NCBI GenBank assembly: GCA_047495785.1
Contig: JBLDXI010000007.1
Span: forward strand, 4,092,001-4,156,000
DNA from: Lepidodermella squamata
Lineage: Eukaryota > Animalia > Gastrotricha
Direction: 5' to 3'
DNA length: 64,000 nucleotides
Part shown: piece by piece, positions 1-64,000 of the stretch
Layout: the number at the start of each line of letters is the position of its first letter
How positions within the stretch are numbered: the stretch's first letter is position 1
Program-made: the position numbers and the translations under genes
Notes under the pieces: model-generated
The model's input: only the letters and a program-made list of their open reading frames with translations
Database searches by the model: none
Told to the model about the DNA's origin: nothing

Positions 1-1278
1 TATTCAGGGGTTTGCCGTGAAGCCCAGCGTTGCGAACCGATTGGGTAGCAAATTCTCGCATGAAAAGCAGGTGAATAAACATACGCCGCGTTCACATATC
101 CTAGTCGTGTGGATTGAGCATTGATAGGCGCGACTAGTATTTTATTTACCGCAATGTATTTTCTGAAAATTTACTGATTCTCCATCCCAAGCTTTAGAAA
201 ATGGATATTCTGTAACAGCTTTGCTTAAATTTTAGGACTAATTGCTTCAAATTATAGAAAAAGGCACCTCAATTGCGGATCATCGCATCGATCATCGCAT
301 CGATTGAAGTGAATTCTCATAGCTATGAGATAACTCGATTTCGAGACATTTATTCGGGAAAATAGAAGAAAATCCTGAACATTATCGTGTACTCAAATTA
401 TATGTTCTGATAATGCTTCTAAATGAAAATGACATTCCAGATCGCGATAGGGCTTATAATGTTGCAAAAATTTGTCAGGCTCAAACTGTTTTTGAAAAAT
501 CAGAAAATGAGATCAAAATAAAGCACCGACGATGGCACGCGTTCAGCTCACCACGAGAGCTGTCACCACCTGTCCATGGTTTGATTTTTAATAGGGCGTT
601 CTCACTTCAAAAGTTTATTTTTGAAACTTTACAATAACAAAAACTAGTTTGCTCTAGTTATCTTCAGGACTCTTATCTAACTATGTATTTTAACCTTTTA
701 CTGTTACAAAATTTCGATGGCTAGCTTTTCAGAGTGTTAGGGACGGTGTATCACAGGCCAAGTCAGCCGTGGCATTCTCGCGATCCCCAAATTGTATTTT
801 TTTCATACTGCGATGTATTTAATCAATATTTCAGAAATTATGAATTGCGTAGCGTGAAATGGTTCAGGTTTGGTATCACATTGCGAACCCACAACCCCAC
901 AACCAAAAATTAAATTGTGCCTGGCTAATGACCTAATCGACACCGTTAACTGGGCCAGGTTCATTAGCACAAGCTAGCATTTTAGCTCAATTTTGCCTCA
1001 CAAATTGGAAATAGAGCTGATTAATGTAGCACGACCTAATAAACCTTCCCCCAATACTTCCTATGACCATTAATTCCTTATTTTCTTGCATCCCATACTA
1101 AAATTTGGATTGCGCTCCAAATTAAATTTCACGGCACGAGTTGTTTGCCACTCATTCATTATTAATCAATTTTCAACAACATTTACGCTCGCCGTAAAAT
1201 ACGTGAAAAAATTACTTTTGTTGTTTACATCATTTTTTTGTTTTATTTAGATACAAGATTTTATATTCGCAACTAATT

Positions 1279-2400
1279 ATGTCAAAATCAGAGGTGAAAA
1301 CCTACGCACTCGGTGATAAGGATAACATCGATGTTAGCGAGATCATCAAACCCGACAAAACGCGAACTCGCTGGGAGTATTTCATCGAAGCGCCGCAATT
1401 TCTTCAAAACCTTCTCGTGCCACTCATGAACGACAAACGCGACATGCCTATGCTGCATCTCATGTTCAACTTGACAGCCTTCATGCTACCCTACGCCATT
1501 GCCCTCTTCGTAGCCCCGATCAACATCTACTACCACATAGCTGCGGTTATTTATGTGACTCTTAACGTTGCTGTTTTTCTGAAGCGATTCGTCCTATGGA
1601 TGCATTACAGTGCTCACAAGAAGACCTACTCAAAATCTCACCCGCTCGGCCGGTTTCTCAATCACTATTGTACCGTTTTCATGTCTCCAATCTTCGGAAT
1701 TCCGCCTGGTTGTTACCACCTTCACCATGTTGTTATGCACCATTGCGAGAACAATTTATTCCCATACGACGTCAGCAGCACGGAGCCGTACGACCGCAGC
1801 AATTTCCTCCATTTCCTACACTACTTTGTCCGCTACTGGACTGCTCTGTGGATCGAACTGCCGTACTACGCCTTCAAAAAAGGCCGCTACGCCCTCATGT
1901 CTTTCGCCGTGACGTGCGAGATCACGTACCTGAGCTCCGTCTACATGTTGTACCAAATCAATGCAACAGCAACGATTTACGTTGTCATCTTGCCATTCTT
2001 CTTCGCGGCTTACCTGCTGATGTTCGGCAACTTCTCGCAGCACATCTTCATCGACCCAGCTAACCCGAGGTCAAACTACAAGTTGGCGATCAATGTCATC
2101 AATTGCGAGGACAACATGGTGACGTTCAACGATGGCTACCACATCATTCACCACATCAACTCGAAGCTTCACTGGACGGAGCTGCCGGATAAATTTACGG
2201 AAACCTTGGACAAACACCTCGAAGAGGAAGCGTTCATTTTCGACGGCCTTGGCTTCTTCGACGTTGGCGTTCTAGTATTCACGCGACAGTTCAACAAGCT
2301 CGCGAATCATCTCGTGCAACTTGGCGGTAAAAAGCGGTCCAAGGACGAGCTGGTTAAATTGATGAAAGAGCGCCTACAGCCGATTCACTACAAGGGATAA
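1279..2400 (+). CDS. Membrane fatty-acid desaturase/hydroxylase-family protein, intronless CDS, 373 aa
   Basis: Three His boxes (HYSAH, HLHHVVMHH, HIIHH), an additional QH, and several TM segments. The HHxENN...DxSST motif resembles a fungal/protist/bacterial desaturase subfamily (from recall). Possible 5'UTR intron 1194-1250. Confidence 0.85.
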   Translation: MSKSEVKTYALGDKDNIDVSEIIKPDKTRTRWEYFIEAPQFLQNLLVPLMNDKRDMPMLHLMFNLTAFMLPYAIALFVAPINIYYHIAAVIYVTLNVAVFLKRFVLWMHYSAHKKTYSKSHPLGRFLNHYCTVFMSPIFGIPPGCYHLHHVVMHHCENNLFPYDVSSTEPYDRSNFLHFLHYFVRYWTALWIELPYYAFKKGRYALMSFAVTCEITYLSSVYMLYQINATATIYVVILPFFFAAYLLMFGNFSQHIFIDPANPRSNYKLAINVINCEDNMVTFNDGYHIIHHINSKLHWTELPDKFTETLDKHLEEEAFIFDGLGFFDVGVLVFTRQFNKLANHLVQLGGKKRSKDELVKLMKERLQPIHYKG

Positions 2401-3569
2401 GTGGAGCGAATAGTTTAACCTCACTAAAAAACTGTTGCCTATAATTTTATCGAGATCTGTGGTTAAGATTTCTAATTCTCGTTATAGGCGTCCCGTTCTT
2501 TGCCGAGGCTTTCACATTCGATTTACGATATAGGAAATAATGTGGTGTTCAACTTTATCTGTTCGATACATGTTTTCTTCTTACTCTTTCTGCATATTAT
2601 TATATCATTGACGTTTATAGGATTAAATAAATATTTCGTGATTTTAATTCAAATTTTCAGTAATGTGTTTTTGGGCTACTTTGTTAAAACTGATTTTGAA
2701 ACGCATCTGGAACAAAAGTATAAAGTATACACTTTGAACAGCTGCGGATTCTAGTGTAAATCATGGGCATCGATATCATTCAGTAGAGATCGCCCACTAG
2801 CGTGAAAAGGGGGTGTACGCCATGGGCGCCAGATGGTCAGCTGGTTCATCAGAGGCTTGGAGGCCAAGTATAGAAATTATTCGATTCGTTTTTTGCTGGT
2901 TCAGATCACAGTTAGAAAATCTTCCAATTTTTATGGATAGCTCAACGACAAGGGTTTATCTAGACATCTAGCTAAAAAACACCTTGTATCCTCATCTCTT
3001 TATTGCCGGTCGACTTTTTATTCCGTTCTCTCCCTTTTTCATCGTTGTCGACAACAATTCGATATTGGCAAGCAAATTAAGGTGAATTAGAATTCACAAA
3101 TTCACAAATATTAGAAAAGTTAAAGACGATGGCTAGATTCATTAACATGGGCGGAGACGTTGGCAATGAAGGTGTCGTAATTTTCAAAAACATTTTCACG
3201 CCTGCGAACACGGAGAATTTCAGGGCCGTGAATAAAACAGTATTACAACCAAGCTAAACTTTTGGAAAATTTTAAAAACAGTATTTACAACGAAAAATGC
3301 TGTTCAACCGAGGTGGTCGACCACGGTAAAAGCAGAAGTCTCATTGCCAGAGATCGAAGTTTTGGGAAAATATATTAAAGAAAACATTTGGTGACAACTA
3401 TTTCCCTAAGATCAATCGCTTGACGCTGCAATTTAAAACGGTTGTATTCAGATGAAGAGAGAACGGGCAAACCGACGGATTTGCATCCCTGTAAAATAAA
3501 TACCAGAGCTAGATCGACGAAATTTTATTTTTGGAAAAATCACCAATTCGAAATCTGGCTCGCCTTTAG

Positions 3570-4770
3570 TTAGAAAAGGTTCCAGAAACTGGTCGAGCGG
3601 GGTCAGCGGCTTAACGAAGAGCTCCTCGAGGTTGTCGAGAATTGCATTGACCTAGTCTACCCGTAGCAACAATTGCAACTTGTTTCATTAATTATGCAAA
3701 TTCAAATGTTCGAACCAGTGATCAACGTTACCAAGGTATTTAAATTGGAGATAGTTCGAGCGAACAAGAACTGACTTCGAGGAAATAACCGCGCTCAATT
3801 GCAGCTATAGGAATGAATATAGACCACCTGTCGCCGTTCTGTTTTTCTTCACGGATCAACTGCTGAACGCCGTTGTTAGCGCCGGCGTAGGCAGCCGCAC
3901 CATCAAAGCCGCAGGAGGACATGTCGTCGATCGTGAGATTCGAATTGGCCAGCACAACCTTGAGGTCGTCGAACAGCGACAAGGCGGACGTGTCCATAAC
4001 CCGGCTTAGACCCAGGAAAACTTCACATACTTCGCCGTTCTCATCCAAGTATCGACCCACGTGAGAAACTTGCTCGTCTGTAGTTTCATCGCCCATGTAG
4101 GTGAAGGCGCCGTACTCAGCGACTGATTTGTTGATCTTTGAGAAAAAATAGGCGATAATGCAAGAAAAAAGAAATTTTGAAAAATACCTTCGCAATTTCT
4201 GACTTCTTGATAAATTCTCCAAAAGTCTCCAACAGCATGGTGATCGTGCTAGTTGAGAGATAGGTCGCGTTGGCAGGCAGCGACTGAAGCCACTTCAACA
4301 GGTCTGGGCTGATTTCACAGTGAGTAGAAAGCAACGGCATGTAGCGTGAGGAATTTCTTGCACAAATAGGAAGTAGGCGACCACCAGCAGCATCGAAAAA
4401 AGACGCCTTTTAAGTCAACCAATATCCGCTTGGCTTGGGTCAATGCCACGTTAATTGCCGTCAGCTCATTGCCAGCCAGCTTAAAAAAATCAAAATTAAT
4501 ATTAAAAAAAAATTGCTTCGAAATATTGTAAAAATATTGAAAAATACTGACCCCAACTGCTAATTTGGGGTTAGCACTTTTGCCGTGTGTTTTCGCTTTC
4601 TCGGCCAACTTGTTGCGTTTTCGCTTTTCGCACGAAACGGTTACCCAAGTGCCGCCAGAACGACCGTGTCGATTTCCTCCTCTATGTCCAATATATCATG
4701 TGACGTGGGTGCAGCATACGTCTGGGGTAAATATTCCGTTCTCAAACGGCAAGTGAAGTCATTATTCTAA
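3570..4770 (-). mobile_element. Degenerate hAT-family (DUF4371/ZMYM1-like) transposase, 5' half
   Basis: Motifs NATYLS, GDETTD..EQ...RY....EVFLG and GFDGAAAYAG.NNGVQ spread over several frames with short introns and frameshifts. Ends not found, so boundaries are approximate. Confidence 0.7.
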
Positions 4771-5707
4771 CTGCCACTTAGTCAGCTATCCCGTGTCTTA
4801 GCACGAAATCATGTACGGCCAATGAGTATCATGCCGCCGCCCACGAGCTAAATGAACTCTGCTCAATCCATGGGATGTGCGTGGGGAAGGATGTGGAGGA
4901 CCACAGATTTAAACGCACGCCCTTTGCCCGTCAACGTTTGTATTTCGCTCTTTGCCAAGCCTCATCGGCTCAAGGCTCAAGCATCTGTGCGTTTTTCAAG
5001 TTTTTATCAACCATTTCAACTATAAGAAGTGCCTATTTGTGCATAATTATGTGGTATATTTTAACTATTTGTACATAATTTTTGAAATTGAACAGCGTTA
5101 TTTCGCGGTTTTCTTGGTTAGGGTTAGGATTAGTTTTGAAAACAGTTTCTGTGCAAATAGGGGCACTATTTCTGGGCCCATTATTATTTCTGGTAAGCTT
5201 GCGGAGGACGTTTTCAATGGCCGGTTCATTCTTCAGTAATCGAACGATCTATTCGATAGCTGATATATGTTATAACTATCGTCGACATTTTACAAATAAC
5301 GGATTTGAGTGAGAAGTCCAGGGTGCTAACATTTAGTAATGTGAAAATAGCCTTACCCGTAGTCTGTTACAAGTAGATCTTCAGCTAATAACTAAGCCAC
5401 TAGTTTTCGGACCAATTATGCTGAAAAAAATACGTGGATACATAGACCTCAAATTATACTAGTTTGTTCACAAACCATGCTATTTTGGAATGTAGGTAAC
5501 ATAAAAACTGGGCTTTAACACGTTCATTCACCGCCATTAGCACGTGTTGTAATCTAAAATTAACGCTTAACAATAGCAGGTAAAGCGCAACAACCGCCCA
5601 CTGGCAGAATGCCAGAGGATATCCATGGGGAAGGAAGAGGAGGAGAGCGCGTATTTATAGCTTGCGCAGTCTGAGAGACTACAACCGTTGCAAATTCTGT
5701 ACGAAAA

Positions 5708-6822
5708 ATGGCACCCATCGTAGAGACGTACAGTGTCGGCGATCGACAAAATCTCGACATTAAGGACATTATCAAGCCGGATAAAACGACGCAACGAACT
5801 GAATACATCTTCGAGGCTCCGCAGTTCTTCCTAAATCTTCTCGTACCTCTCCTGAGAGACAAACGCGATGTACTGATGATCCACATTATGTTCAACGTCA
5901 GCGTTACCGTCGTACCATTCGCCATTGCGCTCATCCTAGCCCCAGTCAACGGTTACTTCCATATCGCAGCTGTTAGTTACATTTTCCTGCTGTTTGGGGC
6001 CTTTCCTCGCCGATTTCTGCTTTGGCTGCACTACAGCGTTCACAAGGCGACCTATGACAAGAAGAAGTTGATCGGGCGACTTTTGAACGAGTACAACCAC
6101 CACCTCATTTCACCCTTGTTCGGCGTACCACCAGGTGGCTACTATACGCCCATCACATCGTTATGCACCACTGCGAAAATAATTTGTTCCCGACTGATTT
6201 GTCGAGCACGGAACCTTACGACAGGGGAAATTTTCTCCACTTCCTCGTCTACTACCTCCGATATTCAGCTGGAGTCTGGTTCGAATTGCCTTACTATGCG
6301 TTCAAAAAACAGCGATACGCCCTGGCTATGAGGGTTGTTGCTACGCTAGCAATTTATCTCGGCTGCCTGTACAAGTTGTACCAGTTCAACCCGGCTGCGA
6401 CAATTTATTTGTTTATCATTCCGTATTTCATCAACTCTTTCGCGTTGATGCTCGGCAATTTCAGCCAACACATCTTCATCGACCCGGCTGACCCGCAAAA
6501 TACGTACAAATTAGCGATTAATTGCATCAATATTGACGGGCCCATGTACTACGATGGCTACCACATAGTCCATCATTTGAATTCGACGCTGCACTGGTCG
6601 GAGATGCCTGACCGGTTTGAGGCCACGCTGGAAAAATACATCGAGGCGGATTCGGTTATTTTCGATGGCATTGATATTTTCGACATAGCATTCAAGGTTT
6701 TCACGGGGCAGTTTGAAGATCTGGCTCGTCACCTGGTTCAGTTTGGCGACAGAAAGCGAAGCACGGAAGAATTGGTCAGTTTCATGAAGGAACGCCTAAA
6801 GCCTATTCGGCATGAGTTTTAA
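5708..6822 (+). pseudogene. Second desaturase paralogue, frameshifted
   Basis: Colinear with 1279-2400. An extra TA at 6143-6144 (TAC-TA-TAC-GCC-CAT-CAC) breaks the frame just before His box 2; removing it restores GGYYAHHIVMHH. Confidence 0.8.
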
Positions 6823-7839
6823 CAACAAGGCAGCCTCGCTACAGTTATTTATTAGCTATCCAGTGAAATAATAGGTAATAGGAATAAGACTGTTAAATAA
6901 ATCTAAAAATGTAAGTGATCAATAAAGCTACTCTCGGCAGCACGGCCAGCCACTTTAGCTGCTTCTTACGCGTTTTTGCCAAAAGGCGGTGACACTGTTT
7001 GACTTTCAGAGTTGCTCTTGTCATAGTGTATGTTTCCTTGGGCCCTAAGGCCATTGCCTAACTCGATGACATGCGGAATCTTGGAAAAATAAATCGCTGG
7101 AGTAAACTGGTAAAATATACGGTTTAATAAAAAATAAGGCAATTAGGTGAAAGGCAGGGCCGACTAGTTTTACTATTCATCCTTTCATCGCCACCGACTG
7201 CAGTAGAATTTCATTGCCATGACTCTTTCCATTATTATATGTTCACAATGTTTAAATATTAATCAACAACATTAAACAACATTAATAGGTATGTATTTCA
7301 TTCAACTTACTTTTACAACTTCAACTTCTTAGTGTTATCATTTTATAACTTCGTTCACGTAAAATTACTGCTTTTTATTGCACATGTAGCCTATTTTCGA
7401 ATACCGCCAGTTCTTGAACAATTGCATATGTATCGGACCCTTTTTCGGCCGCATTGACTTTTACCGCCTGAGGACATATAAAAAAGCCTGTTGGCTCCTT
7501 CTGCAGCGCTGCCAACGATGTTGCCTAATATGTAAAATCAAAACTTTGGGCATTTTCACTCATTCCTCGAAAAAGTCACAGAAATTTAATCGCCGCAGCC
7601 TTTATTGACGAAGAAAATGACGGTATTTCAATCGAACGTTTTATAGCGCAAATTTTTCGTCATTAATTATGAATCATAGACGCACGTGTATATTGTATAT
7701 ACACTGCACACATGCCTATTCATTGATAATATGGACGCAGCATTGCATCAGTTTTGCTGCGTTATCAGAAATTTTTTATTATCAATTTCCGTACTGGTTA
7801 TTAATCTTATAACATAATTTTAACATTATCCACTTTACA

Positions 7840-9274
7840 ATGGCTCATTCTGCTGTAGAAAAGGCTCTTCTGATTATTGACCTTCAAAACGATTTTGTCT
7901 CGCCCGATGGCCCTTTTGGCAAAACTGCTGTCGACGCGAGCCAAATCGTGGAAAACCTCTCTATGGCCGTGCCAAATTTTCGCAGTGATAACGGGCTGAT
8001 AATTTGGATCAAGTCTCAATACACATGCCAGAATCAGGCGAATCAAGATGCGAGAACAATTATCCTGCAGACCAGTGAAGAATTCGATGGTGTCCCGCCG
8101 AAAGATGAATTTCTATCTGGAACCCACACTTCTTTCCCGTTGTGCGCACCCGGATCATCAGGGGCAGATTTCATCGACGATATTAAGCCGCTAATTCACG
8201 AAAGCGATCGAGTTATTATCAAGACCTTCTACTCCGCTTTTACAAGCACAAATCTAGCCGAAATTCTCGCCAACATCCCCGAGATCCACATCTGCGGTCT
8301 GATGACAAACGTTTGCGTCCTGGCGACTGTGACTGATGCCTACTTTCTTGGCAAGGAGCCAATTTTTGTCTGGACGGATTGTTTGGGCTACCGCAGTGAA
8401 CGGATGCATCGAGTTGCTCTGCAAAAGATGGACAAATTTTACGCAAGACTGGTCACATCGAGCGATTTCCATAACCCGAGTATGGATGGTAAGAAGCCGG
8501 TCCTGTATTACGTGAATGGGTCGATCCCGAACTGGCTAGTGATGATGGCTCTCTATGAGAAGGGAATCGACTTCGCAAAACATCGGCTGAAGGTTTTTCT
8601 CATTTTAAATCGCTATTTCTACAATTAGGTTTTCTTTACAGGTAATGTGTAAGCCGAAGGAAACAAAATCCCCGGAATTTCTGGCAATAAATCCTCGTGG
8701 GAAAACGCCAACCCTAGTCGATTCTGATGGGACGATTGTCTACGAATCTGTCGCGATCCTACACTATCTGGAAACTTTCTACCCTTCAAGCCCTCTTTTA
8801 CCCGATAAAGTCGAGGAAAAAGCAGCCTATTCCGCCGCTATCCAACGAATTCAAGAAGCTGACCATCTTGGCGATGCTTATGAACCTCTTGAAGATGTTG
8901 TTTTCAAAACTCCAAAAGAACTTCAATCTTCTCATGCCGATTTGATCAGATCAACCTTCGCAGCGATTGATACCGAGCTCGAGTTATGGGAAAACTACCT
9001 CCAAAAATCGAATGGATTTGTTGTTGGCGATCGATTCACCTTGGCAGATTGCGCTTTCTACCCGAATCTAGCGTATTTGATTCATCGAGGTCTGGCTTTA
9101 GATGAATCGCGATTTCCGACCTTGATAAAGTACTACAATGCTATCCGGCAGAGGCCTTCAGCTGTGAAATCCCACCCTCGGGGTTGGCGTTCGTGGGGTG
9201 GTCGGGTTAATGTATTCAAAATTGCACGATCCATCGTTGAGTCTTTGCCTAATTACAGCAAAAGAGATCAATAG
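7840..9274 (+). CDS. Isochorismatase (cysteine hydrolase)-glutathione S-transferase fusion, 461 aa; exons 7840-8592 and 8642-9274
   Basis: Catalytic D (IIDLQND), K (IKTFYSAF) and C (TNVCV). A 49-bp GT-AG intron 8593-8641 joins HRLK|VMCK in frame. GST motifs INPRGKTPTL, YES and FTLADC. Confidence 0.85.
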
Positions 9275-9340
9275 CTTGCTTATTCAAGAATTTTCAGAAT
9301 AAATTTGTTGTTGTCTATTTTAGAAATTTATAATTTTATA

Positions 9341-10186
9341 ATGGATCCCAGTTCTATGTTTCAAGGCTTGGATGTGTCTGTATTTGGATCGGGGGATAGT
9401 TTCCTGATAAAAAATGTCTTCCCTCCCGAAGAAGCTGATGCGCTGTTCCAGCAAATCCGCGATGAAGTTCAGTGGAACAAAATGCTACAACGCGGCAGTG
9501 AAGTGCCTCGATTGATCGCGATTCAGGGCACACTAACTGAGCAAGACGAGCCTATCTACCGCCATCCAGCCGACGAACAGCCTGCCTTGGTAAAATGGAC
9601 GCCTGCAGCTCTCAAAATTCGAGATCGAATCAGTGATTTGTTGAAACAAGAGTTGAACCACGCGTTGATTCAGTACTATCGAAACGGCTCAGACAACATT
9701 GGCGAGCATTCGGATAAAACGCTGGATATCAAACTCAATTCGAACATTGTCAACTTCAGTCTGGGAGCGACAAGGCGAATGCATTTGAAGAGCAAGACCA
9801 AAAACGAGCCGCATCAAGTTGTGAGGATGACGCATAACTCTCTGTTCATTCTGGGCTGGCAAACGAATCGCGAATGGCTGCATTCGATACGGCAGGATAA
9901 CCGACCCGATTCTGTTAAATCGAAAGATGAATTGGCTTTCTCAGGCCAGCGAATCTCGCTGACGTTGCGAACTATAGCGACGTTTCGTGATCTGAGGAGT
10001 GGCCGCCTCTATGGGCAGGGTGCTAAGATGACAGAAAAGCTGGAACAATGGCCCGAGGATGTCGACGATAGTCTACAAATGTTGAAGGCATTTTCAGCCG
10101 AAAATCACTCATCGAATGAGTTCGATTGGAATCGTTTTTATGGTTGCGGCTTTGATGCTGTTAATTTCAAAGAACTCAACAGATGA
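9341..10186 (+). CDS. AlkB-type 2OG-Fe(II) dioxygenase
   Basis: HxD (EHSD), distal H (WLH) and RISLTLR motifs; YRHPADEQP and NHALIQYYR. AATAAA at 10192. The first ATG (9341) is taken as the start. Confidence 0.85.
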   Translation: MDPSSMFQGLDVSVFGSGDSFLIKNVFPPEEADALFQQIRDEVQWNKMLQRGSEVPRLIAIQGTLTEQDEPIYRHPADEQPALVKWTPAALKIRDRISDLLKQELNHALIQYYRNGSDNIGEHSDKTLDIKLNSNIVNFSLGATRRMHLKSKTKNEPHQVVRMTHNSLFILGWQTNREWLHSIRQDNRPDSVKSKDELAFSGQRISLTLRTIATFRDLRSGRLYGQGAKMTEKLEQWPEDVDDSLQMLKAFSAENHSSNEFDWNRFYGCGFDAVNFKELNR

Positions 10187-10379
10187 ACTCGAATAAAAAA
10201 TAATCGCTGACTTTTGAGAAATAGTTTATTGAATTTTCAACGTTGCATGTCTAATATTATTTCAAGCAGTGGATCAACCTGGAGATCGGATTGAAACAGC
10301 TTAATGCTTTACTGTCACTTGATCATGTTCCGTCTCTGAATTATTAGATTAGTGAAAATTCGGTGCAGCAGTGTAACCG

Positions 10380-12847
10380 CTAGACCCAAAGGCGCTCGCA
10401 AAAGCAGTAGAGGCGAGAAGAGCAGTCCCTCGTAAAAATAGTCCCATTCTTCATAGCAAGGCCTGAAAAAGGAAAACAGTTAAACCCAGCCAATCTCGAA
10501 TTCGGTCACTTACAATGGCCTGCTGCAAGATTTGGAGGATTCTCAAAGGGTGGATACTGATTGGTCGAATTGAACATGTCTCCGGTCAGCCATCTGAAGG
10601 AGTCGAGGCTTTCACGGCGACCCCCAATGAAAACGACTTTCTCCTCTTCGCGAGGCCATAGGGCTAATAACGCCTTCAAAGATGCGTCAACTGCGGAAGT
10701 TTTAACAACAGGCAGCCGTCGACCTTTAGCCTGGCAAAAGGCTGCATGAGCCGCAAAGTCACCAGAACTCGCCGTGATTTCGAAGACCGCGTCCTATTAG
10801 ATAATAACAAGAGACTGCTATTATTTTCGAGTCATGATGCGAGAAAATGCACAGACATTGTCAGGATACTGGCATGCGACCAGTGCTTTTGTGGCGTTGC
10901 AATCCGCATCGGAGATCATCGATTGGGTCATCGTAAGACCTAATCAAACAAAATATATAAATTATATCTTCACGATTAAATTTTCGAAATTCCTCATAAA
11001 TTCTACTTTCTCTCAAGCTCGCTCTTGCAGGGTACTTAAAACGTTGGCTACGTCCAACTCACATGCGCCAGTTCCACGCGGCTCGTCATATGACCAGAAA
11101 TCTTCGGTCGTGTTGACGATGGACCCGTCCAGCCATCGAAAAACCGCCGAGGCTCCTATCCAGATTTCAGCGTTCTGTGCGAAATCTGGTAGAGTGCTAC
11201 TAGCCGCTAAGATCTCATCCTGAGACTGTATGATAGCAAGCCGCTGGTTTCCTTGGCGAACACAGCCTGCCACAGCTGAAAGCCATTGGCCATTTCCTCC
11301 AAAATAATAACGACCTGCGAATGTAAATAATTGCATGATAACCCACGAATCAATCAGTTGCAGTCAACCGACCTGATTGGCATTGGTTGCCGCTGTAAGC
11401 AGCAGAACATTTGCAAGTTCCAGAAGCCAGCAGTAGGGCACCATTATTCTGGCACTGAGCCTGTTTCCGGATAATGAGCCATTTACCACTATGAGTCGGT
11501 ATAAACTAACTTTTTGCGAAATATTTGCTTGACATGCGGCATAGTTTTCAGCAAATGTCGTTGCAGCAGAAAAGATAGCGAGCTAGTAGTTGACAAATTA
11601 TTCAAATGTGATGAGGAATAAAGATGCCGAATCGTACAGTCTGTGTGTCGGACGGGCATACGCTGTAGCAAATTTCTCCTGCAGATGCTAGACACTTGGC
11701 AGCTCGCTGTAAAGAATAGAAACAACGATATAGTGCACCTTAAATCTCAAAATGAAGAATTTAAAAAAATTAGACTTTAGTAGGCGAAGAAATTACCCAA
11801 CGAAGGCAGTTTGCTTCATTTCTGTAGGTCCCTCGCGACAAGTCTGATATGCCAGAACCGCAACCAGCCGAAGCGAGCCGGCAGCCGACGAAATTATATG
11901 TTGTCGCATCGAAGCAGCGAATATGGGGCTTTTCATCATCGGGAACTTGGACTATGACAGAGCACAACGATGAGAGCAACTCTATTATGGCGTACTCTTA
12001 CCAGCTCCATTCAAGCATGAGTTGAGATTGGCGAACAGCGAATTACCAGCAGTCTTTAATTTTTAAGCTAGGAATTACATTTTCTTTTTTTAAAACCTTA
12101 CCGTGTTCGCGGGGCATGTAAATTTGCCATCAACCTTTGGAACACACGTAACAGTTTGGCCATTGGAGCTACATCGCTGGAATTGTTGGTTCTATAAGTA
12201 CAGATTTAAAAATTTCGACGATTCGCAATGAAACTATCTGCTAAAATCACCCCAAAATTGTTCACTGCGTCCCAGCACGTTTTGAGATTGTTGCTCAGAA
12301 ATACGCTTCCTCGGTATAAGCCAAGCTGTTGCGACGGAAAACGATTGAATTAAGGATGACTGGGATAACAAGCGGCATACAGTGATTTCATCAGTCTCGC
12401 ACTTATCCGCCCCAGTTGTGCACCTGGGTGTGATGGCTGCATATTTGTAGCACATTTTTCCGTTCTAAGTCATGCGAAAAATAGTCACAATTCGCGTATT
12501 CATGACGACAGTTTACCCCGCGAATGCATGCCGTTGAATCTTTAGCAGCATAGCCGACCTTTTCAATAAAAACACATGAAAAATGGTACGAAAAATTAAC
12601 CTTCGAAGCAACTAAAATGTGATAAATAGAATTTAGACCGAGTTTATTGAGACATGAGAGCGAAGAGTTTTCCAAAAACTAGTCGATTTATATATACCTG
12701 ATATTCAGTTAAGGTTCGGCAGGTGGGAGCATCATTGCGGCATTGAACAAATCTGTTATCGAACTGAGAAAAGCAGCGCAGCCAATCGTAGCCGTTCGCT
12801 ACATGGCTCAAAAATGTGAATAGCAATAAGCAACGGTAATGCCTCAT
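10380..12847 (-). CDS. Secreted multi-exon protein: signal peptide, 4-Cys repeats, EGF, two C-type-lectin-like domains (copy 1)
   Basis: Signal MRHYRCLLLFTFLSHVANG; CTLD motifs RLAII, WIGA..FRWLDGS, FIGG...FRWL; last exon ends CFCERLWV*. Exons inferred from GT-AG sites and alignment with copy 2. Confidence 0.75.
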
Positions 12848-13102
12848 AAGTGACAACGAATTTCTATATAGAAACTCACTAGCGAACTTAAAACCCTAAG
12901 CTTAAAATCCAGCAAGACCTGATTATAATACTTCGAACGTCAAATAATGAAACAGGAATTTAATATTGTTTTTCGAATCGTAAAATGATCTTGAACTTTG
13001 CAACTAAACGCGGGCACGCGATCGCAATACGCTCCAGCCATAGCTCCAGCTTATTTTTGTGAATTGCCGGGTGTAAACAACGTTGTTTTCGTAGACAGGA
13101 CA

Positions 13103-13230
13103 CAGTGCTCCCTCGATAACTGCACCCCCGCTATCAACACACCCTCTTTAACTGCAACTATTTTTTGGACTCTGAGCGGTCGCGTGGCACCATCTGTTTC
13201 GAGCAAAAAAACGCAAATCCCTCGTTAACA
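13103..13230 (+). mobile_element. Possible single Tc1/pogo-like terminal repeat with subterminal CCCTC..TAAC motifs
   Basis: CAGTGCTCCCTCGATAACTGC start with recurring CCCTCTTTAACTGC and CCCTCGTTAAC. No partner end found. Confidence 0.3.
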
Positions 13231-13551
13231 CTTTAACTGCCATTATCCGGATCGTATCGTAAAATATGCCTCCTTAATGGCCGAACTATAAACTCATAAA
13301 ACCTTCTTCCAAGCAGGGATTTTTTGATATTTTTATATCAAAAAATGCCCGCTTGTCCAGAAAATATCACCAAAAATCCCACTTGTCAAACACACAAGAG
13401 AAACCCAAAAAAGTTCAAGGAACACTTCAAAACGATTTTAATGAAAATCACAAAAATGGGGTGAAAATTGGGCAGAACTCCGGAAGAAAAAGCGCGAGAC
13501 CGGTATCAAATCGGGCAGCATTCACCTCCAACGAACTCTTGGCCATGAGCT

Positions 13552-13647
13552 CGTGAAAATCTGGCATAACTCGTGCAGAATTTCGCGAAAATTGAGCAGA
13601 ATTCGTCCGGAAATTCGCGACAAAAGAGCAGAATTTGTCCAGGGTAT
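13552..13647. repeat. Degenerate 32-bp tandem repeat, 3 copies
   Basis: Units CGTGAAAATCTGGCATAACTCGTGCAGAATTT, CGCGAAAATTGAGCAGAATTCGTCCGGAAATT, CGCGACAAAAGAGCAGAATTTGTCCAGGGTAT. Confidence 0.5.
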
Positions 13648-13740
13648 CTCGGGGATCAAGGAACAATCGGCCAGCTTTCGATGAAGATAGCTCAGGCAGC
13701 ATTGGATCCCAGAATCCGAGAAATCGCAACAGGGCATCGA

Positions 13741-13850
13741 GATTGAGCGTCGTGTACCGTTTCCGGTTTTGAATAGGGCGAAGGCAGGCGAAGAATGATC
13801 ATCACCCACCCCGACAGTCGAGGATTCTGCTTTTTGTATAGAATTCATAA
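13741..13850 (-). mobile_element. 3'-end fragment of a LINE related to the 21-26 kb element
   Basis: Reverse complement encodes NYEFYTKSRILDCRGG* (vs NYEFFGKSKIFNCGGG*) and shares GCCTGCCTTCGCCCT.TTCAAAACCGGAAACGGTACA.GACGCTCA with 26094-26139. Confidence 0.75.
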
Positions 13851-14242
13851 TTCATATTCTTACATTTTCGCCTTGTAAAAGTAAAAAATTGGGCTTTTTG
13901 GGCGTTACACTGTCACCTGTGTAACAGCATAAAAACCCTGATTAGAGGGCAATTTGAAACGCTGGTCATAGCTTCTCATCTTATGACAGATTTCAAAATG
14001 CTCAGACGATATAAAAAAATTGTCACCTGAAAGTCATTCGCAACAGACAGCCAAGAGGTGTACACTGCCGGCCGCGCCTGGTTTTCGAATCCCGCCTATG
14101 AATTTCTTCAGCGCTGTTCAGTTTGCAAAGTAGGATCCAGGTGCCAGTGTTTTTTAAACAGTTTAACAGTTTCCATTTCAAACACCCAACGAGCTTCAAT
14201 TTATACTTTTCAATGAGCTAGAACTAAGGTGGAACCAGTGCG

Positions 14243-14295
14243 GCTACTACGGCACGTGTGCTCTGCTGCGCCGAACGGTATTTAAAAACGAAAAA
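14243..14295. repeat. Dispersed repeat with an inverted copy at ~62466-62518
   Basis: GCTACTACGGCACGTG...GTATTTAAAAA.GAAAA present at both loci in opposite orientation. Confidence 0.5.
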
Positions 14296-14938
14296 TTCGT
14301 GAAGATATGTAATAATCTGCGACTAATCTGAGACGAAATTTTCTTATTATTCTTAATTTTGAGCTATCAGACGACCTAGCTAATGACTAATAATGAAGCC
14401 TAGTCTTGAATAGAAGCCGGCTTTTCCCCGTTTTTCGAGGTATCATTTTTTAAAGCCTGGGTTGGTACATCGGTAAGTACGGTAGAATGCGAGCTGCTCT
14501 TTCACGTGGGACAAGATTATGAACATATGGTACCTTCTTTCATTGCGGTTGTTGCCCTACATCAACACCGACGGCTTCTTCTCGACTAACCCTCCATTCT
14601 TCCGTCATTATACAACCACCCTGTCATTTCACCTCTCATTTTCTTTCATTCCGCAAGTTAACGCATGAAATCATAACTGATTTATTCGGCGTTTAAAAAC
14701 GCTTATCATTATTTGAAAGCCGATTGAAGATTGAAGATTACTAGCTGATTGGGACTTCGTTAAATTCTACTAAATATTGTGTAACATCGGTCAATATATT
14801 TTCGTATTTACAACACTAGCCGTCTGGTTGAGAAGGATCTCAAAGCATTCATCGGCAGCTGGAGAGAAAGCACAGTTCGATCACATTTGTTCAAATAGAC
14901 TGCTTAGATTCGCCGCACTAGAGGGGGATTCAATAGAA

Positions 14939-17702
14939 TCATAGCCGTTCGCAAAGAGCGTAGTTATTGATTATACATCTGTCAGTAATGAGCTTGTAGT
15001 CTGTTCGCTGCAAACCGACACCTGCAAAATACCATTGCTATGTTATTCCTGATAAGTTGTAATAATCGTGAACGCTGTTCGCCATTCGAAATAACAGCAG
15101 ATCGAAGAATTTCTCAGAACTTACAATGATGGATGCTACGCAGACCTGCCGGATTCGAGAAGGGCGGAAACGCAGTAGCTGTCGTGAACGTATCACCAGT
15201 CGACCAAACGAATGAATCGAAGTTTGCAGCGCGCCGACCGCCAATGTACACCTCCTTTTCGTCGGTGCCGTTCCACGACTGCAATGCCGCCTTCAGAACT
15301 GCCGCTACTGCCGGGCTTTTGACGATCGGCAGTGTTCTTTGAAGAGATTCGCAATACTGCGCGTGTTCGTCAAACCCTCCAACGACATTGCTAAGTTGGA
15401 TATCGTTAGGCTGTAAAAAAAATCAAGATCTGCAAATTACGCTCATCTTTGATCATAGACATTGATTACGCACATCGGTAGGGCGACTACAAGCCACTAA
15501 AGTCCGGCTAGAGCTGCAATTGGAATCTCTTAAACCATCCGGATTGACGCTGTATGTGAGACCTGTATAATGCGAAACGTCACATCATAAGGAGAACTTT
15601 TCTCGATTAGGAGGATTTATCTACCCGAGTTTCATGACTTATCACACAAGCATCACCAAACCACAGTCAAAATCGAACTCACATTCCCCCCGGCCCCAAG
15701 GTTCGGAAATTGTAGCCCAATAATTTGCCAAATAGAAGTCGACAATTGAGCCATCAAGCCAGCGGAATAATGCGGTTGCTGCTATCCAATACACATTGTC
15801 CGGGTAAACGGGGTTGTCGAGAGCCCTCTTGGCCAGTTCGTATTCTTCTTCAGTCTTAATCACTGCCAGCCGGGCATTTCCCTGACGAGCGCAAACTCCG
15901 ACAGTTGTCCTCCATTTATCCATTCCAGAGATGTCATTCGCGCGAATCCAGAAATAGCGATCTGAAAATAGAAAAAGTTGAATTTTCAGCCTCTGTGCAC
16001 TACAACTTGGCGAACAACCAGTCCTTACCTAATTCGCAAGTGTCGCCGCGGTAAGCCGCTGGGCAAGCGCAAGTTCTTGTTGCTGGTTGGTAGGTTCCAT
16101 TGTTCTTGCAATCTAGAGGCTGATCAGAAACAACTAGTTATTAGGATATCATCTTTTCATTGTATATTTCTACCAGTGAAATGTTCGCCTGGCATGAGGC
16201 ATAGTTATCAGCAAATGTTGAGGCTGATGAGAAGATTGCGAGCTGGCAGTATCGAATGGTGATCTCAAGAGGAGGACATGGATAATTGAGTCTTACCGTC
16301 TGCGTGCCTGAGGGGCACAAATTGTAGCAAGCTTCCCCAGTGGCAGTTAGACACTTTGCGACCCGCTTAAAAATAATAAATCGATAGATAAATCGACTTC
16401 TCATCGAAATTTACCCAACGGAGGCAATTTGCCCGATTCCTGTAAGTTCCCTGCGAATAGTCTGGGACATCGCTTCCACAGCCGGCTGAAGTGAGCCGGC
16501 AACCGACGAAATTGCGAGTTGTCGCGTCGAAACAGCGAATGTGAGGCTTCTCGCTGTCTGGTACTTGCACTGCACGCAAAACATAGCCATAATTTCATCA
16601 ATAATGGTCAAAATTTCATCGACTAACCGGCTCCGTTCAAACAAGAATTCAAATCGCCGTAGGGTACACTAGCGGCCGTCTAAATATTCAGGATTTGGGA
16701 TAGATTGATTTTATGATATGAAAGCCGACCGTATTTGCAGGGCATGGGAATTTGCCATCGACACTTGGAACGCACGTAACAGTTTGTCCATTTGAAGTAC
16801 ATCGTCGAAATGGTTGGTTCTAGGATGATAAATTCAGGGAGAATCGTTTCACTTCTTGACGGAGGTAAGCTTACGCCGAAATTACTGATAGCATCTCTGC
16901 ATGCCTTCAGATTAGCACTCAGTAACAGGCTGCCTCGATAAAAAGTTAGCTGTTCGGTGAACGGAAAAGAATTCGCAATTGTAGTTTTGCTAACAAAAAA
17001 CGCACCGCGATTTCATCGGCATCACACTTATCCGAACCGGTGGTGCATCGCGGAGTGATTGCTGCAAATCTATAACAAATTTTACCGGTCTAAGAACAAA
17101 ACTTTCAGCCTCTAAAAATATCGGCTAAAACCAGCATACGCCTCGAACACAAGATGTAGAATCTTTGGTGCCATAGTTAACCTGCGTGTGAAATGATGAA
17201 AGGGAAAATTAAGACAGATCTGCAAAGAAAGTGCGAGAAGAATTTAATCAGACCTATTACTTCACTATTCGCTTACAAGAAATTAGGATTTTGCGATTGT
17301 GTCCGAAAAGCCGCGTCGGTCTTTGGTCACGAAGTGGGGAAGATCTTTGATCCTAACTTGGATAAAATGTCATTCAAGAATAGCTTGCCGCATGCTACTT
17401 TGCTTTTGGTCAGAGCATTTGAAGTCTTTCGCGCAGTTGATTTTCCGAGAATTTCTATTATGGTTCAGTTTTGGTATAAGCTCGATGTCAAAATGAAAAT
17501 GTTATGAAATAGGGAGATCGAAAAGTGCGTTGATGCGAGATGTCTCTACCTGATATTCTGTCATAGTCCGACAGGTGGGGGCGTCATTTCGGCATTGAAC
17601 GAACGTGTTGTCGAATTGTGAGAAGCAGCGAAGCCAATCGAAACACGAAGCTGATTGGATTAGGATTGCGGCAACGGCCAATAGCAGACAGGGGCTATTC
17701 AT
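14939..17702 (-). CDS. Secreted 4-Cys-repeat/EGF/double C-type-lectin protein (copy 2)
   Basis: Signal MNSPCLLLAVAAILIQSASC; EGF CKNNGTYQPATRTCACPAAYRGDTCE; CTLD YWIAATALFRWLDGS; ends ALCERL*. Exon-by-exon paralogue of copy 1. Confidence 0.75.
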
Positions 17703-18126
17703 TTGATTATTTTTTAGAAAATAACTGAAAATCTTAGGATAGGTAGCTTTAAAGCCGTTTCGCCTGATTGATCGAACGATTGATTGCAGCTCCCATTAAA
17801 AAATTCATTAAAAGTAAAAATGAATAGATAAGATAGGTGTATTGAATGGAAGGAGCACGTGGCAATACTACTTTACAAACACGCGATTGCACATTATAGT
17901 GAGAAAAAATCAAAAACATAAAATAATAAGGGTGGCAACAACTTGTTTACTACTGGGCGAGAACACACGTTACGATGAAGGGCACACGCGCGTCTGTATG
18001 GGCATCATGAGCTCGTGGGCTCGCTGGTTTTGCGTAGCTGGTTCGAGCCCGTGTGTTAAAATTATAACAATTGTCGGATTTGACCAATATGCGAGACTAA
18101 CTGCTGAAAATCGGTACTGTTCAGCC

Positions 18127-18755
18127 CTTGGAGGAATAGACATGGAGTCAGCACGGCCATTTATCATCGCTCACTATCAGTGGACAAAGGGCAAGTTGCG
18201 CAGCGTGGTATCCGGTCCCCTCGCGCTCGGGTGTGCGCACGTAACACCCTTCGTTGTCCAATCCGCGCGCAGTTTGGGTCGAAGTTAGTGCGCGCGCGCG
18301 TCAAAAACGCCTAAATTTTTACTTTTTGGCGTTTTAATCGACTCTTTGCTATTGAACAGGAATTATGCAAGAAACGATACCAATTTCTAGACCTAGAGTG
18401 AACTAAGGGCTTTCGACTGGTGTTTTCAACTTTTCTGAGGAAATTACCGTTGTCATGAAACATTTCGGATAAAATGCCCGAAAATTTCTCCTGATAGCTA
18501 AATAAGTCAGCAACGGTAGGTGATATCGAAATGATTTCAATTTCTAGCCCTTCTCCTCGAAATACCTGTTTCATCAAAAAAAACTGGGATGTATTCCGAT
18601 TTACCATTGTTGAGAAACAATCCGAAAACAATTTGCATTGAGGGGTGCAGGAGCTAAAAATACTGCGCGCGCGGGCGAGGCGGCGCGCACCCCGTTGTGC
18701 GCGCGATATGATCTCGTTAATAGGGTCGTGCTCACTCCATGTCTATTCCTCCAAG
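18127..18755. mobile_element. Non-autonomous TIR element with 8-bp TSD (hAT/P-like), 629 bp
   Basis: ~32-bp TIR CTTGGAGGAATAGACATGGAGT(C/G)AGCACG(G/A)CC; perfect TSD GTTCAGCC at 18119-18126 and 18756-18763. Confidence 0.88.
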
Positions 18756-18869
18756 GTTCAGCCTAAACGACTGTTCAGCTTGATTCGATTTGATTAGGCA
18801 TATTTGACCAGAAGTCGACGTAATTGCAGGCTAGTGTTGACTGTGACGGTGAACGACGCCACTCGTCAT

Positions 18870-19150
18870 AGTTTCTGATGGAAGCACAGTTTCTGGTGAA
18901 AATGGTCCCATTCTTCGTAGCGATACCTGAAATTACAAAAAATTGAACCAAATCGCCGCCGGAAAACTTGAACGCTCACAATGACTGCCTGTATCAAGAT
19001 TTGACGGTTGTAAAAAGGCTTCGACTGCTGAAGTTCTAACGAATGCCAGCCGTTGACCTTTAGCCTGGCAATAGGCTACATGAGCCGCAAAGTCACCGGA
19101 ACTAGCCGTGAGTTCGAAGACCTGGTTCTATTGGACAATAACAGGGGACA
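18870..19150 (-). pseudogene. Truncated third copy of the C-type-lectin gene (last two exons, internal deletion)
   Basis: VFELTASSGDFAAHVAYCQAKGQRL and GIATKNGTIFTRNC match copy-1 exons at ~10690-10795 and ~10420-10462. Confidence 0.7.
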
Positions 19151-19584
19151 TCTATTTGCATTGAAGCGAGAGTATTGAATTCACGAACGTTAGTGAGACT
19201 CTGACAAGCCCTGACTTGCCGTGTGCGTATTTTTTTATCCAATTAACGATGTTTATGAGATCGGCCTCGCTAATTGGCCAAAAAAATCAACTAATTGGCG
19301 TTCGCGCGTGTATTTCCGCTGAGCTTTTGGTCCATAAAACCTTAATCAACCTAATTATCCCAGCATTCATCAGCTTTCGAACCTGATCGAAACCATTCTT
19401 TTTTCTCTCGACTTTCATCGGTGTAATTTTTTCAAGCAACCATTTGAAACGCTTCAATTTGTAATTGAACAGATGAGATTGTTGCACCCTAATACCCATG
19501 GTAGCCATCAAATCTAGGCAGATCGCCGAGGTATAGCGGAATTTAATATACCTAGACCCTATCTCTCTGCTGTGTGTAATGATA

Positions 19585-19772
19585 TCGTTAGCGTCATTGA
19601 ATAACTCGGATTTAGGCTTGTTTACATCCATTTCACAGTGATAGATGGCAAATAAAAAGTTTTTGTTTCTGCCTATTCATTCATACTCAAAAAGCCGCTT
19701 TTTACTTGTTACCCGTGGCCTTGAAACGAATGTAAACAAGTCTAAATCCGAGTTATTCAACGACGCTAACGA
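19585..19772. mobile_element. ~190-bp MITE-like foldback flanked by TA
   Basis: ~45-bp inverted arms TCGTTAGCGTC(A/G)TTGAATAACTCGGATTTAG(G/A)CTTGTTTACAT; TA on both sides. Confidence 0.65.
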
Positions 19773-21154
19773 TACGCTTTGATAGTAGATAGGTCCGATT
19801 TATTCGGAATTTTCGCAATTCTCTTGTTATGCCATTTTAGTCAACAAAATCATTTCGCGGATGCATACCCAGTCTTTGATGTGAGGGGATGAGTTGAGCG
19901 TCGAGGGAGGTTCGGAAGCATTGTAGGTAGGTCTGTAATAGCTTTAGTGTAATAGCTGGGATTAGGCTTTTGAGCTTTACAGATATTGAATGCTTTTCGG
20001 TTAAGAATTCTCTGCTGTACCTGAAAAGCTAATTCCACGCGGCTAACGGGTGAAGCTGAGGCATTATGTTGTTACCCACGGCTTACATGCCGTGATGCTA
20101 CCTTGGAAAGTGCTGCTTTTCTTAGTCCTAGTTTCATGCCTGTAACTCCCAATATAACTGATGCAATCGATGTAGTACCGCTTGAGAAAGGAACAGCCGC
20201 TGAATAGTTGGAGGCTGTCGATCTCAAAAGTCTGATGAGCTTTGTTTAATTTTGCGATTTTTGCGTTGGATTGGGTTGGACGTTAAAGTCGGGGCCAATG
20301 TAGCGATCAAGGAGAACGCCGTGCGAGCGATGATGACCAATTGGCTTGAAAAGCTGATCGAGGCAATGAGACACGCGGTTTTGGATGTTTTCTTGTGGGC
20401 TGAATGTTCGAACGAGCATTCAAGTGGACACGTGAGGAACAGTGTTTGGTAACTTGGGGGTTGCGAATTAGACTTGGCTTTGTCGTGAAATTTGACATTT
20501 TCCTGAGATTTCAAGGAGTGCTAGTAATCTCTTCGTTTTCTGCATTTAGCTGAGATCAGCCTACTTCTTCAGAACTACGATTTATGATCGCGGAAAATCA
20601 AGTATTTGACCCAGATACTCGATAAAGTAGACATCGAGTACGAAGGAATGACTGTTAGAATCACCTTGTTGATATGGTCAAAGCATCTTTTCTGAGCTTG
20701 TCTCTGCGAAAATATAGGGAATGCTTCAATTAAATGCAATTCATTCAATCTTTTGTTTGAATTTAATGTTGTTTTAGGTAACTGCTGTCCACCAAATGGC
20801 CCCATAACAACTCAATTTATCGGTAATTGTTTTGCTGAGTTTGAGACGTTCACTAAAAATTACACTTTTGCAGGTTGTCTGTCAGGCCCGCAGCGAGGCG
20901 AAGAGCAATCAGATCACAGGAATTTATTAGCAAGAAACTATTATGTATATATAAAGAAGATTACGAAGATATTCTGTACCAATGTCGCGATACATATTTA
21001 TTTTAATTTAATTAATTCGGAATAAAATGTTATCGAATTTGTTATTTTTATAACTTGGATGGTGTATTATTTGCTACCCACCTTTAAAAGGTGGGTAGCA
21101 TCTGCGAATTTAATTTGTGTCTAAGAGATTTCTTAAATAAATAATTGACTGGAA

Positions 21155-22000
21155 ATGGCGATAAAATTGGCAACGGCGGAAGAATTCGCAGCACTCCATC
21201 TGCTGATCGACGAAATCACTGACGTCGCGCTAAAGGAGAAAATCCGTCGCTCTGTAGCAATGATTCAAACGGAAGTGCTCGTCGGCTTGGCAACGAAACA
21301 AGCTGATGCGGAGACGGAGATGAAGCAGCACCTCATCGAGAAGCTAGTCAATCAAGACCGACTGGAGATAACAGGTTTGCCTGAAGAAGACTGGGAAGAA
21401 GCAGTAAAGAAGCTACTGCCGAAAAACCTAGCGAGGTGGAGACCTCAGGAGCGCAAGGCCAATGGAGCTGTCATCATTGAGCTCATCGAGGACGCTCGTA
21501 GGTCCAAGGAGAAAATTCTAACTGAGTCAAAGAACTGGAAGGCGGGCTTAAGAGCAAGTCCCGTGAGGACTGGACACATGCGAGAGGTGTCAGACATTCT
21601 CGCAGAAGAAAAACGAACGCTTGAAGCGCAGGGCCATAAAGGAATCGAGATCAGAGGTGCAAACTTAGTACAAGGGCGAACAACGCTCACCACGTACTGC
21701 TCGCGTGCCAAGGAGCTTGTAGCGATTCACGAGCCGAACGAGGAATTCAAGCCGGAACCGGAAAGAGCTGGACCACAATGTTTCAGCTGTGGAGGCTTTG
21801 GTCATATCCAATACCATTGTCCAAACTTCAACTACACTGGTGAGCAGGAAGGAAACGGCTTCTACCACCAACAACAGCAACGACCAAATAATCGAAACCA
21901 GTTCAACAACCGCAACAACAATCGCAACGGCAACAACAACTACAACTACGGCCGAAATTACGGTTACGGCGGGCAAGGCGGCAGGGCTAACTACTGGTAG
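21155..22000 (+). CDS. LINE ORF1 (coiled coil, LEITGLPEE RRM-like motif, CCHC knuckle, N/Q/G/Y-rich tail)
   Basis: CFSCGGFGHIQYHC zinc knuckle; lies directly upstream of APE-RT. Confidence 0.85.
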   Translation: MAIKLATAEEFAALHLLIDEITDVALKEKIRRSVAMIQTEVLVGLATKQADAETEMKQHLIEKLVNQDRLEITGLPEEDWEEAVKKLLPKNLARWRPQERKANGAVIIELIEDARRSKEKILTESKNWKAGLRASPVRTGHMREVSDILAEEKRTLEAQGHKGIEIRGANLVQGRTTLTTYCSRAKELVAIHEPNEEFKPEPERAGPQCFSCGGFGHIQYHCPNFNYTGEQEGNGFYHQQQQRPNNRNQFNNRNNNRNGNNNYNYGRNYGYGGQGGRANYW

Positions 22001-25000
22001 GACCGATACCCACCCCCATGCGAAAATAGATTCGAACTTTTGACGGACTTGAATGACTACGATCAATCTGTGCTATCAACTAGCTGTGATGAAGAGGGCG
22101 AAGGCAACGCAAAGAAGGGCAAGAAAATTCTAAAAAAGCGGCAAAAAAGTAAGAGTAAAACAATCTTGCGCCAATCAACGATTGATGAAGAAAATTCTAT
22201 ACAAACTCCTGTAGATAATGATAAGTCTGGGATCGCATTTAAAATTTGCACGATAAACATAACCACATTAAATAAGAAACAAGAGGAAGCAAATTATGAA
22301 TTTCGTATGTATGACGCAGTGGCGGTACAAGAGCTCTGCTTAAAAGGCCAAGGCCACATAAATCTGAGGCATGGCACACTGTACTACAGCGGCGTAAATG
22401 ATGGTAGGGCCCAATCAGGAACAGGCCTCTATGTGCGTCGTTGTAAGCACATACAAGTTATTGAGGTCAAAAATATCAATGAACGTATTATATCGGCTAG
22501 GCTTAAAGTAAATCGCGATATGTTTAACATCCTTTCTGGGTACGTTTCTTTATTATCAACAGATTTTATTGAAAACAAGGCAAAAAACAGATACCATTTC
22601 TTTATCCATTTATGTTAAAAACAACCAGCAGTGAGTATTTCTTTATTCTGATTTTGTTAGTAGCAAAAACAATAATCAGAGGCATTTCTTTATTCGATTT
22701 TTTGCACTAACAAAATCTCGTTTATCAAATGAAACACTTTGAATTTGTTATTAGATTAAATCGATAAAGAAATGGTTAGCTATGTAATTGCTTTGGCGAC
22801 CTAAGAAGTCAATAGAATCTGTCATATTTTGACAGGTGTAGTATTTGGCCTCTGGCCAACTGAAATTTCAGTTGTATTGAGGATCATAATGTTTCGAACG
22901 GTTTCATTTTGAAATTTGCATATAGGAAATCAACAGAAAATACTGCAAATCTGCGCATTTAGCCTATGTTTTCAAGTGCCGACATTTCAGCCGGGTCAAT
23001 TGAGCCCGATGTGAAGCGCTAAGTCAAATGAAAACAAAGATATCATTTTTCAGACTCAAAGGTGAAGCAAGCTTTGACGCAATACAAAAGATTCTCTGTT
23101 TGACGACATTTTCGCCGGCGACAAATAAGCAATTCATAATGCGATCAATGTAATTAATTTGATCCGAAATTGTATTGAAGCTAAGCTAAGCTTGAATTTC
23201 AAATTTCAATTCAAGGCTGATCTGTCACTTGCTGGACTGTCGCCAGCGCAAATGTCGGCGAATATCGATTTTGCATTATCTTCGACCGGAACCGTAAAAT
23301 TTCAAAACTGTCCTAATGACATTACTATATCAGCGGGTTTGTCGCTTGCTGAAGTGTCGCAAGCCCATAAATAATTGGGCTGGTAGCTCGGCATAATGAA
23401 TCATCAAGCATGACTTGGAAGAAATGAGCAGAAAAATAATTTATTTTCTTCCTCTGCCTACGTTGGGCTGGGTCTTGATGCGTGCGACTTAGAAAAAATT
23501 GCTCCAAAAACGACTCGACGAGTGGTTGGTAATTTTGGGCAAAAAACATGTTTAATGAATGAAACGCTGGCTGATTATTATAGTAGCTTCAACAATAACC
23601 AGAATAAAGAAATAACTTTTTGTTGAACTAAAAATTCCAACAAAAATAAAGAAATGGTCTGTTTATGGCTTGTTTTGTTAATAATTTCATCTCTGTTGGA
23701 GATAAAGAAACGTACCCTCTGTCTATGCACCAGCCAATAACTGTACTAAATCTCTAGATGCCTTTATCCAAGTATTACAACAAGAATTTTCTCGTGTCAA
23801 TTCAAAAAAAGGCACCACCATTATAATGGGCGACTTGAACGGGCGCGTCGTAAGATACTAAATCTAACCTTCTGGATGCCGCCAGAACCTCCTGCGGTGA
23901 ACGGAAAAAGGGCACAGTTAGTGAAAAACCGCCCTGGTGGACACCTTTGGCCAATCAAATCATTCAAAAAGGGAAAGAAAATTTTAGAAATTACACTAAG
24001 GGCCGAATAGACCGAGAAAATTTCACAATTGCTAGGAATGAGAAAAATCATGCCCTTGAACGTCTGAAAATTTTTAAGGATCAAACTGAATTCTCGGAAT
24101 TGGACAAATTACTTGAAAACCCTACTGATTATGATAATATCAAAAAATTCTGGAAATTAAAAAGCTGAGAGGAGAGAGCAGAGAGAAAAGCGAACCCCAG
24201 CCTCTAGGAAAGGAAGACGGTTCACTTACCAGCGGAATAGACGAAATTTTGGAAGTAATGAAATCTTATTTTATGGATCTTTTACAAGGGCTTGAAAACG
24301 AACCCAATAACCCCGACAGCGACATTTTCTTAGATGAAAATCCAAATTTAACTGAAATTACTCTCACCGAAATTAAAAACGCCATCGACCACATGAAAAA
24401 TGGTAAAGCCCCGGGGATAGATGAAATTAGACCCGAAATGATTAAGGCCTTAAGCGAGGCCAATATTGAATGGCTCAAGGAAATTTTGAATCGAGCTTGG
24501 ACTGATAAGAGGGTCCCTGAAGAATGGTCAACGGCGATAATTACCCCAATTTATAAAAACAAAGGTGAGAAGTCAAAATGTCAAAATTACAGAGGCATAA
24601 GCCTCTTAAGTGTTGTAGGAAAACTGTATGCCATTATCCTTGAACGAAAATTAAGATCATTGATTGGCTCAAAAATCTCTAAATTACAATTCGGTTTTCA
24701 GCCCCTTAAGGGCACCAGAGACTGCATCTATGTCCTGCGACAAATCATCGAAAAAATTATGTTGTTTAAGAAAGAACTTCATTTAGTTTTTATAGACCTC
24801 GAAAAAGCCTATGATCTGGTCGATAGAGAAAAAGTATGGGCCGCCCTCCAAAACATGGGTGTAGACCCTAGTTTAATTGAAGCTATCCAAAGTCTATATA
24901 AAGTTAATAAAGTCGCTGTTAGAGTAGATTCTGAGCTCTCAGATTTCTTCTATGTAACTAGGGGTTTAAGACAAGGTTGCCCACTGTCCCCTTTGCTATT

Positions 25001-26081
25001 TATAGCGACTTTCAACAAAATTTGCGAAAAAATATCTGCTGAAAAATTAGGCTTTCCTATTGGCGAGACCCCTTTGGGAGAGACCGATTTCCTAAATCTA
25101 CTGGCTTTTGCTGACGACGGGACACTATTAGGCATGAACCATGACGAAATTTCACGACTACTTAATATTTTTGATTTGGCTTGCATCGAATTGGGTTTGA
25201 AAATCAACGTGGCAAAAACTCAATATATGATTATTTCTAAGGACGAGTCGGCTGCACAAAATTATGAATTGGAACTAAACGGGAAAAAACTTGAAAAAGT
25301 GACGAAATTCAAATATTTAGGCAGTATTATTACTAGTGACGGCAAAATCGACGAGGAACTGAACTATAGGATTTCTAAGGCAGGCAGTGTTTTCGGCGCC
25401 ATGAATAAATTCATGTGCAACAAAAATCAGGTTTCCATAGCTACGAAACTTAAGGTACTGACTTGTGTTATAATACCTACCATCATTTACGCGTGCGAAT
25501 CATGGAACATATCGGTAGCCCAAGAAAACAGATTAAATACTATAGAATATCGTTGGCTCCGATCAATAGTAGGTGTTCACTTAATGGACTATATTCCTAA
25601 CATAGACATAAGGCTGGCTCTATGCGGAGGTCTCATTGAAGTGAGCCGCGTTGTTGAAAAACAACGGTTAAGGTACTTCGGACACATTGTTAGATCACGT
25701 GACTACGACGTGGAAGGACTAATTAACAAAATTTATATTTGGACGCCTCCGTTGGGATGGTTTGCACCGAGAGGACGACCCCGAACTAGATGGATCCACG
25801 GAGTGAATAGAAGTTTGATTAAAGTAGGACTGACTAAGGAATTGCGCCGGAAAAAGAAAACTAGCACTACGAATAAGGCCAAGGATAAGAAGGGCAAAAA
25901 GCCAAATAAAAAAGGGAAGGAAAAATCCGGCGAAAAGGAGTTTGAAATTAAAATTATACCAGATTTTCAACTAGCTGAAATGGCTTCTTTTGAAAAAGAT
26001 GAATGGCGCATGATTGTTAACTCGATTGAAAACTATGAATTTTTCGGAAAAAGCAAGATCTTCAACTGTGGGGGTGGGTAA
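22001..26081 (+). pseudogene. LINE ORF2 (APE endonuclease + reverse transcriptase) with insertion, internal deletion and frameshifts
   Basis: APE motifs TINITTL, AVQEL, NILS|VYAP (rejoined across the insertion), IMGDLN. RT motifs NYRGISLL, FIDLEKAYD, GLRQGCPLSPLLF, FADD, FKYLGS. RTE-type tail YACESW, YFGHI, RGRPRTRW. Confidence 0.9.
22538..23717. mobile_element. 1180-bp non-autonomous TIR element (PIF/Harbinger-like) nested in the LINE endonuclease
   Basis: 26-bp TIR GGGTACGTTTCTTTAT...CAACAGA; 3-bp TSD TCT at 22535-22537 and 23718-23720; subterminal ATTTCTTTAT repeats at both ends; removing it restores the reading frame. Confidence 0.88.
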
Positions 26082-26760
26082 GAGTTTCTCTTTGCCTGCC
26101 TTCGCCCTCTTCAAAACCGGAAACGGTACATGACGCTCAGTCTAGAAGAGGCTAAATAAAACTATTATTACATTATTACATTACCTTTAAAAGGTTGCAA
26201 GGCTGTTCAGATAAATACAGTTCTTGTTGTTAACTGCGGAAATCAAATCAGCGATTTGCCTTCAAACTTCACATACCTGATTATTGTTTCAGGAATTGCT
26301 GATAATTGCGCGTGTCAGACATCAAGAATGTCTATAATGAGGTCATTAATGCATGCAGCGTTCTGATGCAAAACTGTTGCAATGCTTGTTCCACTTTCAT
26401 TACTGTGGGCTGGAGAGGTTCACCTGTTTTTTTAGAGACATTCGTCTTCTTCGCATCACTGCGTCTGAAATAATGTTGTCTGCGATGCGTGGAAGAAGTT
26501 CAGATTTATCTTCGCATATTTTATACGCAGACAGAAAACCCCTATTCCAGCAATTAGGAAGGCAATCCCACTAGCTCATCAGAAAGGCTCACGCCAATTG
26601 GGTTTTCATAAAAAAAACAAGGATTGGATGGAATTAAAAATGTCTAACGGGCACCTGGTTTTAGCCATACTAAGGCTATTAAGGCTATTAAGGCCATATT
26701 AAGGCTCAGCCTCATCTCAAAATACTGCAAGTTTCTGCTATCTATTGTCATCATTTGAAA

Positions 26761-27411
26761 ATGGCTGATTTCAAAGGTTTGATATGGCGCTACACTTCTT
26801 AACAGTTCATATTAATCTAGTTTCTAGTGCTCTGGCTTTTGCTGTCCGTCTTCGCACTGCGAGTGTTTTCGCAAACAACAAAATCTCAGCCTTCTCCGAA
26901 AGATGACGCGCTTAAGGATGATCGAAGAAACAACAATACATCAGCCCCACCTCCCCCGAAAGGCGGAAACAACGGCAGTAATGGCACAAGACCGCCTCAA
27001 CCACCACCGAAGAATAATGGAATCGGAATTAGACTAAGCAACGGATCGCAGAGCAAAGAAAACGCAAGCCGAGCAAACCCATTGCCAAAGGCTGAAGGAA
27101 ATGGAACCAATCCAAGCGACGATTCGCAGATAAAAGACAACTCCACCCGACCCAGTCCACCACCGAAGCCCGTAAATTCGACTGATGGCAACAGTAAACC
27201 AGCCAATGGCAGTAGATCGCCGCCTATTCGTGCTGACGACAAACCTGCTAACGGCACCAGACCGGCTCCTCCTGCTGGCAGTTCTAGCGGCTCAGGATCC
27301 CGCGACGAAATGAGTAGACCTGGCTTTGGTTCTCAGTTTACGCAAAAAGATAACGGGTCGTCGGCCAAGCCAAGCATGACCACTAAAGCTACGACGAGGA
27401 GAACAAAATAA
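26761..27411 (+). CDS. Secreted Pro/Asn/Ser-rich low-complexity glycoprotein; intron 26777-26827
   Basis: Spliced signal MADFKVLWLLLSVFALRVFS; repeated N-x-[ST]-R-P-like sequons. Confidence 0.65.
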
Positions 27412-28233
27412 AAAAGCAGCTGAGTATCGTGAAAAATGAATCCCGATTTCCTAAGCCGTAGCATTAATCCTTTTATGAATCCTATATACATATAATATAA
27501 TATTAGTTCATGATTTTCTAGCGAATTTCTATCCTAAATAACAGTTTTCGTAGTAAATTATAATACGTCCTTATTCGATGCATCGCGACAAATGAGATAT
27601 ATTCGACAGCTTTTGTCTTTGAATCATGGGAAAGGATGAAGGGCTGGATCTTGGCAGGTTTAATTTAGGAACAACTAAAGCGAAACTGCAGGATCATCTG
27701 TCAAGTGCACGATGCACGATGAAGTAGGATGATGAAATGCTAATCCTAACAAGGAACTCATACTCATTAACCAACTCTAAAAGGGCCATTGATGATATAA
27801 TAGTCATTACAAAAGTATCTAACTTGAACGGTAAAAAACTGTTTACAAGTGAACTGTACTGAAAGAATGCACCCGGTAATTGCCTCACTGATGATCACTC
27901 CAGGCCAATCCTTCGATGAATTCAAAATTGAACAAAAAGCGGTAATAAAAAATTCGATAAACGCTCGCGAAAACTTCGATTTTCAACTAACTCTTGATGT
28001 TATTGGCGTTAAGATGTCTGCTCAATACTTAGGTAATTCTTTTCCGAAATTTAGAGCATTATTGCTGCAGATTTTCTCATGAGCATCAGCCTCAATGGGA
28101 GTCATGTCGCTTCGGATTTGATTTTTCAGTACACAGGATGCCAATCCTTTCGAATATCTGGAATAGTGTGCATTTGCCAAGCAAGTACACTCATAGTTTT
28201 AGCCTAAGCGAAAATTACTAGAAAAAATTCACT

Positions 28234-28813
28234 ATGGCCAGGACAATTGCAGGTGAGTTGGAAAACTTGAAAATTGAACCTTGAATTTTATTCGGCGTTA
28301 TTATTCGATCTAGTCGTTTCATGCTTTGCAGTAGTTGTTGCGCTGGGGTTCAGCCAAAATACGACAGTTTCAATAGCAGCGTCTCAAAATCGGTCGAATA
28401 GCTCAACGCCTACAACTCGAGCAACAACTACAACACAACTGACAGAATCCACTCGCCCGACCCTTGCGACGTTCAGATTTCCGCAGTTTCAAAACTTGCC
28501 ATCATCAACATCAACGCCGCGGCTGCAAAGCTTAGCCACGTTCTTCTGGGGGGCCTCGAACTATAAAAGTGAGACGAGTTCATCGACACGTCCGGTTCCA
28601 ACTGAGACTGCTCGGACTTTGCCTGGTATACCTACGGCGAGATCGACTAGAATGTCGTCGAGACCTAGAATGTCGTCGGCAGTTACGACGAAATCTCAGG
28701 CTAACGCAACTACGGTGAAACCGAATTCTACAATGTCAACGCCAGCTGAACCCACAACTACAGTCACGCATAGACCAGAAGATGATGAAGTTGATGACCC
28801 GAGCCAAAGTTAG
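28234..28813 (+). CDS. Secreted Ser/Thr-rich mucin-like protein; intron 28253-28313
   Basis: Spliced signal MARTIAVVSCFAVVVALGFS; same short exon 1 and phase-1 intron as the 26761 gene. Confidence 0.65.
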
Positions 28814-29485
28814 GGCTTTTGTGTCAATCCCAGGGTTCATTAATGTCTAAGAATGTCCAAGTTAGAGTTTCAGAGTTCAAAAATTTCTTCTGGATCACAA
28901 AACACTCAAGCCCCTTGCTCTTGAGAGCATCTGAATCGTACACTAAAAACGTCTTCCAATAATTTTTCCAAGCCGAGATCTTTTGAAGAAAATTATTCAC
29001 TCCCCCTTCTCCCGCTCTACCCTGAGCAGCCAACAAATAAATCCTGCAATAACCGTATTGTATTACTTAAAAATATGATTTTTATTTTCATTTCCTACGG
29101 CGCAATCTTAGACAATTGAGGAGCTTTTCGAATACCCTTTGATCACCCTCTCCCCGTATATCCTCGTGTTAAATCGGTATTCTTGTTCCATTATCTATAT
29201 TGGCTCTATGATTAGAGTACAGGTTTCTTTTTATGGGATTTTCATGAGTTTTTATGAAGAACATAATTTCTAATTTGTATCGAATGTATTAAGCTGTGCC
29301 TCCAATTTGAAAAAATAAACGTGGTGAAAGACTTTTCATAGATTCTTCAATAATAATGTGTCCACTCATCCGGAACTCGAGATGAGTGGACACGCTGAGT
29401 TGGAACCCGTTATTCCAGGGTGGCTGTTTCTCGCGATATCGTAACGCGCGTTCGAGTACGCGCGGGTGGGAGTTCGGCATTCTCG

Positions 29486-29892
29486 TCACAACGAGGTCAA
29501 AAGGGCCATAGATTGTCCGCCCCAGAACTCGCTTCTGCCTAAGAATGGCGCGCATCTCGTACGACAGCCGAGGTGATCTATCCGTAACATAATTAACCCG
29601 AGCCGAGTGGCGACATGTTGAAGCTTGTATCCATTAGGGTTCCACAGGTCAGTCGCGCCCCAGATCGGAGACTTTGCATTGAGGTCCCCTGCAAAAACGC
29701 AAGGGGTGTGATCGGCATTCGCCTCTTCAAATTCGCGTTCGAGAAGTCTAAATCGGACGACGGAGGACAATATCCGGTGACGGGGACAGCGTCCAGACGG
29801 AGCCATTCGCTATGCTTGCGACACAACATCGCCAGTTTGCGCTCGCTAAGGACCGTGACGCCCTCCCGAACAAGGAAGGCAGCTCCGCGCAC
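29486..29892 (-). pseudogene. Frameshifted EEP/APE-type endonuclease fragment of non-LTR retrotransposon type
   Basis: RGAAFLVREG, GYCPP and CVFAGDLNAKSPIWG...NPNG motifs across two frames. No RT nearby. Confidence 0.6.
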
Positions 29893-30484
29893 GACCCCCT
29901 GTACAGTAATTTGTCCGGGGCCTGCTCCCTACCACACCTGAAGACGGCGAAATGATCGAAGAACACAGAAGTAAGAGAGAGATGTCGTAGGTTTCGCTTA
30001 AAACACATAAATGCATCAATTAAGTTAGATATATACGTAATTTCGATAGGCTTGCCATTGGCGCCTTGAGGGTTCCACTACATCATAGAGGCGGGAATGA
30101 GCTCACCTGGTAAGCGCGATCAGCCGCTACAGCGTCGGACAAGGCGTCCAGTTGAAGCTGGATATTCTTGAGCAGAGAAGAGATGCCTGCAACAGCGGCA
30201 CAGAGCTGTGAAGACGAAGACGACTCGGTGCCGGGGGTAACCACGGAACCAGAGGGGGTGATGGGGGATTCTTTATTCATCTTCGGTTCCTGCGGAACCT
30301 CGATTCATACAGTCATTCGTACAAGAAAAGTGTTTCTGTATTCTGAGTAAATCCGAGATTGCTTTTCTCCTCTGTATCTGCTAAAAACTCGGAGAAACGT
30401 AGCTAGAAAGTGCGGGAAAAAGTGATCTTGTACGCCATTTATATAGGAAAATGCGAAAATAAAAAGTCCATCTTAATAAAAGTG

Positions 30485-32634
30485 TTTCTGTATTGTACAG
30501 GAATACAGAAATTAAGGAATTCTTCCCGGTGTTGAGGGCAGAACCGAGAATTCTGCCCGCTGAAAATGCCCGAGGGCGTAGCGGAGCGCAGCGAAGCGAA
30601 GCCCGAGGGTATTTTCAAGGGCTGAATTCGAGGTTTTGCCCGAGACACAAGGGAAGAGTTCCTGTTCCTTCCCAGTTGGTTATTTTCGTTAATCCGACAC
30701 TCGGACGAGTGAAAATGGGGAATGGTGTATAGTGCGTATGAAAGATGACCGTTGTTAATAACGAAAATAAGAAATCCAGCTTAAAATTTGTAGCAAATTT
30801 TTTTTTGAATTTTTTTTGTTCGTTGTTCATTTCCTTGTTTTATTATCAATTGAATATTGCGAATTTCCGTCGAATTTTCAATGGAGATCACTTTTGATAT
30901 TGGCGACCTGGGCCTCGGTGCTCTCGCTGACGGCTCCGTGGAAGTGAAAGAGCGCGAAGAATCCGATCCAATTCGACTTCTCGAACGAGAACTTGATGCT
31001 GATATCGAAGAAGAAGAATCCGATGAAGAGGGTGATACGTCGGAGTTCATTCAAGAAGTCGAAAATTTCGTGGCTGGTTTTGAAGCAAACGGCACAGCTC
31101 AGAAAACCAAGCAGCACTGGAGCCGATTTGTCGAGCAGCGATTCCACATTTCGGAGCAACTATTAGTTGAACTTACGGTCAAGGATATGGATCTCTATGT
31201 CGCTCTTTTTCTCAAGCAGTTGACGAAGACTGATGGTAGCGCGATGGAGCCGACAACGATTCGAGGCATTTATTCCTCCATCATTCGCCATCTCCGCGAT
31301 GTGACGAAGAACGAAATCAACTTCACCATGGCGAGAGTCGATTTCTTCTATAGCATGAAAATGCTGAAATCCAAGTTTGTCGAATCTAAGCGTGCTGGAA
31401 AGGGAAATAAAGCCCGAGCATCTGAATGCCTAGAACGAGAAGATATTGATAAAATGCGTGAGGCGAAAACGCTGACTGATGACACGCCAATCGGTTTGAT
31501 CACGATGCTGTGGCTGGTTTTCACCGTGTATTTCGGTCTTCGTGGCCGTGATGAACATCTACAAATGAAGTAGGTTGTTGGATTGCCATTGAAAAATTGT
31601 TAAATTGGCCGTTTTCAGGTTTGGTGATGTCCAGCTAAAAACCGAATCTGGAGGTCGCAGGTATCTCGAATTCAACGAGCGACAGACTAAAACCAGGAAT
31701 GGCGAATCAACCCACTCAAAACTGGCACCACGAGCATACGAGAACGGTGGCTTTTTCTGCCCGGTTCGATTGTTCCTTATTTTTTGTGCAAAACGACCGG
31801 GAAAGTTTTCGCGCCCGAGTGACCCAATGTATGTTGGTTGCCTGACCCGATTTCGACCCGACGGCCTCTTCTACAAATGCCAAAATTTGGGCAAGAACCC
31901 CCTTGGATCGCTCCTCAAGGACGCCGCTGTCGGTGCTGGTATTACCAAACGAATCACGAACCACTCGGCTCGAAAGTTTCTCGTCTCAACCCTCTCTGAA
32001 CTCGGTGTCGATTCTCGAAAGATCATCCAGATTACTGGTCATGCATCGGTCGATTCTCTGAACAGTTACCACAAACTCAACACCTCTGAACGACGAAGTA
32101 TCAGCGACAAACTGGCTGTCGGTTTCGGTGATGGACAATCAGCTGCAGTTTCGGGTGTGTCTGCACAAGAGATCAAGCCAACCGAAGGATTGGTGGTGGC
32201 CGAGTCGCATTTCTCGCAAACGCTGCTGCTTCGAAACGTCGAAAATGACCCGCGCGATGAGCCACCCGTAAAGCAAGCTAAACCCATGCCGATCTTCAAT
32301 TTCTCGAATTGCTCCGTCGTTATTAACAATTAATCCGGCCCAAACACTTGTTTTAAAGTTTAAACATTCTAATAAAGGTTATTCACTTGTTCACTCGTTT
32401 GGTCAGAGTCTGAAGGTTGTAGTAAAGGGACTGGGAACGGAAATTGAAGTTGTGCAACATTATTTCAGGTGAGAGGTTTTCCCGAATTTTCGAGAGCATC
32501 AATTGATTTTCGAAAATAAAAAATCCACCCTAATCGTTTGAGCGGGCAGAAACAGCGGGCAGAAACATCGGGCAGAATCACTTTTTCCGTCTAGGCAAAA
32601 AATAACCAACTGGGCAGGAACACTATTTCTGTAT
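30485..32634 (+). mobile_element. Crypton-type tyrosine-recombinase DNA transposon
   Basis: YR gene flanked by 24-bp inverted repeats (30663-30686 and 32599-32622, 23/24 identical); terminal ATACAGAAAT (30503) and ATTTCTGTAT (32625); GCCCGAGGG direct repeats near the left end. Confidence 0.75.
30881..32333 (+). CDS. Crypton tyrosine recombinase (DUF3504-like), 467 aa; intron 31570-31618
   Basis: Spliced FGLRGRDEHLQMK|FGD; catalytic R (LRG), K (TKT), HxxR (NHSAR), H (TGH) and Y (LNSY) all present; CPV motif. Confidence 0.88.
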
Positions 32635-32730
32635 CGTTTTTTAGCCTCAATCATAGGAGAATTAAGTACTACGACGAGGAGCAATAAAATAAGGCTGATT
32701 CCATCACCAGTATTATTTCGCACAATGGGT

Positions 32731-32862
32731 TTGTCGCGCGACAACGTGTCTCAACCGTGACTATCTATGCGAGTCGCTCGGCTGTTTCAGCGCGACAAGT
32801 GCGCGACAGTCGCGATGTCGCGCGCGACAGTGTCGCCGTGTCGCCGAGTCTGTGAACCCACC
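32731..32862. mobile_element. Possible right end of a Harbinger-like MITE
   Basis: Clustered GTCGCG/CGCGAC motifs ending GTCTGTGAACCCACC then TTAA. No left end found. Confidence 0.3.
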
Positions 32863-33386
32863 TTAAATCTTCATAAAGCTTCACTTCTGAACCTTGTCCG
32901 GTTTTGATGAGAAATTGTGTTAACTTAACAAAATCAAAAACATATTATTTGTATCATCCTAAAATTTTTTTAAAATTGGCTGTCTTCGTGTTTGTAATAT
33001 CTAGCTTTTCCGAATGTGTCTCGAATTTTTTTAATTTCACACCGACTTCAAAACAAATGTCGGAAATTGGTGCGAAAAGAGTTGTGCGTGATTTACAAAC
33101 AAGTGTCCGAATATTATTAGTTGAAAAGACGGTCGTGCGACTTGAAATCGTATGGGTTCACGCACGTGATTTAGAGGCTGTTTACGCGAATTTGATTCAA
33201 CAATTTTCAATATTAAAAATGCTTACTACATACTAAAAAACATCTGGTCTATCACTTCAATTTACATTTATTCCAGTCCAACATCAAAGTGGTTACATCA
33301 GCTCTGTAATACTTGAATTGTCAAGAGCGATTTAAAGGAAAGAATTGCTCATAGATTCACTCGTCAAGTATCTTTCTACTTCTTAG

Positions 33387-36300
33387 ATGTTAAGTAGCTC
33401 AATCATTGTTTTTGTGTTCGCTGTCGACGTGGCCGGATCGGCTTTCCTCCCGTCCGTGGCGGATGTGCGTGATTTCCGAAGTATGACCGCAATGCTGGAG
33501 CGCATGAAAATGAAATTGCAGTCGGACAACGACGCCTTTGATGCCCCACCACTTCTTCGAAACGCCCCTACTCCGCCTAATTCTCTCCTATCGCCGATAC
33601 AGATATATTTCGGCAACACTTCAGACCCTGAATGGGCTGGCAAGGGCTACACCGAAGTTGGTAAGTCCAAATCAATACTCAGATATTAAACGTTTTTTGG
33701 TGGAGCCTCTGAATAGCTTCGTTCTTAGGCTAGTGAGGATGAGCAATTTCTGAGTACTCACAGACGTGTATAATAGATTATGGGTAACTTATTTCATACT
33801 GAGACCAAAGGTATTTTTTAAGACCAATAAAGAAAGACGTATAATGTATACCTAATTACAATTAAGCCCGGCTTTTTCATTGGTTGCTATCACCTGGCGT
33901 TCTACAATGAGCTTTTCTCCCGCCAAAGTCAACGATGATAAATGATAAATACTTGTCAGTGGTAAAACTAAAAGTAGTCAAATATTAAATAATTTCAGGT
34001 CTTTGAAATCAGGTGATAATAATGAATTGTGCATATTTTCAGGCCCTTTGGTTCGAGCGGAATTCTTGAAGTTACAAGCAGAACTGTCCGGCGCTACCTG
34101 TATTAAATTTGAAAATCCAACCTCCCTCTCTCCGGGCAGCAAAGGCCTGGCAGTTTTCGCCGACATTAATGATAAGTACGACTTGATAAATACTCAACTT
34201 CTTTGATATCTTTTTTTGGCTTCATCCAGCTCTGGGAATTCTAAAATCGAACCCGACACATTGCTGATAGGCCTGCCAGATGACGCTTTGGAGGAAGTGG
34301 TATGTTATCACTTTTTCACTTATACCTAGTTCATTTTTTTATCAGAATTGAACTATGAACTAGAGCTCGTGAGTCATAAATATTCTCCACGTTTTTGTCG
34401 ATTTGATGTGTCGATTTTCGGTACCGGATTTCATCAAATAATAGCCATGTATTTTTTTCCGAACTCGAAAAATAGTGAAAAAATAAGGGCAATTATTAGA
34501 GGGGGCTATTGTTCGAGGGAGGCAATTATTAACCTGGTACGTCACATCAACACTTTAATGAAGCCCATGAAGTGATATGATCAGCATCTAAACCAGGTTG
34601 GTTTTCCTGTTTGTTTTCGCCGTATCGCTATTATTCGAGGCGGGCTATTATTAACCTTCGGACCCAATATTTAAGTGCCTTTTTGGGGCTATTTTTCGAG
34701 GGGGTAATTGTTGGAGGTAGGATACTATTCGAAGAAATACGGTACGTAATAGATGATGCGGATTTTTCTATACATAGTTGATTGTTAGTATGTGTGAATG
34801 TTATCGAATAATATACCTAGTGAACACAATGTAACGATTCAATAAAATGTCACTATGGATTTACTTGCAAAAATAGAGAAATTGGGTCCCCGTCACCGTC
34901 TTCTCATTGATGGGCTTCATATCGGAACTATATCGACCTGACTACCGCGATTTCATGCAGGTGCATCCTGTATTTCAAGAAATGTAAGTAAACGTTAGCC
35001 TAAATTCCATCGGCCTATTCAAAATTCAATCTTCCTGCAGTCTTGACCGTGTTATACCACAGCTACCTGGTGGCATGTCTTTCGGCCTGCCGTTCGACTA
35101 TGACTCCGGAACTCTGTTTCCTATATTAGCTCAAAATGAAACCCGTTTGCTGCTACACCCCTACGACTTGCGATACCTGTCAAGTTTCGGGCATCACAAC
35201 TACATGTCTCATTACGATCTACTGAAAATTAACATTCTTTACAACTGCCCCGGTATGCTTTTCGGCGATCGTTATAAAATTTCATCTCCAATTCTCCGAT
35301 TCTTATAGCTGAGCCTATAATAGTGGACGTGAAATTCATGTTGCTAGGATTAATTTGAATATTATGACAGCTGGGATGATAATGCTCCCAACATTTGTCT
35401 TATTTTTCCGAGACCCATTACATGATCTTGTAGTCCAGATGATTTTGGCCTGCCTTAATAGGACGGTATAGGATGAGTCTGACGACAACAGTGATTATTT
35501 TTCAGCTGGACCGAATTGCAACTCGACAAAATGTGAGAATGATGGCTATCCGAATCCGGCGAAAAACTGCACAATGTGCCAGTGTCCGTTCGGTTTCGCA
35601 GGCCCGCTGTGCGAAACCTTCGCACCGGCCGTACCGCCCGGCAGCTGCGGAGGCCTAGTTACAGTCCCGCCTTGCAGCAAAGCTACCATCGTATCTCCGG
35701 CGACATACACTGCTGGCAGCAGTTGTTCGTGGCTCGTTTCAACCGTTAGTCTAACAAAGTCTTAACAGTTCACGCTCGCATATGTGGCACCTCCGCAAAA
35801 TTTTATGATTTCGTTGTTCGCTGTATGAACTATTTCTTATTCAAACAGGAAGCTGACAGCGGTTTAATTTTCGTATTCGAGCAAAGGCCTAACCTACAAT
35901 GCTCAGAATGTAAGTGCATAGTTGATAAATTAGCCTTGCCTAATACATACTTTTTCTCTTCAACAGCTACAAAGGTTTGTGACGATTTCGTGCTAATTCG
36001 CGATCTTGGCACGGGTGGCTACCCAGGATTCAAGTAAGATTTCTTAGCGCTAGTACCTGGAAAAGTTTAGAGATTTGAAATGTGAGAGAGGAATTTATTG
36101 ATATGGACGAATGAATTGCTGATTAATGTCACTTATATCGAATTGGTTTTTCAGATTTTGTTCCTGTGGCATCAGCAGCGGCCGTGTTTTTGTCACAGAC
36201 AAGCCTAAAGCCATGGTGCATATGCAGGCGATTGTCGGACAGCAGTCGCCGGATCAGGGCTTCAAGCTTGTTGTCTACGCGACTTGCAAGGGCGTTAAAG

Positions 36301-37399
36301 CGTCCAACTTTTCAAAAGAGATCATCCTCACGTCGACCGGCTACGACTACGAAGGCACGGCCGTGAAGACAACCAGCACGAACGAAACGTGCAGCCCGTG
36401 GGCAGAGCAATCTGTTTACGCAGATTTGGACCTCCCAGGTGGCAGCCTCAACGACTCGCAGAACGCGTGTCGCAATCCAAACTCGGGGCCTGGCCTGTCT
36501 TGTTTCGTTGGTAATTCGACGACGTTGTCAAACTGCTCGATGCGTACGCTCTCTCACAGTTTGCCTGCACATGTTTATGATTTATTGCTTGAATCTAGCG
36601 GTTAAAAATGAAACTCAGCCAGCAGTTCGTTATGTTCGCTGCATCAACACTCAGACGGGTGAATTCGTTAGCTGTCGCCAGAATACGTGTCGAGCGGGAG
36701 AAACAGCTCTCAGTGGTAAAGCTGATTTGAAAACCTGCAACCAAGGAGTAAGTTTCAATGGGAATATTCGAATAGTGTAGTCAAAACTCCATGACCTAGG
36801 TCCTGACCAGACATTTAGCCACTTGGACCAGACATCTGAGGTCTAGTGTTTAGGGACGCAAATCCATAGGTTCACTATATCGCACGTTTTTTCTTTTTCT
36901 TTTCGAGTATTCTGTTTATCTCATGGGGATAAGCTAACGTTTTCTACATCAGGTTGTAAAGCGGTGTTACACAGGAAATACATTCCGTTGTGTTGCAAAT
37001 GACATGAAGTGCGACAAGCCCGGCGAAACCGAAGTGAGTTTTTGTTTGATTCATGACAAACCAGTGTATTCTCTGTTTCCTACCTAGAGTACAACAACGG
37101 GGCCATTCAACTCCTACCGCTATTTCGCTCGCAATTGGCTCAACTGCCTGCACGTCGATGGCATGGTATGAACTTGTTAAGCCGAGTCGCTTTCCCTAAA
37201 TTCTGATATTTTGCAGAAGTACTATCAGTGCTTCAAAAAAGGCTCGTCCACCTTCGTCGACTGTCGCCGTGACAAATGTCACGATGACGAAGTAAGTAAC
37301 TGTTGGCCAGCTCTTTCCATGTAGTTTTATGCCCATTGTTTTTATCAGAACCCAGTCGGACCTTTAGGGACGCCGACGAGTTGCTATGCAAATAACTAG
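33387..37399 (+). CDS. Secreted astacin-like pseudo-protease with EGF, CUB, kringle and three 4-Cys repeats (multi-exon)
   Basis: Signal peptide; astacin remnants GFISELYRPD, FGLPFDYDS, DLLKINILYNC; EGF CENDGYPNP..C..CQCPFGFAGPLC; CUB CGG...SP...CSW; kringle GYDYEG...CSPW...NACRNP...CF. The 5' exon path is uncertain. Confidence 0.75.
34424..34742. mobile_element. Tc2/pogo-like MITE in an intron of the astacin-like gene
   Basis: Imperfect TIRs CCGGATTTCATCAAATAATAGCC vs CCGTATTTCTTCGAATAGTATCC, TA on both sides, internal TATT.TTCGAGG repeats. Confidence 0.65.
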
Positions 37400-38187
37400 C
37401 TCGGAGCTGCTATTTACGGCTGATTCTAGTTTACAAGCTGACTAATGAGATTAACACTCATGAGATGTATTTATCTGCTTCTTTGCCGCACGTTGATGTG
37501 ACTTTATTTATTTTTGTGACTCGCTGAGCGCTGATTTTAAGCGAAGTCATTTGCGAGTTGTATTCGCCGAAATGAAATAAATCGGAGAATTAGGCCAAGG
37601 GCCAAGCAGATTGGGCCGATGTTGCTATTTGTCCGAAAGGATTATCCCAATTCTGCTGGAGAAAATCATCTGCTCGCGGTTAGCTTGAAAATAGTACAGG
37701 TGTATATCAGATATGCAGGTGTATAAATCCCGAATCCATCTCAAGTCGGAGCGCCTGCGGTCGTGGAAGGAGCGCCTGGAGAAAACCAGAGCCACACATC
37801 ATACATAATCCCATGCAACTTTACCATGACGAGGTCTGATAATAACAGGTCGGCTATGTAACATCCTATTATTAAAGCTCTTGTTTCACTTGCACGAACG
37901 CATCGAGGAGCAGGATCCCAAGTGAAAGTTACAAGAGTACGGTGTTCACCCTTGCGGTATTTGAGAGGAAAGAACGACGACAAGCTGGAAACGACAAGCT
38001 GGTATGATTGGTTCGCACCGAGCCTAAACAATAAAATGATTCACCCTTATCATGAAATATTACCTAGGCGAAAGAAAATGAGCAATTTAGCAAAACAAAA
38101 ATAAGGAAAACAATTCACTGACATGCATACTTGGTTTTATTTCACGATTCATCAGTCGCTAGTTAGTTCACATGTTACTGCACTGAT

Positions 38188-39304
38188 TTAGTGACGGTGG
38201 TGGTTTTTCACTTGCTTGTTAGATTGAGTGGTAGAATTGGTCGCTGCTACTGTAACATTGCTACCAACAGTCGTCAACTCGTTAACAACAGTCGCATTGT
38301 AGCTGAGAGGCGAAGCAGTCGTAACACTGATCGTCGCATTGCCAGCAGCCATCGTCGCATTGGACCCATCGACAGGCGCAGCAATTGGCCTCTCCGCAGC
38401 AGGCTCAGCCTTCAGACCGGCCAACTGCATCATGGTCAATTGGCAACCAGGCGATTTGTTGCAGTTGTCATGGCAGCACGTGCACAGGTGGGAAGTTGTT
38501 TTTTGAGCTGGCATAACGGTTCGCGAGGCCATTTCGGAGCACACCATTGAAGCATCGTCATGCGGCGTCGGCGGAGTTGTCGGCGGTGGTGGTGGCAGAG
38601 TTTGGCCAGGGCATGGCGGGGCAGGTAATATCGGTCGTGGGAGGTCACAGTTCCACTGTAATTTCAAAAAACAAGGATTTATACGAATGACGCTTTATCT
38701 TAGCAACGGTTGCTATGCACTGCTTCACCCGCTCTAAATTCAGGAGAATTTAAGCAGTTTGTGATGTTATACATGTCTGGACCATGAAGGTTTTGAATGT
38801 CATAATAGCATTTTAAATGCATAGTCATTGTGACGTAGCATTATCCATAGCAACGGTTGCTAGGGTCAAGCGTCATTAAAAATGTTGCTCTAAAGCAACA
38901 TCGAAAGGGTTTGATCCAAGCCGTTGATTTTGAAACCAATAGCAACTCTCGCTGTGGTACAGAATTTATCGCAGACTCTTTCGATTTCAAGACAAAGACT
39001 AGGGTAAAGCTCAGTTACTCGCGACACGCGACACCTACCGTAAGAATTGTGATTGGCTTCGGGCCTTGCTCGGTGACAGTGCGAATTCGCTGGCAAGCCG
39101 CGCATCCACTTTCAAGGGTTGCATCCAGAGGCAACTCCTCAGAGGCGCCCTCTTCCATCAGCATCAAGCGAGCCGAGTAGCATTTCAAGGCTAAAAAAAG
39201 CAATCCATTTTTCGTCATTCGGCTGAGAAATCCAAAATTTTACCCGTTGCCGGGGTGTTGATCAGTGCCAACGAGGCAATAAGGAGGCCGAGCATAGCTT
39301 GCAT
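38188..39304 (-). CDS. Secreted Ly6/uPAR (three-finger)-like protein with Pro-rich insert and Ser/Thr tail, 3 exons
   Basis: MQAMLGLLIASLALINTPAT|ALKCY...CAAC.R...|WNC...CTCCHDNCN; no hydrophobic GPI tail. Confidence 0.6.
38686..38877. repeat. ~190-bp intronic foldback with ~34-bp arms
   Basis: AATGACGCTT...TAGCAACGGTTGCTATG and its reverse complement; each arm holds the quasi-palindrome TAGCAACGGTTGCTA. Confidence 0.6.
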
Positions 39305-39854
39305 TCCGCTACTTAACCGGGAAACGATAAATATTACTCACCGAGATTATGAAATAACGACACGACCAAGACTTAAATATCCCTTGCAGACTGTTTACTT
39401 GCACCTGCTTCAAGTAACCGATTTCATGTCTTCTTTTCCGTCTTTCCTTCTGGTATCTATTGTGTTTGCCTGCACCGGACAATGCCGCTGCGGTCGAAAA
39501 TAATAAGAGAGACATGTTTACTCTCTATGAAACCGGGCAATAAGTGGCCTGAGCGCAAAATCCCAACGGACACGCGCATTGTGCGTCGCAGAAATTGAGA
39601 TAATAATTACCGCGAATAAAATTTGAATGGAACCCAAAAAAATCGAGCTAATTTTAGAAAGTCAGTGCGTGCTATTGAGAGAAACGGAATAAAAATTAGT
39701 TTAAAATTCAGAAGCTGCCGATCATGGGCCACTCAATTTGATGCCAGATAATTACGCTCATTTTCCGAGTGCGCAATCGCAAAATCGCGTGACCTGCTTT
39801 GCTGCTTTGTGACCAGGAGAAAAATACTCAATCAACATCATTTAAATCATTTCC

Positions 39855-42016
39855 ATGGCTCTGTCACCGTCAACTATTTACATCGTTTTAGCAGTTCTAT
39901 CAGGGGCGTCACAGCAATCCGACTGTCAGGTTAAGGTTCATTCGGACCAGATGCCTCAGGAACAAACCGTGCCTTTGACTTCAAATGGCGAAATAGCTAC
40001 CCCAGCCCCGAGCCACACCCATATGCCTCCCACTCCGGCACCGCCTCCGCCGCCTCCAGTTTTTGAAGCACCCAGACCTGAGAGACCGAGGGGTGGCAAA
40101 ACACGAATGTTAGGTATCGGAGCCGCAACGAGTTTTCAGCATAATTTTGACGATGACGACCGGCCGTTCAACCCCGAGGCGCCAGCTGCTCCTGAGTTGA
40201 TGCGAAAGCTTTTCTCGAACTACCATAAGGCAGCCCAAGTAGACAGGCCTCTCATCGTTCACATGAACTTACTGTTAATCAAGGTCAAGTCAACAATTGA
40301 GAAAGACGGCATTCTCGAGTCTGTAATTGCCCTTTTCATCGAATGGAGAGATCGAAGACTCCAGTGGTAATGTGATTTTCCATTGATTTATAGATAATTG
40401 ATCGTGTATTTTCAGGGATCCTGAGGAATACGCCAATATTACGTACATTTCCCTGGATCCTGAGCAAGTTGGCACTCCAGATATTGTGGTAAGATTAGGT
40501 TGTTAGTAATTTTAACAAGTTTCACTGTTTATTTGCACACAGATGGCCAATTCTGCAGATCATTTGTACGAGATTACTCGTGATTACCGATTCAGTGTCC
40601 GAGTTTCAAGCGATGGATCTTTGAAATACGTCCCAACAGGAACAGCTCGAACGTGGTGTGATTTAAAGTTGGTAACCTTCCCATTCGATTATCAAAGTTG
40701 CTCACTCGAGTTTGAATCATGGTCTTTGGAAGCGTCATCTCTCACTTTCGATGGTCTTAGCGAACTCTTGGTAAGCATTTTACAACTATTTGACCTCATT
40801 GTGGACATTTCTTCTGACAGCTCGATACTTCGTTCATCTCGCAACTCTGGACTATCTGTAAATGGAAAGTCATCGTAAGTGGATTGCAATCAAAGTTACA
40901 GATAATTTAAATGATTTTTCCCAGACCTACAACCATACTTACTTCACGAATGAGACATTCACCCGACTACGCTACGATATTACGATTCGTCGAAAGTCGA
41001 CTTTCTACGTCATTAACTTGATCTTCCCTTGCGCGACTCTATCCCTAATTCAAATGTGCGTTTTCGTAATTTCATCTCAAGACACAACCGCAGATCGAAT
41101 TGGCTTTGGTACCACCAATCTACTTACCCTAGTCGTTTTTCAAACAATCGTCACTGAGGAGATGCCGAAGACGAGTGACGCAGTTACGGCTTTATCGAAA
41201 TACATCATAGCCCTCATCATTCTGTCTTCTATTGGAATTTTCGAGTCAGTCATAGTCGAGCGATTGCTAACCTCGACCAAAAGTCCCCCGCCCGAATTTG
41301 TTCGGCGTATATTCAAGCATATTCCATTGTTATTCCGAGATGTACCAGACCACGAAGCGGCCGAGGATGAAATGGAAGAAGATGAGGCTACCCCAATTGT
41401 CGACGCGCTTCACACCGACTTCTACCCGTCAACGAGTGGATACGCCTCTGATAATGATAAAGCAACTTTGTTACATCCAAGCCGTCGATTGAGCTTCGCA
41501 AAAGACCGAAAGCGCGAGCTATCGCCCGATTCATTATTCTGTCCTAATGCCGATGTTTCTCATGTTGAGTATTCGATACCGAGAAAGGTACCGCCAGCTT
41601 TTGAAGAGATGGACGCCCGTTGTACGCGAGATAATCTTCACGTGTTAGATGAGAATCTTGAGAATTCACGCCGAGCTGTCCAGCTGCCAAGTCGAGTTGG
41701 AAGGTCTGTCTCTCAAAATGCTTGTCTCTCCCATCATTGCTTGATGAGGTGTTTTGGCGATCACCCTGTTCGATTGTCTTCCGGTATCATCAAGCCGCCG
41801 GGAGGGGCTAAGGACACCCGAAGGGCTACGGCTTCCTCGCGATTGATTCTAGGCCTTAGAGCGAAGAATTCCAGACTGTGGAAGGAATTGGCCTTCAAGA
41901 TTGATGTTGTTATGTTTGTGATTTGTGCATTATTAGCTGGAATTATCCCTTTCTGGCTCTTCCTACCACTTGTAGCCCTGGATGGGGAAGATAGTCAGTG
42001 TCTTGGATCGGAGTAG
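39855..42016 (+). CDS. Cys-loop ligand-gated ion channel subunit (non-alpha nAChR/5-HT3-like), 5 exons
   Basis: Signal peptide, EWRDRRLQW|DP, Cys loop CDLKLVTFPFDYQSC, IRRKSTFYVINLIFP (M1), MPKTSD, M4 KIDVVMF. No vicinal CC in loop C. Confidence 0.9.
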
Positions 42017-42568
42017 ATAAAAATTGCTATTTTTGTCTTTATTGCTCGTGAAATTCTCTCCTTTTAAATACTGAATTGGAATGGAATCGCATGGAATGTG
42101 AACAGGAACGGGGCAGGAGTAATTGATGATTCGGTAAAATTCTGAATCAATTTCTTCCGGATTTTTTTCGGGTAGTGTTTCTTACATTCGAAAAAATTGG
42201 ACTTGGACTACTAAAAAAGCACGGGGACACCTCGAAGTTGTAATTTAGCGATAGTTATTAGCCTTCCAATCAGTGTTGTCGTGAAATGTTAATTATTCAA
42301 AATAAATCTTGTGCAGCTGAGAAAACCATTCCCCGCGGCTTGAAGAGTGACAAAACCGCACTTTGTATAATCTCACATCCTTGACACACATAGCCCGAGT
42401 CATTTACTGCGAGGCATCTGTATGTCTTACCTGGCAAACATGCGCAAGTCGGTAAACACAATGGCTGTGTGGCTAACATTTTAAAGTGCGCAAGCAATTA
42501 TCAATTTCATTGTGGTTAAACCCGAGTCGTCGTCGGCGCGCAAAACCACGGCGCAGTGACATGAAAAC

Positions 42569-43738
42569 ATGCTGCCTTGCAAAATAGCTTTACAGCCTAG
42601 CTGCTTACTTGCAATAACAATCAGCTCATGTTACTTCATTCAATCACTTGGTAAGATCCATATTTCAACAAAATTCACTCCTAATTATATCATTTTAGAG
42701 TCACAGTCAACCTCAACAGTTAAAGGACCCGTTTTTAGGCCTTTATTACACGATCTTGCATTTCCTATTCCAATCCACTCGGGGAAACCAGCTCAAAGGC
42801 CGGAGAATGACGCTAGTACAACCTCAACCGAAACCCCTCGATTATCAACTCGAAGAAGAAGGCGGAGATTACATAAATTCGGAGGGGGTTTAGCGATGGG
42901 GCCATCGAACCCTAACAACGCTTTACGACTCGTTTCAATGCAAGAAGAGAATTCGGTTCCAAACATCGACCCAGAAACAGCCGCGAATCTCAGAGAGATT
43001 TTTCGTAAAGAATGCGAGCATTTGAAGGAAGAAGCTGTTATATTGCAGCAGGCTGGTCCATCAATTCAGGCGCCACTAAACGATCCTATACTTGCAGTCG
43101 TAGAGCTTATTACTCCTAGACTAGCTACTACTAAGACTGAGGAAACTACTCAAAAGCCGGTACCAAAGGTTCTGGAAATCACTGGTCAGCATCAGGAACC
43201 TGTGAAGGAGGATCCTATGATGTCTGCAGTTTTTCTAGACACACTAATCAATAAGAATATGGTTGAAACCTTCCAAGACTGGGATAGGCCGGCTGATACA
43301 GGAGAGTTGCGGCTCATGGACGGCCCGGATCCGGCTTTCCAAACTACTCGGAAGTTATTTCGAGGAATGCTGAAGCAAGGAATTCCCGGGGCTACCTTCG
43401 ACTCAGATCCTGTGCCTGCAAACCCAAGTCAAAACGTTACTACAACGATTAAAGCTGAGCTGTTGAGGAACAGCACTATCCAGCCGCCTTTAGTTGTTGT
43501 CTACGAGCAGCCGTTGAACTTGCAGCATCAGTTCAAGCTGCATCCTGTACCCAACGAGAAAGGGATGGTGGTCAAGCTCGTACCGGAAGCGGGTACAGCA
43601 ACAACGGCGCAACTCGTCGACCAAAACACCTTAATGATCATCGCGATTGTAGGATTAGTGATAATAGCTAATTTGGTAGTAACAGGTAGCATTATGTGTT
43701 GTTTGTACTGCCCAGGATCCGCTTGTTATGTGAACTGA
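42569..43738 (+). CDS. Unknown single-pass membrane protein with Cys-rich short tail
   Basis: Signal-like N-terminus, probable in-frame intron near 42651-42698, RRRRRR site, C-terminal TM then MCCLYCPGSAC. Confidence 0.6.
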   Translation: MLPCKIALQPSCLLAITISSCYFIQSLGKIHISTKFTPNYIILESQSTSTVKGPVFRPLLHDLAFPIPIHSGKPAQRPENDASTTSTETPRLSTRRRRRRLHKFGGGLAMGPSNPNNALRLVSMQEENSVPNIDPETAANLREIFRKECEHLKEEAVILQQAGPSIQAPLNDPILAVVELITPRLATTKTEETTQKPVPKVLEITGQHQEPVKEDPMMSAVFLDTLINKNMVETFQDWDRPADTGELRLMDGPDPAFQTTRKLFRGMLKQGIPGATFDSDPVPANPSQNVTTTIKAELLRNSTIQPPLVVVYEQPLNLQHQFKLHPVPNEKGMVVKLVPEAGTATTAQLVDQNTLMIIAIVGLVIIANLVVTGSIMCCLYCPGSACYVN

Positions 43739-44723
43739 TTCTTTTCATTCGAATAAAATTCGCTCACGGTTTTTGCTAAGAACTTGATTGCTGCTTTTAA
43801 TTGTTTTGTTAAGATAATGGGGTTTTGTTGTTGACCAGTTCATTGTCATTATAAACTACCACAAATTGACGCAAAACAAAAGCGGCAGCGTAGTACTCTG
43901 GCATGTGTGCGCACGCGCGTTAAATTTAACACCGCGGTTGTACAATAAATGACACATATATTCCGCTCAAAGCCGGTGCTGCCACTCGGCCGCGCGATGG
44001 GCAGGCCGGGTTAGGGTTGAGCATACAAAGCGCTCCCAGTTCAAGGCAATGTGTAACGGTGTTGCTTCCGCCTAATGCGCATTTAGCACATTTTCAACTT
44101 TGAAAATTCATTCAATTTTAAGATAAGAAACTTAATTATGCGCTTATAAATTAATCTTCTCCTGTTTTTCAATACAGAGAGTTCTCCTAGTTTGGCTTTC
44201 CCAGATGCGGTTAAGGACCTGCCAAATCATGGCTAATTCGGTCTCAAAAGTCTCAAGTCTTATTTAGTGGCTGCGAAAAGGATTTTGAGAAGTGAAACTT
44301 TCATCCCCAACTTCCAACTAGTATTTTTTCTGATATTTCAGGGTTCCGTAATTCGAAATGAAAAACTGATTATTATATACATTAGAGAGTTAGCCTTCCC
44401 TTAATTACATTAGAAAGACCTGATTGTTCTTCCCATCATTATATTTCTTAGTTATTTCCAAACAATTTGAAATTTCAAGCGACTAAACTTTGAGAAAACT
44501 TGATAATTTCATATTACAGCCCATTCAATTAACACAGGGTTTTTTAAGCAAACGATTGGTTGTTATAAATGATTTTTTGGTAGTTAACAACATTTGTTTT
44601 GCTTTTATAGGATTGAGTTACAAATGAGCCCTTACTCCAGGCTAGCTTTTGCCCTCCTGGGGGCGATCCTAGGTGAGGGATATCATAATTTCTCCGAATG
44701 TATTTAACCTTCAAATTTTTCAG

Positions 44724-45241
44724 TAACTTTCGCCTCTGCAAACCCAACTGTCACAGAACCAGAGCAAAAGAAACCGGAAGGTGCCACCGTTACCGCAGCC
44801 AAACCTCAAAATGCCAAGGGCAAGCAGTCGTGGGGAAATCGCGAGGTTATCATTTTAGACACCGGCAGCCAACCGGCCATGTCTCCTGTTCAGCAACCTG
44901 TTGGCCAGGGCCAAGCCCAGGTTATTGTGATCCCAGCCGCGCCAGTCCCGCCTCCGCGAGCCCCGGCCCCGACTCAGTACGTCTTTCAGGAGGCTCCGAA
45001 GCCCCCGGCTCCTGATGTTATCGTCTACTACCGCGCTACATCCACTGCTAAAGCGGGTGAGTTGCATTATAGAAATTGTTTCCAGTTTTAAAAGATTCCA
45101 TTTGTTACAGCTGCTAATGACGATGGTATGATGATGGGAGGAATAATTGTTGGCATTATCGTCTTCATTCTCCTGCTGATTGGCATCGGAGTTTGCATCT
45201 ACTTCTGCTGCTTCAATCAGAATGGCTGTAATTGCTGCTAG
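44724..45241 (+). CDS. Pro-rich single-pass membrane protein with Cys-rich tail (first exon not located)
   Basis: Exons 44724-45056 and 45111-45241 give ...GIIVGIIVFILLLIGIGVCIYFCCFNQNGCNCC*. Confidence 0.6.
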
Positions 45242-45477
45242 GCCTTAACTATAAACGTTTAATTATAATTCACTTTCGTTCCAAATTCGAAATAAAAAGA
45301 TTACGCAAAAGCCACGGTAGTTACCGCACCCACATTATTCACAGAGCTTAATCTTATCAAACCTGGATGTATGAGGGCATCGATAAGATATATTTCGGGT
45401 GGAGTTTGTGATATCGTTAGTCATTGCGGCAGCCGGGATACACAATTATTAGGCAAATTTAGTTCAGAATTTTTTAA

Positions 45478-47704
45478 ATGTCTGGCTCATCAAAGGAACT
45501 AAGTGGAAGTCTCGGGAGTCTTCAAGTCAACAGTTCTCTCGATGATAAGAAGTTTATTCAAATCACCGTCGATGGGAATGTCATTGACTTCAAGCGAGAG
45601 GCAACTATTGGCCGAGGTGCTTTCGGTTCAGTTGAGTTATACGACTCGGCTAGAAGAGTGGCTATCAAACGAGTAGCTCTTGACATGAATTCAAGTGAGG
45701 AGGGCTCGAAAATGGCTAGTATGGCCCTAGCTGAGGCGAATGTCTTAGCAACTCTTAGCCATCGCAACATTGTCAGGGTTTTCAATGCCTGGCAAGGTTT
45801 GCTTGAGTCACTACCCGTCGAAACTTCTAACATGGGTGATTTTCAGAGAAGAAAAAACTATACATAGAACTAGAGTACTGTGGCGGTGGTAGTTTGCGGG
45901 CCGCTATCGAGAGAATGGTTTGGGAGCGAAGAGTTTTCCCGACCGAAAAGATCCGAAACTGGCTCGCCCAAACTGCGATTGGAATAGGCTACATCCACGA
46001 TATGGGGATAGTCCACAGAGATCTCAAACCAGACGTGAGTTTTCTCGATTTCGACTCATTTGCTGAAGAGTCTGCTTTCCTATCTAGAACTTGTTACTTT
46101 CTACTGACGGCGAAACTGTCAAAATTGCTGACTTCGGCACGGCTAAAATGAGATTCGCGTAATTCTCAGATCTGTTCCTCCCACCATTTCCATAAATTAT
46201 GCTATTAGGAGTGCTGCTTCGAACTCGACAGTTCATAGTGCTATAGGAACTGTTTTATACATGGCGCCTGAGGCTCTAGCTGTTAACGAAGTCAAAAGTG
46301 ATCCAAAAGTCGACGTCTGGGCATTTGGTATAACAGCATTTGAACTTGCGACTCTCGAGAAGCCTTGGATGGTTTCACGGAATCTTCCATCTTTCCAGCA
46401 AATGTTTCAGCTATACGTGAGACTAACAAACGAAGGGTAAGTCTATCTCCTATCTCATCCTACACGTTTCCCCATTTGACAAAAACCTTTGAATCAGAGC
46501 GATACCTGACAACATTGACAAGGTGGAGAAAATCCAAAACAGAGCCCTGAGAGTCCTAATTGAGAGAAAGCTGCTCAAGGTCAACCCTGACGAACGCGCA
46601 AGCATGCATTCCGTCATTACAGATCCGTTTTTCGAGGATGAAACTCGAAGGATGCAAGAAGGCAATGCAAACCACGTCCATGATCAGCTTCGAAAGCTGC
46701 GTAGACAGGTGAGCATCAGTCCCAAGTCTTAATTTTGCTTGAATTTCGCGTTACAGGTCGAGGAAGCAAAAGATTCAAAAGAAACTGTAAGTAGATTGGA
46801 AAATGAGCTGAAATCGGTCAAAGCCGAGAACGAAAAGTTGCGTGTCCTTATCACAAAACTGTCACCAACTTCAGTCCAAACAATGCTGGCGAATGATCCA
46901 GAAACAGTAAAAACTTCAAATGTTTCTACAGCAAACCTAATGGTGCCTATTTCAGGTTTTTCACGTAAATGGTATTTACCCATCTCTAGAATTGTCTGAA
47001 GAAGAAATTTTGCTGGAGCAAGAAAAGGTAAGAAAGGTCTTAATTCAAATCCTTGTTAATCCGTTTCTTTTCTTAAGGAATTCTTTTCTGCATGTATCCA
47101 AGGCAGTTTGCAAATTGTTGAATCTTATTTGGATGGTTCTAAGGGCGATACACTGTCCCTTATCAATACTACAACATCAATTTCCCGCCATGGTCGAAAT
47201 TTAGCTGGAAATTGGGTCTATAACGGGGATACATGCCTACACCCATGTTGCCGCTACGGTCACGCTTTGATAGTCGAGCTAATCCTAGTCGCCAAAATGA
47301 GCTTGGAACAAATGAACAACAGCTTGTCGAAAGATGCTGCCTTCAATGTTGTGAAAGAGTTCGCAAATCAAAAGAACGAATACGGAAACACAGCTTTGCA
47401 TCTCGCTGCAACAAATGGCTACCTTCCATGCGTGAAAATGATGTGTGAATTTCAGTGTGGCGACGTGAATGGCTGCCTTGTAGATTTGAATGCGAAAAAC
47501 AATGACGGCTGGACCCCGCTTCTTCTGGCGGTTGACAAGAATTTTCCCGAGATTGTGAAATATTTGCTATCAAAAGGAGCGAATGTTAACGAGAAGAACG
47601 ACGAAGGCAAAACGGCAATGATGATAGCTAAACAGTGGAAAAAGTCGGAACTTATTAAAATTTTAGACAAGCCGAAAATGTGGCTCACAATGACAGTCTC
47701 GTGA
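45478..47704 (+). CDS. Ser/Thr protein kinase (NEK-like motifs) + coiled coil + ankyrin repeats, multi-exon
   Basis: IGRGAFGSV, VAIK, HRDLKPD|N, IADFG, YMAPE, DVWAFG; heptads RLENELKSVKAENEKLR; ANK motifs GNTALHLAA, GWTPLLLAV, GKTAMMIA. Confidence 0.8.
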
Positions 47705-48065
47705 GCTCTGAAATCACTTGATTATTAAATTAATAAAAACTGCTTGATGACCCCGAAAAATCGAAATATTTAAACCAATTTGCGGACAGAATGTGCGATA
47801 TTTTCCCAGCCATTTCTAAGTTAATTGTTTTTTACACTTCGCGAGGTTCCAGTTTTAGTGACATGCAAACGCAAATATTGTTTTTTGCTCTTTTGGTGCC
47901 AAGCCAGGTAAAAACTTGGTTCAATAAACACCCACCTGACACGCGGCTTGATTCGACAGCTGCCTCGTCGAAGGAAATTTAATTCATTTCTCGCCATTTG
48001 CACGCAGCGAATAAAACTCATTATTCTCAAACTTCGACATCTCGAGAAAACTTCAGCTTTAAATC

Positions 48066-48651
48066 ATGATGAAATTACTGGTTTTAGCGACGATTGCCGT
48101 CCTATTTGTTGAGCAAGCTAACGGTTTGTTCTTAGTAATCGAATTGAATACTTCAATACGTTATTCCATGCAATTTTTAGCTGTGCAATGCGTCTCCCAT
48201 AGCGAAATTGTTGGCAATAACGTGCCTGGCAATGCTACGTCATGCAACGGGGATTACTGCTACAGAACATTGTCCATGCCAACAGATACCAAGAACCTCA
48301 CAGCTCGAGGCTGTTCTTCACAATGCGTTTGTAAGTCGCACTTTTCTGTCAGGAATCGTTAGCAAGAACTGTATGATGTAATATCGAATTTTACTTCCCT
48401 CACCCTTTCCCTAATCACTGTTAATGCGAAGTTTTAACCTTTTTCAGCTGGCGGTGTCAGAACAGGCAAGAATACCGGGCAGATGCAATATTGCTGCACA
48501 AGGTAAAAATACTTCAGGATTGAATCATTGCACATTGGCAAATTTTTCGATATACAGCAATAACTGCAATGCAGCTAGCGGAATCTTCTCCATCGAAGTA
48601 GCAATAGTTGTTTTCATCGCAGCCGCGGTTGGCGTATCTTTACGTCGATGA
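48066..48651 (+). CDS. GPI-type Ly6/uPAR three-finger protein, paralogue 1 (4 exons)
   Basis: Signal, VQC...SCNGDYCY...RGCSSQC...YCC.SNNCN, hydrophobic C-terminus. Confidence 0.8.
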
Positions 48652-49703
48652 AGCTATATGAAACGGAAGCGATCAATCTCATGATTTCTATCAAAACCAG
48701 AAGCTGAATCTAGATGCTTCATTTGAATAGACAAAACATGGTCTAGTATTTAGTATTATGCTTTTGAAGAATTAGTTTATGAATTTGAAGATGATGTAGC
48801 TTTGACCTCGAATTCTCAAATAAACTGAAAAATAATTGAGTGATTTGCCATTCTCTTCTGTTCACCCGGGGGTGTTGAAGCATAATTTGGTCCCGATTGT
48901 TCCAGGCTCCAAGAATTTTAATAAAATAACCATACTTCTCAAATTTGAAATAGTTGTATCTTTAATTTTAAAGAAAAATGAGAATCGTTAGATTCTTTTC
49001 TCTTGTTGGCAATATTATAACCGTTTTGTTGAGGTAATTCCGTCTTTTCGAATCCCTGCCACTCCACTGTCAAATATATCTCCCATCGCTGCTGTAGCTG
49101 GGATGTGAGCTGCAGAATTTTAACGGGGAAAAAAGAGAAACCACGTGATACAACCAAAGACAGAGCGGTAATACACAAAAGTACGGCGTCTGTTTTCCCG
49201 TTGTCCCGTTTTCTGTTTACTCATGTTGTTTTTTCTCGCGTTCGATAAACAATAAAGACGTGATCAGGCCGACGGACATATTTTGCTCGAAATCAGCACT
49301 ATTTCTCACAAAACGAACTCTCCATAATGACGAGCAAGAAAGCGTAACGCCCCGCGCAAACACGACACCCTATTACGCCAGATATTTTTAAATTTAAATA
49401 CATTCGGCCAAAACTCGTGGCCAAGCTAAATCTCCAGCTTGATCTCGAGTTGACGCATTGTTCGCCCCGTTTTTTCTTGATTCAATCTCATAAGCCTTCG
49501 CCTAATCCTTTTTTCACGCCACAGATTAAGGTTATCAGCGCTTGAAATTCAAGCTGTAACGCAATAAATTAATTAAATTAATAAAAAAAAGTTCAACGGC
49601 CGCCGCCTACATAAAACACCCCCAACTGGCCACCGCCAGAAATGTCAGAGACTTCAACCAATTTGCATTTTGCTTCACTCACTTTTAAAAAATAACGCCA
49701 ACC

Positions 49704-50297
49704 ATGTCAAAATTGTTCCTAGTGTTATCTGTTGCGGCCGTCGGCCTCCTATTGATCGACCAGGCGTATGGTTAGATTTTAGCCTATAGCAATGATAACT
49801 GGTTTTAAGGAACTGATTTTACAGCTGTCAAGTGCATTTCCCACGATGCCTACACAGGAAACGTCGTTCCGGGTAACGCTACGTCATGCAACGGTGATTA
49901 CTGCTACAGGACCCTGGTTATGACCACAGACAACAAGAACGTCACGGGTCGAGGCTGCTCTTCCCAATGCGTTTGTAAGTCGCCTTTTTCAGTCGGGAGT
50001 CGTTCACCTTAGTGCGCTATCGAGCGAACAGGGCTAGGATTTCTAGCCTCTTTGATGGGAATTATATCACATCTTTCCATTTTGCAGCAGGAGGCGTGAA
50101 GACCGGTACCAACACTGGAATAATGCAGTATTGCTGCATGAGGTAACCTCTTCAAGTCGATTTAACTATGCATCGGTTTGAATGTGTATCATTTCCCCAG
50201 CGAAAACTGCAACTCTGCCCGTGGAACGTTTTCATACGCAACTGCCTTGCCAGTTATTGCCATCCTCGCAGCACTCGTGTCCGCTTCACGCGCTTAA
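49704..50297 (+). CDS. GPI-type Ly6/uPAR protein, paralogue 2
   Basis: Same four exons; VKC...GNATSCNGDYCY...RGCSSQC...YCC.SENCN...VIAILAALV. Confidence 0.8.
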
Positions 50298-51239
50298 ATC
50301 TGTTGTGAACAGAGAAAATGACAGTGGGAACACTGGGAACTCTGATGGTTCACTGCAAAACTGTACCTAACTTTATCCCCACTATCAGTGTTCCAAATGA
50401 CGTCCATCATAATAAAGATGTGGCAACGTGACGATTTGAGTCCTGAAGAGTGGAAGCTTTGATTGCGGATAGCGGTCTGGATCAAGGGAAAATCCCCAAA
50501 TAGTGACCCACCACATTTTGGTATATGTTTAACTTTGGAATTGTTGCCTTTCCACAGCAAAACTCTAATTTTCAGCTATTTGAAATGTTTTAATCGTTCG
50601 GCTTCGAGATTTCGAGATGCGAAAGCTTATCGAAACTCGGAAATAGCTTCAATTTCTCTGAGTTTTAGTGAGCCATTAACCACGGCTGATGAGTGGTCTG
50701 AAAACTACACAGCGTTCGAGATAAAATCAGTTTGAAAATTCAAGGGTTCCATATGACTGATTTTTTTCCTAGACCACAGTGCCTTCAACCGGATCCAGTT
50801 TACCTATGCGTCGCTTTCGCGTTAGAGAATAAGTAAAGTCTTGAATCTTGGCTAGGCCAACAATACATTCTACTCGAGAGTACCACCATTATTGCACCTC
50901 TATTGTCATCTGAAGGAAAAGATGTGGCGCTGATACCCCCGCACAAGCACGACATCGATATTTAAGATAGGTTTGAACTTCAATATACAAGAAAACCAAG
51001 TCACGATCATTTGTATAGCGTGATGTTGGCGCATTGTTCCATCAGTTGTCGTATCGTTTTTCTCAACTTCAAACTCATAAGTATTCGCATGATCCTTTTA
51101 CACGTTCAAGATTGAATTCATTCATAAAAAGTGTAACATTCAAAGCCCACTTGTGCCCACTGAGCCGACCTCTATAAAATGCTTGAAACTCCTGACAATC
51201 GGTCATTTGCTTCATCGACATCTGAAAATAAAGCAACTC

Positions 51240-51820
51240 ATGTTACAGTTTATTTTGGTTCTATTCTTTGGTGCCACGGCGCTGATCGACCAGGTTTCAG
51301 GTTAAATTCGAAGTCACAATAACGATAGCTTTCTCAACACCCTTCGATAACTTTCAGCTGTGAAATGCATAGCACATAATGAATACGTAGGAAACGACGT
51401 TCCTGGTAATGCTACGTCATGCGATGGCGATCACTGCTACAGAACGCTGGTAATGACTGCCGACAACAAAAACATTACGGGTCGAGGTTGTGCATCCATG
51501 TGCAAGTGTAAGTTGTAGGAAAGTTTCACAAAAGCCTTACTTCTTTTCCTGTGTCGAGAGCTGAAAATGTTCCCTCTTTCGGAATAGAGTTCTTTTGAAA
51601 TTTGCTTTCATTTTGCAGCTGGGGGCGTGCGGACCGGATCCAATACTGGAATGCTGCAATACTGCTGCACAAAGTAACCCCAAAAGGTCAAATATTCATT
51701 TACTGAATTTCCAATTGCCGCAGGGAGAATTGCAACTCAGCCCGTGGAACGTTTACCTACGCTGTTGCCCTGCCAATTATTGTCATCTTCGCGGCGCTCA
51801 TCTCCGCCTCGCGCCTGTGA
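51240..51820 (+). CDS. GPI-type Ly6/uPAR protein, paralogue 3
   Basis: Same four exons; VKC...GNATSCDGDHCY...RGCASMC...YCC..ENCN; TATAAAA at ~51173. Confidence 0.8.
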
Positions 51821-52102
51821 AACTGTTCCTAGATAGCGTAAAACCTACTGGATAGGTTCATTGTGAAATTGCTTAGTTTAGAATCAACAAAAATTAGTGA
51901 TCTATTATGATATTCAAAGTTTGATCCGACTGTCTCAAACTTGCATACCGTCATTCCTTATATTGAAAGCCAACGCTTTCTCTTTAGTTTGGCTGAGCTT
52001 TCTCTATTAAATTTACACGCCGGACCGAATTTTGAATTGTGAATTTTATTGCTATAAATTACATATTTTCACCGGTGGCAACTATTTTTCGCTTGAATTT
52101 CA

Positions 52103-53217
52103 TCAACTCCTCATCTCTTCCAGGCTGGGCACGTGATCTGGGAACGTGCAACCAGGCCGTTGTATGACAAGGCTAGACAGTCTCAAGCCACTTTGAACAG
52201 CCTGTTCTATAGACGCTCCAGCAGCCAGCTGAGCTAAGAAACCGCCAACAAACGAATCACCAGCTCCATTTGTGTCTATGATGCGCTCGTGTTCCACCGA
52301 GATTACAGGCGCTGCATGAACTATTTGCTTACTGTCCGCTACAATAACAGGGTGACAGCCGTTTGTTACGATTACGTGACGCCTAACCGACGGCCGTTTC
52401 TTATCCATGCCAGCGATTGCGATAGCTGCTTGGTGCGCATCATTTCCAAAGCCCATTCCTTTCGCAAAAGTAACTATAGATGGGTAAAGGAAAATATCAT
52501 TGGAAAATCGATAGAAGCTTTCTGAAGTTCAGTATACTTACGTGTTTCATGGTCGTTGCCGAACAAATAATCGACATAAGGCATCAGCTCAGCCAGTTCA
52601 TTTATGCTCTCCGTCGCCACAAATTCAGCAGATAAATTGAGTACAAACGTTTTATCACATTCAGCCGCGTGTTTTGCCAGCATTAAACACGCCTCGTAAC
52701 AGTTTGCCAGGAAAAATCCTTCAATGTAGATAATTCTTGCCTTTTCAACGTAGTTCCAATTCGATTTCAGATGATCGGCATTAAATGTTTGCGACGCCCC
52801 GAGATAAGCTGCCAGAGATCTGTCCTTTCCCGTTATAAAGACCATGGTACTCCCAGTCGGGGTTGTTTCATGCCGCTGGAAAATTGGATTTGTTTTTGCT
52901 TCAAGGCATTTTTGTAGCATAAGATCGCCCGTGTGATCAGTGCCTATCGCTCCGAAAAATGTGACAGCTTTCGGTTGACCAGATAGTAGAAATTGAGCTG
53001 CCCTCGCTGCATTGAGGGATGAACCGCCTGGTAGCAGACTGACGGCCTTGAAGTGGTGTTTCGAATCATTGAGTAAGGTATGATACGTGTTCTCGTCGAT
53101 AACTTTGGCTCCGTTTGGCTGTAAGTGATGCTTTCGGAGAAAATCCAAGGTCCCATTGACAGTTACGTCGAGTAACGGATTTCCCAGACACAGAATGGAA
53201 CCCTCTGCGACAGGCAT
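52103..53217 (-). CDS. ADK: Adenosine kinase (PfkB/ribokinase family); intron 52474-52541
   Basis: LGNPLLD, PGGSSLN, RSLAAYLGA, YIEGFF, LNLSA, YLFGN and DTNGAGDSFVGGFL signatures. Confidence 0.88.
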
Positions 53218-55461
53218 CAATGATTTGAGTTACTATATCTATAGAAATGAAAAATTTTAGTTGCTTTCACAGAGGTGACAGCATGTTTAAAGGCCTCTTT
53301 CAAAATTCAAATTGAAAGCCATGAAAGCGCTACGAAGAGAGCATAATTTGTATTTTCGCCCCTCAAAGAATACTATTATTAGCCCCTCCATTCAGGCCTC
53401 CATTCTTCGGCCGCAGTGAAAAACAAGGGAAACTAGCTATCAGCAAGTTTTCTGTTTTTGGAAGCCTGTGCTTTTCGCATTTTCGAATAATCCGTTAGTA
53501 TATTAATTTTACGTGATAAAGACTTGCTGGGGTTTCGTGGTAGGATGAAAACATCTATGAGTGCATGGTATTAACTTTGGGAATATGCGTGATTACTTCA
53601 GGGATTATGTTGTGGTTTCTTAGTTGAGAATAGTTTGTCTCTAAATCTGTCAAAAAATACGGCCAATGATCTTTTCCATCAAATGAAAAAAGTATTCAAA
53701 ATTGCGCTCAACATTTTCTTAAAATTTTCCTAAAAAAGTTTTACAAATCTGAGTGTGGAACAGTCATAAGTCCTCACTGCCTGAAAAAGTCATCTCACGA
53801 CTATTTTTCAGAAGGTGCTCAAAATTCGTTCTCATGCAATATAATGATAAAATATGCCCTATAGGTTGCATGTCTGATGGTATACATAATTGAGTTTACG
53901 GCCGATAAGAATGGAGATTTTAGAGATACATAGCATTAGACTGAAGTAGGCCAGGTCAATTATAATCGATGAAAGCTATGACGTGGGGAGGCGAGAAAAA
54001 ACAGGATATATTTCCGCCGAGCGAAAAGCTTCGGATTTTTCTCTAAATAATGTGTGTGGCCAAGTCTTGGACCATCCGGCCAGTACCAGCAGCTGCTACG
54101 GCAACTCGCACGTAGCTGGGTATTACGTTCCATATAACTGTGTGCCAGCACTGAGCGCCGTTTTTTTCAAGCACTGGCTTATAGCGAAGTATAAAAAAAA
54201 GTCCATATATATAAATGTGCGAATCTCGAGTTTAGCTGAATATATTGGATGCATAGCAAGGCTCACACATGCATATGTATATTGCTTAATGCCGTTCTGC
54301 TATTACAAACACACTCTCACATAGAGCGTAATGAAATGAAGCAAGCTTGCCTTGCATTAGTTGCGTTGTGTTTCCTGAAATTGCGCTCTTATTATATATA
54401 ATTCATCGACCAATAACCTCTATCATTTAATTGTGAGAAAATAATCTAATTTTTCCAGAACGAACAATGCAAAATTATGCCAATTTATTGAAATAACTTG
54501 GCTTTACGGTTTTGCAAAAAACAACTGTTTAAAATCAAATTGTTCGCATTGAAAACGAGGTTCGTTGCCAAAAAAGTTGTGTTACATCGATTTGAACAAA
54601 TTCTTCTTTCATCAGTTCATACATAAGTTAAGCGGCTGAGTTTTGCGAAATCAATAGTTTTTATGCCATTGAGCTATTAATCATTGATAAGAATAAGGTA
54701 ATGCGAAGTACTGACTAGTGCTGCTGGCAACCTAATCTCGTGTTACTGGAGAACATCTTAGGATTAAGGAGTCAGGATCGATGGATTATCAGCGAAAGAG
54801 CACATCACGTGCGTAATTTGAGCTCACGCTGCGGATCAAAGAAGAGAGAAGACGCGATACTTTGTCAATGGCCTTTCTTCCTCAGCTGGGTACACTATCG
54901 GTGGGATGCCGCGTGCATTTTGGAGTATGAAAATATATTTAGAAAGTTCTTTATGATCAGAGTTGCTCCTATAGATGTGCAGGTTCTTAGTTTTGCACGA
55001 GTAAGACAGTTTGGTCTGGCATCGTCTGTGTCGTAGAATACGTCGCGGATTGTTTGCATGTCTTCATCCAATAGTTTTCACATGGATGAAAAGGTGTCAA
55101 ATAAAACCCCTATTTTTCACGTGAAAACATGTAGGATTTTACGCGTCATCAAATCTCAAGATATCATCAAAAAATATTAGTTATGTTTTTCATTTCGTTT
55201 CTTCGACGCTGGAATTGAAATAATTGAAATAATCAATGGCATGCATTTTTTCTGCTATATTTCAAGTTCCATTCATAAGACAGGCAGGTTGAAAAACTGT
55301 ATCCAGGCATGACGCTGTTAAGCGCCCAAATGCTTTATCTCCGATGTTATCGCTGTAAGCTGTAATGATAAGACAGAAAATATATAATACAAGCATGTTC
55401 CGGTGTGTCAATACACTTTCTGAACTAAGTTTCTTCATTCAAAAACTACTTGACGAGGAGA

Positions 55462-56261
55462 ATGGCAGAGAAATACAAGCTCATTTATTTGAACATCCGG
55501 GGCCGCGCGGAAGTTGCTCGAATCATGTTCCACCAAGCTGGGGTTGAATTCGAAGATAAACGCTACGACCGCGAGACTGAATGGCCGGCTGTTAAAGATT
55601 GTTAGTTGCGCCAACTCTAGAGTTACGAAATCATCATTTTTCGAGTTTTAAGCTTTCGAAACCAAACGAGTTCCGGTTCTTGAAGTAACAAAGGCTGATG
55701 GAACAACTTTTAGGCTAACTCAAAGCAGCACCATTGGGCGTTTTTTGGCTCGCAAATTCAGTAGGCATCAATTTTCATTTTGACGCCAGCTTCGATCAAT
55801 TTATTTCAGATTTTGTTGGAACCAATGAATGGGAAGCTGCGCAATGCGATGAAGTCGTCGATTGCCTTCTTGATATTGGAGAGGCGTCAGCTCAAGCTTT
55901 CCACGAGCAAGACCCGGCTAAGAAAGCTCAGAAACTTGAGAAGATCAAGACTGATTTGATTCCGAACAAACTGGGCTACCTTGAGGTGCTTGTCATGTCA
56001 AACGGGGGAAAACATGTTGTTGGAAACCAGGTATGGAAAGTTTATTAAGTACCCAGGGAAATTTTCTAATTTAATTGTTGCTAGTACACGTGGGCCGATT
56101 TTGCCATTGCCCATGGTCTGCAGGCTTTTGAAGACCACGCAGGACCAGCAGCTGCTGCATTGTCGACTGCTTTTCCTCATTTGGCCGCTCTTCGAAAAGA
56201 TGTTGAAGCCCTGCCGAGAATTGCAGCCTACATTGCTGCTAGGCCAAAAACCGTGAGATAA
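55462..56261 (+). CDS. Glutathione S-transferase, sigma-like class, 4 exons
   Basis: MAEKYKLIYLNIRGRAEVARIMF...FEDKR, VPVLE, LTQS..IGRFLARKF, TWADF, IAAYIAARP. Confidence 0.88.
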
Positions 56262-57046
56262 GGTGTGGCTCAGTCGCTCGCTGAATCGTTGACTCCATAA
56301 AGCTTCGTTGATTTTAAATTCAATTTTCGCAGCAAAGATGGTGATATATACTAGATATTATCAATCAATAGAAAAATAGAAGAAAAAATAAAATAGAAAG
56401 GATAGGGAGCTAGGTTCCCTCCCAGGTCGAGATAACGCAGTTGAAATTCAAAACGGAAAGAGCTGATAATGTACACCCTATCAACTTTGAGCAGTAATAG
56501 TTCGGCAACGACAAGAAATGAGCGCATTCGATTTTTCGATCCCACACGCAACCGGATCAGCCGATGGGCAAGTATGCAGAAACATTTTGACTTCTCTGAT
56601 AAAAAGCCACAAAAAGACGCTAACCATTTAAGGACCGCACGGGCCGATTTGCAATCGGTCATAGGGGCCTTTGTTCACTTTGAGGCGTCGTGATCAGGCG
56701 ATGAACTTTGAGCTTATCTAACTCATTAACCCAGCGATTAACCCAGGTGACCCTATATGATTAGAGACTGGCAATTATTTGAAGAATTCCATAACATTGA
56801 GCAATTATGCCCACTCTTTCATTTAATGATGATTTAAGACCTAAATGCGAATAAGCCGAGGTGAACATTGAAGTCCAGAGAAGACTTTAGTTAAAAAGTA
56901 TCGAATTCCTTTATACATTACAAGCCCGTTCTGCAAAGCTTTGAGAGTTTCCTTATACACCCACGCTTCCCTTGAATCATGAAAGAGCTCATTTCTTATG
57001 TCTACGTTTCTTCTTATCACACTTTGATTCAGCAAAAGACTGACGC

Positions 57047-57126
57047 AGTTGTACGTTGCCGTATGCAAACTAGGTACTCGTTATGGGATGATTAATACAC
57101 GGGCCTTATCTCAGCCATATAAAAGG
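57047..57126 (+). promoter_or_regulatory. Conserved core promoter (ATGCAAA, CTTATC GATA site, TATAAAA); copies at 58547-58626 and 62881-62954
   Basis: The same ordered motif block precedes three paralogous genes. Confidence 0.65.
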
Positions 57127-57224
57127 CCACATATCAGCTGCACTATGAAAAGCATCGCTCACACCACCATATATCTCCCTGAATTAACTGCCTGGAGCAA
57201 CTCCACTAAAAGGTTAACTCAACA

Positions 57225-57572
57225 ATGCAAAGCACCGCGCCACCGATGGACAGCGTGAAGTACCAACAAGCGACCTATCTCGCCATGCCAGACTTGCAAC
57301 CGAATGCTCCCCCGCCTCCAGCGTATCAATACACAGCTAGCCCAGGTGCTGGCTCAATCGTTGCCTATTCAAATGGCCAGGCCATTGTCGGTTCTTCGAG
57401 TGGATTTGTCGCGCAACCGCCGATGACTGTTCAAGCAGGAACGCCCGTTTACTACGCCGCTCAGCCACCGAAAAACGTCTGCTCGAGAGTAATAATTATG
57501 GGATTAACGATTCTTATCTTTTTATTGATGATTGCTGGGATTATAACTATCGTTCTTGTAAATGTTATATGA
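57225..57572 (+). CDS. Small Pro-rich PPxY protein with C-terminal TM, copy 1
   Basis: YLAMPDLQPNAPPPPAY...GSIVAYSNG; intronless; one TM at the C-terminus. Confidence 0.75.
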   Translation: MQSTAPPMDSVKYQQATYLAMPDLQPNAPPPPAYQYTASPGAGSIVAYSNGQAIVGSSSGFVAQPPMTVQAGTPVYYAAQPPKNVCSRVIIMGLTILIFLLMIAGIITIVLVNVI

Positions 57573-58052
57573 TGTTTATATTGATAATATTGTCTTTTAT
57601 GTGCAAAATCATGAATATTATTGGATTTTTCTGCAAGCAACAAATAAATTAAATTAAATTAAATGTGATCATAAACAATCGACGTTTTCAAAAGAGTTCA
57701 AACCTCCTCGTCATTAGTTACATTTTGCACATTTAAGGCTGTTATGGTGTGCGATTTCTGAGGAAGTATCTGGGGCTTTTAAAACCGAAGCTAAGCATAG
57801 CCTTTCGAGAAAATTTGAGCTTTGACTTATTCGGCAAAAGCTTCCCCAAATCCCACAAAGCTGCAACTTCCAAGTTCAACAGAACATTCACTTTAATGTT
57901 TACACTAAATCTGACCATCAGCGGATTATAATTTGACAGAAGCGCGGCCCGATATAAATGTTTTTCCAATTTCGTTCAAATGAGGCATGAGCTAGAAAAT
58001 AGTGGTGGCTTCGTCGTTCGTAGGATGCAGCTCTAGGCTCTAGATAATAGGA

Positions 58053-58140
58053 AGCGTCGTGGCTCAGTCGGCTCGTTGAATTACTGTGCATCTGAGGAGA
58101 TATCGTTCGAGACTGGGATCCAGTCCCAGTGACGGAACCA
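58053..58140 (+). mobile_element. Possible tRNA-derived SINE head
   Basis: A-box-like TGGCTCAGTCGG and B-box-like GGGATCCAGTCCC; similar ~25-mer at 56263. No convincing cloverleaf. Confidence 0.35.
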
Positions 58141-58711
58141 GGATCGAGTGCCCCAAGGCCCTCGATGGTTTTAGCTTTACAAATCTGACACGTTACAACG
58201 TAGAACTTGCGAAGCTGGGAGTGTCAGCTTGACTGCAATCGTCGAATCGTGTTATACGGTAACGTCCACCTCATTCACCTAGGATAAGACATACGGAACC
58301 GTATGCGGCTTGTCCTTTGAGCTCTCAAACTTCACCTTGTTAAAGAAATCATCATTTTTCTATTATTATGGATAGCGGCAAATGCTGAATACAAAGATCA
58401 CTTGAATCCACATCTCTGGGGCGAATTTTCAAATAGTTTCAAAGGCATAATACATAATACAACAGACGTGGGCTCGCAGACTGAATCGACGTTTTTCTTA
58501 TCGCCAATACTATCACACTCACACTGACTCAGTAAGAGATATACCGAGTTTTACGTAGTCGTATGCAAACTAGGTACTTGTAATATCATGATTAATGCTT
58601 GGGTCTTATCTCAGCAGTATAAAAGGAGTTGACTACATACGGCAAAAAGCATAAATCCGAACAATCTTCCTATTACCTGCCTGGACTAAATTCACCTAAT
58701 TCAACCCAATA

Positions 58712-59089
58712 ATGGAAGACAGCCCGCCCTATTTGGAAAATGGAAAGAACCCACAGGCGACTTACCTTAACATGCCAGACTTGCAACCAAATGCTCCTCC
58801 GCCTCCATCGTATGAATACATAGCTAACCCAGCTGCCGGATCTATCGTGACTTACTCGAATGGCCAGGCAATCATTGGCTCTTCGAGTGGATTTGTCGCG
58901 CAACCGCCGATGACTGCTGAACAAGCAGGAACGCCCATTTACTACGCCGCTGAGCAATCGAAAAATCAATGCAAGAAAGTCGTAACTGTGATAACATCGA
59001 TCATAATCCTCTTAGCAGCAATTGCTGGCATTGTATTGCTTGTTCTTTGTGAAGATGATTGTGATTTTGATTACGATTACTTTCCTTAA
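58712..59089 (+). CDS. PPxY/TM family, copy 2 (acidic Cys-containing tail)
   Basis: YLNMPDLQPNAPPPPSY; TM; ends CEDDCDFDYDYFP. Confidence 0.75.
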   Translation: MEDSPPYLENGKNPQATYLNMPDLQPNAPPPPSYEYIANPAAGSIVTYSNGQAIIGSSSGFVAQPPMTAEQAGTPIYYAAEQSKNQCKKVVTVITSIIILLAAIAGIVLLVLCEDDCDFDYDYFP

Positions 59090-59508
59090 GCTTGATTCAT
59101 GTAACAAATTGTCAGGGTACTGGACGAGGCCAACTGTTTTTTTTGCGATTAATGAATGCAATAGTCAAAACAATACTGAGTCATTTATGTTAACAATTGA
59201 AAACGTTTTCGCGTTCCGATTGTCTTTCTTGATTTCTTTCATACACCACCTTCATTTCGTAGAAACGAAAATTTCTCATAAAATTCTGCGGATCGATGCA
59301 TTGGATAAGATAGGTTAAACTGGAACGAAAGCTACTACTATGTACTATGTACATACTACAATGTACACATTCACTTTTTAGCGTATTTATGTGGTTTTTT
59401 GGGTTTTCCTTTTCCTTATCACAAGTAAAATGAAAAAGTGGCTTATCAGTTTATTCACGCGAGTCTAGACAAAATTATCGCTTTTTCCTATTTAGAGATC
59501 TTAACATT

Positions 59509-59853
59509 ATGAATTCTGGTGAAAAGCAGGCCCATCCCGGTATGGACCAGGATTTAGCGGATGCCAGCGCCTCGATCGAACTAGGCACCATCGAGCTCAA
59601 CTACCAGTACACGTCAAGCCCCGGCCCGCAATCAGTTGTTGCATTTTCAGGCGGTCGAGCTGTGATAGCGCCATCTCAGAATATCTCTCCGCTGACTGTT
59701 GCAGTTCCACAAACCACTATCCAAGATGCTGGTCAGAATTCAAAGAAATACACATGGAAAGTACTCGACATTGTACTGACGATTCTTGTAATATTGATAT
59801 TTGGCGGAGCAATAGTTGCAGTTATCATCGGGGCCGTTTTACAATGGTTCTGA
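59509..59853 (+). CDS. Divergent member of the same family, lacking PPxY
   Basis: YQYTSSPGPQSVVAFSGGRAVI aligns with YQYTASPGAGSIVAYSNGQAIV; C-terminal TM. Confidence 0.65.
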   Translation: MNSGEKQAHPGMDQDLADASASIELGTIELNYQYTSSPGPQSVVAFSGGRAVIAPSQNISPLTVAVPQTTIQDAGQNSKKYTWKVLDIVLTILVILIFGGAIVAVIIGAVLQWF

Positions 59854-61984
59854 GGTTTACGTCTATAAAGACGTTTATAAAGATGTTCGTCATTTCATTA
59901 AAAGTACTATAGAATTACGTAAATTAGTGTTTTTACTCTATTTTCACATATCCATAGTACAATTTTGCTATGGAGAAGCAAGCAATCTCGGATCTTGGAT
60001 CGCACAGAATACAGAAACACTTCTCCTTCACGATTGACCTGAAATGCTGCGTAAAGAATTATTAAAAAGTAACTTGAAAGTAGGATATTAGCTTCACATT
60101 TTCACCCTTGCGTATCTCTCAGCTGGAAATCCTCGAGTGATTCGAGGCCAGGCTGCATCCCGACTTCTTCATTTGGCTCATGCGCGTTTTAAATTTTAAA
60201 TCATCCACCGTAAAAAGTGGTTTGAGTTTCACGCAATTGAGTTCAATTTTGATTTTGTCAGAAGGTTTCGAATAGTTAATGGGAATCCATGCTAGATTGC
60301 GTGGCCGGTTAGCTTTCTTAACTAAGGTCTCTTGGATGAGTCTCTTGGCCGAGACGAAACGTTTACGTCAGACTAGCCATAAAGATTTAGTTTCAAAAGT
60401 GAAATGAGAAAAGTTGCAAAGCTTTTGGTTGGGAAAATGTATGTACAGTAATGTATCTACCCTGAGCGACAATTTCGGGCCTTTTAACTGCCTAAATCAA
60501 AAAAACTAAATATGCAAATTAGCGAGAGTTTTTCTGTTGGCAGTATTCTGTCAAAAGTCTAGTTTTTTGCCGAGCTGGACAGTTTTCTGGGTGGTTTTCT
60601 GCGGTGAGAGTTTTTGTGGTGAGAGATGGTTTCTACTGCGCAGTCACTTGCTCGTTGCTAATTTCACTAGAACTTTCACTCAGGGCCATTTGTACTTCGC
60701 ATTCACTATTAAAAATGCGGCTTTCACTCTGTTTCAAAAAAGACTTCACGCAAATCCGTCGATGCAAGTATCATTTTATTCATCAAAACTGATCAAAAAA
60801 AAATGAAAAATTGTCAAGTTAATAGTAGATGCTGTTTCACGAGCCGCCATCCTCGAACAACGGCTGTGATCGATTCAGAAATCCGCCACTGGAGCAGGCC
60901 CGATAACCTGTAGAAATTAATTGAAATTAATAATTGAAATTAATTGAACACTAAAATACCTTAATTATTCATCGATACCGTTACGAATCGCTGACCGGCC
61001 CGTTAAGACTGGTTCGACTGCAAAATCGATTCGCAGGACAAACCTTCAAAAGTTGCGGGTAAATTAAAGAAAACGGAATTAATTTCAAAATGACCTTGAA
61101 AATTCGATAAATATCTGACTTGTCCAAATTGCATGGTCGACACACCTGGTAGCAAGGCAAGGATGAAGCTCAGAATGCGAAATTGAGGCCGGACGAAAAA
61201 TTCTTACTAAATAGGACACAGGGATGGATGTTTTGGAATTGAAAACAAAAATATGATGATTTGAAGCCACATTTTTGAAGCATGGCGTGATTACGCAACA
61301 CCCCGAGGCCTGTGTGCACAACAATCGAGCGCCCCAATAACAATGATTTTGCCCTATTTCAGCTTTTATTTAGAGCGACAATTTTCAGTCATTAAAAATT
61401 TGGCTTTTAAGAAAAATCCAAATTATCGAATTTTGCTGTCATTCTTATATTTTAAATGGTTCAGGCTGAAAACGATAAAAATTCGGTAATTTTTAGGATC
61501 CAGGTAAATAATTAGGAAAAATTAAGAAAAATCGAGAAAAACGAGAAAATTCATGATAAATAAAAACAGATTGATAGAAGGCAGTTTTCGAGCCAGGGAA
61601 TGTTCGGCAAAAAACTAGAGGTCGAGGCATCGAATTTCGCTCACTTTCGTTCACTACTTCTCATTTCGCAGTGAAAATATAGAAAAATCGAAAGTTTGTT
61701 TAACGGCGACGAAGAAATATTTCACCTGGCAGTTAACTTCGGGTCTCGAGTCGGAAAATGCCGAATTTCCCAAGTTTCATGAAAAACTGTCAACTTCGCG
61801 AAGTTATTGCGGTTTCCAGCTTTTAACTTCCAGTTTTTTCCAAAAACTGCAGTAAGTTTTTAAAAAAGATGAAAAATGGCAGTAAACGGCGTTTTCAGGC
61901 AGTTTCTTGCAATTCCCACTGGAACTTGGCAGTATTTCGCAAAAAACGTGCACTTGCTGCTCAGGGTATTCCTATTAGCGTAAA

Positions 61985-62320
61985 AATGAGGTACGGACGA
62001 AGACTGGACGAAGACCAGCGAGGACGAACGGCGGTTATGAACAACGGCAACTTCAGATGCGGAACCTGTGCAGCATTTCGTTCAACTCCGCGAGACGTGA
62101 ACAATTTGGGGTGCCACTTTGGGGGTCAGAGTAAAAAAATTTAATATTAGGAGAAAATGAGAATATATGGAAAAATGTGAAACCGGAACGGCCTAGAGGC
62201 AGGCCTAAACTAAGGAGGCTCGACTGTGTTAAGAAAAAAATTGGGACGCGTGGCAATAAAAAATGTTGACAGATGATTTAGCGCAGCGAAACGTCAAGCC
62301 CAACGAGAGAGTCTAGAGAA
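61985..62320 (+). mobile_element. Degraded 3' fragment of an RTE-type LINE
   Basis: Remnants EDWT..SEDERRL and RPRGRPKLRRLDCVKK. Confidence 0.5.
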
Positions 62321-63024
62321 AAATTCAACTATGGGACGGAATACCGAAAACCTGCTTCCCGGAAAATGTTAACATTTATCTGTTCAAATGCTACATGAAC
62401 GAATTAGAGATGTCGTTATAGTCTGCAGTGCGCATCCGAAAGATTATGTAAATAAATAACAAACAATTTTCCTTTTTAAATACAGCTCGACGCCTCCTCG
62501 GCACGTGCCGTAGTAGCTGGGCTACAAATCGAGCCAGGACTCTGCATCGAAAAATTTCAATTTACCTAATAGGCTTTTAAACCGGACGGGGCTTATGTAA
62601 CTAAGGTAATTAATTTTCTAAAACGCCTTTCAAAAGGACATAGCAACTAGAAAAGTAAGAAATGGAAGCTTAGCTTTAAATAAAACCCAATGCTGAATGA
62701 AATAATGTTTAGAATAAATATTAATATTGGGCGAATTTTCAAATAGTTGCAAACGCATACTTAATACCGATATATGTACATATATTATGTACACCCACGC
62801 TTCTCTTGAATCATAAATGAGAATCATTCTTGTGTCTACGTTTCTTATCAGCGTCAATATATCACACTTGCCGACCCAACAGTTGTACGTCGCCGAATGC
62901 AAAGTGAGTAATGTGATGATTAACGCCTAGGCCTTATCTCAGCCATATAAAAGGAGTTGACTTTACGAGGCATGGAACCCACTTCCCGAAGCAAGTGCTG
63001 CTAGGAGCTATTTTAAACCAAAAG

Positions 63025-63372
63025 ATGGACACCGTCGCGCCCTCTCCGGACAATGTGAAGAACCAGCCGTCGGCTTACCTCAACATGCCTGACGTGCAAC
63101 CAAATTCTCCTGCGCCTCCAGCTTATCAATACACAGCTAGCCCCGGTGCCGGGTCCATCGTCACCTATTCGAATGGCCTGGCTGTTGTCGGCTCGTCGAG
63201 CGGATTTGCCGCGCAACCGCCAATGACAATTGAAGCAGGCCCGCCGACACACTACGCCGCGCAGCCCCCGAAACTTTATTGTCAGCAAGTCTTAGTTGGC
63301 ATAATTACAGGCGTGCTTATTTTATCGATGATTGGTGCCATTGTTGGTCTCGTTTATGCTCTTGTTGTTTGA
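63025..63372 (+). CDS. PPxY/TM family, copy 4
   Basis: YLNMPDVQPNSPAPPAY; TM; ATG at 63025 lies downstream of TATA at 62946. Confidence 0.75.
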   Translation: MDTVAPSPDNVKNQPSAYLNMPDVQPNSPAPPAYQYTASPGAGSIVTYSNGLAVVGSSSGFAAQPPMTIEAGPPTHYAAQPPKLYCQQVLVGIITGVLILSMIGAIVGLVYALVV

Positions 63373-64000
63373 TAATTACTCATCATTATTATTTTGTCTT
63401 CTGGCTGCATAAATTCAGTTGTTCTGGTTATTTTCTGAGTAATAAATAAAGTGGAATATATAAAAATTGATAATAATAAGGCTGGCTTAGTAGACACATA
63501 CCGTCATTTGGGGTAAAATGAACCATTAATCTTCACTTTAATAAACCTTTAACAAGACCACGTTGATCCATTAGAAGCAGTTAGGACACCGGGGCTTGGA
63601 CCCTGCAATGTAATCAAAATGTTGCCGATGAATACGGATGAATACATTAAAAGCTAGGTTTATTTACTACAGCTGCGGCGTCCTAGCTACTCATGCGTTG
63701 ATCCTATCGATCCATGGTATTTATACAGCATGAACAGTAGCTACTTCACCATACAAAGAAAGTCAGTGGATCAGCAAGATCGATTATCGTTCCATCCATA
63801 TAAGGAAATCCACACTTGATCGCACTGCGTGTTAAGGTAAGTTAGGTATGTCAAGTGATAGTAGGTTGTCGAGCAGCAATTGTAGGTCTTACGGAAACTC
63901 GCCTTGTCAGCGCGCGACGATCGACTCTAACAGCTTGCCATCGACTGGGGGCATCGAGATGGGCCTCTGAGCGCCCACATATTACGACTTATAGGCACGG

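What the first reader, a model, noticed from the sequence alone, without database searches (positions are those of the whole stretch)
7840..10200. Isochorismatase-GST and AlkB dioxygenase separated by a single in-frame TAG: operon, readthrough or alternative splice
Seen: the GST stop (CAA-TAG-C, 9272-9274) is the only stop between the two ORFs, which share a frame. Only 66 nt separate it from ATG 9341, and they contain TTTTCAG (9291-9297), AATAAA (9298-9303), a U-rich tract and a second acceptor TTTTAG (ending 9323). A weak-donor intron 9241-9297 would also fuse them in frame. Recalled, not verified: ascomycetes encode isochorismatase, GST-like and 2OG-Fe(II) domains in one protein with very similar AlkB motifs. 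Inference: a horizontally acquired three-domain gene caught in fission, expressed as a trans-spliced dicistron and possibly still as a fusion. All catalytic residues are intact; the substrate is unknown.
Basis: partly seen in the sequence, partly recalled or inferred. Interest (0 to 1): 0.75.

Follow-up and report, generated by a model that had tools for sequence, protein, structure and literature searches.

The report
Two linked genes, one enzyme module
Two neighbouring genes of a tiny freshwater animal (very probably the gastrotrich Lepidodermella squamata) encode three enzyme parts that fungi, protists and bacteria often make as one protein; the single stop codon between them is the normal end of the first gene, not a gene caught splitting.

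Summary
An isochorismatase-GST gene (7840-9274, one 49-nt intron) and an AlkB-like 2OG/Fe(II) oxygenase gene (9341-10186) share a strand and a frame, 66 nt apart, with TAG 9272-9274 the only stop between them. The TAG is present in independent RNA and DNA runs. The "fission in progress / readthrough / alternative splice" reading is not supported. TAG sits at the natural C-terminus shared with the separate IG proteins of bdelloid rotifers and fungi and with the GST gene or domain of bacteria. The spacer is 82% A+T, carries indels between strains, has no readthrough motif or structure, and its open frame is a 3-6% coincidence. cDNA contigs splice out the real intron but show no junction or contig across 9327-9351. 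Gene 1 RNA stops about 9326, 20-23 nt after AATAAA. AlkB RNA starts about 9352. The recalled three-domain proteins are real: ascomycetes and Myxococcota have I-A-G, protists have I-G-A, and bacteria have an I-A gene followed by a G gene. Among animals I found the family only in bdelloids (unlinked genes) and here, plus one wasp record. A non-animal origin is therefore likely. Operon-style expression is plausible but unproven, because no spliced leader was seen. The substrate is unknown. I found no earlier checked report of this pair in the scan.

The parts
7793..7839 (+). 5' untranslated part of gene 1 as far as the cDNA contigs reach
   Evidence: The first X1 cDNA contig begins at 7793. No AG precedes it, so this is not an acceptor site. 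The true start may lie further upstream.
7840..8592 (+). Gene 1 exon 1: isochorismatase-like cysteine hydrolase domain plus the first ~35 residues of the GST N-terminal domain
   Evidence: Pfam PF00857 3e-33. D14 (7879), K128 (8221) and C159 (8314) align to the RutB triad. Single copy in the genome.
8593..8641 (+). 49-nt GT..AG intron inside the GST N-terminal domain
   Evidence: Spliced out in an X1 cDNA contig (joint 8590>8640, cut +2). Absent at this place in the bdelloid-type IG genes, where the two halves abut.
8642..9274 (+). Gene 1 exon 2: rest of the GST domain, ending in TAG 9272-9274
   Evidence: Pfam GST_N_2/GST_C. The nearest solved structure is a rho-class GST, 6e-29. The C-terminus aligns with the natural ends of the IG proteins and of the bacterial GST gene or domain.
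9275..9340 (+). 66-nt spacer, 82% A+T, open in the shared frame
   Evidence: Composition and shuffles. X1 differs here by one substitution and two indels in 52 nt, against 2 substitutions in 281 coding nt. No RNA structure (z = 0.06).
9298..9303 (+). AATAAA poly(A) signal of gene 1
   Evidence: Read from the sequence. The X1 contig of gene 1 ends at 9326, 20-23 nt downstream. No A-tail is visible in the contig, so the site is inferred.
9318..9323 (+). TTTTAG, candidate splice acceptor 17 nt before ATG 9341
   Evidence: Sequence only. No X1 coverage of 9327-9351, so no sign that an mRNA starts here.
9349..9351 (+). CAG immediately before the observed 5' end of the AlkB RNA (9352-9354): candidate acceptor, or an initiator-like CCAGTTC
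   Evidence: An X1 contig starts at 9352 with 20 foreign letters in front. These letters are absent from the window and the genome. From my own knowledge they equal the reverse complement of the SMART/ISPCR cDNA primer.
9341..10186 (+). Gene 2: AlkB-like Fe(II)/2-oxoglutarate dioxygenase, intronless, stop TGA 10184-10186. The start is ATG 9341, or 9356 if the mRNA begins at 9352
   Evidence: Pfam PF13532 2e-34. H123 (9707), D125 (9713), H181 (9881), R204 (9950) and R210 (9968) are invariant in the family. AlphaFold model pLDDT 92, best match human ALKBH2 with TM 0.84. Single copy.
10192..10197 (+). AATAAA, candidate poly(A) signal of gene 2
   Evidence: Sequence only. The X1 contigs do not cover 10020-10271.

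Best explanation
These are two separate, co-oriented, single-copy genes that together encode one conserved three-enzyme module. Gene 1 encodes an isochorismatase-like cysteine amidohydrolase fused to a glutathione transferase (IG). Gene 2 encodes an ALKBH2/3-like Fe(II)/2-oxoglutarate dioxygenase (A). TAG 9272 is the ordinary, ancient end of the IG protein, and the shared reading frame across the 66-nt spacer is coincidence. The mature mRNAs are separate: gene 1 is cleaved and polyadenylated about 9323-9326 after AATAAA, and the AlkB mRNA begins about 9352. The module is of non-animal origin. It is shared with bdelloid rotifers, was domesticated here (intron gained in IG), and is still physically linked here, whereas in bdelloids the two genes have drifted apart. 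How the AlkB 5' end is made remains open: it could be spliced-leader trans-splicing of a co-transcript at AG 9351 or a promoter of its own in the spacer. Inferred function, at low confidence: the three activities act on one substrate. The dioxygenase would remove an N-alkyl group as an aldehyde, the GST part would supply glutathione chemistry, and the hydrolase would open an amide or ureido bond.
For: Shown: domains and intact active sites. Shown: the real intron is spliced in cDNA, while no joint or contig crosses 9327-9351; the depth arithmetic of the bin 9278-9411 fits zero cover there. Shown: the TAG is present in an RNA run and a DNA run. The IG proteins of bdelloid type (448-456 aa) and fungi, and the bacterial GST gene or domain, end within about 6-9 residues of the window's stop. 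Bdelloid AlkB proteins (~300 aa) start at a similar position. In bdelloid genomes IG lies next to an aldo-keto reductase and A lies next to WD40/integrin genes, so the two are unlinked. The GST tree groups the window with the bdelloid IG clade (SH-aLRT 87). A clade of the window AlkB plus bdelloid AlkB is not rejected (AU p = 0.46). The triad is a self-contained unit elsewhere. In about 30 genomes of Myxococcota, Planctomycetota and cyanobacteria it is an I-A ORF followed at once by a G ORF, or one IAG ORF, with unrelated flanks. In ascomycetes it is a single I-A-G protein, and in protists a single I-G-A ORF, once with an added glutathione-dependent formaldehyde-activating (GFA) domain. The spacer is non-coding in make-up and in its variation between strains.
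Against: All RNA evidence comes from assembled contigs of one cDNA run, which drop rare forms. A 100-nt hole inside exon 2 (8891-8990) shows that holes can be technical. No poly(A) tail is visible at 9326. The two indels in the spacer of the X1 strain cancel out (+1, -1), so the frame stays open there too. CAA-UAG-C is a comparatively leaky stop context (own knowledge). The AlkB tree backbone is unresolved, so a common origin with the bdelloid genes is not proven. A joint function of the three enzymes is inferred only from fusion and linkage.
Confidence: 0.75

Rival explanations
1. Spliced-leader operon. Both genes are copied as one precursor from the gene 1 promoter. The precursor is cut at the gene 1 poly(A) site, and a leader is trans-spliced at AG 9351 (or 9323) to give the AlkB mRNA. 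This concerns the mode of expression and is compatible with the best explanation.
For: Only about 25 nt separate the end of the gene 1 contig (9326) from the start of the AlkB contig (9352), and an AG directly precedes 9352. A start at 9352 leaves 4 nt before ATG 9356. That is too short for an ordinary capped leader but normal if a spliced leader supplies the 5' UTR (own knowledge). Earlier scan notes report leader trans-splicing and operon-like pairs in this genome, one with an acceptor 28 nt after the upstream poly(A) site. These notes are leads that I did not test.
Against: No leader was seen. The only foreign letters at the AlkB 5' end are a cDNA adaptor. No contig bridges the spacer. The strongest-looking acceptor (9323) shows no use. 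Gene 1 itself shows no leader at 7793.
Confidence: 0.4
2. Independent promoter. The AlkB gene has its own start site at about 9350-9354, with core elements inside the AT-rich spacer (TATAA at 9329-9333 and 9337-9341, and initiator-like CCAGTTC at 9348-9354).
For: The dominant cDNA path begins at 9352-9354 directly next to library adaptor and without a leader. The motifs are read from the sequence.
Against: TATAA-like words are expected by chance in DNA that is 82% A+T. The adaptor is in the wrong orientation for a standard cap-switch junction, so it does not prove a capped end. A 2-6-nt 5' UTR is unusual in animals. There is almost no room for a promoter outside gene 1.
Confidence: 0.3
3. Recent fission. 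A single iso-GST-AlkB gene was split lately by a nonsense mutation, which would explain the shared frame and the single stop.
For: Same frame with one stop. The I-G-A order exists as a single ORF in protists. The frame stays open in the X1 strain despite two indels.
Against: The stop is at the conserved natural end of IG proteins, which are separate genes in bdelloids at 52-61% identity. The protist linkers are 100-160 residues and leave no trace here. The spacer is 82% A+T with a poly(A) signal and tolerates indels. Chance alone gives 3-6%.
Confidence: 0.05
4. Functional stop-codon readthrough or alternative splicing gives a minor three-domain fusion protein.
For: In-frame layout. A +4 C and an upstream CAA favour leakiness (own knowledge). 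A GT at 9241 could pair with AG 9297 or AG 9351 in frame.
Against: The gene 1 mRNA appears to end before the AlkB ORF. No joint appears at these sites although the genuine intron is seen. There is no UAG-CARYYA motif and no structure after the stop. The donor GAG|GTCTTT is weak.
Confidence: 0.04
5. Contaminant DNA or an assembly artefact.
For: The published assembly came from amplified DNA of single animals and needed decontamination.
Against: The genes lie 4.1 Mb into a long contig among animal genes. They carry a spliceosomal intron confirmed in an independent 2015 cDNA run of a slightly different strain. They are only 52-62% identical to any database relative.
Confidence: 0.01

Closest known systems
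Human ALKBH2 / ALKBH3 and E. coli AlkB (direct-reversal nucleic-acid demethylases)
   Same: Same Pfam family. The same HxD...H iron triad and RxxxxxR 2-oxoglutarate site. The predicted fold superposes on ALKBH2 (TM 0.84 by target, 25-27% identity), then ALKBH3, then AlkB.
   Different: It belongs to a separate subfamily with its own invariant motifs (YRHPADEQP, NHALIQYY) and a conserved C-terminal extension of about 60 residues. It has no NCBIfam AlkB match. It is habitually fused or linked to an isochorismatase-like hydrolase and a GST. The substrate is unknown.
Three-domain isochorismatase / AlkB-like / GST proteins of ascomycetes (e.g. Choiromyces venosus RPA96604.1, Acarospora MCJ1365387.1) and Myxococcota (MBK06281.1 cluster)
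   Same: The same three domains, with 42-49% (AlkB) and 26-44% (GST) identity to the window.
   Different: One polypeptide in the order I-A-G, which in fungi has a ~200-residue linker. The window has the order I-G | A in two genes.
Protist single-ORF I-G-A proteins (Diplonema ambulator EP01059_P004568; unnamed contigs L018, L019)
   Same: The same domain order as the window's gene pair.
   Different: Uninterrupted ORFs with 100-160-residue linkers, one with an extra N-terminal GFA domain. They are not specially close to the window in either tree.
Bdelloid rotifer IG and AlkB-like genes (Adineta, Rotaria, Didymodactylos)
   Same: The closest relatives of both window genes (52-59% and 54-62% identity). 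The same gene boundaries, with IG and A as separate proteins.
   Different: The two genes are unlinked in bdelloids. IG is intronless there. The window keeps them 66 nt apart.
Spliced-leader-resolved operons of nematodes, tunicates, rotifers and flatworms
   Same: Same-strand genes with a poly(A) signal followed within tens of bases by an AG before the next start codon.
   Different: No leader and no polycistronic RNA was seen at this pair.

Membership tests
AlkB-like dioxygenases (Pfam 2OG-FeII_Oxy_2, PF13532) | Profile match above the curated threshold | tested here: met
   119.8 bits against a cut-off of 31.2.
AlkB-like dioxygenases (Pfam 2OG-FeII_Oxy_2, PF13532) | Fe(II) ligands HxD...H and the 2-oxoglutarate-binding RxxxxxR | tested here: met
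   H123, D125, H181, R204 and R210 are invariant in a 16-sequence family alignment.
AlkB-like dioxygenases (Pfam 2OG-FeII_Oxy_2, PF13532) | Double-stranded beta-helix fold of the ALKBH2/AlkB type | tested here: met
   Model pLDDT 92. Foldseek best match is ALKBH2, E 3e-17, TM 0.84.
E. coli-type AlkB proper (NCBIfam NF011930) or an animal ALKBH1-8 orthologue | Equivalog-level similarity | tested here: not met
   No NCBIfam hit at E<=0.001. Only 21-27% identity to ALKBH2/3. The nearest relatives are rotifer, fungal, protist and bacterial.
AlkB-like dioxygenases | Oxidative demethylation of nucleic-acid bases | not testable with these tools
   Needs an enzyme assay.
Isochorismatase-like cysteine hydrolases (PF00857) | Profile match and the Asp-Lys-Cys triad | tested here: met
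   115.7 bits against 27. D14, K128 and C159 align with RutB D24, K133 and C166 (the RutB residue numbers are partly own knowledge).
RutB / nicotinamidase PncA / biuret hydrolase (specific isochorismatase-family enzymes) | Equivalog score | tested here: not met
   RutB 49 bits against 378, BiuH 36 against 370, PncA 35 against 174.
Cytosolic glutathione transferases | Thioredoxin-like N-domain plus helical C-domain | tested here: met
   GST_N_2, GST_N_3 and GST_C are all above threshold. The nearest solved structure is a rho-class GST, 6e-29. The first ~35 residues of the domain lie in exon 1.
Cytosolic glutathione transferases | Catalytic Ser/Tyr/Cys near the N-terminus of the domain | tested here: inconclusive
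   A Ser (S228, codon 8521) sits in YYVNGS after the first strand. I did not align it to a structure.
Spliced-leader-resolved operon | Same-strand genes with a very short gap, and an upstream poly(A) signal followed by an acceptor | tested here: met
   66 nt from stop to ATG. AATAAA at 9298, AG at 9323 and at 9351.
Spliced-leader-resolved operon | Leader on the downstream mRNA | tested here: not met
   The only 5' end seen (9352) carries cDNA adaptor letters, not a leader. This rests on contigs of one run, so it is weak negative evidence.
Spliced-leader-resolved operon | Polycistronic precursor RNA | tested here: inconclusive
   No contig covers 9327-9351. Contigs drop rare forms, and precursors are rare in poly(A) RNA.
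Programmed stop-codon readthrough | An mRNA that contains both ORFs, plus a stimulatory context or structure | tested here: not met
   No spanning contig. The bases after UAG are CUUGCU, not CARYYA. The fold z-score is 0.06.
Single-chain I/G/A three-domain proteins | All three domains in one uninterrupted ORF or one spliced mRNA | tested here: not met
   The TAG is confirmed in RNA and DNA, and no junction removes it.

The most novel reading that the evidence does not exclude
A foreign three-enzyme pathway was taken up by an ancestor of gastrotrichs and/or rotifers. In the gastrotrich it is held together as a two-gene spliced-leader operon, so that linkage replaces the protein fusion used by fungi, protists and bacteria. 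The I/G/A triad itself would be an undescribed cross-kingdom pathway in which an ALKBH2-like oxygenase removes an N-alkyl group as an aldehyde, glutathione chemistry (GST, in one protist also a GFA domain) handles the product, and a RutB/nicotinamidase-like hydrolase opens the de-alkylated amide.
Probability: 0.25. Interest if true: 0.6.

Novelty: new member of a known kind. Interest (0 to 1): 0.4.

Why it matters
The gene pair is a natural 'Rosetta stone'. The same three enzyme domains are fused in every order (I-A-G, I-G-A, IA+G, IG+A) in bacteria, fungi, protists and two phyla of microscopic animals. This points to one shared but still unknown substrate for an ALKBH2-like oxygenase subfamily, and I found no paper describing it. 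For the gastrotrich it adds a well-documented case of a probably foreign gene set that is expressed, has gained an intron and has stayed linked. It also offers a clean test locus (a 25-nt gap between two RNA ends) for whether this phylum resolves operons by trans-splicing. It does not show a gene in the act of splitting, nor a readthrough switch.

Tried and rejected
1. The 20 loose letters before 9352 are not a leader. They are absent from the window and the whole genome. From my own knowledge they match the reverse complement of the SMART/ISPCR cDNA primer. Their orientation is not that of a normal cap-switch junction, so I call this neither a cap site nor a leader site.
2. A bdelloid spliced-leader sequence recalled from memory has no match in the genome at up to 2 mismatches. 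This is uninformative.
3. Complex prediction with exon 1, exon 2 and AlkB as three chains gave no verdict (score 0.00). It is evidence neither for nor against binding.
4. The flanks of the bacterial IA+G module hold no conserved further gene: glucuronyl esterase, Sel1, DUF454, a methyltransferase, TetR, NHL and LRR appear in different genomes. There is therefore no pathway hint from context.
5. NCBIfam gave no equivalog.
6. Three literature searches for the domain combination, and one for AlkB in bdelloid gene transfer, found nothing relevant.
7. The AlkB phylogeny does not resolve the donor, because the backbone is a polytomy.
8. No paralogue of the AlkB gene exists in the genome, and the only other isochorismatase matches are distant.
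9. Each exon was used by reference. For the word search I used the 271-codon open frame 7813-8625, so that ~450-residue relatives fell inside the length filter.
Full report
WHAT IS THERE. Gene 1 starts at ATG 7840 and has one 49-nt GT..AG intron (8593-8641). It ends at TAG 9272-9274. Gene 2 runs from ATG 9341 (a second in-frame ATG lies at 9356) to TGA 10184-10186. Both are in the same frame, and the 66-nt spacer has no further stop. Pfam finds an Isochorismatase domain (3e-33) followed by GST N- and C-domains in gene 1, and 2OG-FeII_Oxy_2 (2e-34) in gene 2. The hydrolase triad D14/K128/C159 aligns with that of RutB. The oxygenase keeps H123, D125, H181, R204 and R210, which are invariant across the family. 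An AlphaFold model of the oxygenase is confident (pLDDT 92) and superposes best on human ALKBH2, then ALKBH3, then E. coli AlkB. About 60 further C-terminal residues are conserved in the subfamily and are not covered by those matches.

WHOSE GENOME. The assembly has 121.2 Mb in 151 contigs, and the window has about 42-43% G+C. The published Lepidodermella squamata assembly has 122 Mb, 157 contigs and 43% G+C (PMC11660948). Earlier scan notes reached the same name. I take the organism to be this gastrotrich, with high but not complete certainty. Both genes are single-copy and lie 4.1 Mb into a long contig among animal genes.

RNA EVIDENCE. Two public runs hold the stretch, and I laid both on 7000-11000. 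Run X1 is cDNA. Its contigs lack the 49-nt intron of gene 1 and two introns of the convergent minus-strand gene downstream. X1 comes from a slightly different strain, with a few substitutions per kb.
- The TAG is present in X1 (contig 8991-9326) and in the DNA run X2 (contig 8823-10942), so it is not an error.
- X1 covers gene 1 from 7793 to 9326 and gene 2 from 9352 onwards. The mean depth of the bin 9278-9411 (77) is what two contigs of depth ~93 and ~85 give if nothing covers 9327-9351.
- The gene 1 contig therefore ends 20-23 nt after AATAAA (9298-9303). This is the expected place for cleavage, although no A-tail is visible.
- The gene 2 contig begins at 9352 with 20 foreign letters in front. 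They are absent from the genome. From my own knowledge they are the reverse complement of the SMART/ISPCR cDNA primer, and the next two genomic letters (TT) complete that primer. They mark the end of cDNA molecules, not a spliced leader, and their orientation is not that of a standard cap junction.
- No joint is reported at 9240/9298 or anywhere else in the spacer.
- Caveats: these are contigs of one run and rare forms are lost. A 100-nt hole inside exon 2 (8891-8990, next to a fold-back artefact) shows that holes can be technical.

IS THE SHARED FRAME MEANINGFUL? The spacer is 82% A+T. Shuffles of it stay open in a given frame in 9-12% of trials, and 18% of equally AT-rich 66-nt windows nearby are open. 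With the 1/3 chance of a shared frame, this is a 3-6% event per gene pair. Between X1 and the window the spacer carries one substitution and two indels in 52 nt, against two substitutions in the last 281 coding nt, so it evolves as non-coding DNA. The indels do cancel (+1/-1), which is weak support for frame preservation at best. The bases after the stop (CUUGCU) do not fit the UAG-CARYYA readthrough motif, and the RNA after the stop folds no better than shuffles (z = 0.06).

RELATIVES AND THE AGE OF THE SPLIT.
- The closest AlkB-like proteins (54-62% identity) are stand-alone ~300-residue proteins of bdelloid rotifers (Adineta, Rotaria, Didymodactylos) and of bdelloid-like metagenome contigs.
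- The closest IG proteins (51-55% identity over exon 1; 57-59% over exon 2) are 446-456-residue isochorismatase-GST proteins of the same kind of source, including Didymodactylos.
- In those genomes the AlkB-like gene lies beside WD40 and integrin genes, and the IG gene lies beside an aldo-keto reductase. tblastn finds no trace of the partner within the flanks. The bdelloid IG genes have no intron where the window has one.
- The window's IG protein ends within about 6-9 residues of the ends of the bdelloid and fungal IG proteins and of the bacterial GST gene or domain. In the protist fusions the chain simply continues.
- The GST tree joins the window to the bdelloid IG clade (SH-aLRT 87). The AlkB tree is a polytomy in which a window-plus-bdelloid clade is not rejected (AU p = 0.46).
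- So 'IG and A as two proteins' is the shared, old state of these animal genes. The TAG is the natural end of IG. A gene 'caught in fission' is not supported.

THE THREE-DOMAIN MODULE IS REAL AND WIDESPREAD. A search of 1.84 billion cluster representatives with the AlkB-like protein gave 534 hits below 1e-30. More than half of the top 150 are multi-domain proteins.
- By BLAST and Pfam the common long form is isochorismatase - linker - AlkB-like - GST (Pfam on a sample), at 881-1035 residues in the four named examples. Named examples are the ascomycetes Acarospora, Choiromyces, Rhizina and Pyronema.
- The window's order, I-G-A, occurs as one uninterrupted ORF in Diplonema ambulator and in two unnamed eukaryote contigs. 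One of these adds an N-terminal glutathione-dependent formaldehyde-activating (GFA) domain.
- In bacteria (Myxococcota including Sorangium, Planctomycetota, and cyanobacteria such as Chamaesiphon and Hyella) an I-A ORF is followed at once by a GST ORF in another frame, or all three are one ORF. The flanking genes are not conserved.
- The three activities therefore form a self-contained unit whose parts are fused or linked in every permutation.
- None of the parts reaches an NCBIfam equivalog score, and I found no paper on the combination.
- Among named animals only bdelloids and one wasp record appear. The nearest ESM Atlas clusters are fungal, bacterial and diatom. A non-animal origin is likely. 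The donor, and whether gastrotrichs and rotifers share one uptake, stay open.

HOW IT MOST LIKELY WORKS.
- Shown: two genes, two kinds of mature RNA ends, and intact active sites.
- Inferred: IG and A are made as separate proteins and act on one substrate. The inference rests on their fusion and linkage elsewhere.
- The oxygenase is ALKBH2/3-like, so oxidative removal of an N-methyl or N-alkyl group as an aldehyde is the most likely chemistry. The GST, and in one protist the GFA domain, point to glutathione handling of a product. The hydrolase is nearest to RutB and nicotinamidase and would open an amide or ureido bond. This is a low-confidence proposal, and the substrate is unknown.
- Expression. 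The two RNA ends are only ~25 nt apart, the 5' end follows an AG, and it leaves 4 nt before ATG 9356. This fits a leader-supplied 5' UTR and the operon-like pairs that earlier notes report for this genome (not tested by me). But no leader was seen here, so a promoter of its own in the spacer remains a real alternative.
- My odds: separate proteins as the main products about 0.9; co-transcription with trans-splicing about 0.4; own promoter about 0.3; functional fusion by readthrough or splicing below 0.05.

VERDICT. Fission in progress, readthrough and alternative splicing are not supported. The operon reading is open. The finding is an ordinary tightly linked gene pair in structure. Its interest lies in the cross-kingdom, undescribed three-enzyme module and in a clean test locus for trans-splicing in gastrotrichs. 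The spliced exon 1 + exon 2 protein was never joined for any search or fold.

Noticed in passing
window 1279-2400 and 5708-6822 (+): Two paralogous fatty-acid-desaturase-like genes (Pfam FA_desaturase 6e-17 and 1e-13) lie upstream on the same strand as the IG and AlkB genes. The first is one intronless 373-codon ORF. The second is split over two overlapping frames (5708-6331 and 6163-6822), which means a short intron or a frameshift. Their origin was not examined.
   Followed up: partly
L018:6001-9414: An unnamed protist-like contig (3.3 Mb, ENA) encodes a single 1137-residue ORF with four domains: GFA (glutathione-dependent formaldehyde-activating enzyme), isochorismatase, GST and AlkB-like. 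The added formaldehyde-handling domain is the best hint that the oxygenase releases formaldehyde.
   Followed up: partly
L020-L049 (for example L047, Sorangium cellulosum So ce56, 3416-5583): In about 30 genomes of Myxococcota, Planctomycetota and cyanobacteria an isochorismatase-AlkB-like ORF is followed within ~10-50 nt by a GST ORF in another frame. The flanks are not conserved. I found no description of this two-gene module in the literature.
   Followed up: partly
P0121 (MMETSP transcript, 826 aa): A protist transcript has the order AlkB-like - isochorismatase - second, very divergent AlkB-like domain. Its first domain is 52% identical to the window's AlkB-like protein.
   Followed up: no
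window 8794-8890 and 8891-8990: A contig of cDNA run X1 folds back on the opposite strand at 8794/8890, and the next 100 nt of exon 2 have no cover. This is most likely a cDNA or assembly artefact, and it shows that holes in this run are not all biological.
   Followed up: no
window 7939-9311: The 2015 cDNA run differs from the assembly by scattered substitutions (for example T>A at codon 9119 and I>V at codon 9221) and by indels in the spacer. The cultures sequenced under this species name are probably different strains or cryptic species.
   Followed up: no
window 10272-10942 (-): A convergent minus-strand gene starts its 3' end ~90 nt after the AlkB stop. Two of its introns (10462-10512 and 10793-10855) are spliced out in cDNA. 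It was not identified.
   Followed up: no
P0064 (Copidosoma floridanum LOC106637438): A parasitoid wasp record holds a stand-alone member of this AlkB-like subfamily (51% identity). It is the only named non-rotifer animal hit. Whether it is a real insect gene or a contaminant was not checked.
   Followed up: no
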